Below are positions 1 through 64,000 of a stretch of 64,000 nt of DNA, in pieces; the first letter of the stretch is position 1; every line of letters begins with the position of its first letter. This DNA comes from an uncultured Actinomycetota bacterium (lineage in GTDB: Bacteria; Actinomycetota; Actinomycetes; CAVWCF01), in the NCBI GenBank assembly GCA_963753435.1, contig CAVWCF010000001.1:416001-480000 (forward strand). Reading direction: 5' to 3'. Both the position numbers and the translations under genes were made by a program. Below the pieces are notes generated by a model, which did not search any database, was not told where the DNA came from, and saw only the letters and a program-made list of their open reading frames with translations.

Positions 1-1123
1 CCTCGACGACCGGATGGCCGGGCGTTACGACCGTGTCGTAAACGGCTTCGATCCGGGCCGCGATTCGGGTCCAGTCGTACTGCTGGACCACCGCCCCCGC
101 TTCCTGGGCCAAGGCGGCTCGAGCCGTCGGGTCGCGAAGCAACTCGATCAGTGCCACCGCCAGCGCCGCCGAATCCCCCACCGGCGCGAGGCGTCCGGCG
201 GCGCCGTCGTTCAGGACGAGCCGGAATGCCTCGATGTCCGAGGCGCACACGGTGGCTCCAGCCGCCATCGCCTCCAGGAGGATGATCCCGAAGGACTCTC
301 CGCCCTTGTTCGGGGCGACATAGACGTCAACCGATGCCAGGAGCGCGGCTTTGTCCGTTTCGGAGACCAGACCGAGGTATTCGATTCGCTCCCGCAAATG
401 CGGGGCAACCGACCCGAATGCCTCCTCCGGGTCCCCCGGTCCGGCGACCAAGAGTTGAACGTCGGGGATCTCCTGCTGGATGCGCGGAAGGGCGTCCAGG
501 AGCACCGACAGGCCCTTGCGAGGCTCATCGATTCGACCCAGAAAGCCGAGCCGATTACCGATCCCGCGGCCGTGCCCGGGAAGCGGGGCGGCATCCGCGT
601 AGTGGCTCACCGTCACGCCGTTCGGGATCAAGACCGCATCTCCGCCGACGTTCTCCACGAGCGTCTCGCGAGCCCGATCGCTGACCGCGATGCGGGCCCG
701 GATCTTGTCCATCGGCCCGTCCAGATAGGGGGCGGCAGCGGAGTAGGCGCGTGACCGTTCCGCGGACATGTGGAAGGTGCCGACGATGGGACCGAGCGCG
801 GCGTAGCAGGCCAGCAGCGTGACGCTCGGCGACATGGGCTCGTGCAGGTGCAGCACGTCGAACTCACCATCGCGAATCCAGCGGCGCACGCGGGCCGCCG
901 GGCGTGGACCAAGCGCGATTCGGGCAACCGAACCGTTGTATGGCAGCCCCAGCGATCTACCCGCCGGAACCAGGTATTCGGGCAAGTCCGCATCCGGGTC
1001 AGCAGGGGCCAGGACTGACACCTCGTGGCCGAACTGCTGCAGGTGTTCAGCCAGATCGCGGATGTGTGCCTGGACACCGCCCGGCGTCGACCAGTCGTAG
1101 GGGCAGACCAGCCCGACCCTCAT
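1..1123 (-). CDS. pimA: Phosphatidyl-myo-inositol mannosyltransferase (GT4), 3' end outside window
   Basis: Not in the ORF track because it runs off the edge. ATG at 1123 overlaps the upstream TGA (ATGA). Reads MRVGLVCPYDWSTPGGVQAH... and later ESFGIILLEAMA, the GT4/PimA signature. pgsA-patA-pimA synteny. Confidence 0.9.
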   Translation of the reverse strand, partial: MRVGLVCPYDWSTPGGVQAHIRDLAEHLQQFGHEVSVLAPADPDADLPEYLVPAGRSLGLPYNGSVARIALGPRPAARVRRWIRDGEFDVLHLHEPMSPSVTLLACYAALGPIVGTFHMSAERSRAYSAAAPYLDGPMDKIRARIAVSDRARETLVENVGGDAVLIPNGVTVSHYADAAPLPGHGRGIGNRLGFLGRIDEPRKGLSVLLDALPRIQQEIPDVQLLVAGPGDPEEAFGSVAPHLRERIEYLGLVSETDKAALLASVDVYVAPNKGGESFGIILLEAMAAGATVCASDIEAFRLVLNDGAAGRLAPVGDSAALAVALIELLRDPTARAALAQEAGAVVQQYDWTRIAARIEAVYDTVVTPGHPVVE

Positions 1124-2049
1124 TCCGGACTCCCGGCCACCCCGGACGCGGAGTCGCCAACCCAGATCCGCTGCAGCATGTGCCAGTCGGCGGTGTGTGC
1201 AGCGATGTCGGCGGCGAACGCATCAGCGGTCTGCTGAACCAGGTCCTCGGTTCTTTCCTTGTCCGAAGCGTCGGGGCCCACCCGGGAACTCAACGGTTCG
1301 TGGATGCAACCCCCGAGCCCCTCGTCCTCGTACCAGAGACCGACCGGGTGCAAGGGGGCGCCGGTTGCCACGGCCAGTGCCGCCGGGCCGGGGGGCATGC
1401 GCGCCTTGCCGTCGAAGAAGTCCACCTCCACGCCGGATTTCGACAGATCCCGATCGGCCACCAGCGCAACCACCCCGCCGCTGCGCAACCGCTCCGACAA
1501 GGCGTTGAACACCGGGGTACTGCCACCGCTCAACGGCAGGATCTCCAAGCCCATCGACTCCCGGTAGGCGACGAACCGGTCGAACAGAGACTCCGGCTTC
1601 AGGCGTTCGGCCACGGACATCAGCCGACCCTCGAAGCGATCGCCGTAGGCCAGGGTGAACCACGCGCCAGCAGAATCCCAGTTGCCCATGTGCGGCAACG
1701 CCAGCACCGCGCCCTTACCGGCGCCCAGCGATTCCAGTAGGCCTTCGGCGCCGGCGGGGTGGACGCGTTCCAGGATCGTCTCCGGAGATGTGGACGGCAG
1801 CCTGAACACCTCGCACCAGTAGCGAAAGTAGCGACGCATGCCCTCACGGGTCAGTTCCTGCAGTTCGTCGGCGTCCAAGTCCGGATGAACGCGGCTGTAG
1901 TTCGAGCGGAGCCGCTGTACGCCCCGGCCGTCCCGCTCGGTGGCCCGGTCCGCGAACGAGCGGAAGAACGACAGGGCCACCGGTTCGGGCATATAGCGGA
2001 CAGCCTTCCAACCCGACGCGTAGGCGAGGTCAACCAGTGAACTGCTCAT
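1120..2049 (-). CDS. patA: Phosphatidylinositol mannoside acyltransferase
   Basis: HMGNWD (HX4D) motif, VAERLKPE, ADRDL; lies between pgsA and pimA. Confidence 0.9.
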   Translation of the reverse strand: MSSSLVDLAYASGWKAVRYMPEPVALSFFRSFADRATERDGRGVQRLRSNYSRVHPDLDADELQELTREGMRRYFRYWCEVFRLPSTSPETILERVHPAGAEGLLESLGAGKGAVLALPHMGNWDSAGAWFTLAYGDRFEGRLMSVAERLKPESLFDRFVAYRESMGLEILPLSGGSTPVFNALSERLRSGGVVALVADRDLSKSGVEVDFFDGKARMPPGPAALAVATGAPLHPVGLWYEDEGLGGCIHEPLSSRVGPDASDKERTEDLVQQTADAFAADIAAHTADWHMLQRIWVGDSASGVAGSPE

Positions 2050-2053
2050 CGGC

Positions 2054-2656
2054 TCAGCCAGCGGCCTGTCGCCGCACGTGCCAGACGCGCTGCCCGAAGG
2101 TCACCCAGGTGCCAATCGCCAGGACCCAGAGCGCGCCCGGCAACAGGTACGGGACGCCGAGCCCGAAGAAGAACGCAGCTGCGAGCAACAAGACCAGCCG
2201 CTCGGTCCGCTCAGCCAAGCCGACCGTGGCGTTCAAACCCAGACCTTCGGCGCGAGCCCGTGCGTAGGAGACCAAGAGGGCCCCGACGAGAGCAGCCAGG
2301 GCAACCGCGCTCATGGTGGTGTCGCCCTCGTTGACGTAATACAGCACGAAGGACCCAAAGACGGCCGCATCGGAGACCCGATCCAGAGTGGAGTCCAAGT
2401 AGGCGCCCCACTGGCTGGACCGCCCGGACAGCCGGGCCATCGTGCCGTCCAGTGTGTCGGAGAACACGAACAGCACCATCACCAGAACGCCGGCCACGAA
2501 CTGGCCCCGCGGGATGAACCACAGCGCGCTTGCCGACAGCCCAACAGTGCCCACGACGGTCACAGCGTCCGGCGACACTCGTGCCGCCAACAGCATGCGC
2601 GCCGGCGGGGTGAGGATGCGGTTGGCCGCCGCCTTGCTGTAGCGGCTGAACACCAT
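2054..2656 (-). CDS. pgsA: Phosphatidylinositol phosphate synthase (CDP-alcohol phosphatidyltransferase)
   Basis: DTLDGTMAR...GAYLDSTLDR motif; ATG at 2656 with GGAGGG RBS. Confidence 0.9.
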   Translation of the reverse strand: MVFSRYSKAAANRILTPPARMLLAARVSPDAVTVVGTVGLSASALWFIPRGQFVAGVLVMVLFVFSDTLDGTMARLSGRSSQWGAYLDSTLDRVSDAAVFGSFVLYYVNEGDTTMSAVALAALVGALLVSYARARAEGLGLNATVGLAERTERLVLLLAAAFFFGLGVPYLLPGALWVLAIGTWVTFGQRVWHVRRQAAG

Positions 2657-2768
2657 GGCCGAATCCCTCCTCGCGGTCGCGTCAGGGTAGCGACGGATCC
2701 GTGTGTTCCCCTTGCCCCGCGCCCGGTGCGGCGCGAGGGTTTGATCAGTCGACACTAGGGAGATAGTC

Positions 2769-4907
2769 ATGGCGCAGCCCAAGGCAGGTGATGCCGGGCC
2801 GGAGGTGGACTCCCCGTCCCGGATCCGCAACGTGGTGTTGGTGGGCCATTCCTCCGCCGGCAAGACCACGTTGGTCGAGCAACTGCTCGCTGCGACCGGG
2901 ACGATCAATCGGGCCGGGCAGGTCGAGGACGGCACAACCGTGACGGACTTCGACGAGTCAGAGCACAAGCAGCAGCGGTCGGTGAACTTGGCGCTGGCCC
3001 CGATGGTCATCGACGGCATCAAGGTGAACCTGCTGGACACGCCCGGGTACGGCGACTTCGTCGGCGAGCTGCGGGCCGGACTACGCGCCGCCGACGCCGC
3101 CCTGTTCGTTGTCAGCGCGGTCGACGGAGTGGATGGGACGACGACGCTGCTGTGGGATGAGTGCGCGGCCGTCGGGATGCCCAGGGCCGTCGTGGTGACC
3201 CATCTGGACCAGCCCCGCGCCGACTTCGATGAGACCGTGGCCGTTTGCCAGCGCGTGTTCGGTGAGGGCGTGCAGCCGCTGTACCTGCCACTGGCCGGTG
3301 ATGACGACACCATTGCGGGCCTGGTGTCACTGCTCTCATTGCAGGTGATCGACTACTCATCCGGGTCGCGGGCGACGCGGGATGCCGACCCCGAACACGT
3401 CTCGCTGACAGAGTCGATCCGCAATTCCCTGATCGAAGGCATCATCGCCGAGAGCGAAGACGAGACGTTGATGGATCGCTACCTGGCTGGCGAGCCCGTC
3501 GATGTGGACACCCTCATCACCGACCTGGAGAAGGCGGTCGCACGCGGCTCCTTCCACCCCGTCATCGCCGCCTGCCCGCCCCGCGGCATCGGCCTGACCG
3601 AACTAGCCGAGGTGATCACCCGCGGTTTCCCGTCCCCACTGGAGCACCCGCTGCCGGCGGTCACGACAGTGTCCGGACAGCCGCGCGAACCGCTCTCATG
3701 TGACGTTGATGGCCCGTTGTTGGCCGAGATCGTCAAGACCACATCGGACCCGTACGTCGGCCGCTTGTCGCTGGTGCGCGTCTTCAGCGGGCGGCTCGAA
3801 CCGGAATCGATCGTCCACGTTTCCGGACACCTGGCGACGTTCGCCGGCGCCGAACGCGGGCATGACGACCACGACGAGGACGAGCGCGTCGGGACATTGT
3901 CCAGCCCGCTCGGTAAGACCCAGCGCAACGTCAGCGCCGCGATCGCCGGCGACGTCGTGGCGGTGGCCAAGCTGTCTCGAGCCGAAACCGGTGACACGTT
4001 GTCCAGCAAGGACGAACCGCTACTGATGGAACCGTGGGTGCTGCCGGATCCCTTGCTTCCGGTGGCGATCGTGGCTGCCTCCAAGGCCGACGAGGACAAG
4101 TTGAGTCAGGCACTCAAGCGACTGGTTGCTGAGGACCCGACCTTGCGCCTGGAGCGCAACGCCGAGACGCACCAACTGGTCCTTTGGACCATGGGTGAGG
4201 CGCACATCGACGTCCTCCTGTCGCGGCTGGCCGATCGGTACGGGGTGCACGTGGAGTCCGTGCCGCTGCGGGTCTCCTTGCGGGAGACCTTCGCGGCGCC
4301 CGCGACCGGCCATGGTCGCCACGTCAAGCAGTCCGGCGGTCACGGCCAGTACGCGATCTGTGAGATCGAGGTGACCCCGCTGCCGGAGGGGGGCGGTTTC
4401 GAATTCGTCGACAAGGTGGTCGGCGGGTCCGTGCCACGGCAGTTCATCCCTTCGGTGGAGAAGGGGGTCCGCGCCCAAATGGAGAAAGGGGTGTCAGCCG
4501 GTTATCCGGTGGTGGACATCCGGGTCACCCTTGTTGATGGCAAAGCACACTCGGTCGATTCCTCCGACATGGCCTTTCAGATGGCCGGGGGTTTGGCGCT
4601 GCGCGAGGCGGCCGCGGACGCGGGTGTGACGTTGCTGGAGCCGGTGGACGAGGTCGCGGTGCTGATCGATGACGAGTACGTCGGCTCGATCATGAGTGAT
4701 CTGTCCGGTCGCCGTGGACGAGTGACCGGCACCGAACCGGGCGGAAACGGCCGCAGCCTGGTGCGCGCCGACGTACCGGCCACGGAACTGAGCCGGTACG
4801 CGATCGACCTGCGGTCCATGTCGCACGGGACCGGCTCGTTCACCCGGACCTATGTGCGCCATGAGGCCATGCCCAGCCACATCGCCGCCAAACTCACCGC
4901 GGACTGA
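2769..4907 (+). CDS. fusA2: Elongation factor G-like protein EF-G2
   Basis: GHSSAGKT P-loop, DTPG, KQSGGHGQY and HSVDSS EF-G motifs; typical actinobacterial location beside pgsA/HIT. Confidence 0.88.
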   Translation: MAQPKAGDAGPEVDSPSRIRNVVLVGHSSAGKTTLVEQLLAATGTINRAGQVEDGTTVTDFDESEHKQQRSVNLALAPMVIDGIKVNLLDTPGYGDFVGELRAGLRAADAALFVVSAVDGVDGTTTLLWDECAAVGMPRAVVVTHLDQPRADFDETVAVCQRVFGEGVQPLYLPLAGDDDTIAGLVSLLSLQVIDYSSGSRATRDADPEHVSLTESIRNSLIEGIIAESEDETLMDRYLAGEPVDVDTLITDLEKAVARGSFHPVIAACPPRGIGLTELAEVITRGFPSPLEHPLPAVTTVSGQPREPLSCDVDGPLLAEIVKTTSDPYVGRLSLVRVFSGRLEPESIVHVSGHLATFAGAERGHDDHDEDERVGTLSSPLGKTQRNVSAAIAGDVVAVAKLSRAETGDTLSSKDEPLLMEPWVLPDPLLPVAIVAASKADEDKLSQALKRLVAEDPTLRLERNAETHQLVLWTMGEAHIDVLLSRLADRYGVHVESVPLRVSLRETFAAPATGHGRHVKQSGGHGQYAICEIEVTPLPEGGGFEFVDKVVGGSVPRQFIPSVEKGVRAQMEKGVSAGYPVVDIRVTLVDGKAHSVDSSDMAFQMAGGLALREAAADAGVTLLEPVDEVAVLIDDEYVGSIMSDLSGRRGRVTGTEPGGNGRSLVRADVPATELSRYAIDLRSMSHGTGSFTRTYVRHEAMPSHIAAKLTAD

Positions 4908-4942
4908 CGGCCGGTCGCCCGGGGACGGCTCGAACCAGCGGT

Positions 4943-5455
4943 TCAGCCCCAGGCTTGGGCCAGCACCCGCCGCGTGTCGGGGAGCAACTCGGGAAGCACC
5001 TTGGTCCCGCCGACGGTCGGCATGAAGTTGGTGTCGCCGTGCCAGCGAGGCACGACGTGCTGATGCAGGTGCGCCGCAATGCCGGCGCCACCGGCGCTGC
5101 CCTGGTTGACGCCCAGGTTGAAGCCCTGCGGGTTGGCGACGGCGCGTAGTACCGCCATCGCGCGTTGAGTGAACACGCCCAACTCCACCAGTTCCGGTTC
5201 GGTCAACTCGGTGAAGTCAGCGACGTGCCGGTAGGGGCAGATCATCACGTGGCCGGTGTTGTACGGGTAAAGGTTCAGCACGCAGTAGACGTGCTCGCCG
5301 CGGGCGACGACCAAGCCGTCCTCGTCGGCACCGCCAGGCGCCCGACAGAACGGGCAGCCGTCACCTGCGGCTGCGTCGGCCGGCTTGTTCTCTCCTTTGA
5401 GGTAGGCCATGCGGTGCGGCGTCCAAAGACGCTCGAACCCGGGGCCCTCGGACAT
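4943..5455 (-). CDS. HIT-family protein (Ap4A phosphorylase-like)
   Basis: HLHQHVVPRW triad, LNLYPYNTGH; downstream of thrS. Confidence 0.88.
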   Translation of the reverse strand: MSEGPGFERLWTPHRMAYLKGENKPADAAAGDGCPFCRAPGGADEDGLVVARGEHVYCVLNLYPYNTGHVMICPYRHVADFTELTEPELVELGVFTQRAMAVLRAVANPQGFNLGVNQGSAGGAGIAAHLHQHVVPRWHGDTNFMPTVGGTKVLPELLPDTRRVLAQAWG

Positions 5456-7461
5456 CAGACCTGCTGCCGCTGCTGGACTGCGGCGGCCATCTCGGCGATC
5501 GCATCGGCAATGGGAACCCCGTTGCGCTGCGTGCCGTCCCGGAACCGGAACGAAACCGCTCCGGCGGCGACGTCGGCGTCACCGGCAATCAGCATCCACG
5601 GCACCTTCTGCTTCTGGGCATTGCGGATCTTCTTCTGCATCCGGTCATCGGAGGAGTCGACCTCCATCCGCAACCCCAACTCGCGCAGGCGGTCCCGAAT
5701 CCCGACCAGGTACTCGACGTGCTCGTCGGTGATGGGGATCCCCATGGCCTGCACTGGTGCCAACCATGGCGGGAACGCCCCGGCATAGTGCTCGGTGAGC
5801 ACGGCGATGAAACGTTCAACAGAGCCGAAGAGCGCCCGGTGGATCATGATCGGCCGCTGCCTGGTCCCGTCAGCGGCCTGATACTGCAGGTCGAAGCGCT
5901 GGGGCAACTGGAAGTCCAGTTGGATCGTCGACATCTGCCACGTGCGGCCGATGGCGTCCTTGGCCTGCACCGAGATCTTCGGTCCGTAGAAGGCCGCGCC
6001 CCCCGGATCCGGGACAAGGTCCAGGCCGGACTCGTCAGCGGCCTGTTGCAGGGCGTCGGTGGCGGCCTCCCACTCAGCGATCTCTCCGACGTACTTCTCC
6101 TCGTTGCGGGTCGACAGTTCCAGGTAGAAGTCGGTGAGCCCGTAGTCGGTGAGCAGGTCGAGCACGAACCGCAGAGTCGACTTCAACTCGTCGACCATCT
6201 GATCGCGCGTGCAGTAGATGTGCGCGTCGTCCTGGGTCATCCCCCGGACCCGGGTCAGGCCGTGCACAACGCCGGACTTCTCGTACCGGTAGACCGAACC
6301 GAACTCGAACAGCCGCAGCGGCAGTTCGCGGTAGGAGCGACCGCGGGACGCGAAGACCAGGTTGTGGAAGGGACAGTTCATCGGCTTGAGGTAGTAGTCC
6401 TGGCCGGGCTTGCGCAGTTCCCCGTCCGGGCCGCGCTCGGCGTCCAAGTGCATCGGCGGGTACATGCCATCGGCGTACCACTGCAGGTGCCCACTGGTCT
6501 CGAACAGGGCGGCCTTGGTGATGTGCGGGGTGTACACGAACTCGTAGCCGGCGGCCTCGTGGCGAGAACGCGAGTAGTCCTCCATCGTGCGGCGCAGAAG
6601 CCCACCCCTGGGGTGGAAGACCGCAAGCCCGGATCCGATCTCGTCGGGGAAACTGAACAGGTCCAGCTCCACGCCCAGGCGGCGGTGGTCGCGACGTTCG
6701 GCCTCCTTGAGCATCTCCAGGTAGGCGCCGAGTTCCTCGGTGGACGGCCACGCCGTGCCGTAGATGCGCTGCAACTGCGGGTTGTCCTGAGACCCGCGCC
6801 AGTACGCGGCCGCCGTGCGCATCAGCGCGAACGCGGGGATGTGCTTGGTGCTTGGCAGGTGGGGGCCGCGGCACAGGTCCCCCCATTCCCGTTCCCCGGT
6901 GCGCCCATGCAAGTTGTCGTAGATGGTGAGTTCGCTGCCGCCGACCTCCATCACGTCACCGAGGTCGGTGTCGGCCGGCGCGGACTTCAGCCCGATCAGT
7001 TCCAGTTTGTACGGCTCAGCGGCCAGTTCCGCCTGTGCCTCGGCTTCGCTGACCACCCGCCGGGAGAAGCGCTGACCGGACTTGACGATCTGCTTCATGC
7101 GCTTGTCGAGGCGCTTGAGATCGTCGGGGTGGAACGGCTCCGAAACATCGAAGTCGTAGTAGAAGCCGTTCTCGATGGGCGGTCCGATGCCCAACTTTGC
7201 GTCGGGGAAGATGTCCTGAACGGCCTGCGCGAGCACGTGGGCACAGGAGTGGCGCAGCACCGCCAGACCGTCCGGCGAATCGATGGTGACGCCCTCTACG
7301 ACGTCACCCGCCGAAACCGGAGAACTCAGGTCCCGCAGTTCACCATTGACCCGCGCCACGACCACATCAGCGCGGTCCGCGAACAGGTCGGCGGCCGACG
7401 CGTCATCCGATGGCACTGGGCGGCTGTCTCCGTCAACTGTCAGCACGCCCTGCTGCGACAA
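5455..7461 (-). CDS. thrS: Threonine--tRNA ligase
   Basis: RHSCAH, DLCRGPH, KPMNCP and GLTRVR motifs; TTG start with GGAGG RBS. Confidence 0.97.
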
Positions 7462-7543
7462 GCTTCCTCCCGAGTCCGCACAACTCCGCGGATGCTACCG
7501 ACTGCGGCAACACCCACGGAGCCAGCGCAGATCCGGCTGCGAA

Positions 7544-7999
7544 CTACTTGGTCCGCTTCTTGAAGGGCTTGGTGATTACGCCAAGTCCCTTGCTTACGGC
7601 CTTGGAGGCCTGGGTCGCCGCACTGTCGGACATGTGCGTGACCGCGTGGATCGCTGCGGCGTGCCGCTTCTTCATCGCGCTGGTGGCGCCCTCAGGCAAC
7701 CCGAAACCGGACAGGACCTCGAAGGAGGTGCCGCCGACGGCAACCGTGGCCTCTTCGATGGCACCAAGGCTGGACCGGTAGGCCCGCAACAGCGCGCCGG
7801 CCTTCTCCGGGGGTGCCTCGGCGACGGTCACCGGCTTGCTGGAGACGGTCGTCTTCGGCGTCGGGGCCTTCTTGGTTGCGGTCCGCTTCGGTGCCGCGGC
7901 CCGCTTCGTCGTGGTGGTCTTGCGCGGCTTGGTGGTTGATTGTGAGCGCGGCTTGGCGGCGGTCTTGCGAGTCGTCTTCTTCGCAGTCGTAGTCGCCAT
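7544..7999 (-). CDS. Hypothetical basic protein with Lys/Thr/Ala-rich histone-like N-terminus
   Basis: ATG at 7999 preceded by GGAGGT; MATTTAKKTTRKTAAKPR... low-complexity basic region followed by a likely helical domain. Confidence 0.75.
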   Translation of the reverse strand: MATTTAKKTTRKTAAKPRSQSTTKPRKTTTTKRAAAPKRTATKKAPTPKTTVSSKPVTVAEAPPEKAGALLRAYRSSLGAIEEATVAVGGTSFEVLSGFGLPEGATSAMKKRHAAAIHAVTHMSDSAATQASKAVSKGLGVITKPFKKRTK

Positions 8000-8126
8000 G
8001 TCGTCACCTCCCAACTGCTTGGCGGACGGTCGCTCCGTCCAACCCCTGTCTACCTTGTGAGTGAACAGTTGTCCACCCAAATTCGGGGGCCGGAAGTCCT
8101 CTCTTTGCGCATTTGGTCCCACCACA

Positions 8127-8161
8127 AGAACCAAGAAACCGGCTCCGCAGAGCCGGTCTTG
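8127..8161 (-). terminator. Probable intrinsic terminator after tRNA-Val(CAC)
   Basis: Stem ACCGGCTC/GAGCCGGT with a 4-nt loop, followed on the minus strand by a T-rich tail. Confidence 0.65.
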
Positions 8162-8179
8162 AGGGGAGTGTCGCGAAGG

Positions 8180-8254
8180 TGGTGGGCGATACTGGGTTCG
8201 AACCAGTGACCTCTTCGGTGTGAACGAAGCGCTCTCCCACTGAGCTAATCGCCC
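8180..8254 (-). tRNA. tRNA-Val (anticodon CAC)
   Basis: GGGCGATTAGCTCAG...CTTCG-TTCACAC-CGAAG...GGTTCGAACCC...ATCGCCCACCA cloverleaf with encoded CCA. Confidence 0.97.
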
Positions 8255-8290
8255 GAGCAGGCGGTGAGGCTACCCGAAACCGCCGCGGTG

Positions 8291-8728
8291 CTACTCAAAC
8301 GGCCACAGCGGAGCCAGCGTCAGGCCGTATCGGGCCAGGTACCACCACAGGAGCAGCCCGAGCAGCACCGCCGCAACCACGCTGCCCACGATGATCCGAA
8401 CCCGATTCTTGCGCCGCCACTGCGGATCCGCCGAGCGCTGCTGCATGCGATGGAACCAGTCACGCAGCGGGTGCGTGACCCGGCGGGCGAAGGCGAACTC
8501 ACTGGCCAGGATTGCCAGGCCGATGAAGATGGTGGCCCAGCCGGGGCCGGGCAGCGCCAGCATCGCCAGACCGGCGACCAGGAAGAAGCCACCGAAGACC
8601 AAGACCCCCACCCGGTAGACCGGGCGAGTGACCGGATTGCCCCGAATTCCCTCCCGCCAAGCCTCAAAACGGGCCCGCAACCCCTCGGGAGGTCGCGCCT
8701 CGGCGTCGGTCGGCTCCCCCTGTGGCAC
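8291..8728 (-). CDS. TIGR02611/PGPGW-domain membrane protein
   Basis: LPGPGW motif, ILASEF, transmembrane segments; conserved next to tRNA-Val and ssgB. Confidence 0.85.
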   Translation of the reverse strand: MPQGEPTDAEARPPEGLRARFEAWREGIRGNPVTRPVYRVGVLVFGGFFLVAGLAMLALPGPGWATIFIGLAILASEFAFARRVTHPLRDWFHRMQQRSADPQWRRKNRVRIIVGSVVAAVLLGLLLWWYLARYGLTLAPLWPFE

Positions 8729-8804
8729 GCGTCACAGATTAGCGAGGTGTGTCGGTCCATCACTCGGGGAAGGACTGGGACAAGCCTGACCCCCGGAGGA
8801 ACCC

Positions 8805-9218
8805 ATGAGCGCATCGGCCTGGATGACGACTGAGACCCAGTTGTCTCTTGTCGTGGAACATGGCGACGCCGTCCCCGTTGACGCCGTACTGGGCTACGAC
8901 TCCGCCGACCCGTTCGCGGTGTCAGTGACGTTCCGCGTCTCCGCCGAAGAACAGGTCCGCTGGGTGTTCGCCCGCGAGCTGCTGATGGCCGGGCTGGACA
9001 ACCCGACCGGCCAGGGCGACGTGATGGTCTGGCCGGACGCGATCGACTCCGACGTCATCATCCTGTCGCTGACCACTCCGCAGGGACACGCACTCTTCGA
9101 GGCGCCCAGGTGGATCGTTCGCGACTTCGTCGAACAGTCCCTGGCCACGGTGCCGGCCGGCACCGAAGGCGACTACTTGGACTGGGACGGCACCTTGAGC
9201 ACGCTCCTCGCCACCTGA
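8805..9218 (+). CDS. ssgB: SsgA-family cell division/sporulation regulator, SsgB orthologue by synteny
   Basis: YDSADPFAV, VRWVFARELL, GQGDV.VWP and VPAGTE SsgA-family motifs; GGAGG RBS. Confidence 0.85.
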   Translation: MSASAWMTTETQLSLVVEHGDAVPVDAVLGYDSADPFAVSVTFRVSAEEQVRWVFARELLMAGLDNPTGQGDVMVWPDAIDSDVIILSLTTPQGHALFEAPRWIVRDFVEQSLATVPAGTEGDYLDWDGTLSTLLAT

Positions 9219-9279
9219 TCCGCCCGGAAAGTCAGCAAAAGCCCTTCCCGGAAAAGCCTCGGCACACGACAATGGACTC

Positions 9280-9849
9280 GTGGCCGACTTGGCTGCGCTG
9301 TTGGCAACGCCGCGGCGCGGAGAGTTCGACGTGTGGGTGGATGTGACTTCACCCGCGATGCACGATGCCCTGACGGTGGTGGATCTGGACGGCCGCCGCC
9401 ATGGCGGGCTCCCGTTCCGGTTCGAGGGTCAGCACCTCGTCCGCATGCGCCACCTTCCGGGCAACGAGTCGGCCCGCGCCATCGCCCAAGGCCTTGAGGC
9501 GGCACGCGCCTGGGCCCTGGAGCGCATGTCGGACGCCGACACCGTGGCGATGGACTATCACCTCACCTGGACCCTCGCGTTGGCGCTAGCTGAGCGGCCC
9601 GAGGCGGCAGCCAGCCGCGGGCTGCCGGAGTTGCTGGCGCTGGCCAACACTCAGGGCGACTGGCTGTCGGACTGGATCAGCGAGCACGCCCACTCGCCGG
9701 AGGTCAAGGCGATCGTGGACGCCGACCTGGCCGATGCCGCTGCGTTGAACCTGACCGCGGCTCCGGCCATCTGCATCAACGGCGGACCGTTGCCCGACTC
9801 CCCCGAGCCGGTCCCGGATCAGGTTCGGCGGCTGCTGACCAGCGCCTGA
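9280..9849 (+). CDS. DsbA/thioredoxin-fold protein lacking CXXC
   Basis: DVWVDVTSP at the CXXC position, MRHLP, AQGLEAA, VDADLADAAALNLTAAPAICING resemble the DsbA family; syntenic with a DsbA-like gene in relatives. Confidence 0.6.
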   Translation: MADLAALLATPRRGEFDVWVDVTSPAMHDALTVVDLDGRRHGGLPFRFEGQHLVRMRHLPGNESARAIAQGLEAARAWALERMSDADTVAMDYHLTWTLALALAERPEAAASRGLPELLALANTQGDWLSDWISEHAHSPEVKAIVDADLADAAALNLTAAPAICINGGPLPDSPEPVPDQVRRLLTSA

Positions 9850-9864
9850 TCCCAAGCCGAAGGC

Positions 9865-10680
9865 TCACGGGTCGACGTTCGCCGCCGCCCGCGTGGCGAA
9901 CTCTCGCGAAAGCCGGGCCGTTACCGAACCGTCCCCGGGCAGCACCAACTCGTCAATGCCGGCCACCGGCTGCAGATCCCTGGTGCTGGAGGTGATGAAG
10001 ACCTCGTCTGCAGACTGCAGGTCCGCAAACGTGAGGGGCGCCTCCTCGGCTTCGGTCCATTCCAGGAGCAGACCGCGGGTGATCCCCGCCAGGCACCCGC
10101 TGTCCAAGGCCGGAGTCCGAATCGCGTCGCCGTGCACCAGAAACACATTGGAGCCCGTTCCTTCGCTGAGGCGATCCTGGGTATCCAGGAAGAGGGCCTC
10201 ATCCGCGCCGAGCGCGTGCGCGTACTCGAGCGCGACGACGTTCTCCGCGTACGAAGTGGTCTTGAGCCCGGCGACGGCGGAACGTTCGTTGCGCCGCCAG
10301 GGAACTGTGGCCAACCGCGCGGCCCCCGACCACGCCGGGCTGGGGCCGACGGAGACGATGAGCGTGGGTCCGGCGTCCCCGCGCGCCGAACCGAGCGGTC
10401 CTGGCCCACCGGTGACGGTGATCCGAAGTCGACCCGCTCCCGGCTCGGTTGCGAGCACCTCGGCCACCGCCGCGCGGATCCGGTCTTCGGCGGGGACGTT
10501 CAACCCGAGACCCGTGCAGGAGTGCCGTAGCCGGGCCAGATGCCGGGTCAGCGCGAACGCGACACCGTCGCTGACCTTGAGAGTCTCGAAGCAGCCGTCG
10601 CCGACAGTGATGCCATGGTCGTCGGCGCGGAGGGCCAAGTCGTCGGCAGCCAGCAACTGCCCGTTCACCCAGGTCTTCAT
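9865..10680 (-). CDS. Class IV aminotransferase / 4-amino-4-deoxychorismate lyase-like
   Basis: GDGCFET, LKTTSY, EGTGSNVF and LAGITR fold-type IV PLP motifs. Confidence 0.88.
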   Translation of the reverse strand: MKTWVNGQLLAADDLALRADDHGITVGDGCFETLKVSDGVAFALTRHLARLRHSCTGLGLNVPAEDRIRAAVAEVLATEPGAGRLRITVTGGPGPLGSARGDAGPTLIVSVGPSPAWSGAARLATVPWRRNERSAVAGLKTTSYAENVVALEYAHALGADEALFLDTQDRLSEGTGSNVFLVHGDAIRTPALDSGCLAGITRGLLLEWTEAEEAPLTFADLQSADEVFITSSTRDLQPVAGIDELVLPGDGSVTARLSREFATRAAANVDP

Positions 10681-10693
10681 GCCCGCCCAGCTT

Positions 10694-11701
10694 TCATCCG
10701 TGCTCCTGCGATGCCAGGCCGATCAGCCGCTCGGCCTTGAGTTGCGTTTCAGCCCACTCGGCGTGTGCGTCCGAAGCCCACGTGATGCCGGCCCCGGTGC
10801 CGAATGACAGCACGCCGTCGCTGAGAGTGAATGTGCGGATGGCCACGGCCAACTCTGCCTCCTGCCGGTCCGCATCGACCCAGCCGATCGCGCCGCAGTA
10901 CCAACCCCGCGGCACCGGCTCCAGGTCAGCGATCAACCGCAGTGCTGAGGACTTCGGGGCACCGGTGACCGAACCGGGCGGGAACGCCGCCGCCAGGAGT
11001 TGCGCCCACCCCACATCTGGTCGGAGGACCCCAGTCACGGTTGAGACCAGGTGCACCAAACCCGGGTGCTCTTCGACGTCGAGCAGGGACTCCACCTCAA
11101 CCGTCCCCGTCTCGCAGACCCGCCCGAGGTCGTTTCGGACCAGGTCCACGATCATCACGTTCTCGGCGGCGTCCTTGTCCCCCAGATCGGCGGCCACCCG
11201 CCCAGTGCCCTTGATGGGCGCCGACCACACCTGTCTGCCGCGGCGGCGCAGGAACAACTCCGGCGAAGCGGTGGCCACTTGGACTCCGGCCTCCGGGACG
11301 CACAAGTACCCCTGAAACGGCGCTGGGTGGTGGCGGGCGAGCACCGCCGCCAGACCCCGCAAGTCCGGCACGTCAACCGATGCCGAGAGAAGTCGACAGA
11401 TGTTCGCCTGGTAGACGTCGCCAACGGCAATTGCTGCTCGCGTCGACTCCACAGCTTCGACGTATGCCGACTGGTCCAGCGAACTCGACCACGAGGTCGG
11501 GTCCACGCCCGGCCAAGCCGCAGCTCCTAGTACGCCCGCTGCATCAACCTCGCTCGCCTGGAATCTGGCAGCTACGAACTGGCCCTCGAAACCGGCCGCC
11601 ACCGCCCAGAAACCACCATCGTCGAGTCGAGCCGGATCATCGGTGATCTCCAGCAACCGATCTCCCCCGCGGGCGCCGAATAGCGCGGCAGCCGCCCTCA
11701 C
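10694..11701 (-). CDS. Chorismate-binding enzyme (aminodeoxychorismate/anthranilate synthase component I-like)
   Basis: SPELFL, PIKGT, AENVMIVDLVRNDL, PGSVTGAPK; GTG at 11701 overlaps the upstream TGA. Confidence 0.88.
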   Translation of the reverse strand: MRAAAALFGARGGDRLLEITDDPARLDDGGFWAVAAGFEGQFVAARFQASEVDAAGVLGAAAWPGVDPTSWSSSLDQSAYVEAVESTRAAIAVGDVYQANICRLLSASVDVPDLRGLAAVLARHHPAPFQGYLCVPEAGVQVATASPELFLRRRGRQVWSAPIKGTGRVAADLGDKDAAENVMIVDLVRNDLGRVCETGTVEVESLLDVEEHPGLVHLVSTVTGVLRPDVGWAQLLAAAFPPGSVTGAPKSSALRLIADLEPVPRGWYCGAIGWVDADRQEAELAVAIRTFTLSDGVLSFGTGAGITWASDAHAEWAETQLKAERLIGLASQEHG

Positions 11702-12588
11702 CGGCTGTCCCGAGACTGATACCCCGCCATCGCGTGCAGCAGCCCCAAGGCGACCAGCCGAACGGTGCGCTGATCTGGGGCATCGGCCTCGGCGTCCACT
11801 TCCACGAAGTCCATCGACGAGACTGAATCGTCCATGGCCGCCTGCCGGACAGCGGCGAGGAGTTGCGCAGCGGTCCACCCGCCCGGCAGCGAAGCCGGAC
11901 AGGCCGGCGCGACCGAGCGGTCGCACACGTCAACGTCCACGTCCACGTGCACCGGACCGGAAGCACTCCCGGCTATGGACAGCGCCTCGGCCACGCACTC
12001 AGGCAGACCCCGTTCAGCGATCTCGGCAGCAGCGAACACGCGAATGCCCCAGTCATGGGCCTGGCTGGCGTACTCGTGGCTGTTGGCGAAGTCGGCGATG
12101 CCCAACTGCACGATTCGCTGCGGCTGGATGCCCCACTCGATCAACCGGCGGATCGGCGATCCGTTGCTGCGCCCGGATCTGATGTCGTGATGGGCGTCGA
12201 ACGTGACCAGCCCAGCCTTCTCGGGGCTTCGGCCCAACCGCGCCATGGCCACCGGGACCGTGGCTGAATTGTCCCCACCGATTGCCAGCAACAGGTCCGC
12301 ATCGATCGCCGCCAATTCGACCGTCACGTCCTGCTCCCGGGAGTCGGGGTCGACCACATCCCCGCAGTCGCACACCCGCAACTGCCGCAGGTCCCGGTCG
12401 CCACCCCAGCCGGTGGTAAAGCGCTGCAACGCCGCCCGAACGGCCGCGGGGGTCCGATGCGCGGACGTCGCCGATAGGGAGGTGGTGTGCGTCGGTACCC
12501 CGACGACGGCGACATCGGCCGCTTGCGCCTGCGCGTGCGCTGCCAACCAGGACCCGGCACGCGGCCAGCGCGGATCGTCAGCGGCCAT
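11698..12588 (-). CDS. Arginase/agmatinase/formimidoylglutamase family ureohydrolase
   Basis: GGDNS, DAHHD and DVDVCD metal-binding motifs; start could alternatively be GTG 12606. Confidence 0.85.
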   Translation of the reverse strand: MAADDPRWPRAGSWLAAHAQAQAADVAVVGVPTHTTSLSATSAHRTPAAVRAALQRFTTGWGGDRDLRQLRVCDCGDVVDPDSREQDVTVELAAIDADLLLAIGGDNSATVPVAMARLGRSPEKAGLVTFDAHHDIRSGRSNGSPIRRLIEWGIQPQRIVQLGIADFANSHEYASQAHDWGIRVFAAAEIAERGLPECVAEALSIAGSASGPVHVDVDVDVCDRSVAPACPASLPGGWTAAQLLAAVRQAAMDDSVSSMDFVEVDAEADAPDQRTVRLVALGLLHAMAGYQSRDSR

Positions 12589-12679
12589 GGGTGCAGCATG
12601 GCGCACCTACCGTCGCCGTTGGCCGCATTGCGGGGCCATCGGATATGGTGCGCACCGCACCGGCGCAAGCCGGGCGAGT

Positions 12680-12752
12680 GCGGACGTAGCGCAGCTGGTA
12701 GCGCATCACCTTGCCAAGGTGAGGGTCGCGGGTTCGAATCCCGTCGTCCGCT
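12680..12752 (+). tRNA. tRNA-Gly (GCC)
   Basis: GCGGACGTAGCGCAG...CACC-TTGCCAA-GGTG...GGTTCGAATCCC...GTCCGCT. Confidence 0.97.
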
Positions 12753-12779
12753 CGGAGACGTCCTTCACGGGGCGGACCC

Positions 12780-12850
12780 GGTGGAGTGGCCGAGAGGCGA
12801 GGCAACGGCCTGCAAAGCCGTGTACACGGGTTCGAATCCCGTCTCCACCT
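12780..12850 (+). tRNA. tRNA-Cys (GCA)
   Basis: GGTGGAGTGGCCGAG...CGGC-CTGCAAA-GCCG...GGTTCGAATCCC...CTCCACCT. Confidence 0.97.
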
Positions 12851-12851
12851 C

Positions 12852-12928
12852 GGGCGATTGGCGCAGGTGGCTAGCGCGCTTCCTTGACACGGAAGAGGTC
12901 ACAGGTTCAAGTCCTGTATCGCCCACCA
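12852..12928 (+). tRNA. tRNA-Val (GAC)
   Basis: GGGCGATTGGCGCAG...CTTCC-TTGACAC-GGAAG...GGTTCAAGTCC...ATCGCCCACCA. Confidence 0.97.
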
Positions 12929-12936
12929 CGTTCACG

Positions 12937-12972
12937 CAGGTAAGCGGCCTCCTCGGGCCGCTTACTTGTTTT
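12937..12972 (+). terminator. Intrinsic terminator after the tRNA cluster
   Basis: CAGGTAAGCGGCC-6 nt-GGCCGCTTACTTG followed by TTTT. Confidence 0.75.
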
Positions 12973-12993
12973 CGTGCCACTGACGTGCCACTG
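12973..12993. repeat. Tandem 10-bp direct repeat CGTGCCACTG x2 (11-bp period), integrase arm-site-like
   Basis: cgtgccactg-a-cgtgccactg read directly, 45 bp past the tRNA 3' end. Confidence 0.7.
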
Positions 12994-13031
12994 GAATTGC
13001 TCGCCGAGTCCTGCCGGGAAGCGCGCACTGA

Positions 13032-13445
13032 TCACGGCCAAACGCGGTGCAGGTGGGCGTGAACCCCAGGGTGAAAGACGGCAGCGGGCACGTCCCGAGT
13101 CTCGCTGCGCCGTATCCACTCGAAGGCGTCGTTCTCCCAGTTTGCGGGGCGCACGCGGAATGGCTCATCGACGACCGCGACGAAGGTCGTGTAGGCCAGT
13201 CGGCTGTTCGAAACAGTGAACGACGCAATCACGGACTCCTCGATCGTTTGCAGCAGTACTGGCAGTGCTACTTCCTCGCGCAGTTCCCGCAAAGCCCCCT
13301 CCAACGGGGATTCACCACGGTTGAGCATCCCGCCGGGGAACGCCAGCACCCCCGGGTAGTGGCCTATGTACACCGATCGCCAACCGAATAGCGCAGCTGG
13401 GTCGGCCTCGTCAGTAACCACCGCGATGCCGGCTGCCTGACGCAT
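13032..13445 (-). CDS. NUDIX hydrolase
   Basis: GGMLNRGESPLEGALRELREEV Nudix box; ATG 13445 after GAGGT. Confidence 0.8.
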   Translation of the reverse strand: MRQAAGIAVVTDEADPAALFGWRSVYIGHYPGVLAFPGGMLNRGESPLEGALRELREEVALPVLLQTIEESVIASFTVSNSRLAYTTFVAVVDEPFRVRPANWENDAFEWIRRSETRDVPAAVFHPGVHAHLHRVWP

Positions 13446-13504
13446 ACCTCGATCCAACCTGCCTAAGGAAATCCGGGCATCGACGAAGCGCCGGAGCGAC
13501 GTGA

Positions 13505-14218
13505 CTAGGAGCTGCCCGCCGCCAACAGCGCCGCTGTACACGTGTTCGGGTCAAGCAGTGGAAGGTCGTGGGCGCCCTCGATCACGGTGAAGGGGACGCC
13601 CGATTTCTCTAGCGCAGCCCGCGCAACCGATGCGGGGAACATCGGCGAGGTCCGCGAACAGAATAGGTACGTGCGAGGGAGGTGAGTCGCTGCCGGGTCA
13701 AGAAGTTCTAACGCGTCGTATCCGGGTCGGGCGGGGTTGGGCACCAGTCTCTCGTTCACCCACGCTGCCAATTCCGCGCGGTCAGACCATTCTTCGCCCC
13801 CAACTGGGCGCGGATCGAGCCATGCCTCCGGAGACGGCGGCGGTCCCATTACCGCACGAAGCTCAGCGGGCAACACGTCTGCCGCACTCTGCCCGTACTC
13901 GGGCACAGGGGCGTCGAGCAGAACCAGGCGGCTGATCCGGGTGGCGTCGACGCCAGCGGCTGCCAGTGCCACCACTCCGCCCTGGGAATGGCCGACGACG
14001 ACCACCTCGTGAAGGTCGCCCTCGGTTATCAGTTGTTGCACGTCGTCTGCCCAAGTGCGCAGCGAGACCGCGGGGCGGTCCTCCGGTGACATCCCGGGTT
14101 CGCAACCGGTGAGGGTCGGGGCGTAAACATCGTGACCCGCGGCTTCCAAAAGCGGCACGACGTCGCGCCAGCACCAGCCGCCACGGAAGGCGCCGTGAAT
14201 CAGAACGAACGACGCCAT
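13505..14218 (-). CDS. Alpha/beta hydrolase (methylesterase-like)
   Basis: FVLIHGAFRGGWCW, GHSQGG nucleophile elbow, C-terminal GAHD. Confidence 0.88.
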   Translation of the reverse strand: MASFVLIHGAFRGGWCWRDVVPLLEAAGHDVYAPTLTGCEPGMSPEDRPAVSLRTWADDVQQLITEGDLHEVVVVGHSQGGVVALAAAGVDATRISRLVLLDAPVPEYGQSAADVLPAELRAVMGPPPSPEAWLDPRPVGGEEWSDRAELAAWVNERLVPNPARPGYDALELLDPAATHLPRTYLFCSRTSPMFPASVARAALEKSGVPFTVIEGAHDLPLLDPNTCTAALLAAGSS

Positions 14219-14577
14219 TACCCGTCCGAACGCGACTCAGATGGCGCAGCCGGCGAACCCTGCCCGGGCGAGTCGTCGGCGAGAACTACCTCCATGTACT
14301 CGCGCGGATAGGCGGCGACCGGTCGCAGGAACTCCATCATCGCGCCGATTCCGTCCATGTATCCGTCGCGTTCAGTCATCCGCTCGTACGACTCGACGGA
14401 GTCGAAGAACCGCAGGTGGGTGAAGTGCGTCCGATCCTCCACCCCACGGATCAGCCGGCGGCCGAGGAAGCCGGGCTCGGCCAGGTGGACGTCCAGGAAT
14501 GCGCTCGCAGCGGCGATGTATGCGTCGGCACTTTCGTTCTCATCCTTGGCCCAAGCCTGGCTGACAACAACGATCAT
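14218..14577 (-). CDS. Antibiotic biosynthesis monooxygenase (ABM)-like protein
   Basis: EPGFLGRRLIRGVEDRTHF...FFDSVESY pattern; TAATG overlap with the hydrolase; TAGTGT -10 six nt before the ATG. Confidence 0.7.
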   Translation of the reverse strand: MIVVVSQAWAKDENESADAYIAAASAFLDVHLAEPGFLGRRLIRGVEDRTHFTHLRFFDSVESYERMTERDGYMDGIGAMMEFLRPVAAYPREYMEVVLADDSPGQGSPAAPSESRSDG

Positions 14578-14622
14578 GAGACGACACTAGCGAGTGGACA
14601 TGATCAAGCCGATGGATTAGTG

Positions 14623-14742
14623 GAGCAGGCCGGCTGGACTAAGCACTCCAGGACGCCCTACTACGTCGTACCGGACGAGGTGCTTGCGGACTCCGACGCA
14701 CTCAGCAAATGGGCCAAGGAGTCCGCCGCGCTGAAGTCATGA
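14623..14742 (+). pseudogene. 3' remnant of a TfoX/Sxy N-terminal-domain gene
   Basis: EQAGWTKHSRTPYYVVPDEVLADSDALSKWAKESAA resembles the TfoX_N C-terminal half; no N-terminal half present. Start approximate. Confidence 0.55.
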
Positions 14743-14814
14743 TGCTCTGCATCCAGCCTGGGGTCGAAGTGTCGGTCGGCTGAAACGCCGGACCCGTACA
14801 AACGCGGAGCGCCC

Positions 14815-15063
14815 GTGGGTGGCCGTATGTTCGGGTCGTTGTGGGGAACCGATCCCCCGCTTGGAGGAAACGTGCCCACAGTTCCGGTAATCCTTGAATC
14901 CGGCGAAGTTGGCCTCTACGACACGGCGGAGCAGACCATGAGTCACGATGCCGGACCTCTCGCTGGCGTAGAGGCACGAATGCTCGTCAAGCCCGACGGC
15001 AGCAATGAACAACTCGGCTGGTTCTACGAGAACGATCAAGGTGTGTGGACCGAGTGGGAGTGA
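14815..15063 (+). CDS. Hypothetical acidic protein, possibly a fragment
   Basis: 82-codon ORF with protein-like composition; start uncertain; no recognised motif. Confidence 0.4.
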   Translation: MGGRMFGSLWGTDPPLGGNVPTVPVILESGEVGLYDTAEQTMSHDAGPLAGVEARMLVKPDGSNEQLGWFYENDQGVWTEWE

Positions 15064-15154
15064 CCTGAGGGATCGCGCCCTCGAGCTGCCCGCTCTAGGA
15101 GCGGTCCTCCTGAGTTCCGCGAGTCGTGCGGAAGTGCCGCGCTACCGTCAAAGC

Positions 15155-15331
15155 GTGCTGAAGCAAACCGTCATCGCAATGCTGTTGACGTTGGCCGGCG
15201 TGTTCGGCTGGTTCATCGGCGGGCAGCTGACCGATGGGGCGCTTTGGGCGTCCGTGCTCGGGGCGGTCCTCCTTGTAGGCCTCCTGGGCCTGGCGTTCAG
15301 CCGCTGGAATGACCCAAGCGACTGGTGGTGA
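15155..15331 (+). CDS. Small two-helix membrane protein
   Basis: Two hydrophobic segments ending NDPSDWW; TACCGT -10 six nt before GTG 15155. Confidence 0.55.
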   Translation: MLKQTVIAMLLTLAGVFGWFIGGQLTDGALWASVLGAVLLVGLLGLAFSRWNDPSDWW

Positions 15332-15370
15332 TCAACACCGGGTACCAGGCACGACCCGGTCCGGTTGATC
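15330..15370. terminator. Possible bidirectional hairpin between convergent genes
   Basis: GATCAAC-ACCGGGT...ACCCGGT-ccg-GTTGATC inverted repeat. Confidence 0.4.
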
Positions 15371-16338
15371 AAGAGTCTGCGAACCAGCGGGTCAGACGGT
15401 CGAAACCCTCATCCAGCGAGATCGCCGGTTCCCATTGCAGCGCATCGCGAGTGTGGCGCTGGTCGAACCAATGGGCGGTTGCCAGCTGTTCGGCCAGGAA
15501 TCGGGTCATGGGCGGCTCGTCGGACCGCCCGGTGATCCGCCAGAGAGCCTCCGCCCCGGCGCCGCCCAGCCGCGCGATCGAGGCAGGCACGGCGAGGCGT
15601 GGGCCCGGCACCCCGGCAGCGGCACAGATGCGGTTGATCAGTTCCGCCACAGTCCGGGGTTCACCGTTGGAGACAACTAGTGCCTCGCCGTGCACGTCCG
15701 GGGCCCGGTCCAGCGCTGCCACGATCGCGTCGATCGCGTTGTCGATGTACGTGGTGTCGATGAGGGCAGCACCGGATCCAATTGTCGCCAGGCGCCCGCG
15801 TCGTGCGCGGTCGACGATGCGCCCCACCAGCTGCCGGTCCCCCGGGCCCCACACCAGGTGGGGGCGGACGGCGACCACCGAAAGGTCAGGTCCATCGGCG
15901 GCCAGCACCAACCTTTCCGCGATGCCCTTGCTGCGTGCGTAGTGGCTGCGGGCGCGATCGGGGTCGGCCGGCGTCGCCGGCACACCCACCAACGACCTCC
16001 CGGCGTGTGCGACCGAAGGGGATGACACTTGAACGAAACGTGACACCCGCGCCGCCTGTGCCGCGGCAAGCAGGTTGGCGGTCCCGCCGACGTTCACGGA
16101 TTCGAAGTCCGTCCAGGTCCCGGTGACACCCACTCGCGCAGCCAGGTGAATCACCGCGTCATGACCGGACATCGCCTCGTGCACCGCATCGGCGTCGCAG
16201 ATGTCGACCAGCACTTCCGGCAGCCCGAGCCCGAGACGGCCGACGTTGCAGCACCGTCACATCGTCGCCGCGCGCAGCCAGCGCGCGGGCCACGCCCGCA
16301 CCGATCAGCCCGGTGGCCCCGGTGACCAGAAGGTTCAC
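15369..16338 (-). pseudogene. oleD: OleD-like NAD-dependent epimerase/dehydratase (3-beta-HSD family) with a +1 frameshift near 16234
   Basis: GTG 16338 overlaps the oleBC stop and reads NLLVTGATGLIG (Rossmann). This frame differs by 1 nt from the main ORF carrying YARSK and RPHLVWGPGD. Confidence 0.8.
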
Positions 16339-18932
16339 CAGCGACGCGCCCCCCTGGGCGAACCACCCGCCAGGACGTCACCCGCCCAGTCGGCCAACAC
16401 AAGTCGGTCGACCTTGGAGTTGTGGCGACGATCCACCGGCAGCCGGGGCACCACCAAAACGGCCGCTGCATCGGCGGCCTTGCTGCGCACGGCCGCCGTC
16501 AACTGCGAATCGGCGACTCCGATTCTCGGTCTTGCCGCGGTTGGCACGACCACCGCGACCAGGACCTGGGTGCCCACTGGACCGACGCCGACGACCGCGG
16601 CTGCCGCAACTTCGGCCAGCTCTTCTATCCGCTGCTCCAACCGCACCGGAGTCACTGGACCGTCCGCCGTGGAAACCACGTGCGCCACCCGGCCTTCGAC
16701 CCACAAGGCCCCATCGGCACCCAGGTGCCCGACGTCCCCGGTGCGGTGCCAACCACCCGGCACGGTGGAGGACTCCTCCGTGAGCCACAGCGCGTCGTAG
16801 CGGTCTTTCGTGTGCGCCGCTCGCACGCAGATCTCCCCCGACACCTCCGGTTCATCGGTCAACTCCCCCGACGGGGAACCGAACTCATCCAGCGCAGCCA
16901 GGGCCACCTCGACCCCCGGTACGGGCCGGCCCACATAGACCCCGTTGCCCGTACCGGCAGCCTGGATCTGGGCCAGCTCGGCAGTCGCCACCGGCAGCAC
17001 CTCGGTCATGCCGTACGGGGTGTGCGCCTGCGCCGCCGGCATCAGGCGCGAGCACTCCGACAGGGTCCGAACCGGCACCGGCGCCCCGAACGACATCAGC
17101 AGGCGCACCCGGTCCAGCGCCTGCTGCTGCTCGGGCTGGAGTCCCTTCGCCGTGGCTGCAACGTTCTGCAAAGCGGCCGGGGAGGCAAAGACCATGGTCG
17201 CGTCCACCGCCAGCGCGGCGTCGGCCAAGGCGGAAGCGCTCAAGCGACCGGGTCGGATCGGGCTGACGTCCGGTATCGCCGAAGCAACACCAAGGGCCGG
17301 TCCGTACATCGCGAATGGGCCGAAGCCGGCCACCATCCGGTCGGCCCGGGTGATGTCGAAAGTGCTGATCAGCGCGTCCCGCTGCGCCTGCAGTTGCTGG
17401 TGCCGGTACACCACACCCTTGGCGGGCCCCGTCGCACCGGAGGTGAAGACCACGATCGCGTCGTCAGTGTCCCGCGGCCCCAGCGGCGTCGGCAGACCGC
17501 GGCCGGTCTGGGCCACCTCGTCCAGCGAAGTGGGGCTTCCCAACAGGGACCGGGTTGCGGCGTTGACCGGCCCGACCAGGATCCGGCGGCCCGGCCAGCG
17601 CAGCGTGGCCGCCGCCACCAGTGCCCGAGGTATTCCGATCAGCACCGAAGGGTCGGCCGACTTGAGGGCGCGGCCGATCCCGGCTGGGCCCAGACCGGCA
17701 TCGACGGCCACCACGACCGCGCCCAGTCGCCAGCAGCCGTACACGGCGGCCGCCAGGTCCACCCCGGGTGGGATGAGCAGCCCGACTCGGTCCCCGGGCC
17801 GGACCCCGACCGAGGCCAGACCGGCCGCGATGTCACGCGCCCGTGCCGCCAGGGCGGCGAAAGACGCCGACCGACCGGACGCTTGGTCGACGATGGCGAC
17901 TGCCGGATCGTCGCCACGTTCGTCCAGCGCGCCCCACAGCGGTCTCCGGGGCACATCGTCTGCTCGGGGCGCCGCATCGTCCGGGACCGCCGACGGCATC
18001 GAATCGCCCGCTTGCGGGCTCAGGAGGCGCGTAGACCAATTGAGGATCGCGGCGGTAGCGGCGGGTTCTTCCGGGACCAGGTGGCTGGCCCCCTCCACCC
18101 GGTGCACTGCTGCGTGCGGCAACCGGTCCATGAGATCGCGCAGGTACCGCTCCGAGAAGACCGGGTCTTTGGGGCCCCACACCAGGAGCGCAGGCACGTC
18201 GAGCTTGCGAAGTCGCTCAGCGATGTCGTCCAAGGATGACGCGCTTGGATGCGTCGGTTCGAGCGGGATGTCCGCCACGAATTCGCCCACCGCTTTGCGG
18301 CGCTGTTTCGTTTCATACGGGGCGAGGTAGGCATCCTTGACTGCTGGGTTCAGTGGCTTGCTAGTCATTGCGGTGGCCCCGCGGATGAAGTTGGCGGTGC
18401 GAACGCAGACCCAATCGCGGATGCCAGCAGTCCTGGCCAGGCGGATGAGCGACGGCGCGGCAGCGCCTTCGGGCTGGTGCACAGCCGTGTTGGTCAGAAC
18501 GACGCCAACCAGATCGGCTTGGTGATCCAGCGCCCAGCCCAGCGACACCGGACCACCCCAGTCGTGGGCGACGGTGACGACCGGCCCCGATAGTTCCAGC
18601 GCCTCTGTCAGCGTCGACAGGTCGGCCACCCGCTGGGCCAAGCGACGTACGGTGCCGGTGCGCTCGGAGAATCCCATGTCCAACTGGTCGACGGCGATGA
18701 CCCGAATCGTCGGCGGCGCGGCCGCCAGCAGGGACCGCCACAGGTAGGACCAGGTCGGATTCCCGTGCACGCAGAGCAATGTCAGTTCGGCATCGGCCAC
18801 GCCGGTGTCCAGAACATGCCAGGTCCGCCGAACACCGTCGGAATCGGTTACAGGCACCAACCGCGACCAGCGTGGATCCAGCCCCGGCAACCCGGGCGGC
18901 GGAAGCGCCGCGGGCTGCGTTTGGGCAGTCAC
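16335..18932 (-). CDS. oleBC: OleB-OleC fusion (alpha/beta hydrolase plus AMP-dependent beta-lactone synthetase)
   Basis: HGNPTWS and HDWGG (OleB); FTSGATGPAKG, YGMTE and RTGD (adenylation); GTG 18932 overlaps the oleA stop. Confidence 0.85.
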   Translation of the reverse strand: MTAQTQPAALPPPGLPGLDPRWSRLVPVTDSDGVRRTWHVLDTGVADAELTLLCVHGNPTWSYLWRSLLAAAPPTIRVIAVDQLDMGFSERTGTVRRLAQRVADLSTLTEALELSGPVVTVAHDWGGPVSLGWALDHQADLVGVVLTNTAVHQPEGAAAPSLIRLARTAGIRDWVCVRTANFIRGATAMTSKPLNPAVKDAYLAPYETKQRRKAVGEFVADIPLEPTHPSASSLDDIAERLRKLDVPALLVWGPKDPVFSERYLRDLMDRLPHAAVHRVEGASHLVPEEPAATAAILNWSTRLLSPQAGDSMPSAVPDDAAPRADDVPRRPLWGALDERGDDPAVAIVDQASGRSASFAALAARARDIAAGLASVGVRPGDRVGLLIPPGVDLAAAVYGCWRLGAVVVAVDAGLGPAGIGRALKSADPSVLIGIPRALVAAATLRWPGRRILVGPVNAATRSLLGSPTSLDEVAQTGRGLPTPLGPRDTDDAIVVFTSGATGPAKGVVYRHQQLQAQRDALISTFDITRADRMVAGFGPFAMYGPALGVASAIPDVSPIRPGRLSASALADAALAVDATMVFASPAALQNVAATAKGLQPEQQQALDRVRLLMSFGAPVPVRTLSECSRLMPAAQAHTPYGMTEVLPVATAELAQIQAAGTGNGVYVGRPVPGVEVALAALDEFGSPSGELTDEPEVSGEICVRAAHTKDRYDALWLTEESSTVPGGWHRTGDVGHLGADGALWVEGRVAHVVSTADGPVTPVRLEQRIEELAEVAAAAVVGVGPVGTQVLVAVVVPTAARPRIGVADSQLTAAVRSKAADAAAVLVVPRLPVDRRHNSKVDRLVLADWAGDVLAGGSPRGARRW

Positions 18933-19951
18933 CAGGTGATCTCGATACCGGCGGTGTTGATGCCCGACCCGATCCCAACGCACAACACGCGGTCCCCCGC
19001 CGACAGCGACGGCGCCGTCAGGGCCAGCGTGTATGGCAACGACGCCGGCCCGATGTTGCCCAGCGTCGGGAACGTCAGCAGCGCGCGATCGGGGTCGATG
19101 CCCAACCGCTTGAACAGGAGGGTGGCGTGCACCATCGAGACCTGGTGGGCAACGTAAGCGTCCATCGCCGACCAGTCGAAGTCCCTGCGGGCCTCGTTCC
19201 AGGTCGCTTCGGCAACGTCGAGGCCGGCTTCCAGCAGCGCCTTGGTGTCGGTGCGCATGTAGTCAAGATCGCCGATGCAGAGCGTGTGGTGCTGGGTGTC
19301 GGCGCGCGCAACGCCCCCGACGACCCGATGACCCTCCGGGTGCTCGTCAGCGCGCCCGAGCACCATCGCGGCGCCACCGGATCCAAGCGTCAACGTCGCG
19401 AACTGCTCGAAGACATCGGCCATCGTCGTCTGCGGCGAAGACAAGCGCTCCAACGTGGCTTCCTGGGGCCGGCGGCTCCCTTCACCGTCCACCACGAGGG
19501 CGTAGTCGATCTGGCCGGCGTCGATCATCGTCGCCGCCAACTGCATCCCGTTGACGAATCCCAGGCAGGCGTTGGCCAGATCGAAGTTCAGGCAGGACGA
19601 GGACAGCCCCAACGAGTGATGCACGGCGACCGCCGCCGACGGTTCGAGGTGCGACCGGCAGACCGAGGTGTCGATGAGCAGTCCGATCTGCGCGGCGTCA
19701 ACCCCGGATTCGGCGATCGCGGTCGCACCCGCGATCGCGGCGGCATCGGTGAAGCTGACGTCCTCCGGCCACCACCGGCGCTCGCGGATGCCCGCCACCT
19801 CGGCGAGCAGTCCGGGTCGGATGCCCACCCGCTCGTAGGTGTCCGCAAGCACCTCGTCGAAGTACTCCGAAGTCACGACCTCGGGGGCTTCGGCGGCCGC
19901 AACGGACAAGACCGCGGTGTTGTGGTGGCGATAAACAGCGTTGCCCTGCAT
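18929..19951 (-). CDS. oleA: OleA-like 3-oxoacyl-ACP synthase III (thiolase fold)
   Basis: HLEPS, NACLG, HQVS and GNIGP; upstream of oleBC-oleD. Confidence 0.85.
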   Translation of the reverse strand: MQGNAVYRHHNTAVLSVAAAEAPEVVTSEYFDEVLADTYERVGIRPGLLAEVAGIRERRWWPEDVSFTDAAAIAGATAIAESGVDAAQIGLLIDTSVCRSHLEPSAAVAVHHSLGLSSSCLNFDLANACLGFVNGMQLAATMIDAGQIDYALVVDGEGSRRPQEATLERLSSPQTTMADVFEQFATLTLGSGGAAMVLGRADEHPEGHRVVGGVARADTQHHTLCIGDLDYMRTDTKALLEAGLDVAEATWNEARRDFDWSAMDAYVAHQVSMVHATLLFKRLGIDPDRALLTFPTLGNIGPASLPYTLALTAPSLSAGDRVLCVGIGSGINTAGIEITW

Positions 19952-20041
19952 GGGCTTCCTCTCCGACTGCCAACGCGCCGACGTGCTACGGCGTCAGCCG
20001 GAGTGTTTCACGCCTCGCCCAAGCGGCCAGCGTGAGCAGGT

Positions 20042-20227
20042 TCAGCAGACCAGCCCGACGACAAGCGGTTCCAGATCGCGGGCCCGAAAAAGCGCCTCGC
20101 CGCATTCGTCGCGATGCTGCATCGGCAGGGAGCCATCACGAACCCAGCTCCGCACGACCGGCGGATCGACGCCAAGGAGTTCGGCGACTTGGGTCTCGGT
20201 GAGCAACCTGTGGGTCAATGTGGTCAT
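20042..20227 (-). CDS. Small MerR/excisionase-type HTH protein (BldC-like)
   Basis: LLTETQVAELLGVDPPVVRSWVRDGSL...FRARDL matches the HTH_17/BldC pattern. Confidence 0.7.
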   Translation of the reverse strand: MTTLTHRLLTETQVAELLGVDPPVVRSWVRDGSLPMQHRDECGEALFRARDLEPLVVGLVC

Positions 20228-20236
20228 GCCCGGGCA

Positions 20237-20263
20237 CTACCCCCGGCCCAAGCCCGCCAAACC
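20237..20263 (-). promoter_or_regulatory. SigF/SigB-type promoter of the HTH gene (likely leaderless)
   Basis: GGTTT-N16-GGGTAG, 9 nt before ATG 20227. Confidence 0.6.
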
Positions 20264-20264
20264 T

Positions 20265-21149
20265 CTAGCCGGGCAGGATCGTCGTGGGCCCGGGGTTCGA
20301 GTCATTTTCGGGACCTGCCAGCGGCGCCTCGGGCTGGGGCGACGCCACGGGAGCCGCAACCGCCGGTACGAGAACGCCCTCCGCCACGGAGCCACGCCGG
20401 GATCTGGCAATCAAGAACGCGGCAACGCCCCCGAGCAGGAATGTGAGCGGAACCACCCCGAGGAACCAGGCAGCCCAGGGCGCCTCGAAGGGAAGCGATA
20501 CCGGCACGAGGCTTTCCGGCGACGCCTTGCCGACGGCTTCGAGTGTCTCCGTCTCACCCAAAGCCGGCGTCCAGGTGACGGTGTTGCCCTCGATGGTTCC
20601 GTTGGCCGAAACGACCTCACCGGGGAAGGTGACGCGGATCCGGACCTCCGCGCCGATCAGGGCGGAGGGGTCGAAGTCCTCAAGTCCGGGGAACTCGCTG
20701 GGGAAGTCTTCGGGGAGCTGCTCCTCGGGGAAGGTCCCGTCGGCCGGGGGTTCCTCGCCGTCTGCCCCCAGACCGCTGGTGGCGTCAAAGGCGCCGGACA
20801 CTCGGAAGACGTCGCCGTCGCGAACGATGTTGAGGGTCTCCCCCTCCGACGTCCCGGTGGAGAACTCCTCGATCGGCACCCCGGTGAACACCAGGCGGGT
20901 GCCGATGAAGCCGTCGGCGGCATAGGGCTCAACGTCGATGCTGCCGGCCGACGGCGTCTCCGGCGCCTCCGGCAACAAGTCCGACGAGTCGAATCCCGGC
21001 AATTGCGCGAACTCATCGGAGATCCCGAAGACGACCGAGCCATCGACGGTGTTGTCGCTGTTCAACTCGATGTCCGTGTCGAACTTGATACAACCCGTCA
21101 GCAAGAACGCCAAGGCCACGACCAGGCCCGCGGTCACGAATCTGCGCAT
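20265..21149 (-). CDS. LppM-family lipoprotein with C-terminal membrane anchor
   Basis: Lipobox LLTGC, VTFPGEVVSANG...GNTVTW, C-terminal hydrophobic helix; ATG 21149 after a purine-rich RBS. Confidence 0.8.
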   Translation of the reverse strand: MRRFVTAGLVVALAFLLTGCIKFDTDIELNSDNTVDGSVVFGISDEFAQLPGFDSSDLLPEAPETPSAGSIDVEPYAADGFIGTRLVFTGVPIEEFSTGTSEGETLNIVRDGDVFRVSGAFDATSGLGADGEEPPADGTFPEEQLPEDFPSEFPGLEDFDPSALIGAEVRIRVTFPGEVVSANGTIEGNTVTWTPALGETETLEAVGKASPESLVPVSLPFEAPWAAWFLGVVPLTFLLGGVAAFLIARSRRGSVAEGVLVPAVAAPVASPQPEAPLAGPENDSNPGPTTILPG

Positions 21150-21247
21150 CGACTGTCCCTTCCTCGGCTGGGAATTCGGTTCGCCCCCGACATTCTTGAC
21201 CCCGCCTACTCCGAACGGGCATGTGCAATTGCGAGGTAGTCGCAGCG

Positions 21248-21264
21248 GTTTCACATAATGGGAC
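21248..21264. promoter_or_regulatory. Imperfect palindrome GTTTCA-N5-TGGGAC overlapping a CATAAT -10-like element
   Basis: Read directly; GTYYCA-N5-TGRRAC symmetry upstream of the leader peptide. Confidence 0.4.
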
Positions 21265-21276
21265 GATCTGGACAGC

Positions 21277-21387
21277 ATGGTGAGACGGGGCGAACATCCG
21301 CTCGTGCTGCGCTCACTGTCCCTGGTCAGTCGACTCCACGTCGACCTGATGCGGATGTCTTGCGCCATGTGTCCCCCGGTCACCTGA
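21277..21387 (+). CDS. Putative cis-regulatory leader peptide (36 aa) of the sulfate assimilation operon
   Basis: Manual translation: MVRRGEHPLVLRSLSLVSRLHVDLMRMSCAMCPPVT*. Below the ORF track length cutoff. Confidence 0.75.
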   Translation: MVRRGEHPLVLRSLSLVSRLHVDLMRMSCAMCPPVT

Positions 21388-21474
21388 CCGCGCCTGACCA
21401 TCCCACCCGGGCGCGCACGATCGCGACCGGGATTCCCCGTCCAACCGATGCGCGTCCTGTCCTGAGGGGACAGC

Positions 21475-23160
21475 TTGAGCATCACCGAACGAACAGCCCC
21501 ACCCCGCCGCGGCGCGGCCAAAGGCCAGGGCCAGTGGGCACTTGGGCATCTGGAACCACTCAATCCCAATGAGCGCACCAAGCGCGACGACAGCGGTCTC
21601 AACGTGCGCGCCCGCATCGAGAACATCTACGCGCCCGGGGGGTTCGCCTCCATCGACCCGGCCGACCTGCGCGGCCGGTTCCGGTGGTGGGGCCTGTACA
21701 CGCAGCGCAAACCCGGCATCGACGGCGGCAAGACAGCCACCCTGGAGCCGGAAGAACTGGAGGATGAGTTCTTCATGCTCCGCGTCCGGACCGACGGGGG
21801 GCTGCTGAACCTGGAGCAACTGCGCGCGATTGCGGCCATCAGCAGCGAGTTCGGCCGCGAGACCGCGGACATCTCTGATCGACAGAACGTGCAACTGCAC
21901 TGGATCCGCGTCGAGGACGTACCGGAGATCTGGCGACGGCTGGAATCGGTAGGCCTAACCACCGAGGAGGCCTGCGGCGACACCCCCCGAGTGGTCCTGG
22001 GTTCGCCGGTTGCCGGGGTTGCCGCTGACGAGATCATCGACGGCACTCCCGCGATCTTGGCGATCCGGGAGAGATTCGTCGGCGACCAATCGCTGGCGAA
22101 TCTGCCGCGCAAGTTCAAGTCCGCAGTCTCCGGGTCACCGCACCAGGATGTGGCCCCAGAGATCAACGACATCTCGTTCGTCGGGGTGATCCACCCCGAC
22201 CTGGGCCCGGGATTCGACGTCTGGGTGGGCGGCGGGCTGTCCACCAACCCGCATCTGGCACAGCGATTGGGCGTCTTCGCCACCTTGGCCGAGGTACCGG
22301 AGATCTGGCACGGGGTGGCCAGCCTCTTCCGCGACTACGGCTATCGACGGCTGCGGCACCGGGCTCGGCTGAAGTTCCTGGTCGCGGACTGGGGGCCGGC
22401 GCGCTTCCGCGAGGTGCTGGAAACGGAGTACTTGAAGCGAACACTGACCGACGGTCCGGCCCCGCCGCCGCCCCCGACCGGTCGACGTGACCACGTCGGG
22501 ACCCACCCGCAACGAGACGGCCGCTTCTATGTGGGACTGGCCCCAGTGGTCGGACGCGTGTCGGGCCGAATCCTGCGCGACCTCGCCGACCTGGTCGAGG
22601 CCGTCGGCTCCAATCGGATCCGGTTGACCGTCGAGCAGAAGCTCGTGGTCCTGGACATCCCGGCCGAGCGCGTGGACGACTTCACTGCGGCGGCGGTTGC
22701 GCTGGGCTTCGAAGCCGGCTCGGCCAGCCCGTTCCGGCGCGGCACGATGGCGTGCACCGGTATCGAGTACTGCAAGTTGGCGATCGTCGAGACCAAGGGA
22801 ACTGCCCAGCGACTCGTAGCGACGTTGGAAGACAGGCTGCCGACGTTCGAGCGACCGCTGAGCATTCACGTGAATGGCTGCCCGAACTCGTGCGCGCGGA
22901 TTCAGACGGCCGACATCGGCCTCAAGGGCATGCTCGTGAGCGACGCCGACGGCAACCAGGCTGAAGGCTTCCAGGTCCACCTCGGCGGACGGCTGGGCCA
23001 GGAGGCGGCTTTCGGTCGGACCGTACGCGGGCTGAAGGTGACCGCCGCGGAGTTGCCGGACTATGTCGAGCGGGTAGTCACCCGGTACGAGAGCCAACGT
23101 CAAAGTGATCAGACGTTCTCCCAATGGGCCGTCCAGGCAGACGAGGCGGAACTTCGATGA
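21475..23160 (+). CDS. sirA: Ferredoxin-dependent sulfite/nitrite reductase
   Basis: RWWGLYTQR, LPRKFK, CTGIEYC and NGCPNSC siroheme/Fe-S ligands. Confidence 0.93.
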   Translation: MSITERTAPPRRGAAKGQGQWALGHLEPLNPNERTKRDDSGLNVRARIENIYAPGGFASIDPADLRGRFRWWGLYTQRKPGIDGGKTATLEPEELEDEFFMLRVRTDGGLLNLEQLRAIAAISSEFGRETADISDRQNVQLHWIRVEDVPEIWRRLESVGLTTEEACGDTPRVVLGSPVAGVAADEIIDGTPAILAIRERFVGDQSLANLPRKFKSAVSGSPHQDVAPEINDISFVGVIHPDLGPGFDVWVGGGLSTNPHLAQRLGVFATLAEVPEIWHGVASLFRDYGYRRLRHRARLKFLVADWGPARFREVLETEYLKRTLTDGPAPPPPPTGRRDHVGTHPQRDGRFYVGLAPVVGRVSGRILRDLADLVEAVGSNRIRLTVEQKLVVLDIPAERVDDFTAAAVALGFEAGSASPFRRGTMACTGIEYCKLAIVETKGTAQRLVATLEDRLPTFERPLSIHVNGCPNSCARIQTADIGLKGMLVSDADGNQAEGFQVHLGGRLGQEAAFGRTVRGLKVTAAELPDYVERVVTRYESQRQSDQTFSQWAVQADEAELR

Positions 23161-23852
23161 CCCGGACGGTTGCTGAGTTGCGCGACCTGGCGGCGGAAGC
23201 CAGCCGTCGCTTTGGCGACAACGACGTCGAAGCACTGCTGCGGTGGGCCGGCACCACCTTCGGAGCGCGACTAGTGCTGGCGTCCAGCATGGGTGACGAG
23301 GTGCTCGTCCACCTGGCCTCACAGGAAGTGCCCGGCATCGACGTGCTGTTCCTGGACACCGGTTATCACTTCCCCGAGACGCTCGGCACCCGCGACGCCG
23401 TAGCGGCCACGTTGCCCGTGCGTCTAGTGACCGTCGAGCCACGCCATAGCGTCGCCGCACAGGACGCCGAGCACGGGCCGCGACTGCACGAGCGGGATCC
23501 GGATCTTTGCTGCGCACTTCGAAAGGTGGAACCGCTCAACCGGGGTCTTTCCGGCTACGAGGCATGGATCACCGGGATGCGCCGGGAAGACGCACCGACC
23601 CGAAACGACATCGGCGTGGTCACCTTCGACGACAAGCGGGGCATGGTGAAGCTGAATCCCATCGCCGCCTGGACCGCCGAACAGGTCCGGGAATACGCCG
23701 ACACCCACGCGGTGCTGCTGAACCCGCTACGGCAGGCGGGCTACCCATCGATCGGATGTGCGCCCTGCACCAGACCGGTGGCCGAAGGTGCGGATCCGCG
23801 CTCCGGTCGCTGGGTCGGATCGGCCAAGACCGAATGCGGGTTGCACACATGA
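23157..23852 (+). CDS. cysH: APS/PAPS reductase (4Fe-4S type)
   Basis: LDTGYHF, CCALRK, SIGCAPC, ECGLH; ATGA overlap. Confidence 0.93.
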   Translation: MTRTVAELRDLAAEASRRFGDNDVEALLRWAGTTFGARLVLASSMGDEVLVHLASQEVPGIDVLFLDTGYHFPETLGTRDAVAATLPVRLVTVEPRHSVAAQDAEHGPRLHERDPDLCCALRKVEPLNRGLSGYEAWITGMRREDAPTRNDIGVVTFDDKRGMVKLNPIAAWTAEQVREYADTHAVLLNPLRQAGYPSIGCAPCTRPVAEGADPRSGRWVGSAKTECGLHT

Positions 23853-24796
23853 GCGCCGCGCCGCAACAGATCTCGGGTTTGGCTGCCCCGGAGGTAGCCG
23901 ACTACACGCTTTCGCCGCTGGACGCGCTGGAGTCCGAAGGCATCCACATATTCCGGGAGGTCGTCGGGCAGTTCGAGCGGCCAGTCCTGCTGTTCAGCGG
24001 CGGTAAGGACTCCATTGTGATGCTGCACCTGGCGCGCAAGGCCTTCTGGCCGGCACCGGTGCCGTTCCCCCTGATGCACGTGGACACCGGTCACAACTTC
24101 GACGAGGTGATCGAATACCGCGACCGCGTCGTAGCCCAGCACGGCCTGCGCCTGGTCGTGGCCAGCGTGCAGGAGGCCATCGACTCCGGTCGCGTACGGG
24201 AGCGCCCGGACGGGACCCGCAACCCGCTGCAAACGATCCCGCTGCTGGATGCGATCGCGACGCAGCGGTTCGACGCGGTCTTCGGTGGCGGCCGGCGTGA
24301 TGAGGAGAAGGCCCGGGCCAAGGAACGGGTGTTCAGTCTTCGCGACGAGTTCGGCCAGTGGGACCCCCGACGCCAACGACCTGAACTCTGGGACCTGTAC
24401 AACGGCCGCCACCGGCCGGGCGAGCACGTGCGGGTGTTCCCGTTGAGCAACTGGACCGAACTGGATGTCTGGCGCTACATCCAGCGCGAAGAGATCCCGT
24501 TGCCGTCGATCTACTTCGCGCACAGCCGAGAGGTGTTCCAGCGCGGCGGGATGTGGCTGACACCAGGCACTTGGGGCGAACCCAAGGACTCCGAACCAAC
24601 GGTCACCAGGACAGTGCGCTATCGAACCGTCGGGGACATGTCCTGCACCGGCGCCGTCGACTCCGACGCGGCCGATGTCGCAGCCGTGATCGCCGAAGTG
24701 GCAGCCAGCCGCCTCACCGAACGCGGAGCCACCAGGGCAGATGACCGGCTGACCGAGGCCGCCATGGAGGACCGCAAGCGCGAGGGGTACTTCTGA
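23849..24796 (+). CDS. cysD: Sulfate adenylyltransferase subunit 2
   Basis: FSGGKDS, RRDEEKARAKER, MEDRKREGYF. Confidence 0.95.
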   Translation: MSAAPQQISGLAAPEVADYTLSPLDALESEGIHIFREVVGQFERPVLLFSGGKDSIVMLHLARKAFWPAPVPFPLMHVDTGHNFDEVIEYRDRVVAQHGLRLVVASVQEAIDSGRVRERPDGTRNPLQTIPLLDAIATQRFDAVFGGGRRDEEKARAKERVFSLRDEFGQWDPRRQRPELWDLYNGRHRPGEHVRVFPLSNWTELDVWRYIQREEIPLPSIYFAHSREVFQRGGMWLTPGTWGEPKDSEPTVTRTVRYRTVGDMSCTGAVDSDAADVAAVIAEVAASRLTERGATRADDRLTEAAMEDRKREGYF

Positions 24797-26043
24797 TGTC
24801 GGGACTGCTGCGGCTGGCCACGGCCGGTTCCGTCGACGACGGCAAGAGCACGCTGGTGGGGCGACTCCTGCACGACACCAAGAGCATCCTTGCCGACCAG
24901 TACGACGCCATCGAGGCAGCCAGCCGCGCTCGCGGTGCGCAAGCCACCGACCTCGCCTTGCTGACTGACGGTCTCCGCGCCGAGCGTGAGCAGGGCATCA
25001 CCATTGACGTCGCGTACCGGTACTTCGCCACCGCGCGACGCTCGTTCGTCCTCGCCGACACCCCCGGGCATGTGCAGTACACGCGCAACATGGTGACCGG
25101 GGCTTCGACCGCCGAACTGGCGATCATCCTCGTCGATGCCCGCAACGGGATCGTTGAGCAGACCCGCCGCCATGCCGCAGTAGCTGCGCTGCTCGGCGTC
25201 CCCCACGTGGTCCTGGCCGTCAACAAGATGGACCTCGTCGGGTTCGACGAGTCGGTGTTCGAGCGCATCCGGACCGAGTTCACGTCGCTCGCTCAGTCCC
25301 TGGGAGTTCCGGACGCAACAGCGATCCCGCTGTCGGCACTCACCGGCGACAACGTGGTCACGGCATCAGAACGAACCCCCTGGTACACCGGACCCACCCT
25401 TCTGCAACACCTGGAAGAGGTCCCGGTGGAACTGGATCCAGCCACGGAGGCCTTCCGCTTCGGGGTGCAGACCGTCATCCGACCCAGGAACGCGCAGTAC
25501 CCCGACTATCGCGGCTACGCCGGGAGGGTCGCTTCCGGCGTGGTCCGGGTGGGCGATGAGGTGCTGGTCCAGCCATCCGGGCAGCGCAGCCGCATCGCCG
25601 CGATCGACGCCTTCGAGGCCGAACTGGTCTACGCACACGCCGGCCAATCGGTCACGCTGCGCCTCACCGACGAATTGGACGTGTCCCGCGGCGACCTGCT
25701 GGCCGATCCGGCCGAGCCGGCGACCGTGACGCACGACCTCACCGCCACCGTTTGCTGGCTGGCCGACAGCCCGAGCCAGCCGCGGGCCCGGGTCACGGTC
25801 ACGTCGGGGCCCCGGGCCGTCCGCGGCTTGCTGACCGACGTGCACGCCCGCCTCGACCTGGAGACGCTGAACGAGGCCGAAGCCGATTCGCTGCAACTCA
25901 ACGACATCGGCCGAGTGAGCCTGCGTCTGGCCGAACCGCTGGCCATCGACGACTACCGGCGGCACCGGCATACCGGGGCATTCCTGATCATCGACGAGTC
26001 CGATGGGACAACACTCGCGGCCGGGATGGTGCGCAATGGGTGA
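24796..26043 (+). CDS. cysN: Sulfate adenylyltransferase subunit 1 (no APS kinase domain)
   Basis: GSVDDGKST, EREQGITIDVAY, DTPGH, NKMD. Confidence 0.95.
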   Translation: MSGLLRLATAGSVDDGKSTLVGRLLHDTKSILADQYDAIEAASRARGAQATDLALLTDGLRAEREQGITIDVAYRYFATARRSFVLADTPGHVQYTRNMVTGASTAELAIILVDARNGIVEQTRRHAAVAALLGVPHVVLAVNKMDLVGFDESVFERIRTEFTSLAQSLGVPDATAIPLSALTGDNVVTASERTPWYTGPTLLQHLEEVPVELDPATEAFRFGVQTVIRPRNAQYPDYRGYAGRVASGVVRVGDEVLVQPSGQRSRIAAIDAFEAELVYAHAGQSVTLRLTDELDVSRGDLLADPAEPATVTHDLTATVCWLADSPSQPRARVTVTSGPRAVRGLLTDVHARLDLETLNEAEADSLQLNDIGRVSLRLAEPLAIDDYRRHRHTGAFLIIDESDGTTLAAGMVRNG

Positions 26044-26857
26044 GCGTCACGCCGACGGCGCCCACACCACAGCGGTCCTGGATCACCGGCCACACGACGA
26101 GGTCGTACTCCACGTGGATTCGGTGGTGCGCCGATACCCCGACGGCGGCGGTCGCTCGCTCGCGCTGGACGGGCTTAGTTTGGACGTGGCAGCCGGGGAG
26201 TTCCTTTGCATCGTCGGTCCCAGCGGCTGCGGCAAGTCGACCCTGTTGGACCTGCTTGCCGGCCATCAGATCCCCGACGCCGGGCACGTGGTCAGTCACG
26301 GAGTTGACGTAACCGGACCGGACCCGCGCCGCATGGTGGTTTTCCAGGAGCACGCGTTGTTCCCCTGGCTGTCGGTCATCCAGAACGTCGAGTTCGGACT
26401 GCGCGTTCGCGGCGACAGCCCGGACCGACGCCGACGCATTGCACTGGACTGGTTGGAGCGCGTCCATCTAGCCGACGTCGCCAACGCCCGAATCCATCAA
26501 CTATCCGGCGGCATGCGCCAACGCGTCGCCCTCGCGCGGGCCCTGGCGCTGCAGCCTGAGGTTCTGCTCATGGATGAGCCGTTCGCCGCCTTGGATGCCC
26601 AGACCCGGGACCAAATGCACGTAGAACTGCAGGAGTTGTGGGCTCAGTCCGGGACCACGATCGTTTTCGTCACCCACAACGTGCGGGAGGCCGTTCTCCT
26701 CGGCGACCGCGTGGTGGTGATGACCGGCAATCCGGGCCGAATCCGGGCCGTCTCGCACGTCCGGCTACCGCGTCCGCGTTCTTTGGAGGACCACTCCATT
26801 ACCGACCTGGCTCGACTGGTTGGTCGGTACCTGCGCGACACCGAGGTGCAGACATGA
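26036..26857 (+). CDS. ABC transporter ATP-binding protein (SsuB/TauB-like)
   Basis: GPSGCGKS, LSGGMRQR, LMDEPF. Confidence 0.9.
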   Translation: MGERHADGAHTTAVLDHRPHDEVVLHVDSVVRRYPDGGGRSLALDGLSLDVAAGEFLCIVGPSGCGKSTLLDLLAGHQIPDAGHVVSHGVDVTGPDPRRMVVFQEHALFPWLSVIQNVEFGLRVRGDSPDRRRRIALDWLERVHLADVANARIHQLSGGMRQRVALARALALQPEVLLMDEPFAALDAQTRDQMHVELQELWAQSGTTIVFVTHNVREAVLLGDRVVVMTGNPGRIRAVSHVRLPRPRSLEDHSITDLARLVGRYLRDTEVQT

Positions 26858-27651
26858 CCTCCCTGCAGGCGGCCGCAGCACCAACAGCTCGCACGGATCG
26901 CCCCAGCTCTTGGGTGTTGCCGCCTTTGGTAGCCGGAGCCGTGGGCGTGGGCGCGTGGGCCCTCTGGGCTGTCGCCAACCCGGCTCTGCCCGGCCCGCTC
27001 ACCACCGCGGAAACGACCTGGCAGTTGCTCAGTAGCGGCGGCCTGGTTCCGGTGGTCGCCAGAACCGTGGGGCTCCTGCTTCTCGGTTTCGTGGGCTCGT
27101 TGGCGTTAGGCGTCTTCACCGGCCTTGCACTCGGGGCCTGGCCCCTGCTTGATCGGGCCCTGTCGCCGTACTTGATCGGGCTGCAGTCGCTGCCGAACGC
27201 AGTATTGGTGCCGCTGGGCCTGCTCCTAGCCGGCCCCTCCATTACGACGGTGGTGGCGTTGACCATCGTTGGCGCCACGCCATCAATCGCAATGGGCACT
27301 CGCGACTCCGTGAAAACCATCCCGCCGCTGCTGATCCGCGCGGGTCGGACCATGGGTGCGCGCGGCACAACGCTGGTCCGCACGGTGATCCTGCCCGCGG
27401 CCATGCCGGGTGTCGTCGACTCCCTGCAGTACGGCTGGGCGTTCGCGTTCCGGGCCGTCGTCGCCGCCGAGATCATCATCGGGACCGGGCTGGGCGCATT
27501 CCTTCGCGACGCCACGAGCGCGCAACGCAGCGACGAGGTACTTGCCGTGATCCTGGTGGTGCTGGTCCTGGGCATCCTGGTGGACCGGCTCGGGTTCGCG
27601 CAGATCCGGGCCAGGCTGCGCGCCGACCGCGGGCTGACGGGATCGGCATGA
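26854..27651 (+). CDS. ABC transporter permease (SsuC/TauC-like)
   Basis: Multiple TM helices; RAGRTMGA EAA-loop; ILPAAMP. Confidence 0.88.
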   Translation: MTSLQAAAAPTARTDRPSSWVLPPLVAGAVGVGAWALWAVANPALPGPLTTAETTWQLLSSGGLVPVVARTVGLLLLGFVGSLALGVFTGLALGAWPLLDRALSPYLIGLQSLPNAVLVPLGLLLAGPSITTVVALTIVGATPSIAMGTRDSVKTIPPLLIRAGRTMGARGTTLVRTVILPAAMPGVVDSLQYGWAFAFRAVVAAEIIIGTGLGAFLRDATSAQRSDEVLAVILVVLVLGILVDRLGFAQIRARLRADRGLTGSA

Positions 27652-28826
27652 CCTACCCGCTTTTCCTGCAGATGTCCGGGCGCCGTTGCGTCGTGGTCGG
27701 CGGTGGCCCGGTCGCCGCTCGGCGTGCGCGGGCGCTGCTCGAGGCCGGTGCTTCGGTGCACGTCGTCGCGCCTTGGGCGATCGAGGACATCCGCGACGCC
27801 GCCGCGGGCGGAATCCTGACTTGGGCCCAACGTGAGTACGAGCCGAAAGACTTGGCCGACACCTGGCTGGTGCACACCGCAACCGGGGACCAGGAGGTGG
27901 ACTCGGCCGTGGCCGCGGACGCCGAGAACGCACGGATTTGGTGCGTGCGCGCTGACGATCATGACCGGAGTGCCGCCTGGGCTCCCGCAGTGCACCGCAG
28001 TGGACCCGTCGTTGTTGCGGTCGCGTCGACGGACCCGAAGCGGTCGGTTGAGTTGCGAAACGCGATCGCCCTGCTGCTGGACACCGGTGCACTGCCCCGG
28101 CGCCACCGCCGGCCGGGACCCGGGCGGGTCTCGTTGGTCGGCGGCGGCCCTGGCGACGAGGGGCTGATCACCGTGCGCGGCCGGCAGCTGCTGGCTGAAG
28201 CGGACGTGGTCGTGGTGGATCGCCTCGCGCCCCAGCGACTGTTGGCCACCTTGGGCGACGACGTGGAGGTCATCGACGCGGGTAAGGCGCCGCACGCGCA
28301 CACGCTCACGCAGGACCAGATCAACGACCTCCTCATCAGCCGCGCGCGGGCCGGCAAGCAAGTCGTGCGGCTGAAGGGCGGTGACCCGTTCGTGCTGGGC
28401 CGAGGCGGCGAAGAGGCACTGGCGTGCCTAGGAGCGGGGGTTCCAGTAGAGGTCGTTCCGGGCGTCACCAGCGCCGTGGCGGTGCCGGCTGCGGCCGGAA
28501 TCCCCGTGACCCACCGCGGGCTGTCCCGCGGATTCGCTTTGGTGTCCGGCCACGAGGGCGATGTCGACTGGGCCGGACTGCGCGGCGCCGACACGCTGAT
28601 CGTGCTGATGGGAGTGGCTCGGCTGCCCCAGACCTGCGCCGCCCTGTTGGCCGCTGGACGAGACCCCAGCACGCCGGTGGCGGTGATCGAACGCGGCACC
28701 ACCCCACAACAGCGGACTACAACGGCGACGTTGACCGACATCCCCGAAGTCGCGGCCGCGGCGGGGGTGCAAGCGCCGGCGATCATCATCGTCGGTGATG
28801 TCGCTGCCCTTACTGTCTTCGGGTGA
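27648..28826 (+). CDS. cysG: Siroheme synthase / uroporphyrinogen-III C-methyltransferase
   Basis: N-terminal VVVGGGPVA Rossmann domain; VGGGPGD, RLKGGDP, VPGVTS. Confidence 0.88.
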   Translation: MTYPLFLQMSGRRCVVVGGGPVAARRARALLEAGASVHVVAPWAIEDIRDAAAGGILTWAQREYEPKDLADTWLVHTATGDQEVDSAVAADAENARIWCVRADDHDRSAAWAPAVHRSGPVVVAVASTDPKRSVELRNAIALLLDTGALPRRHRRPGPGRVSLVGGGPGDEGLITVRGRQLLAEADVVVVDRLAPQRLLATLGDDVEVIDAGKAPHAHTLTQDQINDLLISRARAGKQVVRLKGGDPFVLGRGGEEALACLGAGVPVEVVPGVTSAVAVPAAAGIPVTHRGLSRGFALVSGHEGDVDWAGLRGADTLIVLMGVARLPQTCAALLAAGRDPSTPVAVIERGTTPQQRTTTATLTDIPEVAAAAGVQAPAIIIVGDVAALTVFG

Positions 28827-29512
28827 TGAACGGCCTGCTCCTGGTCGGGCATGGGTCCGCCGACCCACGTCACGCCGCCGCCCTGCAGCGGTTGACCGAC
28901 CGGGTTCGTTCGCTGACAGCCAACCCCACGGAACTGGGCTTCCTCGAACACAACCAGCCCGCAGCCGCCGGGGCGGCTATGCAGTTGCGTCTTGCCGGCG
29001 CGGACGCCCTGATCCTGGTTCCGCTGCTGCTCAGCGACGGATTTCACGCTCGCGCCGACGTCCCCCAAGCCGCAGCGTTGGCCTCGCGTGCAAGCGGCCT
29101 ACCGGTAGCGGTGGCCGCCGCACTGGGACCGCACCAACTGATCGCAGCCGCATGCCGCCAGCGAGTGTCCGACGAGATCGGCAGCGGTCGGCTGCTGCTG
29201 GCGCAACCGGGCGAAGCAGACAGCGCCGCCGGCGAACTGGCCGAGTCTGTGGCCCGGGACCTGGCGGTGCCGGTGACACACGGTCTTGAAGCACTGGAGC
29301 ATGAACTTGGCCACGCCACCGCGGACACCGTGGTCATCCGGCTGCTGCTGGCCGACGGCGTACTCGCAGATCGCATGGGAGCCATCTGTCGGGCCGCCGG
29401 GGTGGACAGCATCGGAGTGCTCGCGGACGCGCCGGCCCTGGCGGATCTGGTGCTGCTGCGTGCCGCAGAGGCAGCAGTGCCAGGATCAGAGGGTGCACCG
29501 CCTGCATCCTGA
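28826..29512 (+). CDS. Sirohydrochlorin chelatase (SirB/CbiX family)
   Basis: VGHGS, GFLE, VPLLLSDGFH. Confidence 0.85.
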   Translation: MNGLLLVGHGSADPRHAAALQRLTDRVRSLTANPTELGFLEHNQPAAAGAAMQLRLAGADALILVPLLLSDGFHARADVPQAAALASRASGLPVAVAAALGPHQLIAAACRQRVSDEIGSGRLLLAQPGEADSAAGELAESVARDLAVPVTHGLEALEHELGHATADTVVIRLLLADGVLADRMGAICRAAGVDSIGVLADAPALADLVLLRAAEAAVPGSEGAPPAS

Positions 29513-30167
29513 CCAAGGCGCCGTCGACCTGGCCCAGGCCTACTCGTGGCCTTCCGGGCCCTGGGTGCGCGGCGTGATGGTCGCTTCGGTAGACGGCGCT
29601 ACGGCCGGTCCGGAGAACCTGAGCGGCTCCATCTCAAGCCCCGCGGACAAGGCAGTGTTCGCGCATCTGCGGCAGACCGCCGATGTCATCCTGGTGGGCG
29701 CCGGGACCGTGCGCGCCGAGGGCTACCGCCCTGCTAAGCGTCCGATTGCTGTGGTCAGTGCCTCCTTGGACCTGGACACCGGTGCCCCGTTGTTCGCCGA
29801 AGCCGAGCAGCAGACGATCGTCGTAACGACGCAGGACGCTGACCCGGACCGGATGATCGAGATTTCGGCGGTGGCTGAGGTGATCGTCGCCGGTGCCGAC
29901 CGGGTCGATCCACAAGCGCTGATCGAAGCCCTGACCGAACGCGGACTGCGGCACGTGGCCTGTGAGGGCGGGCCGACCCTGCTTGCCGATCTGGCGGCGG
30001 GCGACCTGCTGGACGAGCTCTGCCTCACCCTCTCCCCCCTGCTTGTGGGTGGACAGGCCCGGCGGGTGCTGGACGGTGACCCGCTGCTGCCGCCACAGCA
30101 ACTGTCCTTGCACGCCCTCTTTCGCGAAGACGACACCCTCTTCGCCCAATACCGGAGGAAGCGATGA
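29493..30167 (+). CDS. RibD C-terminal / dihydrofolate reductase-family pyrimidine reductase
   Basis: MVASVDGA, GAGTVRAEGY, CEGGPTL, DELCLTLSP. Confidence 0.85.
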   Translation: MHRLHPDQGAVDLAQAYSWPSGPWVRGVMVASVDGATAGPENLSGSISSPADKAVFAHLRQTADVILVGAGTVRAEGYRPAKRPIAVVSASLDLDTGAPLFAEAEQQTIVVTTQDADPDRMIEISAVAEVIVAGADRVDPQALIEALTERGLRHVACEGGPTLLADLAAGDLLDELCLTLSPLLVGGQARRVLDGDPLLPPQQLSLHALFREDDTLFAQYRRKR

Positions 30168-31225
30168 CGTTGCCGTTCGGTCCCCCCATCAAGCCCATGC
30201 TCGCCAAGCCCGTCGCCGGTATACCCACCGCCGCCGGGCTGCTGTACGAACCGAAGTGGGACGGGTTCCGCTGCCTGGCTTTTGTAGACGGCGACGACGT
30301 TCGCCTCCAGAGCCGGGACACCCGCGATCTGGGCCGCTACTTCCCCGAAGTCGTAGCGATGCTGGCTGAACAGTTGGACAGACCATGCGTGCTCGATGGC
30401 GAAGTAGTGATCGCGCGCGGTGATCGCCTTGACTTCGAGGCGTTGCTGGCGCGGATTCACCCCGCCCAATCCAGGGTGCGCCTGCTTGCTGAGGAGACCC
30501 CCGCCGCCTACGTGGCGTTCGATGCGTTGGCCGTCGACGGCCAAGACCTGCGCCAGCAGCCGTTCGCTGATCGGCGCGCACGTCTTGAGTTGCTGCTCGC
30601 TGACGCCGGCCCGCCCCTGTTCCTCACGCCGGCGACGCCGGACGCGGACCTCGCACAGCAATGGTTCGAGGTGTTCGAAGGGGCCGGGCTCGACGGTGTG
30701 ATCGCCAAGCCGTTGGACGGCACGTACACCGAGAACCAACGAACACTGATGAAGATCAAGCACTCCCGCACCGCGGATTGTGTGGTTGCCGGCTACCGGA
30801 TGCACAAGAGCGGCGATGGGGTCGGTTCGCTGCTCCTGGGACTGTTCGACTCCGACGCCAAACTGCAGTTCGTGGGGGTCGCATCGTCGTTCACCGCGTC
30901 CCGACGCGCCGAACTGGCCGATGAGTTGCAGCCGCTGCTACTGGATCCGACCGAGGACCACCCGTGGGGTGACTGGGCCGACCCCGCCAGCGCCGACCGC
31001 AAGCCTGGCGCCCAGAGCCGCTGGAACTCGGGTAAGGACTTGTCGTGGTCCCCGCTGCGGCCGGAACTTGTGGCCGAGGTGGCCTATGACCACATGCAAG
31101 GGACCCGGTTTCGGCACACCACGCGGCTGGTGCGGTTCCGACCGGACCGCGACCCGGATTCCTGCACGTATGAACAACTGCAACGGCCCCAACGATTCGA
31201 CCTGGCCGAGGTCCTGAGTGGCTGA
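30164..31225 (+). CDS. ligC: ATP-dependent DNA ligase LigC
   Basis: EPKWDGFR, LDGEVV, GSLLLGL, PLRPELVAEVAYDH. Confidence 0.9.
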   Translation: MTLPFGPPIKPMLAKPVAGIPTAAGLLYEPKWDGFRCLAFVDGDDVRLQSRDTRDLGRYFPEVVAMLAEQLDRPCVLDGEVVIARGDRLDFEALLARIHPAQSRVRLLAEETPAAYVAFDALAVDGQDLRQQPFADRRARLELLLADAGPPLFLTPATPDADLAQQWFEVFEGAGLDGVIAKPLDGTYTENQRTLMKIKHSRTADCVVAGYRMHKSGDGVGSLLLGLFDSDAKLQFVGVASSFTASRRAELADELQPLLLDPTEDHPWGDWADPASADRKPGAQSRWNSGKDLSWSPLRPELVAEVAYDHMQGTRFRHTTRLVRFRPDRDPDSCTYEQLQRPQRFDLAEVLSG

Positions 31226-31710
31226 GCCCTACGATCCAACTGTGCGAACGATCGTGGTGCTCACCGAGACCGAGTTGGACGAACACGACATCACCCGAAT
31301 CGGGGAGTTGTACGGGCCGGAGGCTTTCCAGGCCATCGTGGTGTTGCCAGTGGGCGATGACCGCAGCGCGCTCACCGAAGCGGTCGAGGACGTTGCCCTG
31401 GGCCGACTGGACGACGCGCTGCGCGCCGACCCCGGACTGGACGACAACTCCGCCGCCGCTGCCGCGCAACGATCGGCCAGTGCGCTGCAGGCCGCCGGGT
31501 GGTCGGCTGAGGCGCAAACCTCCCCCGCCGACCCGATCGACACCGTCGCCGCTCTTGTCGCCGATCGTGACGTCGAGCAGGTCCTGGTTCTGACCGAACC
31601 GCACCCCGTGGAAACGACCCTGCGTCGGGACTGGGGCAGCCGCCTGCACAAGCGTGTGTCCAGTTCCGGTGCTGCACGCGATCTCCGGAACCGACCGCGT
31701 AATCCGCTAG
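31218..31710 (+). pseudogene. Conserved actinobacterial USP-like hypothetical protein with a +1 frameshift near 31661
   Basis: VLTEPHPVE...RDWGSR; removing one base restores VPVLHAISGTDRVIR* ending at 31710, just before the convergent TerC stop. Confidence 0.65.
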
Positions 31711-31724
31711 CCCGTCGGGCCCGA

Positions 31725-32768
31725 CTACTCCTCGCCTGCGGAGTCGGCGGATCCGGTCGTGGTGGCGGGCTGCTGAGTGCGCGAATGCCCGGCAATCGGA
31801 CCGCTGTGTGCGCGGGCACTTGGGTCGCGGCGCACCTTGAGCCAGGAAGCAACCCCGGTGACGACGAGGGTCACGATGATCACCGCCAGTGAGACCGTGG
31901 TCGGGATCTTGGGGATGTCCGCGTTGACCTCGTGGAGGAACGTCAGGATCAGTTTGACGCCGATGAAAGCCAGGATGAAGGAAAGGCCGACGGCCAGGTA
32001 GACCAGTTTCTCCAACAGGCCGCGCAGTACGAAGAACAGCGCTCGCAGTCCCAGCAGGGCGAACGCGTTGGCGGCGAAGACCAGGAACGGTTCCTGGGTT
32101 ACCCCGAACGTGGCCGGGATTGAGTCCAAGGCGAAGAGCAAGTCAGTCGTGCCGATGGCCACCAGGACCAGCAGCATCGGCGTCGCCAGGCGGGCCCCGT
32201 CGCGGACCACGGTGAGCTTGTTGCCGTGGTACTCCTCAGTGACGCTGAAGCGCTTGCGGGCCGCCCGCATGATCGCGTTCTCCTCCACATCCGCGTCTTC
32301 GTCGCGGTGCTTGAAGATGCTCCAGCCGGTCCAGATCAGGAACGCGCCGAAGATGACGAAGGTGAACGAGAAGTACTCCAGCGCAGCGGCGCCGACTGCG
32401 ATGAAACCGGCCCGCATGACCAAGGCCAGGGCGACCCCGATCAACAGGGCACGTTGCTGCAGTTCGGACGGAACGGCGAACTTGGCGAAGATGATCAGGA
32501 AGATGAACAGGTTGTCGACCGACAGGCTCTTCTCGACCAGCCACGCGGCGAAGTACTGCTGACCGAAGTCGGATCCCGCCGAGGCCCAAACCCAAACACC
32601 AAAGGCGATCGCCACCGCGATGTAGAAAACCGACCATAGGACCGCCTCCCGCATCGAGACGTCATGCGGGTTGCGCCCCACCACGAAGTCGATGGCGAGT
32701 AGAGCCACGATCAGTCCGATCGTGGCAAACCAGATGGTGAGGGTGACGTCCACGGACGGATCTAACAC
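31725..32768 (-). CDS. TerC/Alx family metal homeostasis membrane protein
   Basis: EKSLSVDNLF, DLLFALDSIPA, ANAFALLGLR. Confidence 0.92.
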   Translation of the reverse strand: MLDPSVDVTLTIWFATIGLIVALLAIDFVVGRNPHDVSMREAVLWSVFYIAVAIAFGVWVWASAGSDFGQQYFAAWLVEKSLSVDNLFIFLIIFAKFAVPSELQQRALLIGVALALVMRAGFIAVGAAALEYFSFTFVIFGAFLIWTGWSIFKHRDEDADVEENAIMRAARKRFSVTEEYHGNKLTVVRDGARLATPMLLVLVAIGTTDLLFALDSIPATFGVTQEPFLVFAANAFALLGLRALFFVLRGLLEKLVYLAVGLSFILAFIGVKLILTFLHEVNADIPKIPTTVSLAVIIVTLVVTGVASWLKVRRDPSARAHSGPIAGHSRTQQPATTTGSADSAGEE

Positions 32769-32827
32769 GAGAGGCCCAACTCCTGCCCAACACGCCGTCC
32801 CCGGCGCCTGATCCGCCGCGGGCTAGG

Positions 32828-33886
32828 TCAGTCGGGACGGCGGCGGCTCGGTTGGACGCGCCGCGGCTCCCCCGGCATCTTCGGATAGTCCGGCGGGTAC
32901 GGCATATCGGATAGGCCGTGATCGGCCTCGTCCCGCTCGTACCACTGCAGCAGCGGGGTCAGGTCGTGCGCGATGTCGTCAATGCCGGCATGCGGGTCAC
33001 CAACCGCGGCAACCCGCTGCGGCACCGTGCGCACGGTGAAGTCTGCGGGTTCAACGTCCGATAGCTCGGCCCAGGTGACAGGTGCCGACACCGTCGCCTG
33101 GGGTCGGGCCCGCACCGAGTACGCCGCAGCAATCGTGCGGTCGCGGGCGTTCTGGTTGTAGTCGACGAACACGGTCTCGCCGCGCTCCTCCTTCCACCAC
33201 TTCGTCGTAACCCGGCCCGGCATTCGCCGCTCCAACTCCCGGCCGAATGCGATCGCTGCGTGCCTTACCTCGACGAAACCCCAACGCGGCTGGATGCGCA
33301 CGTAGATGTGCACACCGCGGCCGCCGCTGGTTTTGGGAAACCCCGTCCAACCCAGTTCGTCGAGGAGTTCACGGGCCACCATGGCCACGGTGACGGCGTC
33401 AGTGAAGTCGGTGCCGGGCTGGGGGTCGAGGTCGATGCGCAGCTCGTCCGGGTGCTCCACGTCGGCGCGCCGGACCGGCCAAGGATGGAACGTGATCGTC
33501 CCCAGATTGGCCGCCCATGCGATCACCGCCGGCTCCGTTGGGCAGACCTCGTCGGCGGTGCGGCCAGAGGGAAAGGTGATGTGCGCCGTCTCCACGTAGT
33601 CGGGAGCCCCGGACGGCAGGCGCTTCTGGTAGAAGGCGTCGCCCTTGGTGCCGTCCCGTTGCGCCAGCCGGACCCCCGGCAGCAACCCCTTCGGCCAGCG
33701 TTCCAGGGTTGTTGGGCGTTCGCGGAGGTGCCGCAGCATCACGTCGGCAACCGCCGCGTAGTACGTGACGACGTCGGCCTTGGTCAGACCGGCGTCGGGG
33801 AAGTAGGGACGCTCGGGGTTGCTCACCCGAACGTCGCGGCCGCCCACCTGAATCGCAAGCGGCTCACCGAACTCCTTCGAAGCCAC
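32828..33886 (-). CDS. Stand-alone LigD polymerase-domain primase-polymerase (Prim-PolC-like)
   Basis: FYQKR, DELRIDLDP, KTSGGRGVH, DYNQNA; C-terminal PPDYPKMPGEP.RVQPSR; start approximate. Confidence 0.88.
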   Translation of the reverse strand: MASKEFGEPLAIQVGGRDVRVSNPERPYFPDAGLTKADVVTYYAAVADVMLRHLRERPTTLERWPKGLLPGVRLAQRDGTKGDAFYQKRLPSGAPDYVETAHITFPSGRTADEVCPTEPAVIAWAANLGTITFHPWPVRRADVEHPDELRIDLDPQPGTDFTDAVTVAMVARELLDELGWTGFPKTSGGRGVHIYVRIQPRWGFVEVRHAAIAFGRELERRMPGRVTTKWWKEERGETVFVDYNQNARDRTIAAAYSVRARPQATVSAPVTWAELSDVEPADFTVRTVPQRVAAVGDPHAGIDDIAHDLTPLLQWYERDEADHGLSDMPYPPDYPKMPGEPRRVQPSRRRPD

Positions 33887-33938
33887 GACGGTGACGGTAG
33901 CGGTCGCGTCGGACCGCCCACGCCCGTAGCGTGGCCGC

Positions 33939-34370
33939 ATGTCCGCTCCCAAGAAGTCAGACCAGTCCAACTACGCCGTCCAGCGGTCCGAGGCGGAATG
34001 GCAATCGCTGTTGAGTTCGGGCGAGTACCACGTTTTGCGCGAAGCCGGCACCGAGCCCCCGTTCACCGGGGAGTACACCGACACGACGACAACCGGCGTC
34101 TACCGCTGCCGAGCCTGCTCCGCAGAACTGTTCCGCAGCGATGCCAAGTTCAACAGCCACTGCGGTTGGCCGTCGTTCTACGCGCCCTCAGACAGCGACG
34201 CGGTGGAGTTGATCAAGGACCGAACGCTCGGGATGGTGCGGACCGAGGTGCGCTGCGCCAACTGCGGTTCCCACCTGGGTCACGTATTCGAAGGTGAGGG
34301 CTATCCGACGCCCACGGATCAACGGTGGTGCATCAACTCGATCAGCCTCACGCTGGAACCGAACGAGTAG
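33939..34370 (+). CDS. msrB: Peptide-methionine (R)-S-oxide reductase
   Basis: GTEPPFTG, CGWPSF, HLGHVF, RWCINS; two CXXC zinc motifs. Confidence 0.96.
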   Translation: MSAPKKSDQSNYAVQRSEAEWQSLLSSGEYHVLREAGTEPPFTGEYTDTTTTGVYRCRACSAELFRSDAKFNSHCGWPSFYAPSDSDAVELIKDRTLGMVRTEVRCANCGSHLGHVFEGEGYPTPTDQRWCINSISLTLEPNE

Positions 34371-34386
34371 CCCTTCCGGCGTGGCC

Positions 34387-35115
34387 CTAAGGCAGTGAGG
34401 CGATCAACTCCGACACCGGCCGCCGAAAGCCCGTGTAGAAGGGCAACTCCTCGCGGACGTGGCGACGAGCCGTCGATGCGCGCAGATGCCGCATGAGGTC
34501 GACGATGCGGTGCAATTCGTCTGCTTCGAAGGCAAGGATCCACTCGTAGTCGTTCAAGGCGAACGAAGCGACGGTGTTGGCCCGCACGTCCGGAAAGTCC
34601 CGACCCATCTGCCCGTGTTCAACGAGCATCGCTCGCCGCTCTTCATCAGGTAGCAGATACCACTCGTAGGAACGAACGAACGGGTAGACGCAAACCCAAC
34701 CGCGGGGCTGCTCGTCGGCGAGGAACGCCGGAACGTGGCTCTTGTTGAACTCAGCCGGCCGGTGCAGCGCCGCGACACTCCAGACCGGTTCTACGTGGCG
34801 GCCCAACTCGGTTCTGCGCAACCGCGAGTACGCGTCCTGTAGGGCTTCGGCGCTGGCCGCATGCCACCACACCATCAAGTCGGCGTCAGCGCGCATGCCG
34901 GCGAGGTCGTACCAGCCGCGAATCACCACATCCTTGCCCGCCAGCTCGGTGACGAGTTGCTCAACCTCAGCGGCCGCGGCCGCCCGGTCAGCCGGAAGCG
35001 GCGTTGCCGACTTGAAGACCGACCACATCGCGTAGCGAACGACGTTGTTGAGATCGCGAGCCTTCAGGGGTGAGTCGCCCGACTGGGCTTCCGAATCGGT
35101 TCGGGTTTCAGCCAT
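34387..35115 (-). CDS. hemQ: Coproheme decarboxylase (HemQ/ChdC)
   Basis: [29 protein letters not shown]. Confidence 0.94.
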
Positions 35116-36517
35116 GGTCCCATTCTGCCTGCACGCCGTCGGCGCGCAGGTTGGCCGCTACCGCTTCGGCGGCGGCCTGGGCCGATGCGATGCAGGCAGG
35201 GATCCCCACGCCATCCAGTGCCGCGCCTGCCAGGCCGATGGTGGGGAACGCCGAGAGCGCCCGCCGAATGCGGCGCACCCGGCCCACGTGGCCCACTTCG
35301 TACTGCGGTAGCCCGCCGCCCCAGCGGCTCACCCTGGTCGCACGCGGTCGACCGCGCACCCCGATCGCCCGCCGCAGGTCAGCCCACGCGCGCTCGGCAA
35401 GGTCATCGTCGTCCAATTGCAGGTCCGCGGTCTCGCCGTAGCGACCAACCGATGTGCGCAACACCTTTCGCGAGCCTGCCGCCATCCCGACGGAGTCCCA
35501 CTTCTGCGACGAAAACGTGGCTGCCTTGATGAACCGGCCGGTTATCGGCGGCACCAGGAAGCCGGTACCGGCCACCTCCGGGACGGCATCGCCATCGACC
35601 ACGAAGGTGACAACCGCCACCGAGGCGTAGTCGATGGTCGAGAGTTCGGCCGCTGCGAACGGGGCGATCGGTTTGAGCAGGCGGCTGGCCGGTGTGGCCG
35701 GTACCGCGATGATGACGGCGTCAGCCGATTCAACCTGATCACGGCCACGGTGGTCGCGGGTCTGGACCGACCAGCCGTCGGCGGTTCGACTGATCCCCGT
35801 GGCGGTACAGCCCGTGCGCACAGCGGCGCCAGCCTGGGCCAGCACGCGCTCCGGCAGCAGCCCGATGCCGCCCATCACGGTGCCGAATGCCGGTCCCGGG
35901 TGGCGCCGACCCACCCGCTGGACCGCAGCCAACAGGGATCGGCGCTGCCGCGACTCCGCTGCCAACGAGGGCAGGGCCGCTTCGAACGAAAGGCGCGATG
36001 CGTGTCCGGCGTAGACGCCACCGAGCAGCGGTTCGACAAGCTTGTCGACAACCTCCTGGCCAAGTCGCGCGGCCACGAACTCGCCCACAGAAACGTCGTC
36101 GCCGAAGTCCGTTGGCGCAAGCACATGGTCCAGCGGGATCCGCAACAAGCCACGCAGTGACAAGACATCCGCGGCGGCGAGTTCGGCCAGATCCGTCGGA
36201 ACGCCCATGACCTGCCCCCGGGGCAGCCGTCGCAAGCCCGGCTCCAACCACAGCGAGGCGCCCATGACCGCCTGCTCCTCAATGCGGTCCGACCAGCCGA
36301 CGTCGCGCACCAAGGACCGGGCTTCGGGCCGGGCGAGCAAGAACGACTCCGCTCCGGCATCTACGGCGATGCCGTCAACTTCACCGACGAGGAGTTTGCC
36401 GCCGACACGGTCAGCCCCCTCAAGGACGGTGACCCGGCAGTCCGGCAGCGACCGTGACAACTGCCATGCCGCGGCAGCACCGGAGATTCCCGCTCCTACA
36501 ACCACGACGTGGGCCAC
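35108..36517 (-). CDS. hemY: Coproporphyrinogen/protoporphyrinogen oxidase (HemY/CgoX)
   Basis: GAGISG FAD motif, [29 protein letters not shown]. Confidence 0.92.
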
Positions 36518-36591
36518 GGCTCCACTTTGGCAGATCGGGAACCCCCGGCCGCAAGTCGGCGTCCCACCGGCAATCGAGAGGGGTGGGCCTC

Positions 36592-37485
36592 ATGATCGGT
36601 CGAATCGCAATCCCCGCAGTGCTGGCAGCGGCGCTGCTTACCGCTTGCAGCGCCGGGCAGGACACTTCGGCGCAACTCGAACAGTCGGGAGTCCCGGGCC
36701 CAGGTGTCGATGCGAGTGGGACCGACACCGCCGAAGCCGCGCCCGATTCGGGCGAGCCGGGCGCATCATCGGTAGTTGCCGCGGATGCGGCTGATCGGAG
36801 CATCGTCAGGACCGCATCGGTCACGGTCGAAGTGGTTGAAGTCGGCCCTTCGGCTGCTCGCGTGCGGGCCATCGCGTCGAGTTTGGGCGGCGTAGTCGCC
36901 CAAGAGGACACGGCGCTGTCGGATGCAGCCGAACCTCGATCATGGCTGTTGGTTCGGGTTCCCAGCGACTCCCTGGACGCCGCCTTGGCCAGGTTGTCCG
37001 AACTGGGTGATGTGGTTCAACAGGGCGGTTCCAGCGACGACGTCACCGGTCAGGTTGTCGACCTGCAGGCGCGCATCGAGTCGCAGCAAGCCAGCGTGGA
37101 ACGCGTACGAGCGCTGCTGACCGAAGCCGAATCCCTCGGCGACGTGGTGACCATCGAGGCGGAGTTGACGCGGCGACAGGCGGACCTGGAGTCGCTGCAG
37201 GCTCAGGCCGTGTTGCTGGCGGACCAGGTGGCGCTGGCGACCGTGAGCGTCACGTTGACCGAGCCCGGAGCGTCAACCGGCGGGTTCACCGATGGGCTGC
37301 GAGCCGGATGGGACGCGTTCGCGGACTCCGCGCGAACTCTCGCAACCGGGTTCGGCGCAGCACTGCCCTTCCTGGCAGCGTTGGCCGTGATCACGTTGCC
37401 GATAGCCGTCCTGCTGCGCGGCCGGCGCCAGGATGGCAAGCAGGAGCGCCCTGAACCCGCGGAGCAGGTCAGCGTCGGGTCGTGA
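36592..37485 (+). CDS. DUF4349 lipoprotein
   Basis: Lipobox [21 protein letters not shown] coiled coil, C-terminal TM. Confidence 0.85.
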
Positions 37486-38494
37486 CGTGTACGTGCTCGA
37501 CCACGCGCGTCAACTGATCCGGGTCGGTGTCAGGCAGAACCCCGTGACCCAAGTTGAAGATGTGGCCGGGTAGCCCACGCGCTTCGGCGAGGACGTCATC
37601 CACTGCCTGCTTCAGCACCGGCCAGGGCGCGAACAAGAAAGCGGGATCCAGATTGCCCTGCAACGGCATGGCCCGCGGCAGTCGCGCGGCCGCTTCAGAC
37701 AGCGGCACCCGGAAATCGACTCCGAGCACGTCGACCGGATCGGCGGCCATGTCGGCGAGTAGTTCGCCGGTACCGACCCCAAAGTGGATTCGGGCTACGT
37801 CGACGGACTGCAGGGCGGTGATGGTGTGGGGAAGTACGAAGCGCCGATAGTCCCGGGGGCTCAGGGCGCCCGCCCACGAGTCGAACAACTGCACCGCAGC
37901 GGCACCGGCCTCCACCTGGGCGCGCAGGAAACCACCGGAGATCTCCGCCAGCCGTGCCATCAACTCGTGCCAGGCGTCTTCATCGGCGTGCATGAGCGCC
38001 TTGGTGCGCGCGTGGTCGCGCGACGGGCCCCCTTCGATCAAGTACGACGCCACGGTGAACGGCGCGCCCGCAAATCCGATCAGCGGAACCGGCAACGACC
38101 CCGCGAGTTCCCGGACCGCATCGGTGACCGCGGCAACCGCACTCGGTTCCCACGCCGGCAGCCGACGGACGTCGGCGGCGCTACGAACCGGGTCGGCGAC
38201 AACCGGCCCGACCCCGGCGACGATGTCCAGATCCACGCCCAGGGCTCGCAGCGGCAGGACTATGTCGCTGAACAGGATGGCGGCGTCGACGCCATGGCGG
38301 CGCACGGGCTGAGTCGTGATCTCGACGATCAGATCGGTCCGTAGACACGCCTCGAGCATGCCGACGCCCTCGCGAACCCGCCGGTACTCCGGCAGCGAGC
38401 GCCCGGCCTGCCGCATGAACCAAACCGGGGTGTGGTCCACCGGCTTGCCAGCACAGGCGTCAAGGAAAGTCGAGGAGCCGCTCACGCGGGGCAT
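37469..38494 (-). CDS. hemE: Uroporphyrinogen decarboxylase
   Basis: [21 protein letters not shown]. Confidence 0.96.
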
Positions 38495-38529
38495 CGTCGC
38501 ACGCCGCCACCTCCGACGACTCCGTAGCC

Positions 38530-39153
38530 GTGGCGTTCCCCGCTTCGGTGGCCTCGGCGACTTACGCTGCCGTTGTGCCGATCCCCGAGGACCGCTTGGA
38601 CGCCCCCGAGGCGTTCCGGATGGGCCTGGAGTCCTTGCGTCACGCCCAGATGCGCGCCGAGGTCTCGTTGGAGGAGGCGCCTGCGCCGCAGCGGCTCGCT
38701 CCGTTCAGCGCCGCCCTCACCGCCGATGTCCTGCAGGGCGAGGACGAGCTGGCGACTGGTCGTTTCGTCCTGCTGCACGATCCGGCCGGTCACGACGCCT
38801 GGCAGGGCGAGTTCCGCATCGTCACCTTCGTGCGCGCACCACTGGAACGAGACATGGCCGATGATGCCGCGCTCACCGCGGTCGGCTGGTCCTGGCTGAT
38901 GGAGGCGCTGGACGCGCATGCGGCACCGTTCACCGCCCCCAGCGGAACCGTCACGCGCGTGGTGTCGGAGCATTTCGGCGACCTGGCGGATCGCGCCGGA
39001 ACCTCCGAAGTGGAACTGCGGGCGTCTTGGACCGCGACGGACCCCTACCTGGGTCCACATCTGGAGGCGTGGGGTGACCTGCTCTGCCAGGCCGCCGGGC
39101 TACCGCCACTGCCGGTGGGGGTAAGCGCCATCCCGCGTCCACGCCACCGCTGA
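38530..39153 (+). CDS. DUF3000 family protein
   Basis: [31 protein letters not shown]; start could be 38575. Confidence 0.88.
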
Positions 39154-39221
39154 ATCCCCCGCCGGCGGTCGCCGGACCGGGTTCATTGCGGCTTCCCCCA
39201 CAGGTGTTCGTCCCGATCACT

Positions 39222-39248
39222 TCAGCCGTTGCCAACCGCGGCCGATGA
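39222..39248 (+). promoter_or_regulatory. Sigma-28/WhiG-type promoter
   Basis: TCAG-N15-GCCGATGA upstream of the whiI orthologue. Confidence 0.65.
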
Positions 39249-39296
39249 GGACACCGAAGGTCCGGAAGAACCCGGACCCCACAGGTGGGAGACCGG

Positions 39297-39893
39297 GTGA
39301 GCGCACTCCTCGATCACCGCTCTGCCCCCGTGACCGGCGTCGGGCTGCGATTTGGCGCGCTCGTTGCGATCACGGACGGGCCGCAGCGGCGTGAGGTTGT
39401 CGATCGATTGGCAACCCTCGGCGGACATCCCGTAGTCGAAGCGGCCTCGGTCGCCGAGGCCCGGGTCCGGGCCCGCGCGTTCGCGCAGCGAGACCTGGTG
39501 GTCGCTGACGTCAAATTGCCGGACGGCTCCGGCGCCGGACTTGTCGCGGAATTGCTCCGCGGCGGCTGGCACCGGGCGATCGCGCTGTCCTCGGAACTGG
39601 ATCCGTTCTCGGTACGCGCCGTCCTCGCCGCTGGCGCCCGCGGTCTAGTGATCCGTCCCGGCCGGGATGATCGGCCGCGCGCAGCCACCGGGAACGTGGC
39701 GGACCTGTCGCACCGCGAACTAGAGGTGCTGCAACTGGTGGCCGGTGGGCACACAAACAAGGACATCGGCGAGCTCTTGGGCCTGTCTGCGCTGACCGTC
39801 AAGAGCCACCTGGCGCGCATCGGTCGCAAGATGGGCACCGGCGACCGCGCTGAACTTGTGATGATTGCGCTGCGCGCCGGCGCCATCGAGTAG
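39297..39893 (+). CDS. whiI: Atypical LuxR-type response regulator, WhiI orthologue
   Basis: EAASVAEAR, ADVKLPDGSG, LSALTVKSHLARI..K.GTGDRA; degenerate receiver pocket; DUF3000-whiI-rnd-thiolase synteny as in Streptomyces. Confidence 0.8.
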   Translation: MSALLDHRSAPVTGVGLRFGALVAITDGPQRREVVDRLATLGGHPVVEAASVAEARVRARAFAQRDLVVADVKLPDGSGAGLVAELLRGGWHRAIALSSELDPFSVRAVLAAGARGLVIRPGRDDRPRAATGNVADLSHRELEVLQLVAGGHTNKDIGELLGLSALTVKSHLARIGRKMGTGDRAELVMIALRAGAIE

Positions 39894-39940
39894 CCGCACT
39901 GCCGCCTGCTTGGGGGCCATCGCACCCTTAGGGTCAGGTT

Positions 39941-41251
39941 GTGGCAGATGACCGGGACGACACCGCGGCGTCCCTTGCCGCGAATTCCGTTGCCGCCGAC
40001 CCCGTTGCTGTATCCCCCGTTGCCGCGGAGCCTTTGCCGGAGCCCGAACCGGTACCGGTACTGAACGAACCGGTCGAAGGGGTACCCCCGGTCACCGAAT
40101 CCGCCGACGACCTAGCCCGGGTGGTCACTGCGTTGATGGCCGGAACCGGACCTGTCGCCGTCGACGCCGAACGAGCCAGTGGCTACCGCTACGGCCAACG
40201 GGCGTATCTGATCCAACTACGCCGCGCCGGCGCTGGCACATCCCTCATCGACCCCACCCGCATCCCGGATCTGACACCGCTACGCACCGCCCTGGCCCAG
40301 ATGCCGTGGATCCTGCACGCGGCCAGCCAGGACCTGCCGTGCCTGGATGACATCGGCCTGCAGCCGCCGGATTTGTTCGACACCGAGCTGGCCGGTCGGC
40401 TCCTGGGGCTGCCAAAGGTGGGTCTGGCAGCACTCACCGAGACGCTGCTTGGCGTGGCCTTGGCCAAGGAACACTCCGCGGTCGACTGGTCCACCCGGCC
40501 ACTGCCGCAACCCTGGCTCACCTACGCGGCCCTGGACGTCGAACTGCTCCTGCCGCTGGCCGATGAACTCCGCCGCATGCTGGCGGAGTCCGGAAAGACC
40601 GGTTGGGCCGAGGAGGAGTTCGCCCATCTGGTGGCCAACCCGCGCACGCCTCCGCGTCGGGACCCCTGGCGGCGGACGTCCGGCATTCACACCGTGCGGG
40701 GCCGGCGCGGGCTAGGCATCGTTCGCGAACTCTGGCTCGAGCGGGACCAACTGGCCGCGGAGTTGGACACAGCGCCAGGTCGGGTACTGCCGGACCTGGC
40801 GATCAGCGCGGCCGCCCGGGCAGGCGCGGCCAACTTGGAGGATCTGACCGAACTGGCGGAGTTCCGAAAGCGCGGCGCCAAGCGGCACATCCTCCGCTGG
40901 GCCAAAGCCGCTGCGCGAGCTCACGACCTGCCCGAAGCGGACCTCCCGCCGGTGACCCTCATCGACGGACCACCGCCCCCACGGGCTTGGAAGGACAAGG
41001 CGCCAGAAGCCGGCGCGCGCTTGGATGCCGCCCGCCGGATCGTCAACGACCTTGCTCAGGAACTGAACCTGCCCCAGGAGAACCTGCTCTCTCCTGAGGC
41101 GGTACGCCGCCTCTGCTGGGAACCGCCGCCGGTCCTCGACACCGAGTCGGTATCAGCGCGACTGCGCGAAGCCGGAGCCCGCCAGTGGCAGGTCAACCTG
41201 ACCGCCACCGCCCTTGTCGAGGCGCTCGCGGCGCAGGTTACTCGCCAGTAG
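39941..41251 (+). CDS. rnd: Ribonuclease D (3'-5' exonuclease plus HRDC)
   Basis: VDAERASG, HAASQDL, FDTELA, DWSTRPL, YAALDVE. Confidence 0.92.
   Translation: MADDRDDTAASLAANSVAADPVAVSPVAAEPLPEPEPVPVLNEPVEGVPPVTESADDLARVVTALMAGTGPVAVDAERASGYRYGQRAYLIQLRRAGAGTSLIDPTRIPDLTPLRTALAQMPWILHAASQDLPCLDDIGLQPPDLFDTELAGRLLGLPKVGLAALTETLLGVALAKEHSAVDWSTRPLPQPWLTYAALDVELLLPLADELRRMLAESGKTGWAEEEFAHLVANPRTPPRRDPWRRTSGIHTVRGRRGLGIVRELWLERDQLAAELDTAPGRVLPDLAISAAARAGAANLEDLTELAEFRKRGAKRHILRWAKAAARAHDLPEADLPPVTLIDGPPPPRAWKDKAPEAGARLDAARRIVNDLAQELNLPQENLLSPEAVRRLCWEPPPVLDTESVSARLREAGARQWQVNLTATALVEALAAQVTRQ
39971..40030 (+). repeat. Four degenerate 15-bp tandem repeats in the rnd 5' end
   Basis: tcccttgccgcgaat / tccgttgccgccgac / cccgttgctgtatcc / cccgttgccgcggag. 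Confidence 0.65.
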
Positions 41252-41288
41252 CATAGGGTCTTCCTCGTCTAGCGAACAGGAGAAGCCC

Positions 41289-42491
41289 GTGGCCCGCACC
41301 CTGCGCGACGTCGTCTTCGTGGATGGCGTGAGGACGCCGTTCGGTAAGGCCGGCGAGAAGAGTCTCTACGCGGAGACCAGAGCCGATGACCTGGTTGTCG
41401 CACTCATCCGAGAACTGCTTCGCCGCAACGCCACCCTCCCCCCGGAACGCGTTGACGAGGTGGCCATCGCAGCGACCACGCAGACAGGCGACCAAGGTCT
41501 CACCATCGGCCGCAGCGCGGCGCTGCTGGCAGGCCTGCCGCGCAGCGTCCCCGGTTTCGCCATTGATCGCATGTGTGCCGGGGCGATGACCGCGGTCACC
41601 ACCACGGCCAGCGGCATCGCCTTCGGCGCCTACGACGTGGCCATCGCCGGCGGGGTGGAGAACATGACCCGACACCCGATGGGTGAAGGGGTGGACCCAA
41701 ACCCCAGGTACGTAGCTGAGAAGTTGGTGGACCCGGCGGCGCTGAACATGGGCATGACCGCTGAGAACCTGCACGACCGCTTCCCCGGAATTACCAAGGA
41801 GCGAGCCGACGCGTTCGGCGTACGCAGCCAGGAACGCTTGGCCAAGGCGTATGCAAACGAGCAGATCCAACCGGACCTGGTGCCGATCGCCACGCGCAGC
41901 ACCAGCAGCGGTTGGGGGCTGGCCACCGCGGACCAGCCGCCGCGCCCGGAGACCACGTTGGCGGGGGTTGCCGACCTCAAGACCCCATTTCGACCGCATG
42001 GCCGCGTGACTGCGGCCAACGCCTCCCCGCTGACCGACGGTGCCACGGCGGCGTTGGTCGCTGCGGAGGAAGTCGCAGCCGAGCTGGGACTCTCCGCCAA
42101 GATGCGACTGGTCGACTACTCGTTCGCGGGCGTCGATCCCGAGACCATGGGGGTTGGGCCGATTCCCGCCACCGAGCGGGTCCTGGCCCGCACCGGCTTG
42201 AACATGGACGACATCGGCCTCATCGAGATCAACGAGGCGTTCGCCGTGCAGGTCATCGCGTTCCTGGAGCACTTCGGCATCGACGACGAGGACTCGCGCG
42301 TCAACCCCTACGGCGGGGCAATTGCAGTCGGTCACCCGTTGGCTTCGTCCGGTGTTCGCCTCATGACCCAGCTCGCGCGCCAGTTCGAGGAACACCCGGA
42401 GGTCCGGTACGGGATGACCACGATGTGTGTCGGTCTCGGCCAGGGCGGAACGGTCGTGTGGGAGAACCCCCGGTTCGGAAAGGACGCCTGA
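41289..42491 (+). CDS. Acetyl-CoA acyltransferase (thiolase)
   Basis: DRMCAGA, NEAFA, GHPLASSG, MCVGLGQG. Confidence 0.93.
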   Translation: MARTLRDVVFVDGVRTPFGKAGEKSLYAETRADDLVVALIRELLRRNATLPPERVDEVAIAATTQTGDQGLTIGRSAALLAGLPRSVPGFAIDRMCAGAMTAVTTTASGIAFGAYDVAIAGGVENMTRHPMGEGVDPNPRYVAEKLVDPAALNMGMTAENLHDRFPGITKERADAFGVRSQERLAKAYANEQIQPDLVPIATRSTSSGWGLATADQPPRPETTLAGVADLKTPFRPHGRVTAANASPLTDGATAALVAAEEVAAELGLSAKMRLVDYSFAGVDPETMGVGPIPATERVLARTGLNMDDIGLIEINEAFAVQVIAFLEHFGIDDEDSRVNPYGGAIAVGHPLASSGVRLMTQLARQFEEHPEVRYGMTTMCVGLGQGGTVVWENPRFGKDA

Positions 42492-44587
42492 TGGCCGACA
42501 CCACCCACGGCGGCACCAAGGAAGAAGTCGTCACCCAGTCCTTGCTCCGCTACGTGGACCTGCCCGACAAGGCAGGCACGGCCGCGCTGATCACCCTGGA
42601 CAACGGCCGCGATCACACCCGGCCGAGCACGTTCGGGCCGGGCGGTTTGGCATCGCTCAACGCAGCACTGGACGAGATCGACGCCCGCGATGACCTGGCC
42701 GCCGTTGCGGTGACGGGCAAGCCGTTCATCTTCGCAGTGGGTGCGGACCTGAACACGCTGGTGACCGATCCGACCTACGACGCCGTCTTGGCCGTCGGCC
42801 GGCTCGGGCACGACACCTTCCGACGGCTCGGCGAGATGTCCGTCCCCACGTTCGCGTTCATCAACGGCGCGGCGATGGGCGGTGGCCTGGAACTGCCGCT
42901 GCACTGCTCATATCGCACGATCTCCACTGGCGCGGCGGCCGTGTCGCTGCCGGAGTGCTTTCTGGGTCTCGTGCCCGGATGGGGTGGCGCCTGGCTGCTG
43001 CCGCACCTGATCGGTCCGGATGCCGCCGTCAAGGTGATCATCGACAACCCGCTGGCCACGAACCGTCAGCTCAAGCCCAAGCAGGTACTCGAGTTGGGCA
43101 TGGCCGATGCGATGTTCGAGCCGGCGGACTTCTTGGAGCAATCGCTGCGCTGGGCTGCGGGGGTTGTCAACGGAACCGTCGCCCCCAGCCGTCCCGAGGT
43201 GGACCGATCGCAAGCGGCCTGGGACGCGGCCGTTGCCCGCGGGCGGGCCACCGTTGAAGCCAAGTACCACGGCGCCGCCCCCGGACCCGTGCGCGCGCTG
43301 GACCTCATCGAAGCCGCCCGCACGGCCACCAAGGACGAGGGCTTCGCGGCAGAGGACCGGGCCCTGGCCGACTTGGTCATCGGCAACGAGTTGCGGGCTG
43401 GCCTGTACGCATTCGACCTGGTGCAGAAGCGGGCCAAGCGGCCCGTGGGAGCCCCGGACAAAGCGCTGGCCCGGCCGGTCACGAAGGTCGGGGTCGTCGG
43501 TGCCGGGTTGATGGCGAGCCAACTGGCCCTGCTGTTCGCGCGTCGGCTGCTCGTGCCGGTCGTGTTGACCGATGTGGACGCCGATCGGCTCGCTCGCGGA
43601 GTCGCTGAGGTCCACGCCCAGATTGACGGCCTGGCCGCCAAGGGGCGCGTCAACGGCGACCTGGCGAATCGACTCAAGGCCCTGGTAACCGGGTCGTTGG
43701 ACAAGGCCGCGTTCGCCGACGCCGACTTCGTCATCGAGGCGGTCTTTGAGGAGATGAAGGTCAAGCAGCAGGTCTTCGCCGAATTGGAGGCCATCGTCTC
43801 CCCGACCTGCGTGCTGGCAACGAACACGTCTTCGCTGTCGGTGTCGCAGATGGCGGAGAACCTGGAGCACCCCGAACGCGTCGTCGGGTTCCACTTCTTC
43901 AACCCGGTGGCGATCCTGCCGCTGCTGGAGGTGGTCCGCGGCCAGGCCACGGACGACGCTTCCCTGGCTACTGCCTTCGCGGTCGGCAAGCAGCTGAAGA
44001 AGTCCACCGTCCTCGTCAAGGACGCACCGGCATTCGTGGTCAACCGCTTGCTCACCCGGTTCCTCGGCGTTGTGATGGCCGCAGCCGACCGCGGCACGCC
44101 CATTGAAACCGCCGACCATGCCCTGGACCCGTTGGGCTTGCCAATGAGCCCGTTCAACCTGCTCGCCTTGGTCGGCCCGGCCGTGGCCTTGCACGTGGGG
44201 CGGACGATGCACGAGGAGTTCCCCGACCGGTTCGGTGTCAGTGACGGGCTCGCCGCGATGGTGTCCGCCGGCAAGACGGCGGTCTACGACTGGTCCTCCG
44301 GGTCCCCGGTCGTCGACCCGGAGGTGGCGTCCATGTTCAGCGGGGACTCCCCCATGTCTGCTGACGATGTCCGCGCCGAGGCCGAGCGAGCCCTCGCCGA
44401 GGAGATCCGCCTCATGCTCGATGAGGGCGTCGTGGCGGAAGCGCAAGACATCGACTTGTGCATGCTGCTGGGTGCGGGCTGGCCGTTCCATCTGGGCGGC
44501 ATCACGCCCTACCTGGACCGCAGTGGCGTGTCCGAGGCGGTCAACGGCAAGCGCTTCCTGCCACCGGGCGTCGCCACCGCGAACTGA
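42491..44587 (+). CDS. Multifunctional enoyl-CoA hydratase/3-hydroxyacyl-CoA dehydrogenase
   Basis: GGGLEL, PECFLGL.PGWGG, GAGLMA, TNTSSL, HFFNP. Confidence 0.93.
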   Translation: MADTTHGGTKEEVVTQSLLRYVDLPDKAGTAALITLDNGRDHTRPSTFGPGGLASLNAALDEIDARDDLAAVAVTGKPFIFAVGADLNTLVTDPTYDAVLAVGRLGHDTFRRLGEMSVPTFAFINGAAMGGGLELPLHCSYRTISTGAAAVSLPECFLGLVPGWGGAWLLPHLIGPDAAVKVIIDNPLATNRQLKPKQVLELGMADAMFEPADFLEQSLRWAAGVVNGTVAPSRPEVDRSQAAWDAAVARGRATVEAKYHGAAPGPVRALDLIEAARTATKDEGFAAEDRALADLVIGNELRAGLYAFDLVQKRAKRPVGAPDKALARPVTKVGVVGAGLMASQLALLFARRLLVPVVLTDVDADRLARGVAEVHAQIDGLAAKGRVNGDLANRLKALVTGSLDKAAFADADFVIEAVFEEMKVKQQVFAELEAIVSPTCVLATNTSSLSVSQMAENLEHPERVVGFHFFNPVAILPLLEVVRGQATDDASLATAFAVGKQLKKSTVLVKDAPAFVVNRLLTRFLGVVMAAADRGTPIETADHALDPLGLPMSPFNLLALVGPAVALHVGRTMHEEFPDRFGVSDGLAAMVSAGKTAVYDWSSGSPVVDPEVASMFSGDSPMSADDVRAEAERALAEEIRLMLDEGVVAEAQDIDLCMLLGAGWPFHLGGITPYLDRSGVSEAVNGKRFLPPGVATAN

Positions 44588-44590
44588 CGG

Positions 44591-45877
44591 TCAGGTACGC
44601 AACCAACTGCGGAAGTCGGTGAGCAGTTCCGGCTCGCTGACGCCGAGCACTTCGGCGAACGCCTGTTTCTGCTGTGCCCCGGTATCGGACTTGTCGCTGA
44701 TTCGTGCCAGGCGGACAAAGAGTTCGTTGAGCGCGCCCTCGCCGAAACGCTCGGCCACGTAGCGGTTGGCCTGCCAGGAGATCGTGTAGTTGAGTGTTTG
44801 CGGTCCGAGGAAGAAGCGACCGTCGCCAGGTAACCGGGAGGGGAATCCGGGGTCCCCCAGCGCCCGCTCGAAGTCGGCATCGACTCGTCGCGCTTCGGGG
44901 CGGTCGCGGTAGGCGACCCATTCCGCGTAGCCCTCCACCACCCACCGCGGCGCTTCCTCGGTGACCAGAGCGTGCGTGGCCGCGTGCGTGGCCTCGTGCA
45001 CGAAGACCCGATCGAAGGTCGGGTCTGTCACCGGCAGTGTCGTCTGGTTCCAGACGATTCGGGACCCGGTCGGTGACCCACCCGCCCCTTCATCGAGCCA
45101 TTCCTCAACGTCAGCGAAGGTGGGCACTGCCGCGGCCTTGACCCACTCCAGCCGCTGGCCGGCCGTGGGGTCCAGATAGGTAGTCAGGGACTGCGAGTCG
45201 GACGTTGCGTAGATGACGAGCCCCGGGGCGGCCGCGGCCGGAACCACGGCGCGTACCTCTGCAAGCGCCGACTCGGCGGTGGACACCAGCCGGTCCGAGC
45301 GCTGGTCGCCGACGTCGGTGAGCACCAGGACGGACCCGCGGCGATGCACCTCGACCGGCACCCGCAGCCACGGCTCGGCCTCAGCACCGGCGGGGATTCG
45401 GTCTACCGCGTCAGCCTCAGACGCCAGGCGCCACGTTCCCCCGCGAAGTACGAACGTTGGCGCCATCGGTCGGGCCACGTTGCCGGCGTCGATGCCATCC
45501 AGCCGGTACCGGAACACAACCGCGGGGGTGAAGGTCGGCGCTCCGTAGCGGGCCTCGGCTTCGGGCAGATCCAACGCAACCGGTCGCAACTCGTAGCCGA
45601 TGGCGGCCGGGCGCAACTGCTGCAGGTTGTCCCAGACGGCCTCCTGCTGGGCGCGAAACTCCTGCGCGCGTGGATCCAGATCGGCCAACCACAGTTCGCG
45701 GTCGCCCCGGACGACCGCATCGGTGCGGCGTTGCAGGATCTCCTGCGCGGCAGCGAACTTGGCCTCGTCGGAGACCAGGCGTGGGTCCGGTGGAGCGCCC
45801 TGAACGCTCACGCCCGTCACCAAACCGGCAAGCAGCAGTCCGCCCAGGACTGTCCCTGCCACCAGCGTTCGACGCAT
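44591..45877 (-). CDS. Exported protein with gluzincin-type zinc peptidase motif
   Basis: Signal/TM N-terminus; HEATH...WVVEGYAEW. Confidence 0.75.
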   Translation of the reverse strand: MRRTLVAGTVLGGLLLAGLVTGVSVQGAPPDPRLVSDEAKFAAAQEILQRRTDAVVRGDRELWLADLDPRAQEFRAQQEAVWDNLQQLRPAAIGYELRPVALDLPEAEARYGAPTFTPAVVFRYRLDGIDAGNVARPMAPTFVLRGGTWRLASEADAVDRIPAGAEAEPWLRVPVEVHRRGSVLVLTDVGDQRSDRLVSTAESALAEVRAVVPAAAAPGLVIYATSDSQSLTTYLDPTAGQRLEWVKAAAVPTFADVEEWLDEGAGGSPTGSRIVWNQTTLPVTDPTFDRVFVHEATHAATHALVTEEAPRWVVEGYAEWVAYRDRPEARRVDADFERALGDPGFPSRLPGDGRFFLGPQTLNYTISWQANRYVAERFGEGALNELFVRLARISDKSDTGAQQKQAFAEVLGVSEPELLTDFRSWLRT

Positions 45878-45913
45878 CCGTACCCCCGAAGGGTGAAGTG
45901 TGCCTGACCAGGG

Positions 45914-45928
45914 GTGACGCACAGTCAC
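45914..45928. promoter_or_regulatory. Palindrome GTGAC-N5-GTCAC, BldD-box-like
   Basis: GTGACGCACAGTCAC in a divergent intergenic region. Confidence 0.45.
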
Positions 45929-46005
45929 GGCACAGCAACTCTTGGCTACTGATAGTCACTCCTCCGGTGGACGAATCCGCCAGCCTGCGGACTTAACGTG
46001 CCCTT

Positions 46006-46839
46006 ATGGCAGTCCCGCACGAAACAACCCTGCGGCAGGCAGTGCTGGCTGCGATCGTGCTGCACGACCTGGACGCAGTTCCCGAGGACGGCGGGGTTCT
46101 GCTTTGCGGGTCCCGGTTGGTGCCGTGGACTCATGTCGCCCACGCGAGCCTGGGCTGCCCCGCGGGGTCTGCCGCCGAACGGGCCAAGATCGGCCGGTTT
46201 CTGGTCCAGGCAACGGCGATGGCCGGCTGGTCCGACCACGAGATCACAGTGCGGCTACGCCCGCTCGGGCTACCGAGCAACCATCTGCTGCACCCCGGTG
46301 CAGCCTGGGTACGTGAGTCCGTGCTCGGCGGCAGTCTGGACCTGGGCTTCGGCGTGCTGGGGGCGTTCGCAGACCCCGATGAGGTCTCCGTGCTGCTGCC
46401 CGGGGTACTGGCCGCATTCGGGCTGCAGATCGAGCCGTGGTGGGGTCGCGCCCGGACCTATCTGGAGGAGATGGGGGCGATCGCTGCCACCCGCCTACGC
46501 CGCGACCCCGATGGCCCGTTGCGCCCGATGGGCGACTGCGATGTTGTGACGCTGCTGGCCTCAGCCGTGCTGCGCGCCGCGATGGTCGGCTCGCAAGGGA
46601 TTCGGACGGCCGCGGTGCCGATGCGGCGGCGCGGCTGGCTGGACCTGAGCCGTACCGATCCTGCCTTCGCGTTGGCTGCCTACGCCGCGGCGGACGACCT
46701 CGACCGGGGCTTCCCCAGGCCCCTGTTGCTCAGCATCGACGAGGTGGTCCTGGCCAAGGCGGGTGGGGACGTCCTCAAGCAGGTGCTCCGTGAACCTGTT
46801 GCTCCCGACCCCCAGCCATTGACGGTTCCGTACCGCTGA
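46006..46839 (+). CDS. Hypothetical protein
   Basis: 277-codon ORF with host-like codon use; TAACGT -10 six nt before the ATG. Confidence 0.75.
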   Translation: MAVPHETTLRQAVLAAIVLHDLDAVPEDGGVLLCGSRLVPWTHVAHASLGCPAGSAAERAKIGRFLVQATAMAGWSDHEITVRLRPLGLPSNHLLHPGAAWVRESVLGGSLDLGFGVLGAFADPDEVSVLLPGVLAAFGLQIEPWWGRARTYLEEMGAIAATRLRRDPDGPLRPMGDCDVVTLLASAVLRAAMVGSQGIRTAAVPMRRRGWLDLSRTDPAFALAAYAAADDLDRGFPRPLLLSIDEVVLAKAGGDVLKQVLREPVAPDPQPLTVPYR

Positions 46840-46853
46840 CTTCGCAAGTCTCC

Positions 46854-48773
46854 CTAAGGCCGGGAGTCGCGGACGGGCGCTGCGGACTCGGCGGCGGCAG
46901 GTTCATCGTCCAGCTTGGCCATCCGCTCGATGACGGATCTGCTGATCTGCTGCGGGGTCAACCCCATCCGCTCCAGCAACTCTCCTCGCGAGGCGTGCTC
47001 CAGGAAGCGCTGTTCGATGCCGAACGTGGCTACCGGCACCTGCAGGTCGGCGTCCGCCAACTCCGACCTGATTCGGCTGCCGACGCCACCCACGATGCCG
47101 TTGTCCTCGATGACCACCACCAGCCGATGCCGGGCCGCCTCGGCCAGCAGGACGTCATCGACCGGGATGACCCACCGGGGGTCGACCACGGTCACGCCCA
47201 GCCCCTGGTCGTGCAGGCGGTGACCGACCGCGACGCCAACCCCGGCCATGGAGCCGATCGCCACGACCAGGACATCCGGCCTTCCGTCGCGCAACAGCAC
47301 GTCACCGGAGCCGAGCCGATCGATGGCTGGGATCGCGGGCGGAACATCGCCCTTGGGGAAGCGCAGGACCGTGGGCGCGTCATCGACGGCGACCGCCTCC
47401 CGCAACTCCACGCGCATGGTGTCGGCGTCGCGGGGCGCCGCGATTCGAATCCCCGGGACCACCTGCAGCACCGACAGGTCCCACATGCCGTTGTGACTGG
47501 CCCCGTCACTGCCGGTTACCCCAGCGCGGTCCAGGACGAAGGTGACCCCGGCCTGGTGCATCGCAACGTCCATCAGCACCTGGTCGAAGGCCCGGTTCAG
47601 GAACGTCGCGTAGACGGCCACCACCGGGTGCAGGCCGCCATAGGCGAGACCGGCGGCGCTGGTGACCGCATGCTGCTCGGCGATGCCCACGTCGAACACG
47701 CGCTCGGGGAACCGCTGCGCGAACTGCTCCAGCCCCACGGGGTGCAACATCGCGGCGGTGATACCGACGATCCGCGGATCGTCGGCTGCCAGGCGGACGA
47801 TCTCGTCGGAGAAGGCCGCAGTCCACGCCAATCCGGTCGTTGGTGCGGCCCTGCCGGTCGCGGCGTCCACCGGACCGATCCCGTGGAAGTGGTCGGACTC
47901 ATCCAACTCCGCCGGCCGATACCCACGACCTTTCTGCGTCAGCACATGCACCAGAACCGGCCCGTTGAACTCCCGGGCCTGTTGCAGCGCCCGCTCGACT
48001 GTTTCGACGTCGTGCCCATCGATCGGACCGAGGTACTTCAACCCCAAGTCTTCGAACATGCCCTGTGGGGCCACGATGTCCTTGAGGCCCTTCTTCATGC
48101 CGTGCAGCGTCTCGTACAGCGGCGCGCCCACGACCGGAGTTCGGTTGAGCACGTCCTTGCCCCACTCCAGGAAGCGTTCGTAGCCCCCTGTGGTCCGCAG
48201 GGTGCTCAAATGGCTGGCCAAGCCACCCACGGTCGGTGTGTAGGAGCGGCCGTTGTCGTTGACCACGATTACCACCGGCCGGTCCTTGGCCGCTGCGATG
48301 TTGTTGAGCGCCTCCCAAGCCATTCCGCCGGTCAGCGCTCCGTCACCGATGACCGCCACGACGGCACGGTCGGTTTGGCCCGTCAACTGGCGCGCCTTTG
48401 CCAACCCGTCGGCGTACGACAGCGCCGTGGATGCGTGGGAGTTCTCCACCACGTCGTGCTCGGACTCGGCGCGGGACGGGTAGCCAGACAGGCCCCCGGA
48501 CTGGCGCAGTCGCTCGAAACCGGCCTGGCGGCCGGTCAGGATCTTGTGCACGTACGCCTGATGGCCCGTGTCCCAGATGAGGGTGTCTCGGGGGGAGTCG
48601 AACACACGGTGCAACGCCAGGGTCAGTTCAACGGCACCGAGGTTCGGGCCGAGGTGGCCTCCGGTGCGGGTCACCTGCGCGATCAGGAATGAACGGATCT
48701 CCTCCGCCAGGAGGCGACACTCCGCTGCCGACAGCGCCCGGACGTCGGCAGGCGAAGAGATTCGCTCGAGCAA
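46854..48773 (-). CDS. dxs: 1-deoxy-D-xylulose-5-phosphate synthase
   Basis: [31 protein letters not shown]; TTG start with GGAGG. Confidence 0.96.
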
Positions 48774-48862
48774 CAGTCCACCTCCGGCAACAGGTGGGAA
48801 CACTCTACGGACCGCAGGGGCGAATCGCCTCGCCCAACGGGCGATACCGCCTCAGCCGACCA

Positions 48863-49234
48863 CTACAGGCGAGCCCGGAACTGCCGCCCCTGAAGCGCCT
48901 GGTCCACCAGCTCGACCGCACGCTGCAGCGCCGCCAGGCGGGCGCCTTCGCGTTCGTAGGCGACGAGCACCCGATCGATCGCTTCGGTCGGGAGCAGATC
49001 GCGCAGCGTCGCCCGCGCCGATGCGTAGCCGCGTCGCGCCGCGGCAAGCTCGGCGTCGACGTGGTGAACGGCCAGCCGCGACAGGGCGACCGGATAGGCC
49101 CGTAGCACCTCGTAGGACCGGTATTCCGGCGGACACTGATCGAGCAGCCACTTGACCGCGCCGTCAGTCCAGTCCGCCGCTCCTGGCGGCGGTACGGACG
49201 CCGGCCAACCGGGCGGCGCCGGACTGGACGCCAC
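48863..49234 (-). CDS. Conserved actinobacterial hypothetical protein
   Basis: PPGWP..VPPPG..DW...A..WLLDQCPPEYR pattern. Confidence 0.7.
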   Translation of the reverse strand: MASSPAPPGWPASVPPPGAADWTDGAVKWLLDQCPPEYRSYEVLRAYPVALSRLAVHHVDAELAAARRGYASARATLRDLLPTEAIDRVLVAYEREGARLAALQRAVELVDQALQGRQFRARL

Positions 49235-49240
49235 CGTGCC

Positions 49241-51901
<2,661 letters not shown>

Positions 51902-51971
51902 GCTTCCTCCTTGAGTCTGGTTCATCCTGCCGTCCCGCCCCGGATCAGCCGCCGGTGGGTCAGTGGGAATT

Positions 51972-51989
51972 TATCTTGACGTCAAGATA
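51972..51989. promoter_or_regulatory. Perfect 18-bp palindromic operator upstream of acnA (TamR/PecS-type MarR site)
   Basis: TATCTTGACGTCAAGATA read directly. Confidence 0.75.
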
Positions 51990-51992
51990 CTA

Positions 51993-53183
51993 CTACGACG
52001 CTCGATCGAACCAGGCAACTGCCTCGACGTGATGGGTCATGGGGAAGGCGTCGAAGCCCCTTAGCCCGGCGAGGCGCCAGCCGTGCTCCAGGAGCACCGC
52101 GGTGTCCCGGGCCAGCGCCGCGGGATCGCAGGCCACGTAGACGATGCGGCGCCGCGTCCGCTCCGCGATCTGCGCGATCGTTTTCAACCCGGCGCCACTA
52201 CGCGGCGGGTCGAGGACGCACACGTCGAACGATTCATCCGTCCCCCGCAGCCAGTCCCCGACGCTGGCGCAGTGCAGGCGCGCCTGGGGCAGGTCGTGCA
52301 GGTTTCGCTTTGCGTCCCTCACCGCTCGCGCGGCCGACTCCACCACATCGACACGACCGCTGGTACCGGTCGCTTCGGCCAGGAAGGCGGCGAACAACCC
52401 GACCCCCGCGTAGAGATCCACGACCCGCTCCCCGGGAGCGATGTCCGCAGCGGCGCTGACCGCCTCGGCCAAGACCCCGGCCGCGGCCGGGTGGACCTGC
52501 CAGAAACCAAGGCCATGGACGCGGAACGTGCGCTCCCCCACGAGCTCCTGGATGCGGCTGGGACCGATTGCCGGCTCGCCATCGACTGCGACCGAAACCT
52601 CGCCCGTCGCGACAGATGCGGCCGCTTCGACACTGTGCGCACCCGGCCAAGGCCGCGTAAGGGCCCCGCTTTCGCGCAGCAGCGGGTGGGCCAGCAGACA
52701 CTCCGGGGTGGCGATGACCTCATCGCTGCGATGTCGATGCAACCCAGCGGCGCCCTCGGCAGTGACGGCCAACCGCATGCGCGTGCGCCAGCCGAGCCCG
52801 TCGCCGTCAGGCAGTTCCTCCACCGCCACCTCGACGTCCAGTCCGGCCAACCGGGCCATCTGCTCGGCCAGGACAGCGCCCTTGTACCGACGTTGCGCCG
52901 GCAACGATGCGTGCTGGAAGTCGCAACCTCCGCAGCCGCCGGGGCGAGCCAAGGGGCATGGCGGGACAACGCGGTCCGCCGATGGGGTGAGCACCGCGAT
53001 CGCATCCGCGCGCAGGAACCGTCCGCGGGAACCGATACTGCTGACGCGGGCGGTGACCGTTTCGCCGGGCAGGCCGTGTCGGACGAAGAGCACGCGGCCG
53101 TCGACCCGCCCAACCACGTGCCCGCCGTGCGCGACTCGATCCAAGGTGACGTCGACAGTGTCGCCGACTTCGAGCTCAGTCAT
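51993..53183 (-). CDS. TRAM-domain class I SAM-dependent RNA (uracil-5) methyltransferase (RlmD/TrmA family)
   Basis: CGGCDFQH, FWQVH, DLYAGVG, LDPPRSG, YVACDP, FPMTHHVE. Confidence 0.92.
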   Translation of the reverse strand: MTELEVGDTVDVTLDRVAHGGHVVGRVDGRVLFVRHGLPGETVTARVSSIGSRGRFLRADAIAVLTPSADRVVPPCPLARPGGCGGCDFQHASLPAQRRYKGAVLAEQMARLAGLDVEVAVEELPDGDGLGWRTRMRLAVTAEGAAGLHRHRSDEVIATPECLLAHPLLRESGALTRPWPGAHSVEAAASVATGEVSVAVDGEPAIGPSRIQELVGERTFRVHGLGFWQVHPAAAGVLAEAVSAAADIAPGERVVDLYAGVGLFAAFLAEATGTSGRVDVVESAARAVRDAKRNLHDLPQARLHCASVGDWLRGTDESFDVCVLDPPRSGAGLKTIAQIAERTRRRIVYVACDPAALARDTAVLLEHGWRLAGLRGFDAFPMTHHVEAVAWFDRAS

Positions 53184-55167
53184 CCTCGGCGCCGGCGCGG
53201 CGGACCAACTCCGCCGCGAAGGGTTCGGGCGCGGGGCGATCGGCGTCCTCAGCCGACGCAAGTTGCCAGGGCACGCTGGTCATTAGGACGCCGGGAGTGA
53301 ACAGCAATCGAGCCTTGATACGTAGCGCGCTTTGGTTGTGCAGCAACTGCTCCCACCAACGCCCGACCACGTACTCGGGCACGTAGACGACAACGAGGTC
53401 GCGCGGACTTTCCCTGCGGATCCGCTTGACGTAGTCCACGGCTGGCTTGGTGACTTCGCGGTACGGCGAATGCAGCACCCGCAGTGGCACGGGTATCCGC
53501 CGTCGTTCCCAGTCGCGCAACAAGACGTCGGTGTCCTCGGGGTCGACCGCAACCGTGACCGCCTCCAGGGTGTCCGGCCTCGCGGCTCGGGCGAAGGACA
53601 ACGCCCGCAGCGTGGGCCGGTGCAGGGACGAGACGAGGACTACCCCGTGGACGCGTGGTGGCAGCGCCGTGGTCTCGTCGGCATCGGCGAGGAGTTCCCG
53701 CGACACCGATTGGTAGTGGCGGTTGATGGCGCGCATTAGCAGCACCAGCAGCGGGATGGCCACCACCACGATCCAGCCACCCCTGGAGAACTTGCTGATC
53801 AGGGCCACAACGAGCACAGCCCCGGTCGCGGCGCAGCCGATCGTGTTGATGGCGCGTGCCCGGCGCATGCGGGCTCTGGCAGCTGCATCCCGCTCGTTGC
53901 GCAGCAGCCGGGTCCAGTGCCTCGTCATTCCAAACTGACTGAGCGTGAACGCCAGGAAGACGCCGATCACGTACAACTGGATGAGTGCGGTGACCCGCGC
54001 CTCGAAAGCGACTACCAGGGCTGCGGCCCCCAATGACAGCAACACGATGCCGTTGCTGAAGGCCAGCCGGTCTCCACGAGTGTGCAGCTGCCGGGGCAGC
54101 AGCCGGTCCCGTGCCAGGATCGACCCGAGTACGGGGAACCCGTTGAAGGCGGTGTTGGCCGCGAGTACCAGAATTGCCGCAGTCGCACCTGCTATGAACC
54201 AGTAGCCCAACTCGAAGTTGCCGAAGACCGCCGCGGCAACCTGTGTGATGACGGTCTTCTGCTCCTCGCCCGCCGGCAGCCCGATCAGGTTCTCGCTGTT
54301 CTCAGCAACCTTCACGTCGGTTATCAGCGCGAGCGCCGTGACCGACAGGAACAGCGTGATCGCGACCGCGCCCAGCAGCGCCAACGTTCGTGCCGCGTTC
54401 TTGGACTTGGGTGATCGGAAGGCCGGAACCCCGTTGCTGATGGCTTCGACCCCGGTCAGCGCAGTGGCACCGGATGCGAACGCCCGCATGAGCAGCAGCA
54501 CCAGCGCGACACCCGTCAGGGACTCCGCCTCCGGCACGATCGTGTACCCAGCTGACTCCGCCTGCAGACTCGCTCCACCGGCCAGCCGGACCAGAGCCCA
54601 CGTGATCATCACGAACATGCCGCCGATGAACAGGTAGGTGGGGATCGCGAACGCGGTCCCGGACTCCTTGACCCCACGCAGGTTCAGCATCGTCATTGCC
54701 GCGATGAGGATCACCGCCATCAGGACCTGGTGCTGGGCCGACCATGGCAAGACCGAACCCAGGTTCGCCACCGCCGCGGAAATCGACACCGCAACCGTCA
54801 AGACGTAGTCGACCAGTAGCGCCGCGGCTGTCACCAGCCCCGCCCTGGCCCCAAGGTTCGTTGTTACGACCTCGTAGTCACCGCCACCGGACGGGTAGGC
54901 ATGCACGGTCTGCCGATAGGACGCGATCACGATCACCATGAGCACCGCGACGCATACCGCCAACCAGGGGGCATAACCGAAGAACGCCAGGCCGCCAAGG
55001 GAAAGGACGATCAGGATCTCTTGCGTCGCGTAGGAAACGCTGGAGAGCGCATCGCTGGCGAAGACCGGCAGCGCGATGCGGACCGGTAGCAGTTTCTCGC
55101 CAAGTCGCTCCGACTCCTGGGGGCGACCGATTACCAAGCGCTTGACCGAATCGGCAACCTCTGGCAC
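53176..55167 (-). CDS. APC-family permease (KimA-like potassium transporter)
   Basis: SDALSSVSYATQE, YPSGGGDY, TGVEAISNG, LLHNQSA; divergent from a trkA pair. Confidence 0.88.
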   Translation of the reverse strand: MPEVADSVKRLVIGRPQESERLGEKLLPVRIALPVFASDALSSVSYATQEILIVLSLGGLAFFGYAPWLAVCVAVLMVIVIASYRQTVHAYPSGGGDYEVVTTNLGARAGLVTAAALLVDYVLTVAVSISAAVANLGSVLPWSAQHQVLMAVILIAAMTMLNLRGVKESGTAFAIPTYLFIGGMFVMITWALVRLAGGASLQAESAGYTIVPEAESLTGVALVLLLMRAFASGATALTGVEAISNGVPAFRSPKSKNAARTLALLGAVAITLFLSVTALALITDVKVAENSENLIGLPAGEEQKTVITQVAAAVFGNFELGYWFIAGATAAILVLAANTAFNGFPVLGSILARDRLLPRQLHTRGDRLAFSNGIVLLSLGAAALVVAFEARVTALIQLYVIGVFLAFTLSQFGMTRHWTRLLRNERDAAARARMRRARAINTIGCAATGAVLVVALISKFSRGGWIVVVAIPLLVLLMRAINRHYQSVSRELLADADETTALPPRVHGVVLVSSLHRPTLRALSFARAARPDTLEAVTVAVDPEDTDVLLRDWERRRIPVPLRVLHSPYREVTKPAVDYVKRIRRESPRDLVVVYVPEYVVGRWWEQLLHNQSALRIKARLLFTPGVLMTSVPWQLASAEDADRPAPEPFAAELVRRAGAEDD

Positions 55168-55209
55168 GGGGGGAACGGTAGACCCGCCGGACCGGTAGCG
55201 TGTGCTGCC

Positions 55210-55875
55210 GTGCACGCGGTAATCATGGGATGCGGACGTGTCGGCTCCACCCTCGCTCACAATTTCGAGGAGTTGGGCCACACCGTCGCGGTCGTCGACC
55301 AGGACCCCAAGTCGTTCCGACGGCTGTCCAGCGACTTCGCCGGCCGCACTGTGACCGGTATCGGCTTCGATCAGGGCACGCTCTTGGAGGCCGGCATCGA
55401 AGAGGCCGGGGCGTTCGCCGCTGTCAGCAGCGGCGACAACTCCAACATCGTGGCCGCGCGTGTCGCGCGTGAGGTCTACCAGGTGCCCTACGTGGCTGCA
55501 CGCATCTATGACCCCGGCCGGGCCGAGATCTACTCCAGGCTCGGCATCCCGACCGTGGGCACGGTTCGGTGGACTGCCGACCAGATGCTGCGCAGGCTGC
55601 TTCCGGAAGGCAGCCGCACGGACTGGGTGGACGGCACCGGGACGGTCCGGCTGGCCCAGGTGGCGGTGAACCCTGGTTGGGCTGGGGTTTCCATCGAGCG
55701 GGTGGAGCGCGCCACCGGCGTGCGCGCGGCCTTCATCGATCGCTTCGGCGAAGGCGTGCTGCCGACCACAAGCACACTGCTGCAGGACGGAGACGTCCTG
55801 CACGTGCTCATGCACCCAGGTGACACCCGCCAGGTGGAACGGACCCTGGCCGAACCCCCGCAGAAGGGTCGCTGA
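55210..55875 (+). CDS. trkA: TrkA-family potassium uptake regulator (CeoB-like)
   Basis: GCGRVG, GDNSNI. Confidence 0.9.
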   Translation: MHAVIMGCGRVGSTLAHNFEELGHTVAVVDQDPKSFRRLSSDFAGRTVTGIGFDQGTLLEAGIEEAGAFAAVSSGDNSNIVAARVAREVYQVPYVAARIYDPGRAEIYSRLGIPTVGTVRWTADQMLRRLLPEGSRTDWVDGTGTVRLAQVAVNPGWAGVSIERVERATGVRAAFIDRFGEGVLPTTSTLLQDGDVLHVLMHPGDTRQVERTLAEPPQKGR

Positions 55876-56537
55876 TGCGCATCGTGATCGCCGGCGCGGG
55901 CAAGGTCGGCCGCGCAATCGCCGAGGAACTGGTGTCGTCCGGGCACGACGTGCTGCTCGTCGACCGGGACAACCGGGCCATCCGTCCGGATTCGGTCCCC
56001 GGGGCGGAGTGGATGTGCGCCGACGCCTGCGAGTTCGCAGCCCTGGAGGAGGCCCGGCTCACCGACTGCGACGTCGTGGTAGCCGCCAGCGGCGATGACA
56101 AGGTCAACCTGGTCGTATCCCTGCTGGCCAAGACCGAGTACGGCGTCCCAAAAGTGGTTGCCCGGGTGAATCACCCCCGCAACGAGTGGATGTTCGACGA
56201 GTCCTGGGGCGTCGACGTAGCCGTGTCACAGCCACGATCAATGGTCGCCCTCATCGAGGAAGCCGTGGCCGTTGGTGACGTCGTGCGGCTGATGGAGTTC
56301 AAACACGGCAACGCCAACCTGGTCGAGTTGACCTTGCCGGACGACTCTCCCGCCGCCGGCAAGCGGATCGGTGCCATCAACTGGCCCGTCAACGTTGCGC
56401 CGGTCAGCATCGTCCGCGGTGATCGGGTGATCGCCCCGACTGCCGATGACACGGTTGAGGTCGGCGACGAGTTGCTCTTTGTGGCACCGGCGCAGGCCGA
56501 ACCGGCACTCAAGCAGGTCTTGGCTCCCGGCCCCTAG
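55875..56537 (+). CDS. trkA: TrkA-family potassium uptake regulator (CeoC-like)
   Basis: GAGKVG, GDDKVNLV, WGVDVAVS. Confidence 0.9.
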   Translation: MRIVIAGAGKVGRAIAEELVSSGHDVLLVDRDNRAIRPDSVPGAEWMCADACEFAALEEARLTDCDVVVAASGDDKVNLVVSLLAKTEYGVPKVVARVNHPRNEWMFDESWGVDVAVSQPRSMVALIEEAVAVGDVVRLMEFKHGNANLVELTLPDDSPAAGKRIGAINWPVNVAPVSIVRGDRVIAPTADDTVEVGDELLFVAPAQAEPALKQVLAPGP

Positions 56538-57226
56538 GAGTCGGTGCTCGCCGTCTCCGGCTCAGCGTCGTCGTCTTGCGCCGCTGGCACCGACCGGGGC
56601 GTCTTGCGTAGCACTTGGTAGGTCAGCCAACCCGTCAACGCGAACAACGGCAGGCCCAGCGGGATGCCCGCAAAGCCCAGGGCGGTGACCGCCCCGGCCA
56701 GGTAGAGCGGGATCTGCACTGCCAGCCGAATCGCGAACATCCCGGCCCACAGCCAGGTCACCAGTGTGTACGCGCGCAGCCGCACCGGGTCCTGGCGCCA
56801 AGCGAATCCCTCACCCAGGACCGGCCCCAGGAACACACCCATCAGCGGCCAGCGCACCAGGGCGCTGATGGCGTATGCGCCGCCGTAGGCCGCGTTCTTG
56901 ATCAGTGAGGGTAGGAAGAAGTCCTCAGCTCGACCCGTCCTGGAGGCGATGAAGGCCATCAGGCCGACACCGATCAGGCCCGCAATCGCCTGCTGTACCG
57001 GTCGCCGCTGGATGAGGCTGAGCACGGCCAGCGCGACGCCACATCCCAGCGCGATCCAGGCGGACAATTGGAGATCACTTCCCGTGACCGCGTAGGCCAC
57101 GGCGAAGACCGCTCCGGGTATGCCGGCATCCACCAGGCCACGCGGCCCGCCAAAGAGTTCGGCGACGCCGACCTCCTGGGGGTTGGCGTCGCTGAGTGCC
57201 TCGGGGCGCTTCGGGTCTTGACTCAC
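56534..57226 (-). CDS. DUF3159 membrane protein
   Basis: GGPRG, TGRAEDFFLP, RWPLMG; synteny. Confidence 0.85.
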   Translation of the reverse strand: MSQDPKRPEALSDANPQEVGVAELFGGPRGLVDAGIPGAVFAVAYAVTGSDLQLSAWIALGCGVALAVLSLIQRRPVQQAIAGLIGVGLMAFIASRTGRAEDFFLPSLIKNAAYGGAYAISALVRWPLMGVFLGPVLGEGFAWRQDPVRLRAYTLVTWLWAGMFAIRLAVQIPLYLAGAVTALGFAGIPLGLPLFALTGWLTYQVLRKTPRSVPAAQDDDAEPETASTDS

Positions 57227-57501
57227 GGCAGCAACTCATACATCGGATTCACCAGAGCCGTCCCCCGCCGCCAACGCACGGGGCGGCCGCGTACCGCCAG
57301 TCGGGTGCCGGGACGGATGCCGGGGATCGCCCGCCGCCCCAGCCAGACCACCTGCACGGTTTGCTTGTCCACCTGCAGTTCCACCTCGAAGTTGGGTGCC
57401 GCACCCTCCGCGGCCAACCGCAGCGATGCCACCCTGCCTTCGAGCCGGATCTGGCTACGTCGGCGAGCCGCCTCGGCGACATCCGGCGCGGGGGTGCTCA
57501 C
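57223..57501 (-). CDS. OB-fold nucleic-acid-binding protein
   Basis: VVWLGRRAIPGI.PG...NP.YEL. Confidence 0.85.
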   Translation of the reverse strand: MSTPAPDVAEAARRRSQIRLEGRVASLRLAAEGAAPNFEVELQVDKQTVQVVWLGRRAIPGIRPGTRLAVRGRPVRWRRGTALVNPMYELLP

Positions 57502-57510
57502 CCCTTGAGG

Positions 57511-58197
57511 CTACCCGCCGGTAGCGCCACCGCCCGCTGGCGCGGCGCCGGGGTCGCTGGCCTGACTCGGCATCACCAGCGGGATGAGCGAACGCGGCGC
57601 CATGGGTTCGGTGCCGCGATCGACCACGACACCACGCACGACTGCCTCCAGCGACGCACGAACCTCATCGTCGGAGACCGCAGCACCGGTGAAGACCAGC
57701 CGCAGCAACCAGCGTGGCCCGTCCACCCCGGCGAATACCGCCGGTATCTGCTGCTGCTTGCCGTCCGGACCGGTAACGGTCACCACCCCGTGCAACTCCG
57801 GACCGAACGGGCCGTCGATCTCGTCGCAGCTCGCGCCGGACTGCGTCATTGAACTGGCGATATCGGCACGGACGTCCGGCCAAAGCGGATCGGCACGTGA
57901 GGCCGCGAACGCCTGCAGTTGCACCGCACCTTCGTTCATCAAGACCGTGGCCGAGACCACCGTCTTGGTGGCCGGGTCGGCCTCGATACGGATCTGCATC
58001 TCCGCGATTGCCGGGATCTGCAGGCCGCCCAGATTCAGCCGCTCCACCTCGGGGACGGGATCGCTGGCGTCGTAGGGGCCAGACGTGGGCCCCGCCTCGT
58101 CGGCCCGACCCGCCAGATCCTCGGTACCGCCGGCCCCCTCCCCCGGCGGCGCAGCCTCGGTCGTCGTGGCGTCCTGCTTCTTGCGTCGATTGAACAT
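57511..58197 (-). CDS. DUF3710 family protein
   Basis: GPYD, QLQAFAA, GPFGPEL, GVDGPRW.LR. Confidence 0.87.
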   Translation of the reverse strand: MFNRRKKQDATTTEAAPPGEGAGGTEDLAGRADEAGPTSGPYDASDPVPEVERLNLGGLQIPAIAEMQIRIEADPATKTVVSATVLMNEGAVQLQAFAASRADPLWPDVRADIASSMTQSGASCDEIDGPFGPELHGVVTVTGPDGKQQQIPAVFAGVDGPRWLLRLVFTGAAVSDDEVRASLEAVVRGVVVDRGTEPMAPRSLIPLVMPSQASDPGAAPAGGGATGG

Positions 58198-58198
58198 G

Positions 58199-58654
58199 TC
58201 ACGAACCCCCCGTGTCCGAACCGACTCCGGTCGAACCGAAGCCGCCATCCCCACGCATCGAACCGGGGAGTTTCTCCACCTCGTGAAAGCGCGCCGCCGC
58301 CACCTCTTGGATTACCAACTGCGCGATGCGATCCCCGCGGCGCAACTGCACCGGGTGGATCGGATCCAGGTTGATGAGGCTCACCTGGATCTCACCCCGG
58401 TAGCCGGCATCGATCGTGCCGGGGCTGTTGACCAGGCTCACCCCGTAGCGCACGGCCAGGCCACTGCGCGGGTGGACGAACGCCGCGAATCCGTCCGGCA
58501 GTGCGATGGCGATGCCAGTGGGCAGTAGCACCCGCTGTCCCGGATCCACGGTCGCGTCGACAGTCGTGACCAGATCTGCGCCCGCATCACCCGGGTGGGC
58601 GTAACTGGGCAGCGGTACGTCCGGGTCCAAGCGCTGAACGAGGACATCGGTCAC
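58199..58654 (-). CDS. dut: dUTP diphosphatase
   Basis: [33 protein letters not shown]. Confidence 0.97.
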
Positions 58655-59229
58655 GGGTTCACCTCGTACATCCGCGCAGAATGCAGCACCCGGGCCTCGG
58701 TCCGCGCCGCCTCGACGTCCTCAGGCCGCCCGTGGGTGACGAAGTGCTCCAACGGCACCGTCACGAACACCGCCGCGGCCGTGACGGCCACGGGTCCATC
58801 GACGGCGCCGAGGCGCCCGACGGCGCGGGTGTAGATCTTGCGGCGGGCCACGCCGATCACCTCGGCGTCCAGGTACAGGCGCGACCCGACGGGAACTGGG
58901 CGGCGGAAGTCAGTCTCAAGCCGAGCCGTCACCGCCGGCGTCCGCAACAGCCAGATCAACGCGCCCAGAGCCTCATCGAAGGCAGCGGCCAGCAGTCCGC
59001 CGTGGGCCAACCCCGGAGCGCCCTGGTGATGCTCACCGACAGCCAGTTCCGCGGTCAGGGCGACGCCTTCCCCGGCGCGAACCCGCAGGTGCAACCCGGT
59101 CGGATGGTCCTCACCGCACCCGAAGCAAAGCCGGTAGTGCGAGGGGATCTCCTCCCCCGGTCCGGGGGCATCGGGGTGGCGCTCCGGAACCCCCACATCG
59201 GCGGGCGGATCGGTGCTGCGACGACTCAC
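58651..59229 (-). CDS. PaaI-family hotdog thioesterase
   Basis: [21 protein letters not shown]. Confidence 0.87.
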
Positions 59230-59280
59230 TCCGCGGACCCTACTGACGACTCTCCCGCGCGCGCTGACAGGCTGCGACTC

Positions 59281-59760
59281 GTGGAGTCCGAACTGACGCA
59301 CTCGGAGCGGCTCTGGGCCCCCTGGCCGTGGTGGGCGGGGGGCCTGGCGCTCATCGCCACCTTGGCCTGGGCGTACGGGTACGCCACCCGCGGCTGGGTC
59401 GGCTGGTTGGTCTTCGGCATCGGCGGGGCGCTCTACCTGTGGTGGCTGTGGCGCGCCGCCGCCCCGGTCGAAGTAGGCCCCGATGGCCTGCGCGCCGCCG
59501 GGGCGCACCTGACCCCGGAGTACCTCGGAGCCGTCCTCCCCCTGGATCGCGACGAATCCGCACGTCTGCGCGGAGTCGAGGCGGACCCCCGCGCGTTCCT
59601 CATCCTGCGCGGCTGGATCCCCACTGCCGTGCGGGTGGACGTCGCCGACCCGGACGACCCGGTGCCCTACTGGTACGTGTCCACCCGGCAGCCGGAGCAA
59701 CTGGCGCAGTGCCTCATCCGGCTGCGACCGGATCGCGACCACACGGCGGCCCCCGACTAG
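59281..59760 (+). CDS. DUF3093 membrane protein
   Basis: ERLW.PW.WW, DPRAF...RGWI, DPDDPVPYWYVSTR.P. Confidence 0.87.
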   Translation: MESELTHSERLWAPWPWWAGGLALIATLAWAYGYATRGWVGWLVFGIGGALYLWWLWRAAAPVEVGPDGLRAAGAHLTPEYLGAVLPLDRDESARLRGVEADPRAFLILRGWIPTAVRVDVADPDDPVPYWYVSTRQPEQLAQCLIRLRPDRDHTAAPD

Positions 59761-59839
59761 GGCAACATGTGTCCGTAGCGACGCGGAGCCGGCCAGTGCC
59801 GGCCCGATGCCGAGCCGACCGGAGGAGCGGGGATCCCTG

Positions 59840-60097
59840 ATGGACCAGATGATGTGGCGCGTGGTCGGGCTGGGTGCCACCTTCGCGGCGGCGGCCCTGG
59901 CGAAGAAGGCGGTCGACATCACCTGGGTAGCCCTGGCCGGGGAGGACCCGCCTTCGGCCGACGATCCCGAAGTCAGCTTGAAGAAGGTGATTGCGTTCAC
60001 GGCGGCGACCGCAGCAGCAGTCGCGGTTGCCCAACTGGTGGCGAATCGCGGAATCGCTCGAGCCAAAGCTGGCTACGGCGTCCAAGCCGCCGGTTAG
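59840..60097 (+). CDS. DUF4235 family small membrane protein
   Basis: W...GEDPP...DPEVS pattern with two hydrophobic helices. Confidence 0.75.
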   Translation: MDQMMWRVVGLGATFAAAALAKKAVDITWVALAGEDPPSADDPEVSLKKVIAFTAATAAAVAVAQLVANRGIARAKAGYGVQAAG

Positions 60098-60975
60098 GCG
60101 GTTGTGCCGCCCGATGGGTAGCGCGGGTCGGGCTGGACGCCACCCAGGACCGGGGGCGGCCCGCTGATCGCATCCGGCTGCTGACCACCCAATAGGCCAT
60201 GCAGCATGCGCCCACCCCAGCCACCGGTAAGGGGTCGACGCTGGCGCAGGTCCACCCGGATCGAGTCGGCTAGACGGCGCGTCTCGCGGTGGTTGGCAGC
60301 CGCTCCCAGCGCCGCACCCGCAGCCAGTGGGATGAGCGACCACATGGACTTCAGTCCGCGGCGGCGCAGTCCCCAGGTGATCATGCGCCGGCTACCGACC
60401 CCCAGCGCGGTGACGGCAGTGGCCGGTCGCAGTGGGTCCACGCCGCGCCGGTTGGACCAACTCAGCAGGTAGGCGCCGGCCCGCTGGCTCGGCGTACCGG
60501 CGACCCCGGCCCCGTAGACCTCGTGCAACTCGGCGACGAGTTTCACCTCGACAAGGGCCAGCAGGGCCGTCTCCACCGCGAGATGAACGGGAACGGAGAT
60601 GACCGCTGCCGGACCCAGGTGGCTGAACGCGGCGAAAGCGCCCCCCGCCGCGCCGATTCCCCCGGTGGCGATGCTGGCGTTGCGCACCAGGGCGTCGGCC
60701 ATCTCCTCCGTCGACTTGCCGGCATGGTGCTGCCGCAAGGTCTCCGCGTCGCGCAACGGCAAGTACGGCACAGCCTGGGTAACCAGATCGCCCAGCCAAC
60801 GGCCACTGGCGATCGCTCCGGCTCCCGCTGTCCGCGCCGACTCTGCGGTCGCGAGACTGAGTTCGCGCATGAGCCGGCGCCGCTCCGACGGATCGGGGCG
60901 ACCGGACTTGGAGAAGTCCGCGAGCCGACCCAGCAGCGGGCCGACACCGTCGGCCGCGGTCAATGGGTCAGCCAC
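60094..60975 (-). CDS. Conserved hypothetical protein (EcsC-like)
   Basis: EVKLVAELHEVYG, GAALGAAANHRETR; synteny with DUF4193. Confidence 0.7.
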   Translation of the reverse strand: MADPLTAADGVGPLLGRLADFSKSGRPDPSERRRLMRELSLATAESARTAGAGAIASGRWLGDLVTQAVPYLPLRDAETLRQHHAGKSTEEMADALVRNASIATGGIGAAGGAFAAFSHLGPAAVISVPVHLAVETALLALVEVKLVAELHEVYGAGVAGTPSQRAGAYLLSWSNRRGVDPLRPATAVTALGVGSRRMITWGLRRRGLKSMWSLIPLAAGAALGAAANHRETRRLADSIRVDLRQRRPLTGGWGGRMLHGLLGGQQPDAISGPPPVLGGVQPDPRYPSGGTTA

Positions 60976-60990
60976 CGCTGGTGCCTCCGA

Positions 60991-61290
60991 TCAGGCGGCG
61001 CAGTCGGCGCAGACCGGCTGGCCTTTGTCCTCCGCCGCCAATTGGCTGCGGTGATGCACGAGGAAGCAGTGGGCACAGGTGAACTCGTCGTCCTGGCGCG
61101 GCAGGACGCGGATCGCCAACTCTTCCTTGGACAGGTCGGCGCCGGGCAATTCCATGTTCTCCGCCGCGTCGGCCTCGTCCACGTCCACAGCACCCGACTG
61201 AGCATCGTTGCGGCGCGCCTTGAGTTCCTCGATGCTCTCCTCGACGACGTCGTCGTCGGTCTTGCGTGGGGCGTCGTAGTCGGTCGCCAT
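60991..61290 (-). CDS. DUF4193 family protein
   Basis: MATDYDAPR, ELPGADLS, EFTC..CFLVHHRSQL...C.DC. Confidence 0.92.
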   Translation of the reverse strand: MATDYDAPRKTDDDVVEESIEELKARRNDAQSGAVDVDEADAAENMELPGADLSKEELAIRVLPRQDDEFTCAHCFLVHHRSQLAAEDKGQPVCADCAA

Positions 61291-61481
61291 GCCTTCTCCT
61301 ACCGTCTCTGGTGCCTGCAGAACCGTCGGACACCGCATAACGCCGTGCGGCGCCAATTCATGCCCGAGCCGGCGCATTGTGCCCTAAACCGACCGAAGAT
61401 GTGCATTCGAAGCGCCAGGACCCGGGTAACTGCCGTGTGTTGCGCTCCGATGGGATGCTCCGCCTAGCGAAAGGGGTTCCG

Positions 61482-62000
61482 ATGCCGGTCTACGCGTTGG
61501 GCGAACACGAGCCACAGATCCACCCGGATGCGTATGTCCATCCGGACGCGGTCGTGATCGGCCGGGTGAGCTTGGGACCCGACTCAACCGTCTGGCCCGG
61601 CGCCGTCCTGCGCGGCGACTACGGCCGAATCGACGTCGGCTCGCGCACCTCCATCCAGGACGGCACGGTCATCCACGCCACCGAGACCCTGGCCACGACC
61701 ATCGGCGATCGCTGCGTGATCGGACACAACGCTCACCTCGAAGGGTGCGTCGTGGAGGACGACGTCCTGGTCGGCTCCGGATCCGTCCTCCTGCATCGGG
61801 TGATCGCCCGCAGCGGTTGCCTGATCGCCGCCGGCGCCGTAGCCACGCCGGGTACGGAGATCCCTGGTCGCGCGCTAGCCGTCGGCGTCCCCGCCGTCGT
61901 GAAGCCGGACCGAGCTGACCCGGCAGACTTCGCCGGCTCGGTTCAGCGCTACATCGACAACGGCAAGCGGTACGCGACGGAGTTGCGCCGACTCTCCTGA
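61482..62000 (+). CDS. Gamma-carbonic anhydrase family protein
   Basis: Hexapeptide repeats; LRGD, IQDGTVIH, IGHNA.L.GC. Confidence 0.9.
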   Translation: MPVYALGEHEPQIHPDAYVHPDAVVIGRVSLGPDSTVWPGAVLRGDYGRIDVGSRTSIQDGTVIHATETLATTIGDRCVIGHNAHLEGCVVEDDVLVGSGSVLLHRVIARSGCLIAAGAVATPGTEIPGRALAVGVPAVVKPDRADPADFAGSVQRYIDNGKRYATELRRLS

Positions 62001-62054
62001 AGTCCGGGCACGCGACGGATCTGGTCGACCACTGGCCGCTCGGGACCCATCGGC

Positions 62055-62855
62055 TCAGAGCCCGACTTCGGCGATCAGTTCGGCGAAAGCCGGCATCAAC
62101 GCCACCGGGGCGGCGCAGACGAGGGTTGGCGAGCCGTCCACCCGTACCTCAGCGCCGGCCTCGGCCGCGATCAGAGCGCCGGCGGCGTGATCCCACGGCT
62201 GCAGCCCCCGCTCCGCGTAAGCGTCGAGGCGACCGCAGGCCACGGCACACAGATCTGCTGCCGCCGCACCGAACCGCCGGATGTCGCGGACCTGCGGCAA
62301 CAGCTGCGCCACTGCCGCCGCCTGCTCCCCCCGGCGCCCGGAGTCATACGCGAAACCGGTGCCAACCAGGGCGGCGCGCAAATCACTGCAATCAGACACC
62401 TGGATCGCCACACCGTTGCGAAACGCGCCAGCCCCGCGGCGTGCGGAAAACGAATCGCCCCAACTGGGAACCTCGACCGCGCCGGCAACCACGACCCCGT
62501 CGCGCTCCGCAGCCACGGAGACTGCCCAGCCGGGCAAGTCGTACAAGTAATTGACCGTCCCGTCGAGCGGATCGATCACCCAGCGGACCCCGGAGTTGCC
62601 GGAGCGCGATCCCCCCTCCTCGCCCAGGATCGAATCGTTGGGGCGAGCCGCGAGCAGGATGTCGATGAGCAGGCGCTCCGCGGCGGCGTCCATTTGCGTG
62701 ACCACATCCGTGGGGGTGCTCTTGGACTGCACCTGCAAGTGCCGCGGACGGCGCAACAGGAACTGCCCCGCCGCATTAGCCGCATGCTCCGCCAGCGTGA
62801 GCAGGTCGGTGTCCTCGGATTCGAGCCCGTGGACTTCTTCGGGCTCGGCGCTCAC
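62055..62855 (-). CDS. suhB: Inositol monophosphatase family protein
   Basis: GEEG, WVIDPLDGTVNY, WDHAAG; GTG overlaps the hemH stop. Confidence 0.9.
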   Translation of the reverse strand: MSAEPEEVHGLESEDTDLLTLAEHAANAAGQFLLRRPRHLQVQSKSTPTDVVTQMDAAAERLLIDILLAARPNDSILGEEGGSRSGNSGVRWVIDPLDGTVNYLYDLPGWAVSVAAERDGVVVAGAVEVPSWGDSFSARRGAGAFRNGVAIQVSDCSDLRAALVGTGFAYDSGRRGEQAAAVAQLLPQVRDIRRFGAAAADLCAVACGRLDAYAERGLQPWDHAAGALIAAEAGAEVRVDGSPTLVCAAPVALMPAFAELIAEVGL

Positions 62856-63910
62856 GCGGGCGCCTCCGCAACCACCGGCCGCCATTGCCTGGGGTTGGGG
62901 CAACAGCCCGCCGCGCACGCATCCGGTGCCGGGCCCAGGTCGCTGAGGGCGCTGGGTTCGGCGCCGGAGACGCGCTCCGCCACCAGTTCCACCAGTCCGT
63001 CGACGAAGACCGGCGCGACTCCCGGCGTCGCCGCCCGCCGCCACACCAGGCCGGCCTGGGCGGCCGTTTCGGCGGCCTCGGTGTCAAGGTCGTGGACCAC
63101 CTCCATGTGGTCCGAGACGAAGCCAATGGGCACCGAGACGACTGCGGCTACTCCCTCGGCCGGCAACTGAACCAGGCGGTCGTTGATGTCCGGTTCCAGC
63201 CATGGGATCTGAGGCGCTCCAGACCTGGACTGGTAGACGAGTTCGGCCGGCACCGGGCCCCAGCGTTTCGCTACTTGTTCCGCAACCAGGTCACGGACGA
63301 CCTCATGCTGCGCCACATAGGCCCCGCCGTCGGGACCGCTGGCAGCCGCCGCGGCGCTGGGTATTGAGTGCGTGCTGCAGAGCAGTCGCACCTCGCCGGC
63401 CAGGTCGGTGGGCAAGGTCTGGAGTTGTTCGACGGCTGCGTCGGCGAGTGCGGTCACAAAACCGGGGTGATCGAAGTAAGCGCGAACCTTGTCGATGCGC
63501 GGGCATTCCGCGCCTACCTCGGCCGCTGCAGCAGCCAGGTTCTCCCGGTACTGCCGACAACCGCTGTACGAGGAATATGCCGCAGTGACCACCGCCAGCG
63601 CGTGGCGCACCCCGTCGTCGGCCATCCGCCGCAACGTCGGCGCCAGGAACGGCTCGGAGTTGCGGTTTCCCCAGTACACCGGCAATGGCATCCCCGCCGC
63701 ACCAAGGCGGTCAGCCAACGCGTCCCGCAGGGCCCGGTTCTGGGCGTTGATCGGGCTCACACCACCAACCGCGTAGTAGTGCTCCGCCACGGCCGCAAGC
63801 CGATCATCCGGAACGCCGCGACCCGCGGTCACGCGGCGCAGGAAGGGCATCACCTCGTCCATGGACTCCGGCCCCCCGAAGGAGACGAGCAGCACCGCAT
63901 CTATTGCCAT
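62852..63910 (-). CDS. hemH: Ferrochelatase (coproporphyrin ferrochelatase, CpfC)
   Basis: SFGGPE, GGVSPIN, QSRSG...WLEPD, GFVSDHMEV; C-terminal Cys cluster. Confidence 0.94.
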   Translation of the reverse strand: MAIDAVLLVSFGGPESMDEVMPFLRRVTAGRGVPDDRLAAVAEHYYAVGGVSPINAQNRALRDALADRLGAAGMPLPVYWGNRNSEPFLAPTLRRMADDGVRHALAVVTAAYSSYSGCRQYRENLAAAAAEVGAECPRIDKVRAYFDHPGFVTALADAAVEQLQTLPTDLAGEVRLLCSTHSIPSAAAAASGPDGGAYVAQHEVVRDLVAEQVAKRWGPVPAELVYQSRSGAPQIPWLEPDINDRLVQLPAEGVAAVVSVPIGFVSDHMEVVHDLDTEAAETAAQAGLVWRRAATPGVAPVFVDGLVELVAERVSGAEPSALSDLGPAPDACAAGCCPNPRQWRPVVAEAPA

Positions 63911-63948
63911 GGTGCCGATCCTGGCATCAGCGCGGCTAGCCTGCGCTC

Positions 63949-64000
63949 GTGGCGAGCCCGTACTTGCGGGTGCTCCGCATTCCCGGCGCCTTGGCCTTCT
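63949..64000 (+). CDS. Start of a probable MFS transporter (partial)
   Basis: GTG...ASPYLRVLRIPGALAF; TAGCCT -10 six nt upstream; usual neighbour of hemH in actinomycetes. Confidence 0.55.
   Translation, partial: MASPYLRVLRIPGALAF

What the first reader, a model, noticed from the sequence alone, without database searches (positions are those of the whole stretch)
21270..21477. Unannotated Cys/Met leader peptide with alternative RBS-sequestering pairings: candidate sulfur-sensing attenuator
Seen: a 36-aa ORF (21277-21387) ending LVSRLHVDLMRMSCAMC, with 2 Cys and 3 Met clustered at the C-terminus, 87 nt before sirA. The sirA RBS sits in a hairpin, CTGTCC(21457-62)-TGAGG-GGACAG(21468-73). The same GGACAG precedes the leader start (21270-75) and a second CTGTCCC lies inside the leader (21316-22), allowing mutually exclusive pairings. 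Known: poly-Cys leader ORFs attenuate cys genes in mycobacteria, and a short R.HVDL.R...A.C peptide pattern recurs upstream of actinobacterial sulfur genes as a 'putative leader peptide' with, to my knowledge, no demonstrated mechanism. Inference: a sequence-specific arrest peptide sensing Cys (or Cys-tRNA) gates the whole assimilation operon.
Basis: partly seen in the sequence, partly recalled or inferred. Interest (0 to 1): 0.78.

Follow-up and report, generated by a model that had tools for sequence, protein, structure and literature searches.

The report
Cysteine-sensing leader peptide before sulfite reductase
A tiny conserved gene sits in front of the sulfate-assimilation operon and belongs to a known family of actinobacterial leader peptides; it likely lets a stalled ribosome switch the operon on when cysteine runs short, and the family's fixed Arg/Asp residues and rare UGU codon hint, untested, that the peptide itself would amplify a pause at a single cysteine codon.

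Summary
The short ORF before sirA-cysH-cysD-cysN is real and conserved, but not a new kind. It is a divergent member of NCBIfam NF042934 (24 bits, cut-off 27), in the same position as mycobacterial Ms4527A/Rv2391A; a second copy in this genome passes the cut-off for Ms5788A, a dissected cysteine attenuator. The scan noted a relative on other DNA before (e1-5226406). In 114 non-redundant leaders Arg5 and Asp9 are invariant under free synonymous change; Cys18 (112 of 114) is UGU in 107, against about 10% in sirA; 65 have one Cys only. The post-stop RNA has competing helices 1:2 and 2:3, supported by partner-swap tests. Best reading: Cys-tRNA shortage stalls the ribosome at the UGU, helped by the nascent peptide, and relieves sequestration of the sirA start. 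Folding did not show a Cys-stalled ribosome flipping the switch here; stall site and output (SD versus Rho) remain open.

The parts
21249..21286 (.). Promoter-overlapping DNA repeats GGGAC/TGGAC/GAGAC at -44, -35 and -22 from GTG 21304; NdgR-operator-like (weak here: best 3 mismatches to the published motif, at 21271-85 minus strand)
   Evidence: homolog peaks at -45/-36/-24/-67; motif within 1 mismatch in 20 of 109 promoters vs 0 of 108 CDS controls and 1 of 545 shuffles
21269..21274 (+).
   Evidence: sequence; 17-nt spacer to the -10; peak at -35..-37 in homologs; inferred
21292..21297 (+). Probable -10 element GAACAT, 6 nt before the GTG
   Evidence: L067 has TAGCGT in the same place; inferred
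21277..21387 (+).
   Evidence: NF042934 23.4 bits
21304..21387 (+). Probable leaderless leader ORF, 27 aa: R10 (21331), D14 (21343), C23 = UGU (21370-72); these are family columns R5, D9, C18
   Evidence: (24.1 bits)
21311..21323 (+). Copy-specific anti-SD in the leader 5' end; predicted to pair with 21466-80
   Evidence: p 0.76-0.98; not a clear family-wide pairing
21375..21396 (+). Segment 1: 5' arm of the post-Cys/stop hairpin (CCCGGTC 21375-81, stop, CGCGCCTG 21389-96)
   Evidence: 1:2 swap test
21408..21431 (+). Segment 2 (CGGGCGCGCA 21408-17) and lower-stem arm GACCGGG 21425-31; pairs with segment 1 or segment 3
21447..21463 (+). Segment 3 (TGCGCGTCC 21449-57) plus anti-SD CTGTCCT 21457-63; 5' arm of the hairpin enclosing the SD and start codon
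21464..21483 (+). Segment 4: sirA SD GAGGGG, TTG start (21475) and GCATC 21479-83
21475..29512 (+). Regulated operon: sirA (NIR_SIR), cysH, cysD, cysN, ABC ATPase, ABC permease, cysG, CbiX-family chelatase

Best explanation
This short ORF before the sirA operon is a member of the actinobacterial R-x-x-[VI]-D leader-peptide family and is likely a leaderless, cysteine-responsive ribosome attenuator that would turn sirA translation on when Cys-tRNA is scarce. Shown: the ORF, its conservation at amino-acid level, its fixed UGU Cys codon and its link to sulfur genes. Inferred steps: transcription and translation start together at GTG 21304; when Cys-tRNA is low the ribosome waits at UGU 21370 (wobble-read by the single tRNA-Cys GCA), with Arg10 and Asp14 lying 12 and 8 residues back in the exit tunnel and lengthening the pause; the waiting ribosome and those queued behind it weaken the post-stop hairpin 1:2 and cover the 5' anti-SD; segment 2 then captures segment 3, which strips the outer stem from the hairpin over the sirA SD and start; downstream genes follow by polarity. 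With cysteine plentiful the ribosome leaves, 1:2 and 3:4 form and sirA is off. Odds by step: Cys-responsive attenuator 0.85; peptide contributes to the pause 0.6; output mainly by SD/start occlusion 0.55.
For: Family link: window 24.1 bits to NF042934; this genome's second copy (L001) passes NF042933 Ms5788A (52.3 vs 45); 5 of 5 mycobacterial-type sirA leaders tested pass NF042936 Ms4527A; the published Rv0815A and Rv2391A peptides carry the same L..R..[VI]DL.R core, are listed as leaderless and have UGU at the C18 column. Ms5788A works by SD release on ribosome stalling, and Ms4527 protein is cysteine-repressed. Position: leader found before 99 of 110 sirA loci (HMM partly trained on them; 0 of 109 in-gene controls) and 64 of 80 further loci. 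Downstream genes: 33 of 41 tested are sulfur-linked if DUF4395 is counted. Selection: R5 114/114 over five codons, D9 114/114, Ser15 by both AGY and TCG; C18 112/114, UGU 107/112 vs 25/81 at other leader Cys and 28/293 in sirA; 65/114 have one Cys. TnaC W12/D16 lie 12 and 8 residues from P-site P24, at the constriction. Natural swap: four sirA loci (three named Cellulomonas, one MAG) replace the motif by a Cys run, yet keep the final UGU and the same post-stop GGGCGCGCGGTC hairpin. RNA: 2:3 own partner better than swapped in 48/62 (t -5.3; 29/38 and 19/24 in the two sets), 1:2 in 37/62 (t -2.6); RNAalifold picks only 2:3 in 22 preselected loci; window 21370-495 folds as 1:2 plus 3:4, z -2.37; removing segment 1 lowers SD opening cost from 12.8 to 8.4 kcal/mol.
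Against: In equilibrium folding a ribosome with UGU 21370 in the A site (3' edge +12 to +16) does not flip the window's switch: opening cost 15.0 free, 12.8-15.0 stalled at Cys, and it falls to 9.3 only two codons further on. Across 68 loci the change is a gradient (9.9 free, 8.0 Cys, 7.6 stop; lower by more than 1 kcal/mol in 36, higher in 15); 2:3 beats 1:2 in 15 of 33 free and 14-19 of 33 stalled. The 3:4 pairing has no family-wide support (30/62, t -0.7). Motif-anchored covariation was weak in the first set (51/5000 swaps) and absent in the second. The window scores under the family cut-off. Invariance of R/D/C is partly enforced by HMM selection, and loci are related, so the t values overstate. 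No expression, TSS or ribosome data exist for this copy.
Confidence: 0.5

Rival explanations
1. Same Cys sensor, but the output is Rho-dependent transcription termination: the 1:2 versus 2:3 switch and the ribosome hide or expose a C-rich rut region in the spacer.
For: No intrinsic terminator in the region; the first 20 nt after the stop are 50% C, 24% G in 76 leaders; 1:2 and 2:3 are supported but 3:4 is not; Rho was proposed for actinobacterial cys leaders (PMC1262725, which itself calls the prediction weak).
Against: The dissected member Ms5788A showed no termination within the leader; the C excess is modest against the rest of the spacer (42% C); the window has a strong hairpin over SD and start.
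Confidence: 0.2
2. TnaC-like: the peptide arrests the ribosome after Cys incorporation or at the stop codon, in response to a free ligand or thiol state, and the ribosome there covers segment 1.
For: Folding flips only when the masked edge reaches about 21390, i.e. A site two or more codons past Cys or at the stop; R/D spacing resembles TnaC.
Against: The motif is fixed relative to Cys18, not to the stop (mostly 2-8 codons away); UGU preference points to decoding; poly-Cys replacements keep the same RNA.
Confidence: 0.15
3. Plain hungry-codon attenuator: only the Cys codon(s) and RNA matter; Arg/Asp conservation reflects an RNA hairpin in the ORF or a separate role of the peptide.
For: Four residual Cys codons sufficed in Ms5788A; the window's ORF can form a GUCGAC hairpin over the R-L-H-V-D codons.
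Against: Third positions of R5 are near-random (1.89 bits) and Leu, Arg and Ser use disjoint codon families; 65 of 114 have one Cys only.
Confidence: 0.1
4. One reading: a 36-aa SD-led Cys/Met sensor toggling the two GGACAG and two CTGTCC sites.
For: All four sites exist; ATG 21277 is in frame; CATAAT 21254-59 is a good -10; 21316-23 pairs with the SD in folding.
Against: Homologs are leaderless; upstream ATG not conserved in frame in the most similar promoters; Met absent from 56 of 114 tails; no clear family-wide ORF:SD pairing; both CTGTCC sites occlude the same SD, so swapping them does not open it.
Confidence: 0.05

Closest known systems
Ms4527A (M. smegmatis) / Rv2391A (M. tuberculosis), NCBIfam NF042936; bioRxiv 10.1101/834739, PMC13096801 Suppl. 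Table 1
   Same: Same position before sirA; same LV.R.H[VI]D..R core and UGU Cys at the same column; leaderless
   Different: Window scores 15.8 vs cut-off 45; Cys codons are 2 and not consecutive; mechanism of Ms4527A itself not dissected
Ms5788A / Rv0815A, NCBIfam NF042933
   Same: Shares the L..R..VDL.R...C core; translational attenuation demonstrated; this genome's second copy passes its cut-off
   Different: Poly-Cys tract pairing directly with the SD region; here one conserved UGU and a post-stop 1:2/2:3 relay; target is a small membrane protein plus cysA2 rather than sirA
NCBIfam NF042934 cis_reg_atten, 'putative leader peptide'
   Same: Best match, model positions 2-19, E 2e-5
   Different: 24.1 bits, under the 27-bit cut-off
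E. coli TnaC (PMC10941005)
   Same: Two invariant residues, one an Asp, 12 and 8 residues from the P site
   Different: No sequence kinship tested or claimed; TnaC senses free Trp, stalls at the stop and acts through Rho
NdgR (IclR family) operator of S. coelicolor (PMC4340878)
   Same: Motif enriched in the family's promoters; NdgR binds before cysIHCDN and cysA; an IclR gene divergent from leuC is present in this genome
   Different: Only a 3-mismatch site in the window; binding untested

Membership tests
NF042934 cis_reg_atten | HMM score at or above 27 bits | tested here: not met
   23.4 bits (36 aa), 24.1 bits (27 aa); so filed as a divergent homolog, not a formal member
NF042934 cis_reg_atten | Core L..R..[VI]D..R.....C | tested here: met
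   All columns present; 31.9 bits with an HMM built without this peptide
Ms4527A family (NF042936) | HMM score at or above 45 bits | tested here: not met
   15.8 bits
Mycobacterial Cys-ribulon attenuators | Short ORF first in a cysteine/sulfur operon | tested here: met
Mycobacterial Cys-ribulon attenuators | At least two consecutive Cys codons | tested here: not met
   CAMC; two separated Cys
Mycobacterial Cys-ribulon attenuators | Leaderless transcript | tested here: inconclusive
   Promoter geometry and homologs fit; no TSS data
Mycobacterial Cys-ribulon attenuators | Stalled ribosome frees the downstream SD | tested here: inconclusive
   Competing helices present, but modelled Cys stall does not flip them
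Mycobacterial Cys-ribulon attenuators | Cysteine-responsive expression needing leader translation | not testable with these tools
   needs reporters
Ribosome arrest peptides (TnaC type) | Residue-level conservation at fixed distance from the stall site | tested here: met
   R5, D9 invariant, fixed to C18
Ribosome arrest peptides (TnaC type) | Sequence-dependent arrest shown by toeprint or structure | not testable with these tools
   no data
Classical transcription attenuator (trp type) | Intrinsic terminator with U tract | tested here: not met
   0 found in 21050-21600
Rfam riboswitch or cis element | Covariance-model match | tested here: not met
   No match over the leader at E up to 5

The most novel reading that the evidence does not exclude
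The family is a class-wide, Cys-tRNA-dependent arrest peptide: invariant Arg and Asp at the tunnel constriction turn one wobble-read UGU codon into a sensor, replacing the amino-acid runs of classical attenuators. The mycobacterial 'polycysteine' attenuators Ms5788A and Ms4527A would then be Cys-expanded members of it, and it would run a sulfur regulon (sirA, cysH, cysC, rhodanese, sulfonate uptake, siroheme, perhaps Fe-S enzymes) across Actinomycetia, layered on NdgR control.
Probability: 0.35. Interest if true: 0.7.

Novelty: new member of a known kind. Interest (0 to 1): 0.4.

Why it matters
The locus itself is one more copy of a catalogued leader family with experimentally studied mycobacterial relatives. 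What the comparison adds is testable: most members have one Cys, nearly always the rare codon UGU, at a fixed distance from invariant Arg and Asp. If the peptide amplifies the pause, single-codon amino-acid sensing by a nascent chain would be a mode of attenuation that I did not find described for cysteine in six paper searches, though Canestrari et al. remark that conserved non-Cys residues might contact the ribosome. It would also explain how Streptomyces and other Actinomycetia control sulfate assimilation after transcription initiation.

Tried and rejected
Rfam: nothing over the leader. Sigma-70 promoter and terminator scan: 0 and 0; its consensus is too strict for these promoters. Fold of 21255-21500: z -1.35, not special. 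Idea that the Cys codon pairs with the SD (TGTCCCC:GGGGACA, good in this copy): no family signal, mean z -0.1 in 44 sirA loci and none; the third base of UGU has no consistent partner region in 101 folds, so RNA pairing was not found to explain UGU (not a strict exclusion). Fixed-window helix test against shuffles: weak (mean z about -0.5). Motif-anchored covariation did not replicate. RNA runs: 5 estuary metatranscriptomes hold at most 0.21 of the words; contigs of 90-99% identity cover 21344-21556 (X1, X2; one sample) and 21329-21564 (X3), bridging leader and sirA start, and none covers 21224-21304; contigs show neither a start, a strand nor a single transcript, so this is not used as evidence. 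G001 and G002, the only same-family genomes, gave no sirA match with this query, so no close ortholog was available. Genome-wide NdgR motif scan gave 68 sites within 1 mismatch, none at this promoter; they were not mapped to genes. Two papers were not held (D'Halluin 2023; the journal version of Canestrari 2020) and one supplement was unreadable. No structure prediction or protein-database search was run.

Full report
What is there. It lies 87 nt before an operon for sulfate assimilation: sirA, cysH, cysD, cysN, an ABC ATPase and permease, cysG and a CbiX-family chelatase. Rfam gives nothing over it and there is no intrinsic terminator. The peptide matches NCBIfam NF042934 'putative leader peptide' at 23.4-24.1 bits, under the cut-off of 27. 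The genome holds a second copy over the cut-off (L001), before a small protein resembling the DUF4395 proteins of other loci.

Distribution. NF042934 passes its cut-off in 29 of 41 genomes of the class and in 0 of 14 control genomes. I gathered sirA loci in two rounds. Round one: 99 of 110, the window included, have the leader by an HMM partly trained on them, against 0 of 109 in-gene controls; of the 11 misses 2 are truncated, 3 have it on the opposite strand only, 5 have a poly-Cys ORF and 1 has nothing. Round two, 80 of the 150 matches fetched: 64 have it, 9 on the opposite strand only, 2 poly-Cys, 5 nothing; a few of these repeat round-one contigs, and 38 remained new after removing near-duplicates. 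For genes behind NF042934 hits I scanned 41 of the 59 ORFs called (left out: those already recognised as sirA or cysC, one truncated, and those called in a doubtful frame): 14 DUF4395, 8 rhodanese, 5 PAPS reductase, 2 NMT1-type binding proteins, and one each of sirA, APS kinase, CbiX and a Cys/Met PLP enzyme make 33; six others and two blanks make up the rest; one of those six is SsuC-like in another frame. That DUF4395 equals Ms5788 is my inference.

Selection on the peptide. In 114 leaders under 90% identical column 5 is Arg in all, spread over CGG 47, CGC 26, CGT 22, CGA 18, AGG 1; column 9 is Asp in all; Leu2, Arg12 and Ser15 use disjoint codon families. Column 18 is Cys in 112, and 107 of those are UGU, against 25 of 81 for other Cys codons of the leaders, 28 of 293 in the sirA genes and roughly 17% genome-wide; the genome has one tRNA-Cys, anticodon GCA. 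The pattern held within round two alone (R 50/50, D 50/50, C 49/50, UGU 47). Sixty-five leaders have a single Cys; 56 have no Met in the tail. HMM selection favours R, D and C, so their invariance is somewhat inflated; it cannot produce the codon choice. With UGU in the A site, Arg and Asp are 12 and 8 residues from the P site, the spacing of TnaC W12 and D16 from P24: an analogy, not homology. Four sirA loci have a Cys run in place of the motif but keep a final UGU five codons before the stop and the same post-stop hairpin, which suggests that motif-plus-one-Cys and poly-Cys are interchangeable inputs to one RNA switch.

Start site. Taking the first in-frame ATG/GTG without regard to promoters, 88 of 109 have A..T at the -10 distance (background 205 of 3438) and 9 of 109 an SD-like word. 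In the window GTG 21304 follows TGGACA-N17-GAACAT-N6. GGAC/GAGAC words peak at -45, -36, -24 and -67 in homologs and fall at -44, -35 and -22 here. The published NdgR motif occurs within one mismatch in 20 of 109 promoters, 0 of 108 coding controls and 1 of 545 shuffles; the window's best site has three mismatches. An IclR gene divergent from a leuC-like gene, the arrangement of ndgR, is present (leuC recognised by me from its N-terminus). L067 and L064 support this, but 4 of the other 8 loci with the element keep an open in-frame start there, and CATAAT 21254 is a rival -10.

RNA. The 3' part of the window leader folds as hairpin 1:2 plus a hairpin over SD and start (z -2.37, 3 of 200 shuffles). 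Segment 2 can instead pair nine bases with segment 3, which removes the outer stem and lowers the cost of opening the SD from 12.8 to 8.4 kcal/mol. In 62 sirA leaders with spacers of at least 85 nt, 2:3 is better with the own partner than with swapped partners in 48 and than shuffles in 49, in both rounds; 1:2 in 37 and 42; 3:4 and four control pairings show nothing clear. RNAalifold on 22 loci preselected for segment 2 returns only 2:3, two of six pairs with compensatory change. Against: motif-anchored covariation did not replicate; a modelled stall at UGU does not flip the window's switch and needs an edge near 21390; family averages shift only gradually. Related loci are not independent, so t values overstate.

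What is known. Canestrari et al. (bioRxiv 10.1101/834739; parts 1-4 of 6 read, figures and supplements not visible) dissected Ms5788A as a translational attenuator and found Ms4527 repressed by cysteine. PMC13096801 (passages and a supplement search) lists Rv0815A and Rv2391A as leaderless Cys attenuators, and their printed peptides carry this family's core and a UGU at column 18. NCBIfam agrees: L001 passes Ms5788A and five mycobacterial-type sirA leaders pass Ms4527A. Passages only were read of PMC4340878, PMC1262725, PMC13236596, PMC8079986, PMC10941005, PMC9094748 and PMC11109978. The S. lividans reannotation lists eight leader peptides, none of this family. The logos and Table S3 of Canestrari et al., which I could not see, may already show the shared core; the text notes conserved non-Cys residues and suggests ribosome contact. 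I found no paper on single-Cys members, the UGU bias or the 1:2/2:3 helices, in a library lacking most subscription journals.

Verdict. New member of a known kind: it works like the mycobacterial Cys attenuators and is homologous to them, though under the formal cut-offs and without consecutive Cys. Interest 0.4, carried by the testable single-UGU arrest-peptide reading (probability 0.35).

Noticed in passing
L001 (G000:C1:1597675-1597728): Second copy of the family in this genome, passing the Ms5788A cut-off; CCTGACG at its stop can pair with CGTCAGG at the next gene's SD, a pairing seen by eye in several DUF4395-class loci (L005, L007, L010, L026, L029), where modelled Cys stalls do lower SD opening cost in L001, L005, L026 and L029.
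   Followed up: partly
L078, L093, L102, L120 (about 1283-1430): Poly-Cys leaders in the sirA position that keep the final UGU and the same post-stop hairpin as the R/D-motif leaders.
   Followed up: partly
L024, L162, L167, L168, L017, L163, L028: The leader also precedes a 2-oxoacid:ferredoxin oxidoreductase alpha subunit, an OmpR-type regulator, a beta-carbonic anhydrase, an SCO4226-like protein, a ubiquitin-like sulfur carrier, an Opp-type permease and a dicarboxylate/amino-acid symporter: possible wider sulfur or Fe-S regulon.
   Followed up: no
L008, L014, L016, L048, L053, L137, L197, L226, L228, L238: Two leaders back to back on opposite strands around a divergent promoter region between sirA and another gene, where identified cysH, cysC or cbiX; in 12 other sirA loci only the opposite-strand leader was found.
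   Followed up: no
window 12780-12851 (G000:C1:428780-428851): The genome's only detected tRNA-Cys (GCA) gene lies about 8.5 kb upstream of the operon.
   Followed up: no
window 26042-27651: ABC ATPase and permease of sulfonate/nitrate type inside the operon with no binding-protein gene beside them; no APS kinase gene was seen among the operon ORFs scanned.
   Followed up: no
window 20265-21149 minus strand: Divergent LppM-domain lipoprotein gene sharing the intergenic region.
   Followed up: no
L252 (G000:C1:661088-664543): IclR-family gene divergent from a leuC-like gene, the ndgR arrangement.
   Followed up: partly
window 21399: A C-to-G difference in estuary RNA contigs (X1, X2) falls in the loop of hairpin 1:2; no other difference is listed for the spacer.
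   Followed up: no
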